Assembly (NCBI RefSeq): GCF_009914755.1
Contig: NC_060928.1
DNA from: the human T2T-CHM13v2.0 reference genome, Homo sapiens
Reading direction: 5' to 3' (one strand)
Length of the DNA stretch: 64,000 nt
Shown: positions 1-64,000 of the stretch, piece by piece
How the letters are laid out: each line of letters opens with the position of its first letter
Numbering within the stretch: the first letter of the stretch is position 1
Notes under the pieces: generated by a model
Seen by the model: only the letters and a program-made list of their open reading frames with translations
Told to the model about the DNA's origin: nothing
Database searches by the model: none
Program-made: the position numbers and the translations under genes

Positions 1-379
1 AATCTGTCAGCTTGATCCTAGGCTCCCCTGTCCCCTGTCCCCACCCCACCCTGAGCACAACTGGACTCAGAGTCAAAGCCAGAGCTGGGACAAGTGCAGC
101 TTGTGAAGGATTCCAGGCCCAGCAAGCGGTTATATTAAGCACCACTGAGGCTTAAGAAGCATTAGATAAGATGTGGCTGGTAAGAGTCAAGGCCTGGTTA
201 CAATTCCTCCTAAGATGTTTATATTTCCTTCTAAATTATGTAATTACATGAAATTTGCCAAATAATCAATTTACTTAAAATTGATTAATTGCAGTGCTAC
301 TTGTGGGTGACTGGTATGCCAGGATACTGTTACTGTGTAGCTAACTCTTCTATTTTATTTCAGTTTTGTTGTAAAGTAT

Positions 380-640
380 ACATTTATTTAATTTTTTTTC
401 ACTTTAAAGGTGATACATAATAATTTTCAAGGATGTGGAAATCACAGAATTGTATAAAGTAGACAAGAAAAATCACCTACAATCTCACAGCCCAGAGGCA
501 ATGACAGCTAATCATTCAGTCTATTTCCTTCCAGTCTTTTCTTTTTTCTCCTATGTGTAGATAGATGCATATATATATTTTTTCTTTCTAAATATATTTA
601 TTTATTATAGAGCTGGGATTGTACTGTTTTCTAACCCAAT
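380..640 (-). mobile_element. Ancient L1ME-type 3' end fragment (continues at about 1770-2035)
   Basis: Motifs such as aaaaatcacctacaatctcacagcccagagg...tatttccttccagtctttt resemble recalled L1ME4-like 3' ends; boundaries approximate. Confidence 0.5.
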
Positions 641-645
641 TTGAC

Positions 646-1026
646 CTCTCTCTCTCTCTATATATATATATATACATATAAATAAATATATATATAAATA
701 TATATAAATATATATATATATAAATATATATATAATATATAAATATATATATAAATAAATATATATATAAATATATATAAATATATATAAATATATATAT
801 AATATATAAATATATATATAAATAAATATATATATAAATATATATAAATATATATAAATATATATATAAATAAATATATATATAAATATATATAAATATA
901 TATATAAATAAATAAATATATAAATATATATAAATAAATATATATATATAAATATATATATAAATAAATATATATATAAATATATATATAAATAAATATA
1001 TATATAAATATATATATATATTTATA

Positions 1027-1057
<31 letters not shown>
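646..1057. repeat. (CT)n, then about 385 bp interrupted (TA)n/TAAA AT-rich repeat, then poly-T
   Basis: Directly visible; almost pure A/T from 659 to 1057. Confidence 0.97.
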
Positions 1058-1061
1058 GCAT

Positions 1062-1740
1062 TGCATCAGTTAGGGTCCTAGCAGGATACAAGTTTCCCTT
1101 TAATCTCCTGAGGCTAGATTAGACGACCAAAAGGAATGCTGAAATAAACCTGGAGTAGGCACACTATGAAGCTGTTCCCACCCTAATCCTGAAGAGTCAA
1201 GGGGAGGGAGAAGTTACTGGGACAGGAAGGAAGTAGGTAGGGAGGATGAGTGGAGGAGGGTGCTACCTGGCCAAATCGATGGCCTTGAGTAGAGAAGCCC
1301 AGGAATGAAACCCTGGGGTCTCAGATGGGGGTTGTATTTATGGGAAGAGGGTTTCACAGGCCCCCACCCCCAGCTCTGGATTTACCCTCCTCCTCCTCCA
1401 CCCCATTATTCTCCTCTCCTCCTACTTCCCCACTGTCTTCTCCTGCTCCTCCTCCTCCTCCTCTTCCTCTTCTGACTTTGAGGCCTCCTCCTCCCATCCT
1501 GGTGCCCCGCCTTGTCCTGGCTTCTCATTTTTGCCCCAGTTCTGCCCTGACCTTCTCTGTCTGAAATAATAATTCCCCAAAGTAGCCCCATGAAGAACCT
1601 TATACGACCATCCTGCCCTCCAGCTCCTCAGGGTGCACTTCCCATTGGACACACCCAGAAGGAGTTCAGAGGGCAGGGAGCCTGGGTGGCGCAGGATGAA
1701 TCTGGAAGGCAAAAGGAGAACGTCCATCATGCACATCATC
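1062..1740. mobile_element. Old ERVL/MaLR-type LTR interrupted by the 1313-1615 insertion
   Basis: Start tgcatcagttagggtcctagcagga and end cccattggacacacccagaagg...agagggcagggagcc...gaatctggaaggcaaaaggagaac resemble recalled old LTR consensus; family uncertain. Confidence 0.45.
1313..1615 (-). repeat. Left arm of about 300-bp inverted duplication
   Basis: Reverse complement aligns to 2331-2640; 1568-1600 is a 33-bp exact reverse complement of 2348-2380. Confidence 0.95.
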
Positions 1741-1769
1741 CAATATGCTTTAAGTACACCTTTAAAAAA

Positions 1770-2035
1770 GGCACCGCCTAGTATTCCTTTATAGAAAAGT
1801 ACCATAAATTATTTAACCCAGTCCTTGTGGAGTGTTTCTCATTTTTTTACCATTATAACTAGCGCTGCAATAAATATTCTTATACATACATTTTTGGCTG
1901 CATCTCTGATTATTTTCTCAGGATAAATTCTTAGGGGTGCCATTACTGGGTCAGGGGAATCTACATTTTTTAAGGCTTTTCTTATATATCACCAAATAGT
2001 TCTCCAGAATGTTATTATACCAATTTAAATGCCTG
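1770..2035 (-). mobile_element. Ancient L1ME fragment
   Basis: gctgcaataaatattctt...ggataaattcttagg...ttactgggtcag is typical of the L1M ORF2 end/3'UTR in antisense. Confidence 0.6.
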
Positions 2036-2330
2036 AAAGTAATATATATAGAGTCACCAATCATGTTCACCCAGAGAACTGGTGATGGCTGCCTGCAGTA
2101 AAGGAGAAGATGCTAGGGGAAGAAGCAGCCTGTCCTGGAGACCGTGGTGTGAAAGGTCACACCTCCCAGCTGTGAAAACTGACCTGTTTTAAGACTGAAA
2201 GAAGCTTCACAGTCAGTTCACTCCAAGGTCAGTGGAAGTGTCTGACAAAGGGAAATGAGGTGATGGCTGCTGGGTGGGAGTTTTGTTTCATTTGACCTCA
2301 CTTACCTAAGGCCAAATGTAACGTAAACAA

Positions 2331-2640
2331 CAGTGGATGGTCATATGAGGTTCTTCATGGGGCTACTTTGGGGAATTATTCCAGCAAGAGAAGGTCAGGG
2401 CAGGACTGGGGCACAAATGAGAAGCCAGGACAAGTTGGGTCACCAGGATGAGAGAAAGATGCCTCGAAGTCAGAAGAGGAAGAGGAGGAGGAGGAGGAGG
2501 CAGAGGAGAAGGGGAAGAGAGTGGGGAAGGAGGAGGAGAGGAGAGTGATGGAGGGATAAGGAGGAGGGTAAATCCAGAGCTGGGGTTGGAGGCCCATGGA
2601 ACCCCCTTCCCATAAACACAGCCCCCATCTGAGACCCTAG
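2331..2640 (+). repeat. Right arm of about 300-bp inverted duplication, with GGA-rich core
   Basis: Aligns with the reverse complement of 1313-1615. Confidence 0.95.
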
Positions 2641-3009
2641 TCTCCAACTTCCACAGGCAGGGATGAGGGGAGGCGACAGTGGGGCAGGGGACAGGGATTC
2701 CCCATTGAGGAAGCTCCATACTGGATACTATTTCCTCTCCTTCAGGGGAATAAACAAGTGCCTAAGGGGCCAGAGACCACCCTTGACTTTGCCTGTGAAT
2801 CAAGAAAAGGGATTGGAAGTTCTAGGGCCCCAGGAGATAAGCTAAGGCATAACAGTATTGTGAATGAGACTGCCTATATTTGTTCCTTAGCAGATAAATA
2901 ACATGAATATTTGATCAGTGCTTTATCAATTCAATACAAAGAAGTAACAGGCCAAGTCCAAATGAGCATAGATATATATATAGATTTACAGTTTATTATT
3001 GATTGGTAA

Positions 3010-3190
3010 GAACAGTAATAATAACAGCCAACCTCTAGAACATAAAGGCCTGTGCCCTTGGTGCTAAGACCTTTACAAACATGAAATAATATAACCCCTC
3101 CTGACAACTGCATGAGGATCATATTGAGTTTCAGGGGACAACTAAGGTAACCTATCCTGTCTCACCCAGGTCCCATGTCTGAAACCTACT
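3010..3190 (-). mobile_element. MIR SINE fragment
   Basis: aataataacagccaac...gtgctaagacctttaca...cctgacaactgcatgagg resembles antisense MIR. Confidence 0.5.
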
Positions 3191-3610
3191 CCTGACGAGT
3201 TCCTTCCCATCCTATGCCCCACTGTAGGCAAATCGGGAAGAACTGCAAATGAAGTGTGAAGAACTGTACCCTGCGTGCCAGGCAGATATTCATTCATGAA
3301 CAGATATTTACATGACAGAAAGTGTCCTAGGCCTGGTGGATGTGAAGAAAACAGACAGAGTCCCTGCTCTCAGGAAGCTGTGCCAGCAGGAGAGACAGAG
3401 AGGTGACACTTTTTTTTTTGCCTTGGCATCTTTTCACTTGGGGCTCCCTTTGCCTGGAAAGCTCTTCTGAGTACCCGACTTGGCTGCTCTGTCACTCCAC
3501 TCAGGCCTCTGCTCACCTCCCCCTTCTCTGACCACCCCATCTAAAATACTGCCCACTCGATCTCTACTCCTTCATTGTACTTTATTTTTCTCTTGTCACC
3601 ACCTGACATA

Positions 3611-3649
3611 TGTGTGTGTGTGTGTGAGTGTGTGTGTGTGTGTGTGTGT
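3611..3649. repeat. (TG)n microsatellite within an L2-like region (about 3290-3690)
   Basis: Directly visible. Confidence 0.9.
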
Positions 3650-3801
3650 ATTTATGTATAGACATTTATTTATTCTCTGTCTCTCTCACTGGAGGATTGA
3701 CATTCTGGGTCGCTTGCAGGAGGGTAACTTTCATACAGTGTGTGTGTCTTGGGTCCAGTTGAACCTATTGCTCATGCCTTATAGCACATCCCTTCGCTGT
3801 T

Positions 3802-4290
3802 CTACATTGTCAAGGTTCTTGGCAGCAAGCAACAGAAACCCAGTCTGACTAACTTGGATGAAAGGAAAATTCACTGCAAGGCATAAAGGCTGGAAGGCCA
3901 GGCCAGGCCCAGGAAATACACAGAAAGCAAAGGAGGCCAGGGAGCTGGAACCAGAGCCCAGTTCACTACGGGAGAAAGTAATTAGAATACTGGAGTGAGA
4001 TGTCACCATGCTGGACACTTGATGCTGCACCTCTAGACTTTCAATAACTGCCAATAATTTATAAACCACATCTGACTCTTTCTGCCTCTCCTGCAAGATT
4101 CAGGGTCCCATGTGGTTGACTGATCCTGAGTCACATTCTCACCTCCTGCTTCCCCCACCCCAGCTTTGGCTTCCACAGCAGGAGGTGGTACATTGGGACC
4201 CTCTCAGATAATACACAGTGGAGAACGCCTCCTGATTGAAAGAGGGATTGGATGCTGAAAGGCCAAAACTCTCCATAAATAGCTACAGGA
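3802..4290 (-). mobile_element. Old MLT1-type MaLR LTR
   Basis: caaggttcttggcagcaagcaacagaaacccagtctgactaactt is the characteristic antisense MLT1 terminus. Confidence 0.55.
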
Positions 4291-5449
4291 TCTGTCAGTA
4301 GGAAGTGGCCTCATTCCCAAAAGAGTGATGGAGACTCGGTAACCTTTCTTGGTAACAGGTAACTCATCCACAGGCCCCAAACCTGGACTCTGAAAGTTCC
4401 TCTTTCTGGCTGGAGCTGGTCAAAGCCATGCACAGGCAGAACTCGCCAGCATCTTGGAGGCTCAGCTGTCAGGTGATGGAGAACAGCTGGGGTGGTGGGT
4501 CGTCAGGGTCACCTGTGAGAAGCTAGGGAGAGGAGAGAGTTTCCATGGGAGGCAGTTGAGTCCCTGTTCTCCCTAAACCAGGATAATCAACTGCCTTCCT
4601 AGGGCATTGTCACATCACTTATGGGATTTGTTTTCTCTTTGGCAGGCTTTCCTGAGGAAAGAGCAATTAACCTCAAGTCTGTCTTCAAAAGGTTAGAATC
4701 TTTTTTCTCCTGAGAAACAGAAAAGAGACGTTGGAAGCTGACATGCCTCTTTGTTTATTCTTCGTGCAACTCCTACCAAGATCCTGGAAAAGCAGTAATT
4801 CCTTCACAGTCACCCCTTTAGGGTGGTCCCTAAAACCAGATGCAGAACATTTTAGAAAACTCCAAGTCAGTGCTCATTCCTTGGGGCAACCTGCTCTGGG
4901 CCTTGTTGAAGGAGAGGTCTGGTTTGTGACATTAACAAGTACATGCTGACAACAAATACAACCACTTCCTCACCTGCTACCATGAGGAAACCAACATACC
5001 AGGGTTGCTGGCTTGGAGGGAAACTTACAAACACCCACGAGAGATGGTGGCTTTTGGCCCCTCACAGCCTCCGTAGTCTCCTGGATTTCCCTGGCAGAAG
5101 GCCCTCAAACTATGCACAAATGAGGGGCATTGTGCATCCGTCCTATTTTTAAAAACTCTCCAGGAAATACACTTGCTGCCTACACTTCCTCACCACCCAC
5201 TCGCTCTTCGGGGCTTCTAATCCGGCTTCCGCCCCACCTCGCTCCTGATGGAGCCCCAGGAAGGACTCCAAGGACCTCCTCCTCAGCCACAAATCCTGCA
5301 GCCTTGCCCCAGTCCCTCATCCTCAGCCGGTTCAGCATTCCACAGGAAATCTCCCCTCTCTGGGTTTCCGTGGCAGGAAACTCCCGTTGTTTTCTCTTTT
5401 TAATGTGTGTGCCTACCCAGGGATCTGAGCTTAGCACCCCTCCCTCTGT

Positions 5450-6455
5450 GCTGCCTCCTTCATTATCTCACCTACCCTGGGCCTCACCTGACACCTCCAT
5501 GCAGATGGTCCTCACTTCCAGCCTCTCTTGTCAGCACCAACTCTGAGCTCCAACCCCTGTCGGGCATCAGGTCTCGGGTGCCTCTTCTGAATGTCTAAAT
5601 ATCCCAAACGGAATGGGTCATTTTCTGCTCCAGTTCTGTTCTCCCTTTATATCCTCCTCTCCCAAGAGCCCGCCACCCTCCAGTGTTCACTCTCCAAATC
5701 TTAGCGTCATCTCTGGCTTACCCAATGGCCTTACCCCCAAGATCCAACCAATTGCAAGTTCTCTCTTTACCACATCTCTCCGATATCACCATCTTTGTAT
5801 TCCCATCAAGTGCTTATATTCTACTCTTTTTCAGACCATTGCAGTAACCTCCTAACGGATCCATCTCTACTCTGTCCTCCTCCCACACCCCTTTCCCCAC
5901 AATCTATATTCTGTGCTTCTTTGAGGACACTCTTCAAGTTCCATCAGGAAGGCACTATTTTGTCTCCCTGCCCTAAAACCTGCAATGGTTCCCACTGCTG
6001 ATAATAAGTCCTAAGCCTGGCTTTACACCCATCATAATTCAAGGCTCTCCCAGTCCACTTTCCATCACCTTCCCTCTAGGTACACATTTCTGCAGTTTAC
6101 CTCAAATTCCCACTCATCTTGAAACACTCTGTCTTCCCATCTCCAGGCTTTTACTCAAGCTGGACCTTTCTCAGGTAATGCCTTTCTTTTTATTTACGTC
6201 TACCAAAATCTTACCTTTCCCTTTAGGGTCATCTCAAATGCCACTTCTTCCAGGATGCCTCCCAGAGTTTCCCCAGCCAGGAGTGCTTTCCATTCCGTGC
6301 TCCCTGGCTTCACTCAGTTTATCCCTGCACACTCATCACACTGAATCTCATGTTGCAGTATTTGAGTATGTGCCTCATTGCCCTGCCTCTGGGTCAGGGA
6401 TGTTGTCCTACTAAAGGAGTCATTTGCTCACGGTTGATACTTGCTGAATTAAGTC
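5450..6455 (+). mobile_element. L2 LINE 3' portion
   Basis: L2 motifs ttgcagtaacctcctaac, taaaacctgcaatggttcccactgc, tcaaatgccacttcttccaggatgcctccc; ends gatacttgctgaatt. Confidence 0.7.
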
Positions 6456-9204
6456 ATCAGGTTAGATAACCATACACTTGTTTACCTTTCACTGTTTGAA
6501 AAAATACACATCCAAAATATATAATCACAGGGACTAAATCAAAGTAAAGAATATGGAAATATGTTCTGTTCACATCCATGGGTGAAGATCAGAATGTAGA
6601 TCAAAACCCAGTTCTTGAGTGACTTGGACCGTTGCTGGATAGATTTTAACTAATCTTATGGAAAATATTCAAGGGACTTAATGAGCCTAGCTAGGAAAGG
6701 AGGAGGGCAAGCGAGAGGGAGCCAGAGCGGCTGCTGTCAAGAAACACTTTCTTCCTGTAACCGTATCCCCCGGGACCGGGCCAGTACCTTTGCTTAATCT
6801 CCCTCTCTGTGGTCACTCAGGATATGATTACTGGCATCAGATGCAAGCACATGTTTCTGTTCCATTAATCTGAGTGAGGCTGAGAAAATGAAAAGGGAGT
6901 CACAAGGGCATTGCTGTGTTGGTCTGTTACCACCTCAAAGAGGAGCAAGAGAGAAGGGGGAGGAAGGATCTGGCACATGGGCCAGGAGGGGGGCCGTAAG
7001 GGAGCAAAGGGAGATGAGAAAACCATACAAAGAAGAAGTTCCTGTAGCATGGAGGCTGATTCCTTTCAGCTGTTACAAGATGGGGCATGGAGGAGGGATG
7101 TACACACACACATAGACACACACAGACGCACACAGGGGCCCCCACAAAGCAACCTATAGACTCAGAGCCTCTCCACCATAGGGCTTTTGCAATCAGCCTG
7201 ATAACCCTTGTGAGTGTTGTTGCTCAGGGTGTACAGAAACCCACATAACATAAATCTGTCTTACACACAGTAACAGCCTTAATGGGAGGCTGCGGCACAG
7301 TAATGAAGATGTGAACAGCTAAAACACAATGTCAGATGGCAGTGGTGACATCTGAAAGCCATAATTTGCAGCTCGGCATATTTTTGTTCCAGGTACCAGA
7401 GCCTGCACAAATACTCGCTGACTTGTCTCTCTCAAGCAGCATCTCTGCTGGGCTTGGCCAGGGGCCAGGTGGTCTTTGCCTTGCCAACAGGTTTCTGCTA
7501 TAGAGAGCCCAGGAAGTCTTTCCTCTCTATCATCCGATGGAGCCGAAATGGAGCAACAGAATAGGTATAAACACATATCTTGTTCCTGAAGTTCGGGCCA
7601 CTTAAATAACCCATTTCCCTTTTGTCCAATCAAAGTGTCCTGGCTGAATATCTTGAGGGGTGGCCAAATGAATCAAAATAATTTTAGCTAAGCCAGAGCT
7701 TGGGGGCTTCTGGAAAGGAAAGGTGAGACATTATGGAGCACAGAGGCACCAGATTCTGTTTTTCAGCTGTGACTCTCCCTTCTTTTCAATCCCTCCTTCT
7801 CATTGCTACCTTCCCAGAACCTCAGCACTGCAGACAAGCAATTTCTTCAAGTACAGACCTTCAAATTAAAGGTTACATTTCCAGTTCTAGCTAGCTACCT
7901 GGCAGTTAAATGGCATCAATGCATGAGTTAAGGTTTATAAATGCAAGGGAAGAGGGGCTCCACTGAGGAAGCAGTGTTATGTTTAGCCCCAAGGAACTGA
8001 GGAATTCAAAGTCTAGGCAGAGTGGCCTTTTCCAGCGCCTTAATCCTCCCTGCTGGGTCTCCACTCAGCAGCCCGTATACATCTGTTGACCTGCTGCTCT
8101 GGACTGCCTTCCTGCCAGGCTCTGTGCAGTGGGCGGAGAGGATAAAGTGACTGTTAACAGCAGGAGTCTTAACTCCTGGCCTGGGTCCCTAAAAGCACAG
8201 GCTGCAAAACAGTTTAAGCTGCCACCAAGACACCCCGCCCCCACTGTGGTGGCTCCGGACCCTTTCACTTGCACAGAGGTTTGCTTCAAGGAACTTTGAG
8301 GGTCAACTGGAGCTTCACTCTGAAGTTGGGGGGCTGGCGAGGGCTGCAGCACCTACCACAAGCGCCTTAACGTGCGCATGGGGAGGCTGCTATGAATCCC
8401 CCCTTACAAAGGCTCAGCCGCATGACATCAGGAGAATCTCTGGGAACAGGTGTGGCGGGAGCTCAGCACCCACAGGGCATCAGTCTGAAGGCAGCCTGCA
8501 GGCAGGAGTGAGAGAAACAGGGTCACACAGCAGAAACTGGCCCCACCCCTGAGAAGCTGTCCAGCACCTGCTTTGCAGAGATGGGTCTGACCTGAGTTCT
8601 TGGGATCCCAAACATTTTCCCACCCAGAAGACAGCACACGGTCTTATGAGCAGTGAACATCAGGTCACTTGGGGAACTGGGGGACTAATTTATTTTCAGT
8701 TTTTACTATAAACATTTTAGATTTTTGCTCAGATTGACATTTTATTGGGATATGATTTATATACAGTGAAATTCACCGTTTCTCTCAGTTTAAACAAATA
8801 TAGATGTTCATGTAACTCTCCCTACAATCAAGATGTAAAACATTTCCATCTTTCCAAAAAGTTCCCTCGTGCCTCTTCATCATCAAGTTTGACCCCCTCA
8901 GCCCCATTCCCTGGCAGCCACTGATCTGATTTCTGTCTCTATAATTTTGCCTTTTCTAGAATGTTATATAAATAGAATAATACAGTATGTAGCCTTTCAA
9001 ATAGGGCTTCTTTCACTTAGCATGATTCATTGTGGATATATACATGTTGCGCATAGCCATAGCATGTTCCTTTTTTATTGCCGAATGGTATTACAACGTA
9101 TGAATGTACCATACTTTATTTATCATTAACTAGTTGAAGGACATTTGGGACATTTGCATTTTTGTGATTATGAATAAAGTTGCTGTAAACATTCAAACAC
9201 ATGT

Positions 9205-9639
9205 TGCTATGATCTGAATTTTCATCCCCTCCGAAACTCATGTTGAAATTTAATTCCCAGTGTGGCAGGATTGGGAGGTGGAGACTGTGAGAGGTGATTA
9301 AGTCATGAGGGCTCTGCCCTCTGGAATGGATTAGTCCATTCATTTATTAATGGATTAAAGGGTTATCATGGGAGTGAGACTGGTGGCTTTATAAGAAGAG
9401 AGAAAGTGACCTGAACTACCACGTTAAGCCCCCTGGCCATGTGATGCCCTGTGTCACCTCGGGACTCTACGGAGAGTCCCCACCGGCAAGAAGGCCCTCA
9501 CCAGATGTGGCCCCTCAGTCTTGGACCACAAGTTGGCCCCTCAACTTAGCCTCTAGAACTGTAAGAAATAAATTTTCTTTTTTAGTAAATTACCCAGTCC
9601 CAGTTATTCCAGTACAGCAACAGAAAAGAAACTAAGAGA
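9205..9639 (+). mobile_element. MSTD-like MaLR solo LTR
   Basis: Begins tgctatgatctgaat, contains gagagtccccaccggcaagaaggccctcaccagatg, ends aaattacccagtc...actaagaga. Confidence 0.85.
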
Positions 9640-10042
9640 CAGATTTTTGTGTGACCATAGGTTTTCATTTCTCTTTGGCAGATACCCAAGAGTGAGATTG
9701 TTTGGTTGTCTAGTAAGTGTATGTTTAATGTTGTAAGAAACTGCCAAACTGTTTTCCAAAATAGCTGTACATCTTATTCCTAGCAGCGGTGTATTATAAT
9801 TCCAGTTGTTCCACATCCACTTGGTATTGTGAGATTTTCTTTTCTTTTAACTATTCTACTAGGTGTGTAGTTGTATTTTATCGTTGCTTTAGTTTGCATT
9901 TCCATATGATGAAAGATATTGAACACCTTTTCACTTGCTTATTTGCCATTCATATAGCTTCTTTGATGATATATTTGTTAAAATTTTTGGCCATTTTTTA
10001 TGTAGTTGTTTTCTTAATTCTGAGTTTCGAGAGTTCTGTATA

Positions 10043-10282
10043 CAGTCTCAGTATCTACAGGGGAGTGGTTCCAGAGCCCCCGTTTATAACCAAATGAGAG
10101 TATACTCAGGTCCTGCAGTCTGCCCTGGGGAACTTGCCTGAAGGAAAAGTTTGCCCTCCATATTCATAGTTTTTGTATCCCATGAATACTGTGAATACTG
10201 TATTTTCAGCATTTGATTGAAAAAAAATCTGCGTATAGGTGGATTCGCACAATTCAAACCCATATTGTTCAAGGGTTAACTG
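10043..10282 (+). mobile_element. MER8 (Tigger-family non-autonomous DNA transposon)
   Basis: cag...ctg termini, TA target duplication at 10041-42 and 10283-84, end ttcaaacccatattgttcaagggttaactg. Confidence 0.85.
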
Positions 10283-12477
10283 TATTCTGCATATAAGCCA
10301 TTTATTATTGTCAGAGATGGACTTTGCAAATATTTTCTCCCAGTCTGTGTTTTTTTTTTTTAATTTTCTTAACGCTGTCTTCTAAAGAGCAGAAGTTTTT
10401 AATTTTGGTGAAGCCCAAGTGGTCAATTAGATTGTGGTTTTTGGTTTTATATCTAAGAACTCATTGCTTAACTCAGGGTAACAAAATTTTTCTCTTACAT
10501 GTTTTATAGAAGTATGAATTCATGTTCTTGTTTCTTTGTTTTTGGCATATCGATATCCAATTCTTCCAGCATCATTCTTTGAAAGTCTATCCTTTCTCCA
10601 TTGAATTGCCTTTGAACTTATGTCCAAAATCAATGAATGGTATATGTGTGGTTATATTTGTGGACTCTCTACTCTGATCAGTTGATTTAGATGTTTATCT
10701 TTTCACCATTATAAGATTATCTTGATTATTGTGCTTTATAATAAACCTTGAAGTAAGGTAACATGGGTCTCCCAAATTTATTTGTTTTTAACTTTGGCTA
10801 TGCTAGTTTCTATATATATTTTAGAATTGCCTTATTGATTTCTACAAAAAATCTTGCTGAAAATTTTTGGGTCGATTGAATCAATAGATTGGTTTGGGGA
10901 TAATTGACATCTTAAAAATATAAGCTTCCATAAACATAGTATATATCTCCATTTATTCAGATCTTTGATTTCTTCCATCCAAGTTTTGTAGTGTTCAGAA
11001 TACAGATCTTGCACATTTAAAAAATATTTCAACCTAAGTATTTAATATTTTTAGATGCTATTGTAAATGATACCTCCCTTGAAATGACATTTTTTAACTG
11101 AAAAACGTTTGTTGCTAGTATATAGAAATATAATTGCTTTGATATACTGATTTTTATATCCTGTATCCTTGCTAACCTCATTTACTAATTCTAGTCGCTT
11201 TTAAAAATAGATTCTTTAGAATTTCCTGTATAGATTATTATGATGTCTGCAAAATGGAGACAGTTTTTTTTCTTTCTAAACTGTATACCTTTTATTTCTT
11301 TTTCTTGTCTTATTTCACTGTCTAGGACTTCAAAGACAATTTTGAATGCAAGTGGTGAGAATAGATATCCTTACCTTGCTTTCCGTTTTAGGGGAAATTA
11401 TTCAGTCACCCACTGCTAAATATGATGTTAGATGTAGGGTTTTTGTGGATTCCCTTTATCAGATTGAGAGTGGTCCTTTCTATTTCTAGCTTGCTGAGAG
11501 TTTTGTTTGTTTTTGTTTTATTATGAATGGACTTTAAATTTAAACAGATGAGATGCCCTCATTTTTCTTCTGTAGTCTGTATATATGGTAAATTACACTG
11601 ACTGATTTTTAAAATGTTAAACTGGTCTTGCATTCCCAGGATAAGATCCTAATGTATTGTCCTTTTTATGTATTGCTGGGTTCATTTTTTTAAATATTCA
11701 GTTGATGAATTTTGCATTTATGTTCATGAGGAATATTGGTTTGTAATTTTCTTGTCATGCAATATCTCTGGTTTTGGTATCAGCATAATGCTGGTATAAA
11801 ATGAGTTGGGAAGCATTTGTTCTTTTTCCATATTCTGAAAAAGTTGCTGTAGAATTGGTATTATTTTTTCCTAAATCTTCTCAGTGATGCCATCTTGGCC
11901 TTGAATTTTCCTTATAGAAAGGTTTTTACCTAAAAATTAAATTTTTTAAATAAGATATAAACGATTAAGATTATCTATGGCTTCTTGAATATACCTTTTA
12001 AGAAACTAGTCTTATAACCCAACTGGTTGAATTTATGGACATAAAGTTGTTCATAATATTCTCTCTTAACCTTTTAAAGTCTGTATGATTTATAGCAATG
12101 TTCCCTTTTTCATTCCTTATGCTGGTATTTGAGTCTTCACTCTTCTTTTTTTTCTTGATCTGGATAAAGGCTTATCACATTTATTTATTTTTAAGGAAAC
12201 TGCTCTTTGTTTTGTTGCCTATCTGTATTGTTTTTCTGTTTTCAGCGTTATTGCTTTCTGCTCCTATTTTTATTTTCTGCTGTCTGCTTATGTTAGGTTT
12301 AGTTTGTTCTTTGTTATACTTTCTTAAGATAAAAGCTGAGATTATCGATTTGAGATCTTTCTTGTTTCTAATTAGGTGTATATTGCTATACATTTCCTTC
12401 TAAGCACTGTTTTCATTACACCTCACAACTTTTCATATACTGTTTGCATTCCATTAAAACTTTTTTCCTTAAAAAAA

Positions 12478-15400
12478 TTTTTTTATTTCCGTAGGTTATT
12501 AGGGAACAGGTGGTGTTTGGTTACATGAGTAAGTTCCTTAGTGGTGATTTGTGAGATTTTGGTGCACCCATCACTTGAGCAGTATGCACTGCACCCTATT
12601 TGTAGTCTTCTATCCCCCACCCTTTCCCCCTGAGTCTCCAAAGTCCACTGTGTCATTCTTATGTCTTTGCATCCTCATAGCTTAGCTCCCACTTTTGAGT
12701 GAGAACATACGATATTTGGTTTTTCCATTCTTGAGTTACTTCACTTAGAATAATAGTCTCCAGTCTCATCCAGGTCACTGCAAATGCCATTAATTCATTC
12801 CTTTTTATGGCTGAGATACATGTACCACAGTATCTTTATCCATTCGTTGATTGATGGGCATTTGAGTTGGTTCCACGTTTTTGCAATTCCAAATTATGCT
12901 GCTATAAACATGTATGTGCAAGTATCTTCTTCATATAATGACTTCTTTTCCTCTGTGTAGATACCCAGGAGTGGAATTGCTCGATCAAATGGTAGTTCTA
13001 CTTTTAGTTCTTTAAGGAATCTCCACACTGTTTTGCAATAGTGGCTGTACTAGTTTGCATTCCCACCAGCAGTGTAGAAGTGTTCCCTGTTGACCACATC
13101 CACACCAACATCTATTATTTTTTGATTTTTTGATTATGGCCATTCTTGCAGGAGTAATGTGGTATCACATTGTGGTTTTGATTTGCATTTCCCTGATCAT
13201 TAGTGATGTTGAACATTTTTTCATGTATTTGTTGGCCATTTGTATATCTTCTTTTGAGAACTGTCTATTCACGTCCTTCGCCAATTTTTTTATGGGATTG
13301 TTTATTTTTTTCTTGTTTATTTGTTTGAATTCATTGTATACTCTGGATATTAGTCCTTTGTCAGATGTATAGATTGATATTGTAAAGATTTTTTTCCCAC
13401 TCTGTGGGTTTTCTGTTTACTCTGCTGACTGTTCCTTTTGCCATACAAAAACTCTTTAGTTTAACTAAGTCCCAGCAATTTATCTTTGTTTTTATTGCAT
13501 TTGCTTTTGGGTTCTTGGTCATGAAATCTTTGCCTAAGCCAATGTCTAGAAGGGTTTTTTCAATGTTATCTTCTAAAATTTTTACAGTTTCAGGTTTTAG
13601 ATTTAAGTCCTTAATCCATCTTGAGTTCATTTTTGTATAAGGTGAAGGATGAGGATCCAGTTTCATTTTCTTATATGTGGCTAGCCAGTTATCCCAGCAC
13701 CATTTGTTGAAAAGGGTGTCCTCTCCCCACTTTATGTTTTTGTTTGCTTTGTTGAAGATCAGTTGGCTGTAAGTATTTGGGTTTATTTCTGCCAGTACCA
13801 CGCTGTTTTGGTGTCTGTGGCCAAATAGTATAGTTTGAAATCAGGTAATGTGATGCCTCCAGATTTGTTCTCTTTGCTTAGTCTTGCTTTGGCTATGTGG
13901 GCTCTTTTTGGGTTCCATATGAATTTTAGAATTGTTTTTTTCTAATTCTGTGAAGAATGATGGTGGTATTTTGATGGGAATTGCATTGAATTTGTAGATT
14001 GCTTTTGGCAGTATGGTCATTTTCACAATATTGATTCTACCCTATCCTTGAGCATGGGATGTGTTTCCATTTGTTTATGTCATCTGTGATTTCTTTCAGC
14101 AGTGGTTTTTAGTTTTCCTTGTAGAAGTCTTTCTCCTCCTCGGTTGGGTATATTCCTAAGTTTTGTTTTTTTGTTTTGTTTTGTTTTCATTTTTTTTGGT
14201 TTGTTTGTTTACAGCTATTGTAAAAGGAGTTGAGTTCTTGATTTGATTCTCAGCTTTGTTGCTGTTGGTGTATAGAAGAGCTACTGATTTTTGGACATTA
14301 ATTTTGTATGTGGAAACTTTTCTGAATTCTTTTATCAGTTCTAGGAGCTTTCTGGAGGAGTCTTTAGGGTTTTCTAAATAAATGACCATATCATTAGCAA
14401 ACAGTGACAGTCTGACTTCCTCTTTACCAATTTGGACACCCTTATTTCTTTCTCTTGTCTGATTGCTCTGGCTAGGACTTCCAGTACTCTGTTGAAGAGG
14501 AGTGGGCACCCTTGTCTTGTTCCAGTTCTCAGAAAGAATGCTTTCAACTTTTCCCCATTCAGTATTATGTTGGCTGCAGGTTTGTCATAGATGGCTTTTA
14601 TTATATTGAGGTATGTCCCTTGTATGCCAATTTTGCTGAGAGTTTTAATCACAAAGGGATGCTGGATTTTGTCGAATGCTTTTTCTGCATCTATTGACAT
14701 GACCATGAGATTTTTGTTTTTAATTCTGTTTGTATGGTGTATCACATTTGTTGAATTGCATTTGTTAAACCATCCCTGCATCCCTGGTATGAAACCCACT
14801 TGATCATGGTGAATTATCTTTTTGATATGTTGTTGGATTTGGTTAGCTAGTGTTTTTTTAAGGATTTTAGTATCTATGTTCATCAAGGATATTGGTCTGT
14901 ATTTTTCTTTTTTGGTTATGTCCTTTCCTGGTTTTGGTATCAGGGTGATACTGGGTTCATAGAATGAATGAGGGAGGGTTCCCTCTTTCTCTATCTTGTG
15001 GAATACTGTCAAAAGGGTGGGTACCAATTCTTCGTTGAATGTCTGGTAGAATACTGCTGTCTGGTAGAATTCTTCTGTGAATCCATCTGGTCCTGGACCT
15101 TTTTTGTTCATAATTTTTTAATTACCATGTCAATCTCGCTGCTCGTTATTGGTCTGTTCAGGGTATCTAATTCTTCCTGATTTAAACTAGGAGGATTGTA
15201 TCTTTCCAGGAATTTATCCATCTCTTCTAGGTTTTCTAATTTAGGTACATAAAGATGTTCATAGTAGCCTTGAATGATCTTTTGTATTTCTGTGGTGTCA
15301 GTTGTAATAGCTTCCATTTCATTTCTTATTGAGGTTATTTGAATTTTCTTTCTTCTTTTCTTGGTTAATCTTGCTAATGGTCTATCAGTTTTATTTATCT

Positions 15401-18064
15401 TTTCAAAGAACCAGGTTTTTGTTTCATTTATCTTTTGTATTGTTTGTTTGTTTTAATTTCATTGAGTTCTTCTCTGATCTTGGTAACTTCCTTTCTTCTG
15501 CTGGGTTTGGGCTTAGTTTGTTCTTGTTTCTCTAGTTCCTCGAGGTGTGACCTACATTATCTGTGCTCTTTCAGACTTTTTGATGTATGTGTTTAAGGGC
15601 TATGAACTTTCCTCTTAGCATCACATTTGCTGTGTGCCAGAGGTTTTGATAGGTTGTGTTACTATTCTCGTTCAGTTCAAAGAATTTTTAAATTTCCATC
15701 TTGATTTCATTTCTGACCCAATGATCATTCCAGAGCAGGTTATTTAATTTCCATGTATTTGCATGGCTTTGAAGGTTCCTCTTGGAGATTATTTCCAGTT
15801 TTATTCCACTGTGGTCTGAGAGAGTGCTTGATATAATTTCAGTTTTCTTAAATTTATTGAGGCTCGTTTTGTGGCTTATCATGTGGTCTATCTTGGAGAA
15901 AGTTCCATGCACTGTTGAATGGAATGTATATTCTGTAGTTGTTGGATGGAATGTTCTGAATATATCTGTTACGTCCATTTGTTCCAGGGTATAGTTTAGA
16001 TCCATTGCTTCTTTGTTGACTTTCTGTCTTGATGACCTGTCCAGTGCTGTCAGTGGAGTATTGAAGTCCCCCACTGTTATTGTGTCACTGTCTGTCTCAT
16101 TTCTTAGGTGTATTAGTAATTGTTTTATAAATTTGGGAACTCCAGTGTTAGTTGCATATATATTTAGGATTGTGATATTTTCCTGTTGGACAAGGCTTTT
16201 TATCATTATATAGTGTTCCTTTTTGTCTTTTTAACTGCTGTTGCTTTAAAGTTTGTTTTGTCTGATATAAGAATAGCTATTCCTGCTCACTTTTGGTGTC
16301 CATTTACATGAAATGTCTTTTTCCACCCCTTTACCTTAAGTTTGTGAGAGTCCTTATGTGTTAGGTGAGTCTCTTGAAGGCAGCAGATAGTTGGTTGGTG
16401 AATTCTTATCCATTCTGCAGTTCTGTATCTTTTAGGTGGAGTATTTAGGCCATTTACACTCAGTATTAGTATTGAAATGTGAGGTACCATTCCATTCATT
16501 GTGCTACTTCTTGCCTGTATACCTTGGTTTTGGTTTTTGTTCTTTAAATTCTATTTTTTTGTTTTATAGATCCTGTGAGATTTATGCTTTAAAGAGGTTC
16601 TGTTTTGATGTGTTTCCAGAATTTGTTTCAATATTTAGAGCTCCTTCTAGCAGTTCTTGTAGTGGTGGCTTGGTAGTGACAAATTCTCTCAGTGTTTGTT
16701 TGTCTGGAAAAGACTGTATCTTTTCATCATATATGAAGCTTAGTTTCACTGGATACAAAAATCTTGACTGATCGTTGTTTTGTTTGAGGAGGCTGAAGAT
16801 AGGGCCTCAATCCCTTCTAGCTTGTAGGGTTTCTGCTGAGAAATCCACTGTTAATCTGATAGGTTTTTCTTTATAGGTCATCTGGTGCTTCTGTCTCACA
16901 GCTCTTAAGATTCTTTCCTTCCTCTTAACTTTAGACAACCTGATGACAATGTGGCTAGGTGATGATCTTTTTGCAATGAATTTCTCAGATGTTCTTTGTG
17001 CTTCTTGTGTTTGGATGTCTAGGTCTGTAGCAAGGCTGGAGAAGTTTTCCTCGATTATTCTCCCAAATATGTTTTCCAAACTTTTAGATTTCTCTTCTTC
17101 CTCAGGAACACCAATTATTCTTAGGTTTGGTTGTTTAACATAAGCACAGACTTCTTGGAGGTTTTGTTCATATTTTCTTATTCTTTTCTTTTTTCTTTGT
17201 CTTTGTTGGACTGGGTTAATTTGAAGACCTTGTATTTGAGCTCTGAATTTCTTTCTTCTACTTTTTCAATTTTATTCCTGAGACTTTCCAGAATATTTTG
17301 CATTTCTATAAGTGTACCCATTGTTTCCTGAAGTTTTGATTGGTTTTTCTTCATGCTATCTATTTCCTTGAATATTTTTCCCTTCACTTCTTGTATCATT
17401 TTTTGGATTTCCTTGCATTGGGCTTCACCTTTCTCTGGTGCCTCCCTGATTAGCTTAATAACTAACCTCCTAAATTCTTTTTCAGGTAAATCAGAGAATT
17501 CTTCTTGGTTTGGGTCCATTGCTGGTGAGCTGGTGTGATATTTTGGGAATGTTAAAGAACCTTGTTTTGTCATACTACCAGAGTTGGTTTTCTGGTTCCT
17601 TATCATTTGGGTAGGCTCTGTCAGAGGTAAGGTCTAGGACTGAAGGCCGTTGTTCAGATTCTTTTGTCCCACAGGGTGTTTCCTTGCTGTAGTACTCTCC
17701 ACCTTTTCCTATGGATGTGGCTTCCTAAGAGCTGAGCTGTAGTGATTGTTATCTCTCTTCTGGATCTAGCCACCCAGCAAGTCTACCAGACTCCAGGCTA
17801 ATACTGGCTGTTTTCTGCAGAGTCCTGTGATGTGAACTGTCTATGGGTCTCTCAGCCATGGGTACCAGCACAGTATTAGGGGTGTCTCTTGAGTTCTGCA
17901 GGAGCAATCCACTTCCTTTGGAGGGGTCTGTGGGTCCTCTCAGGTTTCTTGATTTATTCCTGCAGTCCTTCTGGAACAAAAAATTCATGATGCGAGCCTC
18001 CACACACTGCTCTGTCCATCTGAGTTGGAGCTGCAATCTAGTCCTGCCTCCCATCCGCCATGAT
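12478..18064 (-). mobile_element. Near-full-length L1PB (L1PB1-like 3' end, L1PBa-like 5' end), inactive
   Basis: ORF1 pieces 17178-17606 and 16807-17079; ORF2 endonuclease 16287-16499 and 15688-16206; RT 14374-15111 with FADD mutated to FAND; 5' start atcatggcggatgggaggcaggactagattgcagctc; TSD-like aaaa(c/t)ttttttc at 12456-12467 and 18218-18229. Confidence 0.93.
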
Positions 18065-18091
18065 TGTAGCAATTCCATAATCAGAAAATTT

Positions 18092-18214
18092 CATTTCAAA
18101 GCTTCCAGGGGGTCCTGGTGTCTTAGCTGTGGATCTCCCAATACCTGCAGGTCGCAGGGCCACAGAGGCTGGGCTTCTAGGAACAGAGGACACAGAGCAG
18201 TGAAGACGAGACCT
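18092..18214 (-). other. Captured exon 1 (5'UTR plus start ATG) of a ZNF91-family KRAB zinc-finger gene, 5' of the L1PB
   Basis: Minus strand reads aggtctcgtcttcactgctctgtgtcctctgttcctagaagcccagcctctgtggccctgcgacctgcaggtattgggagatccacagctaagacaccaggaccccctggaagctttgaaATG; translation ...TAKTPGPPGSFEM compares with the recalled ZNF91 N-terminus MPGTPGSLEM. Confidence 0.85.
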
Positions 18215-18521
18215 CTCAAAATTTTTTTCTAATTCCCTTGTGACTTCCACTTTGATGACAGGTTATGTACAAGTATATTATTTAATTTGTAAATATTGTG
18301 GGTTTTCCAGATATCTTTCTGTCGTTGATTTCTAGCTTAATTCTATTAAACCAGAACTCTGGCAGGAGAACATACTTTGCATTACTTCAGTTCATTTAAA
18401 TTTGCTAAGATTTATTTTATGGCTCAGAATATGTTATATCTTGTGAATGTTTCATGTGCATGTGAAAAGGGAATGTATATTGTGCTATTGTTGGGTAGAG
18501 TGCTCTATGAATGTCAGTTAG

Positions 18522-18976
<455 letters not shown>

Positions 18977-20870
18977 GCTTTATGTATTTTGAAGTTCTAT
19001 TGTTCAGTCCATATTTCTTTAGGATTGTTATGTCTTCTTGATGAATTGATCCCCTTATTATTATTATCTTACATAATTTTGTAACCCTAGTAATATTTCT
19101 TATTCTAAAGTCTACTTTGATATTAATGAAGTCATGCTTACTTTTTTGATTAGCATTTACTTGGTATACTTGATATATCTTTTTCATCCTTTAACTTTCA
19201 ACCTCTCTATATTTTTGTATTTAAAGTAGGTTTCTTATAGACAGCATCTATCTTGCTTTTTTAACCAAACTGACAATGTCTGTCTTTTAATTTGATGTGT
19301 TTAGTCATTTATATTTAATGTAATTATTGACATGGTTGGACTTACCTGCCATATTGCTATTTGTTTTTTATTCGTTCAATGTGTTATTTGTTTTTTGTTG
19401 TTGTTGTTCTCCTTTGCCTGCTTTTGGATTGAATACGTTTTATTCAATTTTGTCTCTAGTATTGACTTATTATTTATGCCTTTAAAATTTTTTAATGGAT
19501 GTCCTATGTTTTATAATATATGTCATAATTAATTACAATCTACCTTCAAATAATATAGGACTTCATGTATAATGTAAGGACTTTACAACAGTAAACTTCT
19601 CATTCTTCCTTCCCATTCCTCCCTCCTACTATTTTTGTTTTAGAGAGTCAGTTATCTTTCATTCTAGAGAATGATTAAACATAACAAAAAATATTTTTAC
19701 CTTTATTTTAACCATTTCCTTAGATCTTTATTTTTTGTTTGTAAATCTAAGTGTCTGTTGGATGTCATATCTGTCTAGAAGAGTTTCTTTTAATATTTCT
19801 AAAGGTGCAGAGTTGCAGGTAGTGAATACTCTCAGCCTTTGTTTGCCTAAAACAGTATTTATTTCACTTTCATTTTGAAAAATACTCTGGCTAGATACAG
19901 AATTCTGGGTCTACAGTTTGTTTGTTTATATATTTCCTTTCAGTACTTTACATTTTTCACTGTGTTGTCTTCTGGATTGTATAGCTTCACAATAGAAATC
20001 AGTTGCAATTCTCATCTTTTTCCTTGTGTCTATTTTTCTTTAAATATTGTTTACAGGAATGTGCATGCATAAGATGTGTCAGGCATATTGTTTCTCTTCT
20101 TCCTCCTCCTCCCCTTCCTCCTTCTCGTCCTTTTTTTTTTTTATTTCTCATGCTTGGGGATGTCTGAACTTCTTAGATCTGTCCAGTAATGTTTTTCTTT
20201 ATTTTTGGAAAATTCTATGCCATTGTCTCTTCAAATATTTCTTCTGCTTTGTCCCTTTCTTATCTTTTGGGATTTCAATTACGGGTACATTGAACAATTT
20301 GATATTGTCTTACAGTTCTATTCTGTTTTTCTTACTTTTTATTTCTTTTAGTGTTTCAGTTTGGGTAATTTCTGTTGACCTGTTTTCAAGTTCACTGATC
20401 CTCCACTGTGTCAGTTCTGCTTGTGAGCCCTCAAAGGCATTCTTCATCTCTTTTTATTTTTGGCATTTTCATTTGACTCTTTCTTATAGTTTTCATCTCT
20501 CTGCTCAAATTTTTCATCTGTTTATTCATGTTCTTCACTAGCCCACTAGAGCTTTTAAATATTAATTATAGTAATTTCCTGTCTGCCAGTACCAACATCC
20601 AGGTCATCCTTGAGTTTGATTCTGTTGATAACTTTGTCTCGAGTTGATTTTTTCCTGCATTTTCCTCTGTCTCATGATATTTTGTTGCGTGCTGGAATCA
20701 TGTGTAAAATAATAGAGACTGAGATAAGTATTATTTCTGTCTAGAAATGAGCATGTCTTTTCTTCTGTCTGGGCTTTAGTGTTGAGTCAATCTAGTTAGG
20801 AGTTGAGGTGGACTTGGGTTTGGGTTTGTGGCCACCTTTTGTTCAGTAGTAGCTTCCAATTCCTCTAATG

Positions 20871-21092
20871 CAGTGGTTTTAAACCAGGGGTGACTTCCAA
20901 CCCCCAGCGAATATTTGGCAATGTCTGGAGACATTTTTTTTAGTTGTCGCAACTGGGAAAAAGAGATGATACTGCAGTATAGTGGGTAGAAGCCAGGGAT
21001 GCTGCTAAACACACTACAACACACAGCACAGCCTCCCACAGCAAATAATGACATGGCCAACAATGTTAATAAGACAAGCTTGAGAAATCCTG
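20871..21092 (+). mobile_element. MER20 (hAT-Charlie DNA transposon)
   Basis: cagtggtttt...atttggcaatgtctggagacatttt...gccagggatgctgctaaaca...ttgagaaatcctg; 8-bp flanks ctctaatg and gtctaact. Confidence 0.9.
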
Positions 21093-22249
21093 GTCTAACT
21101 TTGAATTATACTTAGGGTAGAGGGAATAAGATTCCAGAGATTTATTCTCAAAGATTCTTGTCTACCATCATGTTTCAGCCTTTACTATGTGCCTGTACCT
21201 CAAAGAGAGTCTCTTTTAATACTCTTGCCTGTATATAACAGTAGACAGCTGTTGCTTGTTACTTGGATTTGCTGGTAGTGGAAAGTGGGAGGGGGCTGCT
21301 CTTTATTTCCCAGCTCACCCACAGTCTCAGGCAGGCTCTGTGTCCTGGGTATCATTCTTGGGGCTTTTTCAAGGATTCTACCCCTCCTCCCTATGGCAGG
21401 CAAACTGTGTCCTGTGTCTTTGGTGAATCATCCTGCCCTCCTCCAGCAGTAGAAGACCTCTCACAGCATTGGTGTAGGATCCTTGGCCCAGGAGTGCCTC
21501 CGGCCCTTTGCCCAGAGGTAACAGTGTTTTTCTCTTTACCCTTTCCCTGTATCCTGCAGGTGTCAAGATTTATTGCCCACCTTCAGGAGCTCAAGGCTTT
21601 TGCTCAATGGAAGTGAAGGCTTTTGCCTTTCCTGCATTGGCAGCTGCTTCTTCCTCCAGATCTGCTTTCTCAGGTCTCCCACCATTGCCCCAGTCTTACC
21701 TGTGAGCACCTGGAGAAGGTCCCTGGATAAGAGCCTTGGGGTAGATACAATGTCTCTTATGTCCGTGGGTTCTATACTGTCTCAGTAGCCAGACTCGTTT
21801 TTTACTATTTATTAAAATGTTAGCTTAACTCTTCATATCCATGAGTATGGCACATGATGTCTCTTCCTCCTGTGCTCCTCCATAGGGGAGCCAATGTTAA
21901 TGCCCATCTTTTCTAGGAGGGGCCTGTTTTTCCTTAGATTTCAGACTACTTGGCTGCCCTGCTCATATGTTTCTCCTTGTTGCTCTTTCCAGCTGCCTAC
22001 ATTCTAGGCACCATCTTTGCTGGGCATAGAGTTTTAATAAAGTCTGTACTGTGGCAATGCATTTTTTTAATACAAATGAGCTTACAAGTAATCAAGCAGG
22101 GGATGAGTCAGTATTATGCAGAAGTTGTGTTGGTTCTGAGGCAACTTTCCCCAGCATGTTAATATTTTGAAGCAATTTGAAGTAAACTTTTTCAAAACTA
22201 AAGTATATGCTAAAACTTCAGGGAAAAAAACCCTGAAAATCTGCAGTCT

Positions 22250-22480
22250 TGCCTTTCTTTAGTTCAAGTAGTTTCTGGTTCAAGCAGTGGCTTCCAGAAC
22301 TCTATGTTTGCACTTTCTTAAACTGTCCGGGCAGAGTGAGAGTGCAGATAAAATATTATGCCCTGAGTCAAAACAAGAAGTTAATGAAGAAGGCTATAAC
22401 CTAGATCCAAATTTTAATATTGATGAAAATGTTCTCAGTCAAAAGCGAATGCCCTCTAAAACATATTTCAAAAGAAGTAT
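22250..22480 (+). mobile_element. Tigger/pogo-family transposase fossil
   Basis: ORF 22287-22553 contains KLSGQSESAD...EEGYNLDPNFNIDENVLSQKRMPSKTY, matching the pogo pattern GEAASAD...GY..EQVFN.DETGLFWKRMP.RT. Confidence 0.7.
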
Positions 22481-23099
22481 TAGCCATAGGCTTCATATTC
22501 CTGAATATACCTATGTCAGTACTTTGACTAGGATTACTAGTGATCTTTATTAATATCCTGCTTTCAAACTTCCATAGGTTTCAGTGATTTGTCCCAATCC
22601 TATTTTCCCCATAAGCTCTGTTATTTTTGGTGCATAACTTTTCAGAATGGGAGTTTTTAAGAATGCAAGAATGATAATATTGCAAAAAATGCCTGTAATA
22701 TGTGTTTTTCTTCTGATCATGAAAGTAATACATGCTCATTATTGAAAAACTGGAAACTACAGAAAAGTACAAGAAAATAATGCAATAATTGATCATTATT
22801 CTACTCATAGATATTTTTAATATCTTACTAGTTTTTTTCCAGTTCACATATACTTATTTTAACCATAGTGAGAATCAAGATGCTACATTTTTCAAAATGA
22901 AAGAATGCAAAACATTTTTAAAAATAATTTCTGCAGTGATGAGGGAAAGAATGCACTTAGGGAAACTAGACACACACACACACACACACACCATAAAACA
23001 ACCCTCCTATCCTGAGAAAATAACTCTTTAGGGTAGAAAATGGGCACGTTCAGAGTTTAATCCAATTGAAGTTAAAACAAATGGAACTTAGGTCATGAT

Positions 23100-23409
23100 T
23101 TTTTTTTTTTTTTTTTTTTGAGACAGAGTCTCACTCAGTCACCCAGGCTGGAGTGCAGTGGCGTGATCTCCGCTCATGGCAAGCTCCGCCTCCCAGGTTC
23201 ATGCCATTCTCCTGCCTCAGCCTCCTGAGTAGCTGGGACTACAGGTGCCTGCCACTACACCTGGCTAATTTTTTTTTTTTTTTGCATTTTTAGTAGAGAT
23301 GGTATTTTACCGTGTTAGCCAGGATGGTCTCGATCTCCTGACTTCGTGATCTGCCTGCCTTGGCCTCCCAAAGTGCTGGGATTACAGGTGTGAGCCACTG
23401 CTCCCGGCC
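23100..23409 (-). mobile_element. AluY
   Basis: Diagnostic AluY motifs, long middle T tract; TSD aggtcatgat at 23090-23099 and 23410-23419. Confidence 0.95.
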
Positions 23410-23439
23410 AGGTCATGATGATTTTTAAGCAACAAAATC

Positions 23440-23746
23440 TATATTAGTCAGGATTCTCCAGAGGAACATAATCAATAACATATGTATAGCTTATATATGA
23501 GGGAATTTATTATGGGAATTGGTTCACACAATTATGGAGGCTAAGAAGTCCCACAATATGCCCTTTGGAAGCTGGAGAACCAGGGAAGCCAGTGGTTTGA
23601 ATCAGACTGAGTCTGAAGACCTGAGAACCAAAATGGGAGTGGGGGATGAGGGGCTTCTGGTGTAAGTCCCAGAGTCTGAAGCCCTGAGAACCTGGAGCTC
23701 CGATGTTGGAGGACAGAAGAAGAAGAAGGATATCCCAGCTCATGAA
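23440..23746 (-). mobile_element. MLT2B-like ERVL LTR, truncated
   Basis: tatattagtcaggattctccagag...ttatggaggctaagaagtcccac...ctgagaacc...ggatatcccagctca. Confidence 0.85.
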
Positions 23747-24085
23747 AAGTGTTCTTCTCCAGATATGATGACTTTGAAATTTTGGACCTTTAAAAGGATT
23801 TTTCTGAATCAAAGACATAAAAACGTATGGCTTATGTAGATTCAAGTAAAACTTTTTTGGCATGTATGCTGCGGCAAGTAATCCATACTTCAATCGTACA
23901 GCAAAACTCCAACACTAATTTGTGTTAAGAATAACCATCTTGCTGAATCTGCTGAAGGAATGATCTTCTGCAATGCTCTCTACTCTCCAGTGTTGAACTC
24001 TGGAATTCTGCAAGTGACAAGGAAGAAATGAACAGGGCAAAACATCTGCAGTAATTCAATAAGAATATGATGTGTATATTTCATT

Positions 24086-24333
24086 TCTCAAATTTTATTT
24101 TAGATTCAGGGTATGCATGTGCTTGTTTGTTACATAGGTATTACATGCACAATGGTGGGGGTTGGCTTCTAGGGTACCCATCACCCAAATATTAGACATT
24201 GTACTCAGTAGGTAATTTTTCAACCCTCACCTTCCTCTTTTCCTCCCAGGTTTAGAATCCTCAGAGTCTATTTTCTTCATCTTTATGTCCATGTGTACCA
24301 TGTGTTTAGCTTACACTTCTAAGTGAGAACGAT
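24086..24333 (-). mobile_element. Short 3' end of an old L1PA (about L1PA13-17)
   Basis: ttttattttagattcaggg...gtacccatcacccaaata...ctttatgtccatgtgtacc...taagtgagaac; imperfect TSD atgtg(t/c)atattt(c/g)att. Confidence 0.8.
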
Positions 24334-24383
24334 ATGTGCATATTTGATTAATATAGTAGCCCACCCACTGCAAGTGGGTCTTT

Positions 24384-24384
<1 letters not shown>

Positions 24385-24436
<52 letters not shown>
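24385..24436. repeat. (GA)n microsatellite
   Basis: Directly visible perfect repeat. Confidence 0.98.
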
Positions 24437-24440
<4 letters not shown>

Positions 24441-24869
24441 ACAGGGGAAAGGATCATCCTTCCTTTCCCTCTCCCCCATCAAAGAACACTCACAAAACAA
24501 GAGCAAATACTCTGGAATTCTCTGGCCTCCAGATGAAGGCTAATGTTAGTTTCATTTCGTGATTAAAAAATAACCTGTTGTCAACATGTTTACATGGATG
24601 GAAATGCACAGACACACAGAGACACAGGCACATGCACACATCATTATTATTAGAAAAGGTAAAGCTGTCATTGAGCTTAAAAACAAACAAACCACTAAGC
24701 CACAGATCTAAGGGCAAATGCTGTGGTAGGTAAGTGCATGTAACCACTGGACTTAGAGACTCTATTTTTTATTGCATTTCTAATTTACTTTGATTTACTA
24801 GAACTAATTTGCAATAGTGACTGGCAGCCAGCCCTTGGAAAGGGTGCTTCCAAATTTAAAATTCAATTT

Positions 24870-24980
24870 TAATTCATTTCAACAAATGCTTATTGAGCCC
24901 TTTCTAAGTGCCAGGTATTATGCTAGGGCCTGGGGATAGAGATGTGAATAAGAAACATGGTGGCCCAGTCCACAGTCTAG
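24870..24980 (-). mobile_element. L2 3' end
   Basis: ttcatttcaacaaatgcttattgagc...gtgccagg...ctggggatagag. Confidence 0.7.
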
Positions 24981-24984
24981 CAAA

Positions 24985-25415
24985 ATGTCAGAATTAAGAT
25001 TACCCACTGATTTCCCTCATAATACATCTACTACCAAGCACTTTCTAGGATTCTAACTCATGCCCTCCACTTGGCCAGTTGTCTGGGGCTGCCTCATAGG
25101 AGCAGGGGCCATGAGGCACACCCTCTGGTAGTAGCAGGGTTTACAGAAACATGGAGCCTTTGAGCCAGCAGAGCTGGTGCTGCTGGTATAGATAGGGTTG
25201 GTCATAGCATTAGGGCTCAGAGGCAGCCCAGCAGAGTCCAGACCCTTACCAGGCAAGCTCTGCAGCTGATTTTGGATATTGTTCTGAATGTGCAGGTCCT
25301 CCATAGCCTCAGCAACTCTGTGAGCCAAATGTTATCCTCTTAATATATCCTTTTTGTGCTTAAAGCAGCCAGAATCTGTTTCTGTTGCTTGCACCTCAGA
25401 ATCCTGACTGATACA
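24985..25415 (+). mobile_element. ERVL LTR (LTR16-like)
   Basis: Terminus tgcttaaagcagccagaatctgtttctgttgcttgcacctcagaatcctgactgataca; 5' boundary uncertain. Confidence 0.55.
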
Positions 25416-26813
25416 CATGGTTAACCTTCTACCCGCTAAGAACATTCTGTTCCATTTCAAATCCCATACAGGAAAATGCCTGGAGAAAACAAATAATGTT
25501 CTATATTACTGTAACATACTTTATCAAATTTAAAAAGTCCTTTTAGCCAGTGGTTCTCAGATGCAGTCCTGGTTCTCACATGGACATATCATCACTAACT
25601 CTAGGTGGTGCATCTGTAAGTCTGTTACAAATCAAAAATGGAAATGTAGGGATTTTAGTTTTCCATCAAATTAGAACCAATTCAATGCCACCACTGTCAC
25701 TCACTTGCATTCATATTTGTTTTCTTGAACAAGAAAAAACAAGTGGAATGATGGTGCTAAAACTGTTTTCACAGACTACACTTTATTCTGTTTGGGCTGC
25801 ATCTTGAGAAGTGTCTTAGGTATGGCTGACATCTGCATTAAACTGTTTCATCTTTCCAATATGCAGGGGAGAGCCTGCTTGCACACATGAGCAAACACTG
25901 TACTATGAGAAGTGACCATTTCAGGAAGGGCTGTATTTGCGGTACTGCCCACTCAGGACACACGTGTTCCTTGCAGGTGCCCACCACCAACTTTGGTGGC
26001 CATGGTATCAACCCATCCACCAGCAACCTTTCATATTAAGTTACAGAACACATATCATGGGGGCCCAATTTAACTCAAGGATGGGGAAATGTTTTAAATT
26101 CTAGAGCTGCTCTGAGCCATATGAGACCAGTAACGTTGTGTAACCTTTCTTTACTGTTTCTATGTGTGTTCCACGCACAGCTGTTGCAAGGTATGATATT
26201 ATAGTTTGCCCAGACTCTGGCACCTGTTGTAGGCAATTTGAAATAAAAACAAGTTGGTGGGGAACATGATAAGATATCTGAGAGCACATTTCATTCACTC
26301 AGAATACCCCCGCAGACTATTCTATTTCAGCAAACTCTGTAACCATTCTTCTTTGTCATTATTTGCCAAGAGAGGGGGAAAATAACACATCTCTTTTTAT
26401 AGAAAACAAATCGGTGCTCTGTGGTCCAGAGGCTGCAGATACAGGCCTCTTTTGCTCCCTCTCTTCCAGGCTGTTCTCCCTTCTCTTGTTTGTGCTCATA
26501 TTTCCTCCACCCTTTCAATTTGTCACAGTTGCCTTTCCCAAAAGAGCTTTCATTTCCTCTTGTTTCTCTTTCTGCACTCCCTCCCCATTGCTTTTTATGA
26601 GAGGACATTGAGGCCCTGGCAGACCCAGGAAGGAAAACAAATTAATGCCACAGCCCCCTCAGGGATGGGCATGTCTGGCTCCATGAACAGAGGGGACTTG
26701 GCATGGGCATCCACCTAGTAACCCTTGAGACGCCCTGCTCAGGGGCTCACCCATGTCCCTCCCACCTCAAAATTGTCTCCTTGACTATGAGATTGCTTGG
26801 GACTGATTTGAGA

Positions 26814-26895
26814 AAGAGCTCGGAGGTCAGCGATATCTACTAGGACAGGAAAGGGAGATTTGGAAAAGGCAAGAAAATGTAACTGCACTGTGCAT
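26814..26895 (+). repeat. Copy 1 of 82-bp direct duplication
   Basis: Ungapped alignment to 27617-27698, 12 mismatches by hand count. Confidence 0.9.
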
Positions 26896-27164
26896 TGTTG
26901 ACCCCACTAGAGTCCTCCAGATTCATTCATTGATGCTCAGACTGCTTTTTGGTCTTTAGTTTCTGTTCTGAAAATGGAAGTGCTATACCTAAATTCTTTA
27001 CCAGCCAACATAGTTTTTGACAACCTGTTATGAGGCTGGGGATGGAGAGACTTGGCCCAGAGCATACAAAACCCAGAATGGGACTCTGAACAAAGAGATG
27101 TGAGGCAAGCCAACTGTGTCTAACTCAATGCTGCCTGAGGAATGGGTAGGTGGTCTGCTATGTA

Positions 27165-27390
27165 AAAAAGAGAACTGGGTTTACAGCTAGACATACCTGA
27201 GTTCAAATCTCAGCAGCTCTATGTAGTCTTAGGGAAGTCACTCTGTTTCCTAGAGCTTCAATTTTCTCATCTGTAGAATATGGATCGCAACAACTTCCAG
27301 GGGTATGGTGTGTATTCAAATAGATAAGGTATATAAAGTGCTTAGTGAAGTGCCTGACTATGAAATAGCCCCTCAATCAAGTACAGCAAG
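27165..27390 (+). mobile_element. MIR SINE
   Basis: agacatacctgagttcaaatctcagc...ttttctcatctgtagaat...taaagtgcttagtgaagtgcctgac. Confidence 0.75.
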
Positions 27391-27469
27391 TATTTTCAAT
27401 ACATATAATACTGTTGGAATCATAGCCAAATAGTCATAGTTGAATCTCCATTGAGAAGGGTCAGTCTCT

Positions 27470-27577
27470 TTTCTACTTGTTTCTCCTTCTCCTTCTTTTC
27501 CTTCTCCTGCTCATTTTCTTCTTCTCCTTCTTCTCCTTCTTCTCCTTCTTCTTCTTCTCCTTCTTCTTCTTCTTTTT
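27470..27577. repeat. (CTT)n/(CCTT)-type pyrimidine low-complexity tract
   Basis: Directly visible. Confidence 0.9.
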
Positions 27578-27616
27578 AACAGCTTCATTTATGTAAAATT
27601 GAGTGATTTTAGCTGT

Positions 27617-27698
27617 AAGAGCTTGGAGATCGGCAATATCTACCAGGATAGCAAAGGGAGATTTGGAAAGGGCAAGGAAATGCAACTGCACTCTGTAT
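27617..27698 (+). repeat. Copy 2 of 82-bp direct duplication
   Basis: Ungapped alignment to 26814-26895. Confidence 0.9.
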
Positions 27699-28308
27699 CA
27701 GTTTGTAAGCCTTAGCCCTAACCTCTAAGCAGATCAACTCCGGAGAGCATGATGAAGCAGGATGCTTCAGGAGGATCGGCTGCATCATGACCACAAATGC
27801 CACAGTGCCATCTGTTCATGCAAGATGCAGACAGGCAAAGACTTGAAGGAGGAAAGAGGGACTTTGGGACCTCACCTCCAGCAGCCCTCCAGCTCTGGGG
27901 CCAACACAGGCAGGGACAACCCCTGCCCCTGCAAGTTGTCCATAGAAATGGCCCCTCCCTGCTCTGATTTCCCTTTTATGCTTCTCTTCCACAGGGGGAT
28001 TTGTTCTTCCTGTGCTGCATTCTCCCCAAGGGAGCCAGTTTTCCTCCAGCCACCTGAACTCTTGCTCATCTCCACATGCCAATTGCCACTCATTGACAAT
28101 ACTCCCAGCGCACACAGGAGAAAGGGCAGCTAGAGGTAGCACAGCACAGGCACAGAGACAGGCCCCTGCCACCCACGCTGGCTCACGGGCTGGAATAGAA
28201 ATAACCAAGAACTCGAGTGGGACCCAGAAAACCAGAAAAGTCACATTTTACATCTTGGTCAGCCTGTGCCTCTGGAAGTCTCATTATGTCCAAGTGTCTG
28301 GTAAATAG

Positions 28309-29589
<1,281 letters not shown>

Positions 29590-29696
29590 AAAAATAGCTG
29601 TAAAGTGATCAAGAAAAATTACTCTGGAGAAAGATGATTCGTATTCCCATGTTGAAGATTTCAGCTGAGAAGGAATCAATGTCTGTTCTTCCTCGT

Positions 29697-30105
29697 TTAT
29701 TTTTGTTACAGCTTTATTTGCATAGAATGGAGGCATGATAAATTGCACATATTTAAAGTGTAAATTTGACGAGACTTGACATAGGTAGACACTGGTGAAA
29801 CTTTCACTGCAATCAGGATTATGAATGTCTCCATCCTTGCTAATATTTCCTCATACTCCCTTGTAATTTGTCCTTCCTTCCCATCAGCCCTAGGCAACCA
29901 CCGATGTTTTGTTTTGTTTTGTTTTTGCCATTATAGGTTAGTTTTTAGTTTATGAAATTTTATTAAAATGGAATTATATACTATATAGTCTCATTTGGGA
30001 GGTCTGGCTTCTTTTACTCAACAAAATTCTTTTGAAATTCACCCATGTATTTTCACACATCAATACAATTGTGTATTTTTGTCATACATTGTTGTTGTTG
30101 AGTAA
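29697..30105 (-). mobile_element. L1ME-type 3' end fragment
   Basis: acagctttatt...aaattgcacatatttaaagtgtaaatttga...ccctaggcaaccac...tctggcttcttttactcaac. Confidence 0.75.
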
Positions 30106-30226
30106 AACTTACGGGACAGTTATAACACATTAAAAAAAATTCCAAATGTCTGTTTCTTTCTAAATATTGTTCCCACCCACTTTTTGGGAATGAGATGGTA
30201 GACACTTGGTCTTTAAGAGTTCCTCA

Positions 30227-32808
30227 AGCTGGTATCATTCCTTCCAAAACTATTCCAATCAATAGAAAAAGAGGGAATCCTCCCTAACTCATTTTATGAG
30301 GCCGGCATCATGCTGATACCAAAGCCTGGCAGAGACACAACAAAAAGAGAGAATTTTAGACCAATATCCCTGATGAACATCAATGCAAAAATTCTCAATA
30401 AAATACTGGCAAATCTAATCCAGCAACACATCAAAAAGCTTATCCACCACGATCATGTCAGCTTCATCCCTGGGATGCAAGGCTGGTTCAACATATGCAA
30501 ATCAATAAACAGAATCCATCGCATAAACAGAACCAATGACAAAAATCACATGATTATCTCAATAGATGCAGAAAAGGCCTTTAACAAAATTCAACAGCCC
30601 TTCATGCTAAAAACTCTCAATAAACTCGGTATTGATGGAACATATCTCAAAATAATAAGAGCTATTTATGATAAACCAACAGCCAATATCATACTAAATG
30701 GGCAAAAACTGGAAGCATTCCCTTTGAAAACTGGCACAAGACAAGGATTATCTCTCTCACCAATCCTATTCAACATAGTGTTGGAAGTTCTGGCCAGGGC
30801 AATCAGGCAAGAGAAAGAAATAAAGGGCATTCACTTAGGAAAAGAGGAAGTCAAATTGTCCCTGTTTGCAGATGACATGGTTGTATATTTAGAAAACCCC
30901 ATCACCTCAGCCCCAAATCTCATTAAGCTGATAAGCAACTTCAGCAAAGTCTCAGTATACAAAATCAGTGTGCAAAAATCACAAGCATTCCTATACACCA
31001 ATAACAGACAAACAGAGAGCCAAATCATAAGTGAACTCCCGTTCACAATTGCTACAAAGAAAATAAAGTACCTAGAAATCCAACTTACAAGTGATGTGAA
31101 GGACCTCTTCAAGGAGAACTACAAACCACTGCTCCACGAAATGAAAGAGGACACAAACGAATGGAAGAACATTCCCTGCTCATGGATAGGAAGAATCAAT
31201 ATCAAGAAAATGGCCATACTGCCCAAGGTAATTTATAGATTCAACACCATCCCCAACAAGCTACCAATGACTTTCTTCACAGAAATGGAAAAAACTACTT
31301 TAAAGTTCATATGGAACCAAAAAAGAGCCCGCATTGCCAAGTCAATCCTAAGCAAAAGGAACAAAGCTGGAGGTATCACACTACCTGACTTCAAACTCTA
31401 CTACAAGGCGACAGTAACCAAAACATCATGGTACTGATACCAAAACAGATATATAGACCGATGGAACAGAACAGAGGCCTCAGAAATAATACCACACATC
31501 TAAAACCATCTGATCTTTGACAAACCTGACAAAAACAAGAAATGGGGAAAGGATTCCCTATTTAATTAATGGTGCTGGGAAAACCGGCTAACCATATGTA
31601 GAAAGTTGAAACTGGATCCCTTCCTTACACCTTATACAAAAATTAATTCAAGATGGATTAAAGACTCAAATGTTAGACCTAAAACCATAAAAACACTAGA
31701 AGAAAACCTAGGCAATACCATTCAGGACATAGGCATGGGCAAGGACTTCATGACTAAAACACTAAAAGCAATGGCAAGAAAAGCCAAAATAGACAAATGG
31801 GGTCTAATTAAACTAAAGAGCTTCCGCACAGCAAAAGAAACTACCATCAGAGTGAACAGGCAACCTACAGAATGGGAGAAAATTTTTGCAATCTACCCAC
31901 CTGACAAAGGGCTAATATCCAGAATCTATAAATAACTCAAACAAGTTTAGAAGAAAAAAACAAACAACCCCATCAAAAAGCAGGCAAAGGATATGAACGG
32001 ACACTTCTCAAAAGAAGACAATTATGCAGCCAACAGACACATGAAAAAATGCTCATCATCACTGGCCACCAGAGAAATGCAAATCAAAACCACAATGAGA
32101 TACCATCTCACACCAGTTAGAATGGCAATCTTTAAAAAGTCAGGAAACAATAGATGCTGGAGAGGATGTGGAGAAATAGGAACACTTTTACACTGTTGGT
32201 GGGACTGTAAACTAGTTCAACCATTGTGGAAGACAGTGTGGCGATCCCTCAAGGATCTAGAACTAGAAATACCACTTGACCCAGCCATCCCATTACTGGG
32301 TATATACCCAAAGGATTATAAATCATGCTACTGTAAAGACACATGCACACGTATATTTATTGCAGCACTATTCACAATAGCAAAGACTTGGAACCAACCC
32401 AAAAGTCCATCAATGATAGACTGGATTAAGAAAATGTGGCACATATATACCATGGAATACTATGCAGTCATAAGAAAGGATGAGTTCATGTCCTTTGCAG
32501 GGACATAAATGAAGCTGGAAACCATCATTCCCGGCAAACTATCACAAGGACAGAAAACCAAACACTGCATGTTCTCACCCATAGGTGGGAATTGAACAAT
32601 GAGATCACTTGGACACAGGGCAGGGAACATCACTCACTGGGGCCTGTCAGGGGGTGAGGGGCTGGGAGAGGGATAGCATTAGGAGAAATACCTAATGTAA
32701 ATGACAAGTTGATGGCTGCAGCAAACCAACATGGCACATGTATGCCTATGTATCAAACCTGCACATTGTGCACATGTACCCTAGAACTTAAAGTATAAAA
32801 AAAAAAAA
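30227..32808 (+). mobile_element. 5'-truncated L1PA (L1PA5/6-like) with a 375-aa open RT segment
   Basis: ORF 30310-31437 has RT motifs including LFADD; later ORF2 pieces have stops; poly-A tail; TSD aagagttcctca at 30215-30226 and 32809-32820. Confidence 0.95.
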
Positions 32809-32819
32809 AAGAGTTCCTC

Positions 32820-32974
32820 AGCCCACAGCAGTCGCTCAGACCTGTAGTTCCAAGCTACTTGGGAGGCTAAAGCAGGAGGACTATGTGAGCCCAGAACTTC
32901 GAGGCTGCAATGAGCTATGACTGCACTGCTGTACTCCAGCCTGGATGACAGTGAGACCCTGTCTCAAAAAAAAA
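32820..32974 (+). mobile_element. Old Alu monomer (FRAM/FAM-like)
   Basis: cctgtagttccaagctacttgggaggct...gagcccagaacttcgaggctgcaatgagctatga...ctccagcctgg...gagaccctgtctc plus A tail. Confidence 0.85.
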
Positions 32975-33363
32975 GAGAAAGTCCTTTAGTCTTTTACACA
33001 TGAAATGATTCCCTTTCATGTGTTTCATGTGTTTTATTTTAGTGGCAAAGAAGTGAGCTTCTTGTATTCATCCAGAATTTGTCAGCAGCTGAACCACAAG
33101 TCAGGTTTCCAGTGAGTGGAGCAAGGAGTGGGGACACATAGGGAGTTTATGTAGAGAAAAGGAATGGAGCATATGTCAGCCTAGAAATCTTGGAAATGGC
33201 AGAAGTGGTCAGATGGAGATGATGCTAATCAAACATTTTCTGAAAAAAAAGTTAAATTTCTGAGAGTTTTTCATGTGTGGCTTTCAAAAAATATTTCTTA
33301 AAATTCACTATTCATGAAATTCAAGGATTTTAATTTTATCCTCCCACTATTCAGTAATAGTTT

Positions 33364-36193
33364 TGTTGCAGTTCTGAAAAATCACGCTCCAAAGTATGGC
33401 ACTTTGGCATGCTGAGTACTTTGAACTGAAGGAGGTTGGAAGGCTTCCGAAGCAACCTCAGAAGCAAAGTCACCCTAACCTTCTCCTGCCTTTCTGTGTA
33501 GGAGCTGTCCTTAAAGAAGTTCTCTGACCTACTTTGACTGACAGTTGGCCATAAGACTCTCATTCCTAAGGGGTCCTGCCCTATACCAGGGAAGGAAAAG
33601 TGCTACACAGAGAGGCCAAGAAGAATCTGGATAGGCCTTGCTAGGTTTCCCCCCAAACTCTCTTACCATTAAATCCTACCTGTATTAATTTGTTTTCATG
33701 CTGCTGATAAACACCTACCCAAACTGGGAATAAAAAGAGGTTTAATTTGACTTACAGTTCCTCATGGCTGGGGAGGCTTCAGAATCATGGCAGCAGGTGA
33801 ATGACACTTCTTACATGGCAGTGGCAAGAGAAAAATGAGGAGGAAGTGAAAGCAGAAATACCTGATAAACCCATCAGATCTCATGAGACTTATTCACTAT
33901 CATGAGAATAGCACAGAAAAGGTTGGCCCCCATGATTCAATTACCTCCTGCTAGGTCCCTCCCACAACATGTGGGAATTCTGGAAGATACAATTGAAGTT
34001 GAGATTTGGGTGGGTAGACAGCCAAACCATATCATTCCACCCCTGACTCCTCCAAATCTCATGTTCTCATATTTCAAAACCAATCATGCCTTCCCAAAAG
34101 TCCCCCAAAGTCTTAACTCATTTCAGCATTAACCCAAAAGTCCACAGTCTAAATTCTCATCTGAGACAAGGCAAGTCCCTTCCGCCTATGAGCCTGTAAA
34201 ATCAAAAGCAAGCTAGTTACTTCCTAGTCACAATGGGCATACAGGTATTGGGTAAATACAGCCATTCCAAATGGGAGAAATTGACCAAAACAAAGGGATT
34301 ATAGGGCTCATGGAAGTCCAAAATCCAGTGGGGTAGTGAAATTTTAAAGCTCCAAAATGACCTCCTTTGACTCCAGCTTTCACATCCAGGTCATGCTGAT
34401 GCAAGAGGTGGGTTCCCATGGTCTTGGACAGCTCCACCCCTGTGGCTTTGCAGGGTACAGCCTCCCTCCTGGCTCCTTTCACAGGCTGGTGTTGAGTGTC
34501 TGTAGCTTTTCCAGGTGCACGGTGCAAGCTGTCAGTGGATCTACCATTCTGGGGTCTGGAGGAAGGTAGCCCTCTTCTCACAGCTCCACTGGGCAGTGCC
34601 ACAGTAGGGACTCTGTGTGGGGCTCCAAACCCACATTTTCCTTCTGCACTGCCCTAGCAGAGGTTCTCCATGAGGGCCCCGCCCCTGCAGCAAACTTCTG
34701 CCTGGGCATCCAGGTATTTCCAGACATCTTTTGAAATCTAGATGGAGATTCCCAAACCTCAAGTCTTGACTTCTCTGCACCCACAGGCTTGACACCATGT
34801 GGAAGCTGCCAAGGCTTGGGGCCTCCACCCTCTGAAACCACAGCCCAAGCTCTATATTGACTCCTTTCAGCCACAGCTGGAGCAGCTGGGACATGGGGCA
34901 CTAAGTCCCTAGGTTGCACACAGCATGAGGAGCCTGGGCCTGGCCCATGAAACCACTTTTTCCTCCTGGGCCTCCAGGCCTGTGATGGGAGGTGCTGCCA
35001 TAAAGATCTCTGACATGCCCTGAAGACATTTTCCCCATGGCCTTCGGGATTAACATTAGGCTTTTTGCTACTTATGCAAATTTCTGCAGCCAGCTTGAAT
35101 TTTTCCTCAAAAAACTGGGTTTTTCTTTTCTACTGCATCATCAGGCTGCAAATTTTCTGAACTTCTATGCTCTCTTTCCCTTTTAAAACAGAATGCTATT
35201 AACAGCACCCAAGTAATCTTTTGAATGCTTTGCTGCTTAGAAATTTCTTTTGCCAGATACCCTAAATCATCTCTCTCAAGTTCAAAGTTCCACAAATCTC
35301 TAGGGTAGGGGCAAAATGCGACCAGTCTTTTTGCTAAAATGTAACAAGAGTCACCTTTGCTCCAGTTCCCAACAAGTTTCTCATCTCCATCTGAGGCCAT
35401 CTCCACCTGGACTTTATTATTCATATCACTATTAGCATTTTTGTCAAAGCCATTCAACGAGTCCCTAGGAGGTTCCAAACTTTCCCAAATGTTCTTGTCT
35501 TCTTCTGAGCCTTCCAAACTGTTCCAACCTGTGCTCCAAAGTCATTTCCACATTTTCAGGTATCTTTTCAGCAACACCCCACTCCTGGTACCAATGTATT
35601 GTATTAGTTTGTTTTCACACTGCTGATAAAGACATACCTGAAACTGAGAACAAAAAGAGGTTTAATTGAACTTATGGTTCCACATGACTGGGGAAGCTTC
35701 AGAATCATGGTGGGAGGTGAAAGCCACTTCTTACATGATGGCAGCAAGAGAAAAATGAGGAGGAAGCAAAAGCAGAAACCCCTGATAAACCCATCAGGTC
35801 TTATGAGACTTATTCACTATCACGAGAATAGCACAGGAAATACCAGCCCCCATGATTCAATTACCTCCCCCTGGGTCCCTCCTACAACACATGGGAATTC
35901 TGGGAGATACACTTCAAGTTGAGATTTGGGTGGGGACACAGCCAATCCATATTGCTACCCTTTTTGTCCAGTCTTCTTTCCTATCCATTTTTCATTAAAT
36001 TTAAGCCTAAAAATGGACAGATTTCCCTGGGTCTTTGGATCTTCACTTCTGAAGCCTCCCATGTCAGAGAAAACCTTGATTAAAATAAATTGGTTATACT
36101 TTTCCTTTATTAACCTGTCTTTTGTTATGGGAGCATTGGCCGTGACCATAATGATGGGTAAGGATAGGTATTAACACCTTCCAGCCTCTTGCA
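33364..36193 (+). mobile_element. MER31-like ERV1 solo LTR (33364-33680 and 35960-36193) split by THE1A
   Basis: ccaaagtatggcactttggcatgctgag motif; TG...CA ends; 4-bp TSD gttt at 33360-33363 and 36194-36197. Confidence 0.8.
33681..35954 (-). mobile_element. Complete THE1A MaLR provirus (LTR 33681-34034, internal 34035-35599, LTR 35600-35954)
   Basis: Two homologous LTRs of about 355 bp; internal MaLR ORF remnant 35107-35517 (GNWSKGDSCY.LAKRL.AFCP.PRDLWNFELERDDLGYLA.EISKQQSIQ); 5-bp TSD ctacc at 33676-33680 and 35955-35959. Confidence 0.95.
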
Positions 36194-37094
36194 GTTTCCA
36201 TTAGTCTTTCTGCAAAACATTAGAATTTGTTTTTCTTAGAAGACAATGCAATAGAATGAATACAGTAAACAATAGTATAATTTGAGAATTCAAATATCTT
36301 CTGGTCTAGTGTAGACATCATAGTACGTACTTTTCACTGTTTTCTTCATTTAACCATGAACATTTTCTTTAAATCAAAATCAGCTCCACACTGTTCCTCT
36401 CCTAGCTTTGGTTGTATAGGAATATTTTCTCTCCAGCTGACATGGACTTGCTTTATTCCTTTTTTCTGCAGACAAAAAATGTCAGTAGGCAGATCTTCAA
36501 TGGAAGCCTGGTTATTTATGACTGTTCTTTTGTGATGAAAGGTGAATGGTCAGGTTGAGTTGTAAGAGAGGAAGGGAGAATTAGGAAATCACTACAGCAG
36601 TCAATGCTGGTAAGTTCAGGATTAGGACGAACAAGTAGGGAGTGAAAGAATAGGGAGGGAAGTTAAGAAAAGACTCAGGTGAAAGAGTTGAGAATCTTTC
36701 TGTCTACAGCACTGTCTTCCTCAGCCAGGAAACCAGTGACAGAAGAGCCAGCTGTTGAGAGGGAATCACCCAAGCTAGACAACTGGGAGCCACTTCAGTC
36801 TTCTTTCCTCTCAATTTAATTAGAAACTAAGACCTGTTGATTGCATTTCCTTAGCCTCTCTTTTGCCCTTTCCTCTCTTCTACTCCCACTGCTTTGGTTT
36901 AATGCCCATCACCTGTCAATCCACTGTGTTCCACCAGAGAGCCATTGCAAAGGTGCTCATCTGATCCCGCCTTGCAGGACAAAGTCCAAGTCCTAAACTT
37001 GGAGTCCCTGTAAGACCTGACCCCTGCTCACATCTGCAGCCTCATCCTCAGCGACATCAATTCCCCAGCCATGCCAAACCTCTTGCAGTTTCCT

Positions 37095-37255
37095 ATAATT
37101 GCAGAAATACCTAGAGTACTTTTTTGAAAAATAAATTCCCAGGCTCTACCTCAGGAGGTTCTGGTTCGGTGGATCCAGCGGGAGGCCCATGAATCTCTTC
37201 TTTTCAAGATGCTCCCAGGTGATTCAATGGTCATCCAGCCTGGAGATTACTTCCT
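37095..37255. mobile_element. MER5-like hAT DNA transposon
   Basis: aattcccaggctctacctcag...ggcccatgaatct...ctcccaggtgattc. Confidence 0.65.
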
Positions 37256-37555
37256 AGTTTGAGAATTAAATAGGTGAATATACATAACAATATTTTGTAA
37301 ACTGTCAGTTTCCACACAGATGGCAGCCAGTGCTAACAAGAAAGGAAATGCACTGAAGAGCAGGCGGATGGTGCCAAGGCTAACACAGGTGGGAATTCTC
37401 CCGTCCCAGAAAATCTGACCAGCAGTGAAAACAGCCCCACAGCCCAGCCCAGGAAAAGTTCATAATACTCCCAGAAGATTTTTCAACCAATTTTTAAACT
37501 AGCCACATTGTTTAATCAAATGATTCATATAAGGAAGCCAAATTCTCACAGACAC

Positions 37556-38049
37556 TGTTAGTAGAGTACCAGCAGCATTCCTCCTCTCTGTTCTTGCTGG
37601 CTGAGCCCAGATCCTGTTCAGGGTCTACATCTTCCATTCATGGTTCAGGAAAGGCCAATTATGGAAGGCCTTCTTGCCACAACTGGTTTAGACAGGGTTG
37701 GGACATGGCAGAGGAGGCCTGCACAGGAGCTTCTTGAAGAAATTAATCTTTCCTAGGAAGAGACATTTTGCCCTTTTCCCCCATTGGATATTTCCATGTC
37801 TGTGCAGGGTGCTTGGAACTATGGCAGCCCTCCTGCCACCTTGATAAGGGTTAGCACAAAGATCACACCCTGAGGAAGGCTAAACAGAAAACGGGAGGAA
37901 CCCAGGTCCTTGAGGATGTTTCTGAGCCATCAAATTAACCAACCCTGGAATTTCTTTTTAAGTGAGATAATAAATCCTCTTTTTGCTTAAGCCATTTTTA
38001 GTTGGGTGTCTGTACTTTGCAACAGCAATAATTCTTATACACTAATGTA
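37556..38049 (+). mobile_element. MLT1K/J-like MaLR LTR
   Basis: cttggaactatggcagcc...gaacccaggtccttgaggatg...gtgagataataaatcct...ttaagccattttagttggg. Confidence 0.75.
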
Positions 38050-38500
38050 TAAAACAGATTAAAATTGACAAATTATTATTAAATATTTATTTTATAGGCT
38101 TTAATTTGTAACTTTTATTATAAGAAGATAATGAAGAATTGCTGAGACACAAAACTTAAAATGGAGAGTTATGGATATAAATTGAAGTCATATCAGTCTT
38201 AGCATCCAATTTATTTTAGCATTTTGTTTTGAGTGTGTAATAGTGAGGGAAGTCTAATTTCCACAGATGAGTAGCTGCAAAAGGAGTACCAGTTTCGTTT
38301 TTTGTTTTTTTTTTTAATTTGCTTTGCAAACTCAAGACACTCTTCACTTAACAGTGATATCAGGAAAAGCTTTATTCCGATATCTGGGCTTATACACGCA
38401 AAATTAGGTTGGCAGGCACAAGTTAATGTGCTGATTGCTAAAGGTTGATATATAATATATTGTTTGTTTACATTAAAATATATGGTATTTTAAAATTTCA

Positions 38501-38652
38501 GCTGGGTGCAGTAGCTCACGCCTGTAATCCCAGCACTTTGGGAGGCTGAGGAGGGCTGAACCCAGGAGTCGGAGGTTGTAGTGAGTGGAGATTGTGCCAC
38601 TGCCCTCCAGCCTGGGCAACAAAGTGAGACTCTGTCTCAAAATAAAATAAAA
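38501..38652 (+). mobile_element. Monomeric Alu (left-arm start fused to right-arm end)
   Basis: Left-arm gcctgtaatcccagcactttgggagg joins right-arm gaacccagga...ggaggttg; TSD taaaatttca at 38491-38500 and 38653-38662. Confidence 0.9.
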
Positions 38653-39110
38653 TAAAATTTCAAATCAAGTGTTTGCAAAATACTCAAACGATCTCAAAAA
38701 TATCCACAGGGATCTTAGGTTCCTCAGAATACACTTTCGAACCCTCTGTCCTAGCTTGTGCTAATTATACGCGATTCATCTAAAATCCAAGTTTCAAATG
38801 TGGTAGACAAGATCCTTTCCTCCTTCTATAACTCCAGTTTCCAAGACTCAAAGCTGGACCCTGTTTAATGTCATTCAAGTCTGGCAATAGGACAAATATT
38901 TCTTTAGCTTCATAGAAAATACACTCAAAAGAGGTGGTGTTTCACAGCGGGGAAGGGCTGACTGTGGGTCCAGACCACGCTGATGGCCTCTTCTCACTTC
39001 CTCCTCCCCCAGGCTCCAAAGCACTCCTTGTGCCCATGCCCACCCCCAGCTGCAGAACAACCCTGAGAGAGACTGGCAATGCACGCTGAGGCCAGACAAG
39101 AGAAACCAGG

Positions 39111-39460
39111 TGTCTTGGTTCTGGCTGCTATAACAAAGTACCACAGACTGGATGACTTATAAACAACAGGAATTTATTTTTCACAATTCTAGAGTGTGGG
39201 TGTCCAGGATCAGGGTGCCAGCAGGGTCAGGTTCTGGTAGCTGCCAGCTTCTGGTTGTCTCTTCATGTGGTGGAGGGCAGAGAGAGGGAGCAAATCTCCT
39301 GGCTCCTAAAGGGCACTCATCCCATTCATGAGGGCTCCCTTTATGACCTCATCCAATTCCAGTTACCTCCCACAGGCCCCATCTCCCAATACCATCACCT
39401 CGGGCAGTAAGGTTTCAACATGTGAATGTTGAGGGGACACAGATGTTCAACCGGTAAAGA
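39111..39460 (-). mobile_element. MLT1A-like MaLR LTR
   Basis: ggctgctataacaaagtaccacagactgg...cccattcatgagggctcc...ttacctcccacaggccccatctcccaataccatcac. Confidence 0.88.
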
Positions 39461-40144
39461 AAGGAGCCAGCTCCCTTAACAGCCTTGCCCTGTAAGCCCA
39501 CCTCTCCCAACCCCAGCCTCCCTTCCATTGTGGTTAAAACCTAGCTGTTTTTCAAGTTCACGTGTGCACATTTGCTTATTTCCTACCCAGAAAGAGCTAA
39601 CAGGGCAGGCCCCTGGCATTGAGGGATGTCTTCTTGGTCTTTAACATAGTCTCTCTACAACCTTTTCCCCTCCACCCCACTCCCACTTTCCACCCAACTG
39701 GGCACAGTGATTTTCTACTTTCTAGTCTCTTCAAGTAATCCTAACAGGAAAAAAATCTGGTCTCAATATTATTCTTTAACTAAAACACACCAAAATTCTC
39801 CAAGCTATTTGTTTACTGAAGAAATGAAAGATCAAGACTGCAATCTCTTGGGAAAACCTGAGGCACTAGGTACAGAGGGGGGGATTTGGGGGAAAGCAGG
39901 GACTTCATTTGGTCCTGGAAGGCATGGTCTCCTCAAGAATTTAAACCATTTCAGAGCCCTGGGGACTAGGTGGAAAGGGACAGAAGGGCCCTAAGATGAC
40001 CTCTTTTTGAGCCCAAAGCTCCTCATCTCTCCACCCAGATGTTGGGGATCCAGAGATGAGAACCACTGCATCCAGATGTGCAGTTCACAACTTACACAAT
40101 TGTCCAGGGCAGCCCTGCCGGCGCTCTCTCCGTTGTGCATTCTC

Positions 40145-40520
40145 AGTGCTTTGTAATGTGATTCCCACTCAGCAAACCTCTTTAAAATGTCTACCATGTT
40201 TCAGGCACTATGCTAAGCATAGAACAAATCAAGATAAATAAAATATATCCTCCAGAAGACACAGTCTAGTGCAGAAAACAGATACCTGAAAATAAATATC
40301 CAGTGTTAAAAAAAAGTCATACACAGAATACTATATCAGCAGAGAAGGAAGATGTAATGTTGCCAAGAAGGATCAGAAAACTTCCAAAGGAGGGTGAAAT
40401 CTGGGGCAGAATCTTTAAGGAAAAAGAGTAGGAATTCCCTATACAGACAAGAATATTCTAGGCAAAAGCTACTGGCTGGGCCAAGGCATGGAGATGTGAG
40501 GTTGGGTGATTTTTGCACAG
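40145..40520 (-). mobile_element. L2 3' portion
   Basis: cactcagcaaac...tctaccatgtttcaggcactatgctaagca...cacagtctagt...aaaacttccaaaggagggtgaaatctg. Confidence 0.6.
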
Positions 40521-40663
40521 CAATTTGGTTTGACTTCTACACTAGATCTCCCCACCATACCTGGAGGCCCCTTAGTTCCTCTTGCCTCACAACCTTTTAG
40601 GTAACTCTGCCCCTAGGCTCTCCTTTGTCTCAAAGGACTGAAAAGTCAAAGAAGAGATTCCTC

Positions 40664-40974
40664 GGCTGGGAGCGGTGGCTCACACCTGTAATCCCAGCAC
40701 TTTGGGAGGCTGAGGTGGGCAGATCACCTGAGGTCAGGAGTTTGAGACTAGTCTGACTAACATGGCAAAATCCTATCTCTACTAAAAATACAAAAATTAG
40801 CCCAGCATGGTAGTGGGTGCCTATAATCCCAGCTACTTGGGAGGCTGAGGCAGGAGAATCGCTTGAACCCGAAAGGCAGAGGTGCCGCAGTGAGCTGAGA
40901 TTGTGCCATTGCACTCCAGCCTGGGCAACAAGAGTGAGACTCCATCAAAAAAAAAAAAAAAAAAAGAGAGAGAG
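40664..40974 (+). mobile_element. AluS (Sq/Sp-like) with A tail grading into (AG)n
   Basis: Full dimer, gcaacaagag diagnostic; TSD agagattcctc at 40653-40663 and 40975-40985. Confidence 0.95.
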
Positions 40975-42120
40975 AGAGATTCCTCAAGTGTGTGCAAAGC
41001 TAAGGGGTCCCAGAAGAGGAAGGATGTTTGCTTGCCTGAACATATCCCATGGTGTATAGATGAGCAGTAAGTCCTTATCTCCTACACCAGAATTCCTCTA
41101 AGTTCATGATATTCCCATTTCCTCATTCAATTAACAAACATTGGGTATCTCTTATATCCCAGCAGCTGTACGAGGAGATACACAGAGAAACCAAACATGC
41201 AGTTGCCTGCATGGTCCTTACTGGTGTGTTTCATGGTGTGTTTCCCCAAGGATTCAGTTGCCTGGACCCAGAGCAGTGACTGACTCTGCTGAATTAGAAA
41301 AGTGAAAAAACATCTTTTTCCTGCCCAACAGCACCTTTCACCCTCTTTGCCAGCTTTAAGACTTCAAGACCACCTCCAAAAACTCCTGAAGGTGGTATAC
41401 AGATTCCACTGTGTTTGGAAGAGGCAGGATGGAGCACTAGAGATAAAAAGAGAAAGGGAGAGACAGGAGAAAAGGAAGAATGACCACTATCCTGCATAGC
41501 TGCCCAGCATCTGCTAAGAAAATAAAAATGGCTATATTTGCAGCCAGAGGCTTGTACCATCAACCACACACAGATCAATATGTGTTTATTGGCATTGACT
41601 CTTCTTTTTGTCAGTTTCTTTTCATTTTTTTCCTTTTGACTTTAAAAATAGTCTCTTCTTTTAGGAGAGAAAGGGATGTCCTTAATTTAACTCTTACAAA
41701 TCTTATCTAATGCATAGTTATCCAGAGGCTTTACTTTATTCAAATGAGAGATATCAGTAAGTTTTAGGTTACTGAAAAGGAAAGATGTGATTTATTAAAA
41801 TCAAATGTTTTCAGAGTATGAAAAGATGTAACCTAGAAGATATGATGGGGAGGAATTCCACAGGCCTATGGCAATTTAAATGTGTTCAAGCCAGTCTCAA
41901 ATGAAGGATATTTTAGATTGTTCATTACTATCTAAAAGAAAAGGAAGAGGAAAAGGAGAAAAAAAGGAGAAGCAGCAATTGCCAAGAGACAGTTGTTCAA
42001 TCCAATAAAGTAATGATCTGTGCAAACTCTAATTATTGTATTTGCAAAACAATATGTGTATAATTTGTGAACTTTCCCCCTCTCTTTCTAACACAATAAA
42101 GGATTCATTTCATAAAAACA

Positions 42121-42470
42121 TTTTGTGTTTCTTTAGAAGATTTGGACAAAAACAATGCATCTTTAACTCTGAAAACACAATAATGGATCCTTGAAAGATT
42201 TATCTGAAATCAAATGCAGTTGTCATTCTATATCGATTATCTTGGCTATTCATTATCATATCCAGTCCATCATTTATATGCAGATGACGCTATCACTTAT
42301 GGTAGTAGATTATGCTGGGAGGAAGCTTAATATTATCTTCAAGCTGATTTAAATGAGCTTTAAGATCATCTGGCACAATCTAACTTACTCTTAAATATTA
42401 ATGGAACAAAGATCATGTTATTTGGCTCAAAACAAAAATTGGGGGAAACTGAAAAACTGGCATGCAGCAT
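42121..42470 (+). mobile_element. Ancient L2/CR1-group LINE reverse transcriptase fossil
   Basis: One frame reads WILERFI*NQMQLSFYIDYL...HLYADDAITY...LQADLNEL*DHLAQSNLLLNINGTKIMLFGSKQKL, matching RT motifs GVPQGSILGPLLF..YINDL, YADD and LQ.DL...N.L.LN..KTK.MLF. Confidence 0.8.
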
Positions 42471-44189
42471 GACCTTGTCGAAAAATCTCAACTATTCAAG
42501 ATTTGAGGTCTATCCTGTCTTCACCTGAGACCAAAAATATAACTGATTAGCATGGAAGGATGGAAGAATCAAAACTTCTTATTCAAGTACATATAGTTCT
42601 TATAGTTCTTTTTCTTCTCCTTAAGAAAAATTGTTTTCCATCTCTGCAGTGTTGGAGTTATGTGCCTTGGGTTTTGTTGGTTTTATTTATCTGAATGCAG
42701 CTCAACATTTGTTAGCCAAGTTAAAGATGCTTTCTCCTCTCTATCTGGACATATTTGCCTTGAATTATACATCTCATAAACATTACCGTCTGTCGTCTTT
42801 TAAACAATTGGCTAAAAATTAGAAGACTCTCAACATTTTGTTGGCATAATAGCTTCCCTCACACTCTATTTCCCAACATCAGACCACTTAACTCTTCTTG
42901 TTCAGTCATCCACATTTTCACAGCAAAATTTAGTGAATGGGGGGAGAAAAAGCAATAGCTGAAAGAATTAATCCTTCGACAGCCCATAGCACTCAAGTTC
43001 TGTGTGTGCCTGCGTGACGTGAGTAAATGTGTGCACGTGCATGTACTTACATGGGAAAATGTCTTAAATTATGTAGATGACCTTTCTGGATCCCTTTTGC
43101 TCTCAAATGTCTCACTAAATCAAAGGAAAATCCCTTGCTGCCAGCCAGGGCTATGATGGGGCTCATGAGATGCCACAGCTGAGGCAAGAACACGGCTGTT
43201 TCCCTGGCTAGTTTCCCTGAAGAGGATGTAGATGCTCACAGAACTGGAGGCTGAGCCCCAGACCTGGCCAGCAGAGACAGCTCAGTCCCTGGCTGGTGAT
43301 GAAACTGAGCCACTTTCAAGACAGAAACGGGGGATGCTCAGGAAGAAAATGATGAAAGCATCTTGGGGCAGATAGCCATCTTTGTTGTTATTGCTAAAGG
43401 TTTTCATTTATTACCACCTGCCTGACTTTTGAAGGATTCACTCAGTCATCAGCTTAATTGAGCCCTAGGCCTAATCATACCCACTAGCAGAAAATGAGAT
43501 GTCATTTTCCAGGGACCTCCTGAAGGTGTCAATAGGAAAGGATGTCCCCTAGAAGGCAGCATGGGCAGGAATCCTGTAGGCCTATGGCAGTATGAAAGCG
43601 TGACAGTATTTTCTTAGTCTTGAATGGTGTGTGCCCATGTGTCTCTGCTCTCATGCTTATTCTGTACTCTGCCTCTCACTTGCAGATATGCCTCCATCTG
43701 CCCTTCTAAGAAAAGGAAGTCGAGTCAGAGAAGGGTTGAGTGTGTATGTAGGTGGATGAATAGATGGTGGTTGAATATAGCAAAAAAACAGGGATGTGTT
43801 TCATTGCTGGCTCAACAGATCTCTCCATACCTTTAGAAAAGAGAGAGAGAAAGGGAGAGAGAGAAGAAGGACTGTGCAAGCAGATGGTACAGTCATCTCT
43901 CAAAAGACAAGTTAACCTGAAGAATTTCACATCTATTAGAGAAGTGGGAAAATGTGCTCACCTAGGGCAAAGCTTAGCTTCCAGACTTCTGTCAAGTGAC
44001 TGCTTCTAATCCTCTTCTTGAAGGCCCAGTTCAAAGTTATCTTTTCTGCAACACTTTCTCTAACTCTCCCAGGAAGACTTCACTCTCTCCTCTGTGCTAC
44101 CATAGCTCTTTGTTCATATCTCATTTAGAGCCCTTCAATTTTGTGTGTGTTAGGATTGCATACATGTTGAAATCTCCACTGGGCCAGTC

Positions 44190-44700
44190 CCAGCCATTGT
44201 CTACCCAGCATCTCTCACAACCCTTCTTCCTTGGCAGCACAACACAACTTGGCTGAGTATTGGCAGTCAGGTGCGTTGGGGGGCTGGGTCCTTCCTCTCC
44301 CAGGCATGTGAGCCCACTTGCTCTCTCCAGCCATGGTGATTCAGTCACACGTCCAGTGCTTCACAGCATGTGACATGGCCTCATCAATGAGGCAGGAGAG
44401 GAAGTGTGCTGGGGCAGAGGCAAGGGGACTTCTAAGAAGTGTTTACTCCTAGCAAAAGACAAAAGGGAAGAGTGTACATATACAGATGTTGCTATGTGGG
44501 AACACGAACACTCAGAGGTGCTGCAACCATCTTGTGGACAAAAGCCACACACTAAGGAAGGCAGAACCCAAAGATGGAAAGGACCTGGATCACTGATGAT
44601 GTCATTGAACTAACCCAGAGACCACACCATCCCTGGGCTTCTTGTCCATTTTGAGTTGTGTCTTCCGCAACTTACAGCCAAAAGCATCCTGATTGGTAAA
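44190..44700 (+). mobile_element. MLT1J/K-like MaLR LTR
   Basis: gctgcaaccatcttgtg...ggcagaacccaaagatggaaaggacctgg...ttacagccaaaagcatcctgatt. Confidence 0.65.
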
Positions 44701-44709
44701 TCCTCTCAA

Positions 44710-44940
44710 CCCATGTCGTGCAATACAACAGCCACTCATCACGTGTGGCTGTTTAAATTGTAATTAATTTTCATTTTATTATAATATATATAATTTAAGA
44801 TTTAGTTCCTTAGTCACACTAGCCACAAATCCAGTAATCCAGTACTCAGTAACCACATGTGGTCAGCGGCTACACTATTGGACAATGCAGAATTACAGAA
44901 CAACTCCAACACCTCAGAAAGATGCCTCCCACAGCATGGC
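44710..44940 (+). mobile_element. MER3 DNA transposon
   Basis: agccactcatcacgtgtggctgtttaaatt...ttagttccttagtcacactagccaca...ccacatgtgg...tattggacaatgcag. Confidence 0.75.
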
Positions 44941-45232
44941 TCTCACCTAAGACAAAAACCAGATTGTTTTCGTCTCTTTTCCTGGTGGATCACTGTGAAA
45001 CAAAAATGCTGAATAAAGGAATGGGTTGTTTAAGTATTGTCTATTCTGAAGGAACTAGTCCTACTGGGTTCTAACAAATTTTTGAAAGTAGGGGCATCCC
45101 TCCCCACCCCAGTGATTCTTCAGTTCAGGCAGGTGGCAACGTCTGTGGTCACAGTCATCAACTCACTGCCTGGCTCCACTCCCTCTCCCTCCCGCAAACA
45201 GCAGCCCTCTTCAGGCTGTTCCCTGTGCTGTC

Positions 45233-45516
45233 TTTTTTTTTTTTTTTTTCTGAGATGGAGTCTTGCTCTGTCACCCAGGCTGGAGTGCAGTGGCGTGATC
45301 TTGGCTCACTGCAACCTCTGCCTCCCGGGTTCAAGTGATTCTCCTGCCTTGAACCACAGGCACCCGCCACCATGCCTGGCTAATTTTTGTATTTTTAGTA
45401 GAGACGGGGGTTTCACAATATTGACCAGGCTGGTCTCGAACTCCTGACCCCAAGTGATCAGCTGCTTTAGCCTCCCAAAGTGCTGGGATTACAGGCTTGG
45501 GCCACCATGCCCGGCC
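45233..45516 (-). mobile_element. AluS with small internal deletion
   Basis: Lacks cagcctcccgagtagctggg near 45350; TSD ctgtgctgtctttt at 45223-45236 and 45519-45532. Confidence 0.93.
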
Positions 45517-47009
45517 CTCTGTGCTGTCTTTTAACCATCTCCAGGAATCCGACCTTTTTCAGCCTTACTTTATGCCTCCAAAGTCCTCACTGACCTCTCT
45601 GCCTCTGAAAATCACAGATGCAGATAAAATATTCCTTTGATCCATGTTTGCTCCATACTTCAGGGTAGTGTAGACATAAGAACTGTGTCTGTGTCGACAG
45701 AAGCTGCCCACACACCAGCCAGACATGACAGCATTCCAGCTTTGCCTGTCAAGAGCCAGAGGCCTCCAGGGGCGGCGCTCCTCCCCCTCCTCCACACAAA
45801 CCTGGTGTCTGTCCTTCTGTCCTGTTGCTGAGCAGTGCTTCATCACCAAAACCCAAAGCATTGCCCCGCCCCTCAGGGAAAGAGAGTGCACTCGGAATAA
45901 AGCCCTGAGTGAAAGTAAAGGGCACACGGTCCATGGAAACTTCTGCAGAAGCATCCTGCAGCTCCTTTAGAGTCCAAAGGCAGGATCTGCCTCAGTAGCC
46001 TGGGTGAATGGCTGCCAGGAGGATGCCAGGCAGTGCCCTCTCCTTCAGCCTCAGGTCCCGGGAAGGAAACTCTGCCCTTCACCATCAGAGAAGTCCACCT
46101 TCTGTTGTTTGAATGGCTGGGGAAAGAGGCTTGACTAAGCCCGATGGGGCATGGATTAGGGTTTCTCCTGCTTTCCCCAACCCTTCCCTCTTGCCTGCAA
46201 TGTGGTACATAGGCGCTTTAAATAGTAACTGAGTTTTAGAGCTTTTGCCCTTGTAGCCACTTAAAAGTCTTTGGTCATAGGGCAGCCCACCAGAGAAGGC
46301 CAAAAATTAAGCTCTTTGGGTTTGTCCCAGCCCTTTGCCTTTCTCAGTAGAACTGCCATTATTTTCATCCTAACCCTTTGCATCAATTCTGCCACCTCCT
46401 GCCCACACGCACACTTCACAGCCATGCGCAAATGGCTCCTGGGAGCCACATGTTGCTGAAAGGACTGTGATTTAGGCTCTGATCAGTTCAGGATGCCTGA
46501 TGTGGATGCTGGGGTGCTACTCATCTCTGAGGGGTGCCTTCAAGATTCATGATCTGTTGTTCTTTCTGGGGTGCCCAGGAGGGCTCTCTGCCAAGAGGCC
46601 AGAAACACAGGCCTCCTATTGTTCTGACAGTGACTGGGGAGTGGGGTGTATGTCTCCCACAGGGGCCTAACTCTACCAACCCCTGGGTTTGAAGAGGTAT
46701 TTTATTAAGCAATGTTGACATGCTTGGCTTTAATTAGTGTCTTCACGATGTGCCAATTTTATAGGCTTGATCTTATAAATATGAACTTTGAACTGCAGTG
46801 TGTCATATGTGAATGAGAAAGATCTCAATTCAGTGAAGCCAGGGGTGAAATGCCACAGTGCATAGACAGCTACAAGAGATCTATGGCTGGGCTCCATTCT
46901 CAGCTCAGTCCTCGTGCTCTGTTGTGTGACCTCCCAAGTGACCGCAGGCAGAAGTCTAGTGAGTTCAGCAAGAAGCAAGCCCATCTATCTCCACCCCAAG
47001 GCGCGAGGG

Positions 47010-47230
47010 GGTAGTTGTGAGCTCTGACTACAGAGTCAGAATGACAGGGGTGTGCCCCAGCCCCCTTGGCTTATTAGCTGTCTTATGTCATTCATCTTAG
47101 TTTTTCTGAGCCTCGGCTTCCTCACTTCTTAAAATTCAGATTATAATGATGGAATCATTCTCTGAAAGCTGCTGTGAAGATTTGAATGTGGTGCCTGGCG
47201 CCACCCTAAGTCCTCCATAAATTAAAGGTG
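47010..47230 (+). mobile_element. MIR SINE
   Basis: agagtcaga...cttattagctgt...tctgagcctcggcttcctcac...gctgtgaagatttgaatg. Confidence 0.7.
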
Positions 47231-48549
47231 CAGCTTTTTTTTGTTTATTTGTTGTTTGCAGGGAGCTGGGAACAGGGGGAGCAGCTGCAGGCAGATGAAG
47301 CCTGAAGGACTCTGGGGTCTGGGGACCACAGAGAACTAAGTCAGGATGCACACTGGATGGAAATAGATTTATTCCAGAGAAATATTTGAGTGCAGCATTG
47401 GCTTGTCTTGAACTCAGTCCAAAGAAGAAGTTACTGCCAAATGGACCCCATAATGAGGCTGGGGTTTTTGGTGTGTGTTTTTTTAAATCAATAATGCAGA
47501 GGAGGAGGGCTGGAGCATGAGGTCCTTGTGGAAGGGGAGGTTTTACTGTCACCAAGAAACAGTTCATCTCTCACAGACTCAAAGAAGCTCACTGGAGCTT
47601 GGCCAGGGTGGCTGCAGCCCAGAGCTTTGAAGTCAACTGTTCTTCGGTTTCTCCTTTTTCTCTGTTCTTCTTCTTTTTTTTTCACTGCTTTTGTTGTTGT
47701 TCGTGTATACATGTATGTTGTGGTTTTGCTTTTGTTTTCATGGTGCATTTCCCTTTGATTTCCCTTTGAAAATTCCATGTGTCTGGGTTGTGTGATGGGG
47801 AACAGGGAAAGGTATTTGGGCTTTGTCCGTGTTGGACCCAAGAAAGAGAGGTCCCTCGGGCTTGAGAGTGCTGAAGGCCACCTCAGGAGCCCATCTCCAA
47901 AGATGGAAACTGTCAGCCTCCACCAGAGCCTTCCTCAGGACCTTCATCTGCCAAACCCAGGAGACCTCTGTATCCTTCGAAAGTACAGGCGGTTCTGTGG
48001 GATCAAGGACATGGAAGCACCATGGGGCAGCTCAGTGCAGGGCAGAGGAGACCTGGCTTGGGAGGCAGGAGCCGCTGGCATTTAACCTTCCATCCTTTCT
48101 ACTGAAGAGTCCCTCAGCACTAACAGTTTGTCATCTTAACCTAAGCCAAGCAAGTGCTTTAGATGGTTTAAATCCAAGACACTAAACTGACCTGAGAAGG
48201 AAAGGGATAAGGAACAGGAGATCAGGTGGAAGTCCAAGGAACTCATCCTTGCATCCAAAACAAAATGAAGAGTCAAGTGTCCCACATCAGTCCCTTCCAA
48301 TCCACCTCTTTTACACAACCTGCCAGGCCAAGCCTGAGCAGACAGTGGGGATGAGATGGAAAGGAAGAGCTAATGTGAGAGTCTCTGTAAAGGAAGAATC
48401 CAAAGTGCCTGGAAACTAGTCAGGCTAATTCTCGCTAAAGTGATAGCGACTTCATAGATATTTCCTGCCAGAAGTACTTTTATTTAGAAGGAAGACACTA
48501 AGAAAGAGAAAAAGATCATAAGAGAAAGTCAATGCCTAGCCTAAAAGCA

Positions 48550-48800
48550 ATACTTTCCAGTCCCAAGCACTACTCCTTCAAAACATGAGTTGAGCATTGC
48601 ATAAATTTTGGAAAACTGCCGCATACTGTCTTTCTTAGAGGTTCACCAATTAACATTAACACTTTAACAGCTGGGATAAGACTTGGGTTAAAAAAGCCTT
48701 TTCAACTTTGTTTAACCCCTTGTTTCTCAAATGCTTCCATCACAAAACGCTTTCCCATCTCCAAGTAAAAACTATTAACATCCCAAATTCTGCACCTCAG
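48550..48800. mobile_element. Charlie4z-like hAT fragment
   Basis: tttggaaaactgccgcatac...aactttgtttaacccc...tattaacatccc resembles a recalled Charlie4z consensus. Confidence 0.5.
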
Positions 48801-49629
48801 CCTAAAGCCTAAAGCAATGTATCTTTAACAATGAGATTTTAGGTACCTTCAAAAAAACAGGAGTATCATCCCCATCTGGGTGTCCCCTCCTCTCCCAACC
48901 CCCTTAATTTACCCGGGCAGGGCCACTGGATAGATGTAGAATCCAGGAAAGGCCCAGATCAGGGATAAGAGCATATCTGCATGCCAACCAAAAGTAACAT
49001 CAGAGAGGTGCTGACTATTCAGGCCAAGGCTAAAACCTGAAGCCCAAGGACAGCTGCTAGGCATTAGGGGACAGGAACAAGCATGGGACAAGAGCTTGAG
49101 ATAAGCTCAGACTGAAGTGGGTTTTATTGCACCAGTCCCATAAGTGGCCTCTCTGGCATGGGGGTGTCTTAAAGACACCACATGGCCTTACAGACTGGTA
49201 CTTCCCAAAGCATACCAGAAAGCCAGCCTTGTAAATAATCATGCATTTGGTTAAATGCTCACAGTCGCCAAGAACAGTAATAAGGAACTAAGAGTAAGGC
49301 CTGCTCTAATGTCAGCATTCGTAACTAAGGGGCTATGGTACTAACTCGAAGGATAGAGAAATTAAGATTCCAGATCACATGGGAGCAGACTCTGCTAATG
49401 AGGGTAAGAAATTACCGTCTTGGTGTGAAATGACACAATATAGACCCATTCTCCCTAGCAGATTTGCAATGGAAGATGGATGATCTAATTGGCCAGTACA
49501 GATCACATTGCGTTCCATGCAGGACTCGGGTAGCACAGACCTGTCAGGATGAGAAAATGAGTCACCGTGTGCATGCACAGTAATCACCGTCACAGAGAAG
49601 TGGGTGAACAAGTTCCACAAATTTTTCGG

Positions 49630-49825
49630 TAATAGGGACTAACGCTTGCTGAATGCTCCCCCTGTGACAAGTGCCGGGCTAAGCACTTTACCTGGATTAT
49701 CTCATTTAATCCTCACAGCAGCTCCATGAAGCTCAAGAAGGTTAAGCAGCTTGCCCCAGGTCAGGGATAGAACCGGTGTTGCGCTCTGCATTCAGTCTCC
49801 AGAGCCCATGCTTAGCCATTGGCTC
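49630..49825 (-). mobile_element. MIR SINE
   Basis: gctaagcactttacctggattatctcatttaatcctcacagc...aggttaagcagcttgccccaggtca. Confidence 0.8.
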
Positions 49826-50059
49826 TTTCCATCCCTGCATCAGGCCCATTGAGGTTCCCCCCATCTTGTTACTTTCACTACATACCCATGCAGCGTCCTC
49901 TCCCCACAACGCGATCCCATCTGTTTTTGCTGACAGTTAGGTCTCTAAACCAGCACTTACCTAATAGGCTACTGGTAGGCTGAGATTTGACGCTCCCCTA
50001 CCAATCCGAGGGGCAGGAGTGTAGGACCTGGGATGGCCACATCTTGGGCTGGTAGTCCT

Positions 50060-50721
50060 GGGTGCCAACCATTAAGCTACTGCCTCCCAGCTCCAAACCT
50101 ACCCTCTGTACTTGGGTCTGTGACGCTGGGGCTGGGGGGCTGCAAATACATTTCTCCTTTTACAGATAACTCCCCAGATGGTCCTCAAGTGAGGCATTGA
50201 AGGGAGACTGGGAGGCAGGAGGCGGCAGAGAAGACTTGCTCCTTCCCACATGCTGGCTGTTCCTGGCAGTGGTGACCTGGCATTGGCTCTTTAGCCCCAC
50301 AGCAGCAGTGGGTTCCAGTTTCCAGCTTTTCCCTACCCTCCCAGAACCAGCCTTATTATGCCCCTCAGAGGTACTAGCAGCATCCAGGCAGTGCCCCTCC
50401 CCAGAAGCAGGTTCCCGGGTCCCTGGGCTCCATCCTCCAAGCTCCTAAGGTACCAGCGGTCCCCGAGCAGCCACCCCTGCTCAGAGAACTGGTCCTAGCT
50501 CCCTAGGTCCCTCTTCCAAGCTCCAAGGTCTGATAATCCAAACTTCTAGCCTCTTTTCCCCAGCCTAGAGGAGGCAGCTGCAATTCCTCCATTTGGATTA
50601 CTTCTGTCTTCTCTACTTTCTCAGTCCTAATGCTTGTTCAACCAATTCCCCATATTCAGCTCGGTCTGTTACTGTATCTAGAGTGGTTTCTGATGTCCTG
50701 AACTGGACTCTGATTGATGTA
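50060..50721 (+). mobile_element. LTR33B-like ERVL LTR
   Basis: tgcctcccagctccaaacc...tgtgacgctggggctggg...gacttgctccttcc...gagtggtttctg...gaactggactctgattgatgta. Confidence 0.7.
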
Positions 50722-51814
50722 TCTAGTCATCTCAGTGTGCCGTAAAAACATCATTTTCTATGTGTGTCATGACAGTGAAAAGGCTTGTGAATCCCCACCC
50801 CCTCCATGACAACCTGGGCCCTAGAAAAGCAGCCATTAGATGATATAGCCAGCATTCATTCTCCAGTATACATGCCCAAGAAAATAATTTCAAAATTAGA
50901 GTCCAAAGGGTGCTAGCGAGCATTTAATTGTCCTGGACACATGCCTAAGTCCTCCTAGAACTGGACACACAGACCAGCCTTGATTGTCATTTACACTGAA
51001 ACCACAGGCATCTCTGAGTAGCAGCAGACAGCTTCTCTTCTGTGCTCCAAAGTTAAGCTATTATGACACAAGAAGGCTTAAATTCAGACTTCTTTAAGTA
51101 TTAAAAGCAGAAGTCTGAGATTGCAGCCCCATATTCAGCTTATCTTTTTTTCTGTTAATCAATCACCCAGTATTTATTGAGCACAAGTAGATGCCTGTCC
51201 AAGAAAGAGATGCACTTGCAAATGAGTATGGAAGGTACCCGCTAGATATGCATTCACTTCCCTTTACAGCCCTACTGGGCTTTCAGTGACTGCTCAATAG
51301 GCACTTTTCATAATTCCCCATTGTTGTCAGGCTATTTTTATCCTTCCCGTATGAATCAGAGTATGACTTACTGTCCCACTGTTAAAATCCTTATTCTGGC
51401 AAAACCATTATTATTTATTTGTTTGGTATCTTTCAAAAAAATTTTATGGCTTGAACCCTCATCTCAAAATTAAATAATCTCATCATTAAATACCTTATGC
51501 TGGATGGACAAAAGTAAATGACATCAATATGTGGACAACTTATAAAAACAGCAACTTAAAAGGCCAGGTCAGCCACATCCCCGTTATCTAGATGCTCTTT
51601 AGAAGGGAGGCACTGAGCCACTCTCCATACCAGGCTGTGGCCAGAATTGGCCTGTTCTGTGCAGTAACTTAGAGACCAGCATTCCAGATGAGCTGATTCA
51701 AAATTAATCATTTGGGGCAAAATGCATCCTAAGTAATGTCAACTTAGTAATAACAGTAATAATACTTAGTAATTATTCAGTACAGCTCAAAATTCCCTGT
51801 TCATATTAATCCGT

Positions 51815-52305
51815 TGTTAAGAGCTAAATTGTTCCCCATCCCCCACTACCAAATTCATATGTGAAAACCCTAACGGCCAGTTCCTCAGAATGTGGCTGCA
51901 TTTGGAGATAGGGTCTTCAAAGAGGTAATTAAGTTAAAATGAGGCTGTTAGGGTGTACCCTAATGCAATCTGACTGATGTCATTTATAAGGATAGAGGGA
52001 GAGGGAGAGGGAATAGAGGATAAGGAAGAGGAGAAAGGGGAAAGGGGAGGGAAAGAGAGAAGGGGCGGGGAGGAGAGGGAGAGGAAGAGACCAGACGGGC
52101 ACACACACAGAGGCACTATGTGAAGACACCAGATCATCAGAAGACAGCCATCTGCAAGCCCAGGAGAAAGGTCTTAAAAGGAAGCAACCATGTCTATGCC
52201 TTAATCTTGTTCTTGACTCTAAAATTGTGAGCTGTTGTGTAAGCTACTCAGTGTTACCTATGACTGAGTGGCATTTTGCTATGGCAACACTAACAAACTA
52301 ATATG
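51815..52305 (+). mobile_element. MLT1B-like MaLR LTR with internal purine-rich expansion
   Basis: cctcagaatgtggctgcatttggagatagggtctt...aagttaaaatgagg...atgtgaagacac...gccatctgcaagcc. Confidence 0.88.
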
Positions 52306-52314
52306 CCCATGAAC

Positions 52315-52624
52315 TTTTTTTTTTTTTTTTTTTTTATGAGACGGAGTCTCACTCTGTCTCCCAGGCTAGAGTGCAGTGGCACGATCTTGGCTCACTGCAA
52401 CCTCCTCCTCCCGGCCTCAAACAATTCTGTCTTCCTGCCTCAGCCTCCAGAGTAGCTGGGACTACAGGTGCACACCACCATCCCCAGCTAATTTTTTGTA
52501 TTTTTAGTAGAATCAGGTTTTACCATGTTTGTCAGGCTGGTCTCAAACTCCTGACCTCAGGTGATCTGCCCACTTCAGCTTCCCAAAATGCTGGGATTAC
52601 AGGCATGAGCCACTGCGCCCAGCC
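52315..52624 (-). mobile_element. AluS (Sx/Sz-like)
   Basis: Full dimer; TSD cccatgaacttt at 52306-52317 and 52626-52637. Confidence 0.95.
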
Positions 52625-53358
52625 ACCCATGAACTTTCAGAATAGTTTCTAACATGGAAAATCTACTTGGCTACAGATCTTTTCTTTACTTTTCAAGTGG
52701 ATAAAAATGAAGCAGGAAAAGATTGGCGAACTTTGCCGGCATCTCTTAGCTCAGCCCTGGATGGATGGGATTTAGCCCGACCCTCTCCCTTCTCTGCTCA
52801 CCACAGCTCTGTTCTCCAGCCTGACTGATAAGGTGGGAAAACCAGTATTAAGCACATATTTTCAAAGAACAATCAACTCTTGATTATCCATTATTAATGT
52901 GGAACAGAGCCTGCATAGAAAATTAAAATCCACATACATTCCAAACCCCAGTATTAGCCATTAATGTCAACCTGCTCAAACACTTCAGACTTCATCAACC
53001 CCTGCTGTTTTCCTTTGAGGAAAAGCCTAGCAGTGTTATGAATTTATCTATTACCTTTAACTATCCATAAAATATCATGCAGTTGGGAAAGCCCCAACTT
53101 CTCTTTGGTAGAAATGTTCTAAAGTGTATATGTATTCTTAGGGGAGAAAAGGAAATTTTATATCCTTGACTTATTTTTAAATTGAAATGTTAAATTAACA
53201 TTTTGTAAGATGGCATGCAAAATAGTTGGTGTAGTATTTCATAATCCTGTGTTTTAAAGAGAGGAATAATGTATTTTCCCAGGTAAACCAACTAGAACCC
53301 ACTAAAAAATTATCTCAAAATCATAATGCTAGAAGACCTCTAATGAATCATTTAGTAG

Positions 53359-53464
53359 TTTTCTTTCTTTCTTTCTTTTTCTTTCTTTCTTTCTTTCTTC
53401 TTTCCTTCTCTTCCTTCCTTCCCTTTCTTTTTATTTCTTTCTCTCTTTTCTTTTTTCCTTTTTT
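53359..53464. repeat. (TTTC)n/(TTCC)n pyrimidine tract
   Basis: Directly visible. Confidence 0.9.
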
Positions 53465-53664
53465 AGCAACAGATCTCTGTTTTCAAAATTAATTTTTTGT
53501 GGAAGTTTGATATAGAAGAGGATTTGATCTTCTCTGCTTGAAGTAGGCATGAACTGCCCATTCAGCCTCCTCATTGCCCCCTTGAATTTCCTGAGACCTT
53601 AGGGCTGTGAAAAAACAAAAACAAAAACAAAACAAAAAACAGAACAAAACCACAAACGTATTTC

Positions 53665-53800
53665 AATTCTTTCATTTTACAGATTTGGAAATCAAGGCCC
53701 AAATGGGAACCATCGTCATGGCCAAGGTTGAGCATTTTATAATGGCATATCCAGGTCTGGAGCCCAAATCTCCTGATTTGTGGTCCACACACTTTGCCTG
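53665..53800 (-). mobile_element. MIR fragment
   Basis: cattttacagatttggaaatcaaggcccaaa...ggccaaggt...ggtctggagcccaaatctcctga. Confidence 0.65.
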
Positions 53801-54040
53801 CATCACACTGTTGGTCATATGGACTTTGTTTTGTGTGACAAGTTGGGTCCCAGAACAGCTTTAATGCCTAACCAGTTCTGCAGCTTTCACCACCAGGAGC
53901 AGGCTTGTGTGCTGAGACACATCAGCATCAGTACATGAAGCAGATCTCTTCAATGCCCAGAATTCTTAGGCATATTTCCAGATATTGGACCAACAACCTT
54001 GGGGTTATTTGCCTGGATAAAATATCCATGTATTCAGATC

Positions 54041-54270
54041 CAGTGGTTCCTCAACTTTAGTATCCCCTTTATGATTACTGGGGGGATTTGATAAAAATAC
54101 AAATGCCAGAAATTCTGATTCAGTAGGTGTAGGGCATAACCCAGGAATCTGTATTTTAATAATGATCCAAATAATAAATATTTATTTATTTAAATAAATC
54201 TGTATTTAAATAATGATTTAATAATGGGGCTATGACGAAATGATCCCCAGACCACACTTTGAGATACATG
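54041..54270. mobile_element. MER5-like DNA transposon with an AT-rich internal duplication
   Basis: cagtggttcctcaactt...ttctgattcagtaggt...cccaggaatctgtattttaa...gaccacactttgaga. Confidence 0.75.
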
Positions 54271-57200
54271 GCTTTAATTTTTCTTTGTCATTAAAACCTT
54301 CCCATGGAAGAACTAAAGTTGGCTCAGACTTCAGGAACTGCATGCTTTTAAACAAGCTTTCAGTCTGACAAGAGTTTTAGCCACCACCACCACCAGCCCC
54401 CAGATTCAGAGCATTATCCTGCAGATGGTGTCTTATTCTCACAGTGGCATCCTGCTAAATTCCACAGTGACTGGATAATCATCTCAGGTGGTCACACTGG
54501 GAGAAGCAACAGGAACTGACGTAAGGAACCAAACTTTGTTTTCATGCAAATGGTTTCCATGGAAAATTAAACAAGCAATAAAGACATACAAAAAGGTATT
54601 GTGCATATCAGTAACCAGAAAAAGTCTCTTATGGGATAGCTCATCTAAATTTGAAAGTACTATCAGCTTTGGAAGGTCTTGAGCTCAAATATTAGAGGGG
54701 TCAGCCTAAGGAGCTGGGAAGCCCAGCAAAGGTTAAGATTTCAGGGCAAATATCAAATCTTGCACTGAGAAATCCCTGTGTCGAGCTGTGCCAAAACCAG
54801 ATGTTTTTACTAGTAATTAGTATTATGATAATTCACTTAACTAGGAATAAAATAGGGCATGATTGTTTACTGCTGCCTGTTTCCCCAGACATGCAGAGAA
54901 ATGAGAAGAAAAATCTCAGAGGTTTTACTCTTGGCTAAACAGAATGATTTTCTCAATTAACCAGGAACGAACATAGCAACAAAATAATTTGCCCTTACAT
55001 TATACAAGAGTTGTAAATAGACTTTTAAACACCTCCTTACATGTGGAAGTCAAGGTGGAAGATTGACTGCCAAGGAATTGAAAACATCTTGAGTTTGGTT
55101 TCCATCTGAAAAGACACAGTCCTTAGAAACCTACTCACGTTGTCAGCCATGGCATGAGACTTCCAAAAGCTATTCTTGGTTTCTCTTCTCTGTGCTGAAC
55201 CCTTTCCAAGGCCAAGAAATTGTGGGATGAATTGTGGTAAGATGAAAGATTCTTCTGAGAGCTTAGGAGAAAAGTGTACAGGAGAGCAGAGAACACATAT
55301 CTGAGAGGAGGCCGACAGCACGGCTGGGCTTTTACATGAATCCTTAATATAAACTAAGAATCGATGGTGGGCAATGAACAGTGATCATGGCAGAGCACAC
55401 CCCAGCAAGGGAGTTACTCTATTGTGACTGTGTCAGGCTGATGAATCCTGGGGGAACAGGGCGGGGAGTGGTGGGGCACAGGGGCATGTGGCACCCTCAC
55501 ACACACACCCCAGAAGAGAAACTATTTGTAACTGTCAAATTTACAAGAAGCCAGCCAGACGTTCTACAACATAAACCACTTCGTAGAGCATAAGGTACAG
55601 CCACATTTCTTCAATAGCAGGACAGAAACTGCATTTTGTCCCCTTAAAGATAATTTTTAAAAAGAGAAACTATGAGCACTTTTGCCCAAATAAAATCTCT
55701 TTTAATCCTTATAAATAAAAATACTCTTTCCCATCGGTAGCTGTATCTCTTTGACACCCTCCTGCATTCTCTGCTACCACTGCCTTTTCCTTTACCTCAC
55801 TCAGGATTTCTCCAAGAGGCTGAACAGGAGACATTAGTGTCTCTGGGTTATGAGATGTGACTATGTCGTAACATGCGATGACGTTTGTGTTCAGGACCAA
55901 GGACAGTAGCCCACGTGCGGGCTTAGCCCCTGCTCCCAGCCCCCTTTCTTTGCCCACTCCCTAACATTTTAGCCACATCACATCTATGAGCAGAGGAGTG
56001 TGGACCATATTGTTCAAATTAGAAACCAAAATAGGGCTTAATTACCATATAAGAAGCAGTGCTTTTTCCACCAATGTCTACTTTTTACCACTCAATAAAT
56101 ACACGTTGAGGAATGGGACCAGTAAAACTCAGTGTTTCTTCACTACTTCCTTGGGTAAGTCTCCCCAGCGGCCTTAGACCTGAAGATGGCAATTGCAGAC
56201 TTGGGAAAACAGGTGGCTGAGTACCCTTGTCCGAGCCCTACAGCCACAATAAAACTTACAAGCTCTCCTTGGTTCTCCCATGGCTGGGCTGGCTCTGCAC
56301 CACCTTAGTGTGTCTCTGAGATCATCATGGCCTTTGAAAGAAGCTCAGTCTAGGCATAAGAACCAGACAAACAACGCTTCTGTCCAATTCTGGGCCTACC
56401 AGTGTCTTGAAGCTAGAGATTCAACTCTCAAGAAGCCATAAGTAGTAGAAAACTTGCTTCTTTTTGCACCTTCTGGATTAAGGTCAGAGCACACACATCT
56501 CCTAGAATAATGTGCTTTTGCAAGATAGAACATAAGGTACAGAGTATATAAATACCTCACAATTCTGTTAAATACCTTTATTTATAGAAATGAAAGTTAG
56601 GAACCAGGATTAATTGCTGCAAATGAAGGAAGTAGAAACTAATTAAAAATGAACATTTTAGCATGCTATCAAAGGGCTAGGGCTCCTTTTGAAGGTGTCC
56701 TTTGCAAACAGAAAGAGGTTACAGCATGGAGAGATTATGTATTCTTTTCCTGATTTTCTCTGTCTCTCTCTGTCTCTCTCGCATAGACACACACACTCAC
56801 ACACACTCAACCATATACCTCAGTATATTTAGAATACTGACGTCAAAGAGAAAGATAAAGGGATAGCAGGTCCTAGCTAACCCCAGATTCTTACGTGAAT
56901 TGTCTCCATTTTTAAAGTGAAATGAAAGATGGAGAAATTCAAGTAAGTCTAAAACCTGCATCAAACCTAACAAGGCATCCAGGTGCCAAAGGTCACGTTC
57001 TACGTCTTGACAGGGTGAGACAAAGCCAAACAGCAAGTAGTCATTGCACAGTAGCATTGCTCATTTGGAGACACTAAAGGGAGGAAGAGGCACTAACAGC
57101 AGTCCAGCAACCTGGTCCAGGGTCTTCCCCCACTGGCTGAGTATAGACTTCCACCTGAACCTGCCCAGGGTTACCATTTGCTTCTTGGACAACATCACAG

Positions 57201-57437
57201 TGAAGAGCTCTGCAATCCTGGCATCATATTCTTTCAACCAACAGTCACAGAGCTTTTATTATACACCAGGACATCTGCACAGCACCCAGGTTACAGCAAT
57301 AAATCAGAACGCAGCTACATAGGAAAGGAGTCAGACAGGAGCAACGGCATGCCACTATCTTTTTATTTTTTTAATACAGAAAACATAAACTTGAATAGCA
57401 AAACTAAAAACATTTTTTACAAACAAAACTCATATCA

Positions 57438-57830
<393 letters not shown>

Positions 57831-59990
57831 CTAGATGCTCTGAAATAGTTTATGCTTTCGGGCTGGGGAACATTGGTCTTCATCATACTCCTAAACAGAA
57901 AACAACTCTCCCATTTTTCTTATCCCCTCCCTGCAAATGGTTCACAAACCCCAAAGCTCTCTCTTGGACTTTGGTTTTCCTCCCTGAAAAGATTACCCTC
58001 CAGCGAAACAAGACACTGCACAGGCCACTTGGGGGGAACTTGTCAGTTCTTTGCTTTTCCCAAGACTTATTAATTTGGGCAGGACCTTAGGAAAAGGAAG
58101 AAGGGAGTGGGGCCAAGAATTAATCTACTCTGAGCTGTGATGGGTAGAAAGGGGACCTAGCACTTGTTCGTTTAAACTCCTGCTATTTTCACCTCTCAGG
58201 GGCTCTGCCTACTCTTGCCAAGTTAATCATGCTAAACAGAGTTGGATTTCTAGCAATACAATGCTCGCATCTAGGGTATCTTTCTGCAAGGTAAGCAATC
58301 TTGCCATTGATTCCCCCAGGCACTTGGTGCATACTGTTAGCTGGATTTCAATATCGTTGTGAAACTCTGTGTCTTTTGGAAATGCTTGTGTAGGTATCCC
58401 TGCTTAATGGATGTTGGTTACCCTCACAGAGGAAACCAACTTTCTCCCCTAGGATTTGTGGGGAGTAATTTCCCTCAAGCTATTATTACCTTAGGAACCG
58501 GTCTCCCAGGGATGAGCTGAATCAAAGCCCAGTCATACCTACTTTCCCTTCCAAAGGAAGATGCCCCCTTTAGGTTGCTGAGGCCTGATTCACATGTTTA
58601 TTTACGGGGGAAGGCTCTGTTTTCTCTTGGAGAGGCAAAGCTAATTTCAGCCACCTGAGTGTTATAAACATACACACAAGATGTAAAGGTAAAAACGCAG
58701 GTCAGGAGGGGCCCTCACACCTCCTAACATAACCCACTGATGCTGCTAAAGGGAGAATCGCAGAGGAGCAGAGGTGGTCTTCCTCTCAGACACAGCCCCA
58801 TTCTGACCATTCACAAAACTCATTGTCCCAGAGCTCCGGCACTCCCGTGTGCCTTCGCCTTTGCTCTCTGACCTCCAAGGCCCTCCCACTATCACCAGCA
58901 ATCTCCCTTCCCGTGGAGACAGGGATAAATCTCCATCTTGGGAGAAATGATTTTCAGCCAGACCAGCTAAGCCCTCCAAGGCTCTCAGTTGGGTGGAAGC
59001 TCCTCCGGGTCCCAGAGGGGATTAGATAAGGATCTGGGGAGAAATTTAAATCCTGGATGGCAGCTGTAGGGGCTGAAATGAACCAGCCTATTACCCAGCA
59101 CCTCTCTGACGGTGAGGGTTAATTTATCACATGGAATCCAATCACTTCTTATAAAACCAGTGCAGGTTTCATTTAGTTTGATGAGGTATATTGCAAGATT
59201 TCAGAAAATCAATTTTACTGAGAGCCATATTAAGCCCCAGGGAATATAACACTACATGTACCTCACATAAGTTTTTGTTATTACCCAGCGCATCACTGGG
59301 GAAATTATATACTTAGCCCAATGAAGGGTAATGACTACCTTCATTGTCTTGGGCAGCTCCCACCTTGCTTACCTCGGTGAAATAACAAATAAAAATGGTA
59401 GGGCTCCAAATTGGTACTTACCTACGCTCTGCAGAGTCAGAGGCATGATAAGAGTGAGCAAAAGCAACTTAATTTTCCAAACATTTGAACTGCTTACAGT
59501 ATGGGATATGACTAGCCCATGCTATAAAATAGCAGGCATTATGGATACTTCCTATTTTGACCAAAGCCCTATTCTGACTGAGCCCCTTAGCTTGAGTTCT
59601 CAGAGCAGCATTTGCAAAGGAAGTCACAGTGGACACAAATTGCTTTCAATTGATCTGCCAGTATAATATTTCCAGAGAGTTATATTTCTTAGTAAGAAAC
59701 TGTTCCACTGTGGCTAAGGAACATTCCTATCTGTGCTCATCTGGTCTCTTGGATACTTTTGTATGCAAAGCAATAAACCAGGCTCACTTTTATGGGGACC
59801 CCAACTTGAAGCTAGCATCAGGGAGTGAATCCCCAAGCCAACCTTGGCGATAGCTTCCTTCTCCGAAGGCCAGTTCAAATTGATAGCAGAGCATGTGGAG
59901 TGTGTGTGGTAGGTGGGAGAGTGGTATGGTGCACCAATCCTACTGCATCTCACAAATATCAGAGCTTCTCTTATTTATCTGTGGTCTAGG

Positions 59991-60200
59991 ACTATGCTGT
60001 CCAATATGGCAGCAACTATCCACATGTAGCCATTTAGATTTAGATTACTTAAAATCAGGTAAAATTTAAAATTCAGTTCTTCAGGTGCACTAATCACATT
60101 TGCAGTGCTTAGTAGTCACATGTGGTGAGTGGCTACTGTATTGGACAGCACGGATATAGAACATTCCCACTGTTGCACAATGTTCTGTTGGATGTTGCTG
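59991..60200 (+). mobile_element. MER3 DNA transposon
   Basis: gctgtccaatatggcagc...aaattcagttc...gtggctactgtattggacagcac...atagaacattccc. Confidence 0.88.
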
Positions 60201-60548
60201 GGTAGCCATTCAAGTAGCCACTCAGCTGTAGGGACTTGGTAGTGATTACAGGGGCCTGAGAGTTCGGTTCAGGCTGAAGTCATTTCCCATCAACTCCCAA
60301 GTGTCCTCGTTTTTCAGATCTTCTTTCGCCAGCTTGCACTGAGGCCAAACATAACTTCTTTACAGTCTTTAGATGACAGAGAAACCCTCTTCCATCCTAT
60401 CAGAACCAGCCCCAGAAAAAATTTGGAAGTGGTTTTGGAAATTTAAAAATATAAGCTATAGGACAAAGCAAGTATTTGGGAAACTGGGGGAAAAAAAAGT
60501 TTTTATCAGGCTGAATAGATACCCTGGACCAAGAACAAATTCCCCCAC

Positions 60549-61300
60549 TGCGATGGGTGGAATTGTGTATCCCTCACCCCAAATACACATATTGAAGACC
60601 TACCCTCCAGTACCTCAAAATGGGACTGTATTTGGAGACAGGATCTGTAAAGAGGTAATTAAAGTAAATTGGGGCCATTATGGTGGCCCCTAATCTAACA
60701 TGACTAGTACCTTTATAAGAAGAGAAGATTAGGATGCAGATATACACAGAGAAAAAACCATGTGAAGACACAGGGACATGATAGCTGATATGATTTGGCT
60801 GTGTCCTCACCCAGATCTCACTTTGAATTGTAATAATCCCCACATGGCAAGGGCAGGCCAGATGGAGATAATTGAATCATGGGGGCAGTTTCCCCCATAC
60901 CATTCTCGTTGTAGTGAATAAATCTCATGAGATCTGATGGCTTTATAAATAGGAGCTCACCTGCACAAGCTCTTCTGCCTGCTGCCATGTAAGATGTGAC
61001 TTTGCTTCTCATTTGCCTCCCGCCATGATTGTAAGGCCTCCCCAGCCATGTGGAACTGTAAGTCCATTAAACCTCTTTCCTTTATAAATTACCCAGTCTT
61101 GGGTATGTCTTTATTAGCAGCATGAGAATTGACTAATACAACAGCCTTCTATAAGCCAAGGAGAGGCCTTAGAAGAAACCAACCTTGCTGACACTCAGAC
61201 TTTGGACAGCTATTTGCCAGAACTGTGAGAAAAAAAATTCTGTGGTTCAAACCACCCAGCTTGTGGCACTTTATTATGGCAGCCCCAACAAACTGAGAGA
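60549..61300 (+). mobile_element. MLT1B-like LTR interrupted by THE1B
   Basis: cagtacctcaaaatgggactgtatttggagacagg...ccatgtgaagacacaggg, resuming at 61146 with ctataagccaaggagaggcc...ttatggcagccc. Confidence 0.88.
60786..61140 (+). mobile_element. THE1B-like solo LTR
   Basis: tgatatgatttggctgtgtc...aaattacccagtcttgggtatgtctttattagcagc...gactaataca; TSD atagc/acagc. Confidence 0.92.
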
Positions 61301-62244
61301 CCCAGCATGCAGATTCTCCATACAGCAAACCAGAGACCTCTGCAACACAGCCTGTCAAGATTTTTCAAATCAAGCTGGAGATTTTTTGAGTTTACATTGC
61401 CATCATCACAATTTTTACCTCAAGCATAACAAAGCAGCTGTTTGCACAGAGGATTATTGTTCCGTGCCTTCGCCTGCAGGGAAATTCAGCCTTTGATGCC
61501 GCTTACAGAGCCAATGGGACAACTGGAACATCAGGACGTGACAGACAAATTACCCATGAGAAAGGGCAGAACGTTTTAAAAGAGTGTTTAAAAAATCATG
61601 TTGCCTCCACTGATGTTAGCCTGTGACATCCCTTACCAATTTTTATATGTCAACTCTAAATTAGATCGGTTTGTTTATTTATACACATTGAGTAGAGTCA
61701 TACACATGTATGATATATGGATTTAGCAACTGTTCACATAGTTGCTTCTCTTCAAGGTGTTTAACAAAAATTAACTAATGCTACATGCAACCTCCCATAT
61801 GTTCACTGTAACATGCAACAACCCACAGAGAATGTGATGAAAACTTTAAAACAAAATGAAGTTCTAATTCGATTATTTTCTGTTTGATGGGATTCCTGGG
61901 GGAATTAACTACCAAATGGAGATTCAAATATCTAGTTAAGAGAAGGGATTAATATTATCCAGATAGTTATCTTGATATGTTAGCTTGTATCTGTAATAGA
62001 TATTCTAGCCTTTATCTTTTTTCCTATTTTTCCTGGAGGCATTGCAATATTGCATTTAAAAAAAAAACCTTTCTGCCATATTGAGCAAAAGCAACATGAT
62101 TAAAGTAACAAATGGAAACAAAACATGAGGATGGCATTTTAGGATTACAAAATGCTTTCCTGACAAATTTTCATTTCATGTTTACCACATTTTTTAAAGA
62201 TTAGGTTATTATTCCTGTTTTAAAGATGGGGAAACTAAGTATCA

Positions 62245-62733
<489 letters not shown>

Positions 62734-63822
62734 CTATAGCCAACTCCTCACAAAAGAATGTTAAAAAGGTGCTTCTCTGTAAAGTTGCCCTCCTGGCCTT
62801 CCCTTCATTGGTGCTGTTGATAGTGGTGCTTCTCCTGCCTGAGACAAGCCTGCAAAGGTGGATGGATATTCCTACCAGGACACACAGGGTGAGACTGCAA
62901 TGGCAACCTGCAGAGTCCAGGGCTTGCCCACTATGAAAATGGTCTCCAAGTGTGCTCCTGCTTCATCTGGTCACCAACCTCCTTATGAATGAGGTGGGGC
63001 CAGGGCTCAGGGATTTAGAGTGAGGAGGGGGCCTCCAGAACCCAGAGGTAGGAACAAAAAGGCAAAGGTGGTAACAGCTGAGATGAACTTCCTTCTCTGC
63101 ATCCCCTGCCATCCTTTCCACCTGCCTAGGCCATCTGGAGTTTCCAATTATGTGTCTTGCCCAAAGCTCACCTACCCTACACAGGAGTATTCTAGAGCAG
63201 AATCCATGGTGTGGTAAGGACCTGCCACACCCTCAACCCCCTTTAGAGGAACACTTTCCTAAAGCACAGCATTCTGTCTCCAGCTTTGTATTAATACTTT
63301 TATTTAGTGGACCATTCATGCCACCTGGGCCACAACTGATGATACCCAGGACTAGTGCCCCAACCAATGCAAGCTGCTCACCAGAGTGACCAACCACCTC
63401 TGAGGTGGCTTGGCACCAACTCACCCCAATAGAGGTGCTCTATATTGCAGAGTGACAAGCTGACCCCATCAGATGTCTCGCCTGGCACATGTGAACATGC
63501 GTATGGGCTCAGGCAAATGACTCGGGTTCTCCATTCACCAGTCCTGACTGTGCCGAGACCCAGAGTGTCTGTGGCTAATGAAGAAAGATGTCCTAATGCT
63601 GCCCCTTTCCCTTGTGTCCTAGAAGTAAGGCCCATCACCAAAGGAGGTCTGGGTCAGTCTTTCCTTAGCAATCTTAAATAGCCCAACAGATCAAGTATGA
63701 TTCTCACTTAGAGGGAAGTCCCAGGAGCCCAAAGAGAAAAGTGACACACACAAGAATAACATCACCAGCTCACATGAGGGACCTGGGTCCCAGAAACCCA
63801 CAGTTAAACTATTCTTTCCACA

Positions 63823-64000
63823 TTTTATTTTATTTTATTTATTTATTTTGAGACAGAGTCTAACTCTGTCACCCAGGCTGGAGGGCAGTGGTGTGCTCTC
63901 AGCTCACTGCAACCTCCGCCACCCGGGCTTAAGCAATTCTCCCTGCCTCAGTCTCCCGACTAGCTGGGATTACGGGTGCCTGCCACCATGCCCGGCTAAA
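63823..64000 (-). mobile_element. Alu right arm with (TTTTA)n tail, cut by the window end
   Basis: ttttgagacagagtct...cccaggctggag...agctgggattac. Confidence 0.95.

What the first reader, a model, noticed from the sequence alone, without database searches (positions are those of the whole stretch)
18065..18229. L1PB carries a captured KRAB-ZNF (ZNF91-family) first exon as an apparent 5' transduction
Seen: about 150 bp of non-L1 DNA lies between the L1PB 5' start (about 18064) and the right TSD-like copy (18218-18229), and the host L1ME resumes only after it, so the segment arrived with the L1. On the L1 sense strand 18214-18092 reads ...gacctgcaggtattgggagatccacagctaagacaccaggaccccctggaagctttgaaATG, translating ...TAKTPGPPGSFEM. 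Recalled knowledge: ZNF91-family genes have a first exon of this sequence that ends at this ATG just before the splice donor (ZNF91 begins MPGTPGSLEM). Similarity stops at that boundary, and about 27 bp of other sequence links it to the L1. Inference: a source L1PB inside intron 1 of a KRAB-ZNF gene was transcribed from the ZNF promoter, exon 1 spliced onto it, and the chimera retrotransposed, like the MAST2 exon in SVA_F1. It is striking because ZNF91 and ZNF93 are known repressors of SVA and L1; if multi-copy, this would be an L1 lineage using a repressor-family promoter. I cannot tell whether it is already described.
Basis: partly seen in the sequence, partly recalled or inferred. Interest (0 to 1): 0.9.

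Follow-up and report, generated by a model that had tools for sequence, protein, structure and literature searches.

The report
KRAB zinc-finger first exon fused to L1
An old, dead, single-copy L1 element on human chromosome 4 carries the first exon of a ZNF91-type KRAB zinc-finger gene at its front end; this kind of exon-L1 fusion is already published, but this gene family turns out to be caught by L1 elements repeatedly.

Summary
On the minus strand, one insertion (window 12473-18217) sits inside an older L1M repeat and is flanked by a ~15-nt target-site duplication. It consists of:
- a 123-nt copy of ZNF91-family exon 1 (18214-18092), ending exactly at ATG, where the genes continue with the GT donor;
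- a 27-nt linker (18091-18065);
- a full-length L1PB starting at its normal first base (18064).

New here: the first 20 linker bases come from a conserved segment of intron 1 of the same gene family, 0.6-0.9 kb behind exon 1.

The exon is not part of the L1PB 5' end: 29 of 29 other full-length copies lack it. The junction is unique in the genome, so there is no amplified lineage. No sequence upstream of the gene's transcription start is carried.

The class is published (Cell Genomics 2026, PMC13174262: 17 mRNA/L1 5' chimeras, one with ZNF681 exon 1). This chr4 locus is not in that table.

At least three further ZNF91-family exon-1/L1 fusions exist (chr6, chr8, chr17), so capture is recurrent.

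The mechanism is unresolved. It is either cis-splicing onto an intronic source L1 that is now absent, or template switching onto an aberrantly spliced ZNF transcript.

Verdict: a new member of a known kind, of moderate interest.

The parts
18218..18232 (-). 5' copy of the target-site duplication (TTAGAAAAAAATTTT on the minus strand).
   Evidence: It matches 12456-12472, and the host L1M repeat is collinear across the insertion.
18215..18217 (-). GAG: three bases of uncertain origin between the TSD and the exon copy. They are either exon sequence with a small deletion or untemplated bases.
   Evidence: Alignment.
18092..18214 (-). Copy of ZNF91-family KRAB-ZNF exon 1 (5' UTR plus start codon ATG at 18094-18092). 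It lacks about the first 30 nt of the transcribed exon and ends exactly at the exon 1 / intron 1 boundary.
   Evidence: 86-92% identity to 39 loci; genes continue ATG|GTGAGA. (KRAB box in the next exon of a spliced retrocopy). (exon motif: 55 hits genome-wide, 38 in the C19/C7 clusters).
18072..18091 (-). First 20 nt of the linker (AAATTTTCTGATTATGGAAT). It derives from a conserved segment of ZNF91-family intron 1, 0.6-0.9 kb downstream of exon 1.
   Evidence: 18/20 ungapped in 2 paralogues and 17/20 in 8 more, all at the same site in gene sense; 0 of 400 shuffles reach 18. A gapped test is weaker: 4 of 80 shuffles reach the observed score. One paralogue (L025) has TAG directly before AAATTT.
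18065..18071 (-). Last 7 nt of the linker (TGCTACA), of unassigned origin.
   Evidence: It does not match the continuation of the intron segment. No genome match to the junction other than self.
12473..18064 (-). Full-length but decayed L1PB element. Its 5' end is at the family's normal first base (ATCATGGCGGA...). The reading frames are broken. The short A-run (followed by a T-run) lies at about 12473-12488 on the + strand.
   Evidence: all 39 other scored matches start at the same point or a few bases in; 29 loci read. (82-89%, mean 86%, identity to 25 other copies over the first 1.4 kb). (only short ORFs).. The 5' UTR is homologous by eye to the sequence labelled L1PB1 in the published table.
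12456..12472 (-). 3' copy of the target-site duplication (TTAAGGAAAAAAGTTTT on the minus strand).

Best explanation
This is a single, old, dead chimeric retrotransposition product. One RNA, or one cDNA, joined three parts: exon 1 of a ZNF91-family KRAB zinc-finger gene, about 20-27 nt from intron 1 of such a gene, and a complete L1PB. L1 target-primed reverse transcription inserted it once into an older L1M repeat.

Most likely route:
1. A full-length L1PB lay in sense orientation in intron 1 of an ancestral ZNF91-family gene, about 0.6-0.9 kb behind exon 1.
2. Transcription started at the ZNF promoter.
3. The exon 1 donor (ATG|GT) was spliced to a cryptic acceptor about 27 nt upstream of the L1.
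4. The transcript ended at the L1 poly(A) signal.
5. The L1-encoded proteins copied this RNA into chromosome 4.
6. The source allele was later lost or never fixed.

Shown: the composition, the boundaries, a single insertion event, the intronic origin of the linker, and the single-copy state. Inferred: the intronic source L1, the use of the cryptic acceptor, and the loss of the source.

The copy carries no sequence upstream of the ZNF transcription start and left no descendants. It did not found a lineage.
For: Structure:
- The exon copy ends exactly at the donor.
- The L1 starts at the family's first base.
- A ~15-nt TSD and a collinear host repeat enclose everything.

Same-gene origin of the linker:
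- It matches 18/20 or 17/20 at one conserved intron-1 site in 10 paralogues, in gene sense, with 0 of 400 shuffles reaching 18.
- One paralogue has an AG exactly at the required acceptor position (L025).

Analogy:
- The chr6 and chr8 fusions have linkers that begin exactly behind conserved strong acceptors in intron 1: TTTGTCCTTTAG| and tcctgtgatttcag|.
- The published RAP1GDS1/L1PA2 case has an acceptor 15 bp upstream of a still-present intronic source L1 (PMC13174262).
- A short distance to the nearest upstream acceptor and a complete L1 are what cis-splicing predicts.
Against: - No source was found. Five 10-kb intron-1 stretches hold only antisense L1 pieces.
- 40 of 40 scored copies of the intronic segment are uninterrupted; 19 further candidates were not scored.
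- The junction has no second copy.
- The same holds for the chr6 and chr8 linkers: 20 of 20 and 7 of 7 paralogous hits lack an L1 at the linker end. The cis model therefore needs several independently lost source alleles.
- Most paralogues have GA, GG or AC, not AG, directly before the linker start.
- The last 7 linker bases do not match the intron.
- The gapped-alignment control for the linker match is only marginal (4 of 80 shuffles).
- The chr8 fusion also carries a 175-nt piece at its 3' end whose best match (91-92%) is on chr20, not in a ZNF cluster. This shows that multi-template events happen in this set.
Confidence: 0.5

Rival explanations
1. Trans origin. An ordinary L1PB RNA from an unrelated source was reverse transcribed to its 5' end. 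The reverse transcriptase then switched template (or the RNAs were ligated beforehand) onto an aberrantly spliced ZNF91-family transcript (exon 1 joined to a cryptic intron-1 exon), about 20 nt behind the splice junction, and copied it to near its 5' end.
For: - No intronic source L1 was found for this locus or for the chr6 and chr8 fusions.
- The linker-L1 junction has no splice signal and sits at the very first base of the L1.
- Seven unassigned bases lie at the junction, as is typical of template jumps.
- The chr8 fusion combines ZNF-cluster sequence at the 5' end with a chr20-derived piece at the 3' end.
- The authors of PMC13174262 report that 15 of their 17 gene loci lack an intronic L1 and favour RNA recombination in trans.
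Against: - It does not explain why the partner is repeatedly a ZNF91-family transcript spliced to a cryptic intron-1 exon.
- It does not explain why the switch point is always within 80 nt of the exon 1 junction (27, 51, 77 nt) rather than anywhere along the abundant canonical mRNA.
- Template-switch chimeras of the U6/L1 type usually carry 5'-truncated L1s (stated in PMC13174262), whereas this L1 is complete.
Confidence: 0.35
2. Two separate events or a DNA-level capture. Either the L1PB inserted next to an older ZNF exon-1 fragment, or genomic DNA containing exon 1 was moved by duplication.
For: None found. It was considered because the TSD is A/T-rich and the 12-mer alone is only weakly significant.
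Against: - The host L1M repeat resumes only after the exon piece, and both flanks are collinear in 3 of 5 other copies of that repeat.
- Similarity to the genes stops exactly at the exon/intron boundary and skips about 0.6-0.9 kb of intron. A genomic DNA copy would not do this.
Confidence: 0.03
3. The exon belongs to a standard or multi-copy L1PB 5' end, that is, an L1 sub-lineage that adopted a KRAB-ZNF promoter.
For: None for this junction. The only hint is that the same gene family's exon 1 is fused to L1s at other loci.
Against: - 29 of 29 other full-length L1PB 5' ends have unrelated upstream flanks.
- The 34-nt junction with up to 3 mismatches, and the 63-nt junction by BLAST, hit only self.
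- The other fusions have different linkers and different L1 families. Ours and the chr3 case share only exon 1, at 84% over 107 nt.
- The chr6 and chr8 junctions are also single-copy.
- The captured piece lacks everything upstream of the transcription start.
Confidence: 0.02

Closest known systems
ZNF681-exon-1/L1 chimeric insertion, hg38 chr3:94441985-94449213 (Supplementary Table 5 of Cell Genom 2026;6(5):101165, PMC13174262). In this genome it is C3:97140456 (L073).
   Same: It has a ZNF91-family first exon in sense orientation, then a short stretch partly mapping to ZNF-cluster intron DNA, then a near-complete L1, all within one TSD. It shares with our copy an 18-mer of exon 1 that occurs nowhere else in the genome.
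   Different: It is an independent event. The linker differs (about 70 nt). The L1 5' UTR shows no BLAST similarity to ours. The exon copies are only 84% alike. Our chr4 locus is not among the 17 entries of that table.
RAP1GDS1/L1PA2 chimeras (same paper)
   Same: First exons of a host gene are spliced to a cryptic acceptor a few bases (15 bp) upstream of an intronic L1, and the spliced RNA is retrotransposed. This is the model proposed here.
   Different: There the source L1 is still present in the intron and produced two offspring. Here no source is found and there is one copy. That L1 had a crippled 5' UTR; ours is complete.
CREM/L1PB1 chimera (same paper)
   Same: It involves the same L1 family, with a host first exon ending at its donor.
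   Different: There the exon joins an acceptor inside the L1 at position 89. Here the L1 is complete from base 1 and a piece of host intron lies in between.
SVA_F1 with MAST2 exon 1 (recalled from the literature: Damert 2009, Hancks 2009, Bantysh and Buzdin 2009; not read here)
   Same: A host first exon is spliced onto a retroelement and mobilised with it.
   Different: SVA_F1 amplified into a family of copies sharing one junction. This junction is unique.
U6/L1-type template-switch chimeric retrogenes (as described in PMC13174262)
   Same: Another RNA lies in sense orientation at the 5' end of an L1 within one TSD, and the junction has no splice signal.
   Different: Those L1 parts are usually 5'-truncated and the partner is a small RNA. 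Here the L1 is complete and the partner is a spliced Pol II transcript.

Membership tests
mRNA/LINE-1 5' chimeric insertion (class of PMC13174262) | One TSD flanks both the non-L1 part and the L1. | tested here: met
   A ~15-nt TSD at 18218-18232 and 12456-12472; host repeat collinear in 3 of 5 copies.
mRNA/LINE-1 5' chimeric insertion (class of PMC13174262) | The non-L1 part maps to the first exon(s) of a gene, in sense orientation to the L1. | tested here: met
   A KRAB box lies in the next exon of a spliced retrocopy.
mRNA/LINE-1 5' chimeric insertion (class of PMC13174262) | The exon part ends at a splice donor. | tested here: met
   The genes read ATG|GTGAGAGTGCC; ours diverges directly after the ATG. 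A 2-nt TG microhomology with the intron segment leaves the joint ambiguous by up to 2-3 nt.
mRNA/LINE-1 5' chimeric insertion (class of PMC13174262) | The L1 is near full length with a poly(A) tail, and there is an endonuclease-type target site. | tested here: inconclusive
   The L1 runs from base 1 to its 3' end. The tail is only A7 followed by a T-run. The target reads TT/AGAA if the TSD is taken from AGAAAAAAATTTT; this was judged by eye.
Amplifying exon-capturing lineage (SVA_F1/MAST2 type) | Several copies share the same exon-element junction. | tested here: not met
   Only self was found for the junction.
Cis-spliced 5' transduction from an intronic source L1 (RAP1GDS1 type) | A source L1 is present in the intron directly behind the linker sequence. 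| tested here: not met
   0 of 40 scored paralogous segments are interrupted; 19 were not scored. 0 of 5 ten-kb intron stretches hold a sense L1PB 5' end. A lost or unfixed allele cannot be excluded.
Cis-spliced 5' transduction from an intronic source L1 (RAP1GDS1 type) | The linker derives from the same gene's intron and starts behind an AG acceptor. | tested here: inconclusive
   Intron origin is supported for 20 of the 27 nt. An AG at the exact position is seen in 1 paralogue only (L025).
Standard L1PB 5' end | The sequence is present upstream of ATCATGGCGGA in other full-length copies. | tested here: not met
   0 of 29 copies. The Dfam/Repbase consensus could not be consulted.
Template-switch chimeric retrogene | The junction has no splice signal, may hold untemplated bases, and the partner RNA comes from another locus. 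| not testable with these tools
   The linker-L1 joint has no splice signal and 7 unassigned bases. This is compatible but not diagnostic.

The most novel reading that the evidence does not exclude
ZNF91-family exon 1 is a recurrent, possibly the most frequent, mRNA partner of L1 5' chimeras in the human genome.

Besides this locus and the published chr3 case, clear fusions exist at chr6:25.07 Mb, chr8:41.50 Mb and chr17:5.09 Mb, with three probable ones on chrX, chr4:169.3 Mb and chr6:72.7 Mb. They involve at least three different L1 5' UTR types.

About as many retrocopy events carrying this exon are L1 fusions as are ordinary processed pseudogenes.

If this excess is real, and not merely a result of roughly 40-60 paralogues in an L1-rich cluster, it has two consequences. 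First, L1s that land in, or whose RNAs meet, the first intron of the gene family that represses them are preferentially mobilised from those genes' promoters. Second, it offers a multi-event natural series for deciding between cis-splicing and template switching.
Probability: 0.35. Interest if true: 0.7.

Novelty: new member of a known kind. Interest (0 to 1): 0.45.

Why it matters
By itself the locus is a fossil. It is one more example of a host first exon fused to a full-length L1, a class catalogued in 2026, and it neither amplified nor captured an upstream promoter.

Its value is as part of a series. The same KRAB-ZNF family, whose members are recalled as repressors of L1 and SVA (not tested here), supplied exon 1 to L1s at least five separate times. 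In three cases the linker can be traced to conserved cryptic exons or segments of intron 1.

This gives a concrete handle on an open question raised in that paper: whether such chimeras arise by cis-splicing of intronic L1s or by recombination between separate RNAs. It also suggests that the published census of 17 events is incomplete for multi-copy gene families.

Tried and rejected
- Source L1PB. I fetched the first 10 kb of intron 1 for the 5 best exon matches and found only antisense L1 3' fragments.
- Sibling junctions. The 34-nt pattern with up to 3 mismatches and a 63-nt BLAST query hit only self. At an expected 15-20% divergence an old sibling could escape the pattern search.
- Homology between our linker and the chr3 linker. 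Only a shared 7-mer was found; 641 of 5000 shuffles score as well. Rejected.
- Our linker against the chr6 cryptic exon. There is a superficial resemblance in the first ~17 nt (extended the alignment by 13 nt). The better and statistically supported match is to a different intron-1 segment.
- The 3' piece of the chr8 fusion as a marker of a ZNF-intron source. Its best match is on chr20 and no L1PA lies beside it there. It did not identify a cis source.
- Naming the closest paralogue. The best exon match is C19:20038704 (92%), but differences among paralogues (86-92% over 123 nt) are too small, and the genome carries no gene names in these tools. It is 88.6% identical to our copy and is not the closest.
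- No other primate genome, Dfam/Repbase consensus or RepeatMasker annotation was available. Subfamily names and dating are therefore approximate.

Full report
WHAT IS THERE

Read on the minus strand, the region has this order:
- host repeat;
- TTAGAAAAAAATTTT (18232-18218);
- GAG (18217-18215);
- a 123-nt segment (18214-18092) ending in ATG;
- 27 nt, AAATTTTCTGATTATGGAATTGCTACA (18091-18065);
- an L1 from ATCATGGCGGATGGG (18064) down to ...CCTACGGAAATAAAAAAA, followed by a short T-run (about 12473);
- TTAAGGAAAAAAGTTTT (12472-12456);
- host repeat.

The flanks belong to one old L1M-type repeat. A 233-nt flank query found 476 candidates at about 70% identity. In 3 of 5 copies fetched, the two flanks are adjacent and overlap by about the length of the duplication; the other 2 gave no match to the second flank. 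The whole 5.7-kb block is therefore one insertion with a ~15-nt target-site duplication. The L1 reading frames are broken.

THE NON-L1 SEGMENT IS A ZNF91-FAMILY FIRST EXON

A 200-nt query across the region hit 39 other places (262 candidates, 40 scored, one of them self). Of these, 29 lie on C19:19.9-24.2 Mb, 6 on C7:65.6-66.2 Mb and 4 elsewhere. All cover only 18214-18092, within a few bases, at 86-92% identity.

In the genomic loci the match is followed by GTGAGAGTGCC, so the exon ends ATG|GT. In spliced retrocopies (C9, C12) the ATG runs straight into the next exon. In a C8 retrocopy that next exon is a KRAB box (PF01352, E=1.1e-13).

Gene names cannot be assigned with these tools. The family label rests on three things: the cluster positions, the KRAB hit, and a published table that assigns a sister copy to ZNF681.

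Our copy starts about 30 nt downstream of the 5' ends of two other retrocopies (L026, L028). It carries nothing upstream of the transcription start.

THE L1 IS COMPLETE AND THE EXON IS NOT PART OF ITS FAMILY

A query over the linker and the L1 start found 1115 candidates. In all 39 other scored hits the match begins at query position 36-47, that is at the L1 start or a few bases inside it, and none extends into the linker. In the 29 loci read, the upstream flanks are unrelated to each other, often after a few G.

The first 1.4 kb of our L1 is 82-89% (mean 86%) identical to 25 of these copies. That is roughly 7% divergence per lineage, or tens of millions of years. This is a rough inference, consistent with the recalled age of L1PB.

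By eye the 5' UTR is homologous to the sequence labelled L1PB1 in the published table, with matching position numbering.

THE JUNCTION IS UNIQUE

The 34-nt junction with up to 3 mismatches and a 63-nt junction query hit only self.

THE LINKER COMES FROM INTRON 1 OF THE SAME GENE FAMILY

I scanned about 140 kb of fetched ZNF loci on both strands. The 27 best gapped windows for the linker all fall on one conserved site in intron 1, in gene sense, 0.6-0.9 kb behind exon 1.

Ungapped, the first 20 nt match 18/20 in two paralogues and 17/20 in eight more. None of 400 shuffles reaches 18. The gapped score is only marginal: 4 of 80 shuffles reach it.

Most paralogues read ...AAAGGTG(A/G)AAATTT... at this site. 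One (L025) reads ...CCTAG|AAATTTCC, an AG exactly where an acceptor is needed. The last 7 nt (TGCTACA) are unassigned.

A 160-nt query over this intron segment found 59 candidates. All 40 scored lie in the C19 and C7 zinc-finger clusters, and none is interrupted where an L1 would sit. The first 10 kb of intron 1 of five genes contain only antisense L1 fragments. No source L1 is visible.

WHAT IS ALREADY IN PRINT

I used 'Comparative genomics reveals LINE-1 recombination with diverse RNAs' (Cell Genom 2026;6(5):101165, PMC13174262; preprint 10.1101/2025.02.02.635956). I read passages found by term search, section 24 of the preprint in full, and all three parts of supplementary file mmc5.xlsx, and I searched all four spreadsheets.

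The paper describes 17 L1 insertions with mRNA or lncRNA sequence at the 5' end:
- most carry first exons in sense orientation;
- six end exactly at splice donors;
- most have near-full-length L1s;
- 15 of the gene loci lack an intronic L1.

The authors discuss cis-splicing, trans-splicing, ligation and template switching.

One entry is ZNF681 exon 1 fused to an L1 at hg38 chr3:94441985. 'ZNF' does not occur in the main text of either version. Our chr4 locus is not among the 17.

Three full-text searches listed no paper describing KRAB-ZNF exon capture by L1. I saw only their listings.

The SVA_F1/MAST2 comparison, the roles of ZNF91/ZNF93 as repressors, and the ages of L1PB are recalled, not read here.

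THE SAME EXON IS FUSED TO L1 ELSEWHERE

A conserved 22-nt exon motif with up to 2 mismatches gives 55 hits and 0 in the reversed control. Of these, 38 lie in the two clusters and 17 outside. The 17 classify as follows.

Clear L1 fusions (4):
- ours;
- C6:25.07 Mb: exon 1, then 77-78 nt, then an L1PA-type element from its first bases, enclosed by a ~15-nt TSD;
- C8:41.50 Mb: exon 1, then 51 nt, then an L1PA-type element, with an 11-nt TSD lying behind an extra 175-nt piece;
- C17:5.09 Mb: exon 1, then the last ~250 nt of an L1PA, 89% identical to the chr8 3' end.

Probable fusions, with weaker L1 similarity behind the exon (3):
- CX:91.94 Mb;
- C4:169.30 Mb;
- C6:72.74 Mb.

Others:
- 7 loci are ordinary processed pseudogenes, representing about 5 events (the two C2 copies and the C22 copy are near-identical duplicates);
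- 2 loci are a C10 duplicate pair with an unassigned continuation;
- 1 locus (C1) is a chance hit.

The published chr3 case has more than 2 mismatches in the motif. I located it with an 18-mer that occurs only there and in our copy. It shares only the exon with ours, at 84% over 107 nt, and the L1 5' UTRs show no BLAST similarity.

The chr6 linker is a conserved intron-1 segment directly behind TTTGTCCTTTAG|, 1-2 kb from exon 1, in at least 15 paralogues. The chr8 linker lies behind tcctgtgatttcag|, 2.4-9.8 kb from exon 1. Neither linker ends at a donor. No paralogue carries an L1 at the linker end: 20 of 20 and 7 of 7 non-self hits stop there. Both junctions are single-copy.

The extra 175-nt piece at the chr8 3' end is an L1M fragment. 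Its best match is 91-92% on C20:51297195, against at most 83% elsewhere (810 candidates, 40 scored). No L1PA lies beside it there.

HOW IT MOST LIKELY AROSE

Two models remain.

Cis model. A sense L1PB in intron 1 was transcribed from the ZNF promoter. Exon 1 was spliced to the nearest usable acceptor just upstream of the L1, and the RNA ended at the L1 poly(A) site and was retrotransposed. This explains four observations:
- the exact donor boundary;
- the same-gene intronic linker;
- the short linkers;
- the complete L1s.

The model needs the source alleles to have been lost in each case. That is plausible for sense full-length L1s in introns of expressed genes, which are recalled to be selected against.

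Trans model. The reverse transcriptase jumped from the L1 5' end onto an aberrantly spliced ZNF transcript. This explains the missing sources, the unassigned bases and the chr8 three-part structure. It does not explain why the partner and the switch window are so constant.

I put the cis model at about 0.5 and the trans model at about 0.35. The structural reading, one chimeric insertion of exon 1 plus intron-derived linker plus full-length L1PB, I hold at about 0.9.

VERDICT

The kind is known. This locus is an unlisted member. The recurrence within one KRAB-ZNF family is the part worth following up.

Noticed in passing
L028 = G000:C6:25071095-25074233 (exon copy from about C6:25072569) and L087 = C6:25078300-25079800: A second, unlisted fusion: ZNF91-family exon 1, then a 77-78-nt conserved intron-1 cryptic exon, then an L1PA-type element from its first bases. 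It is about 6.5 kb long and flanked by AAAAATTTTGCAAACT / AAAATTTTTCAAACT. The junction is single-copy.
   Followed up: partly
L079 = G000:C8:41498428-41498849 and L088 = C8:41504100-41505600: A third fusion: exon 1, then a 51-nt intron-1 cryptic exon, then an L1PA-type element. Behind the L1 tail lies a 175-nt L1M fragment whose best match (91-92%) is C20:51297195-51297361, followed by an A-run and the TSD AAGTTTGAAGA. This is a three-part chimera from at least two chromosomes.
   Followed up: partly
L086 = G000:C17:5086788-5087209: A partial exon 1 is joined directly at its ATG to the last ~250 nt of an L1PA (89% to the chr8 L1 3' end). It looks like exon 1 spliced into the 3' part of an L1 and then retrocopied.
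   Followed up: partly
L075 (CX:91943909-91944330), L078 (C4:169301097-169301518), L083 (C6:72739570-72739991): Three more off-cluster exon-1 copies whose continuation shows weaker similarity to internal L1 sequence: 73% over 108 nt, 69% over 184 nt, and 82% over 51 nt. In the chrX copy exon 1 is joined to the KRAB-B exon first.
   Followed up: partly
ZNF91-family loci L003-L030 and L063-L067, intron 1: Intron 1 of many paralogues holds at least three conserved segments that appear as linkers in L1 fusions. Two sit directly behind strong polypyrimidine-AG acceptors (TTTGTCCTTTAG| and tcctgtgatttcag|). They look like conserved cryptic or alternative exons of the family.
   Followed up: partly
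L089 = G000:C3:154124850-154125450, and C10:43243695-43243771: Off-cluster copies of the chr6-type intron-1 segment. The chr3 one lies directly behind an Alu. Their origin was not worked out.
   Followed up: no
L084/L085 = G000:C10:80401913-80402334 and C10:81096200-81096621: A duplicated pair carrying a diverged exon-1-like sequence that ends in ATG and continues with unassigned sequence.
   Followed up: no
window 12473-12484: The L1 tail is only seven A followed by a run of T before the TSD. This is unusual for an L1 3' end and may be decay of an A/T-rich tail.
   Followed up: no
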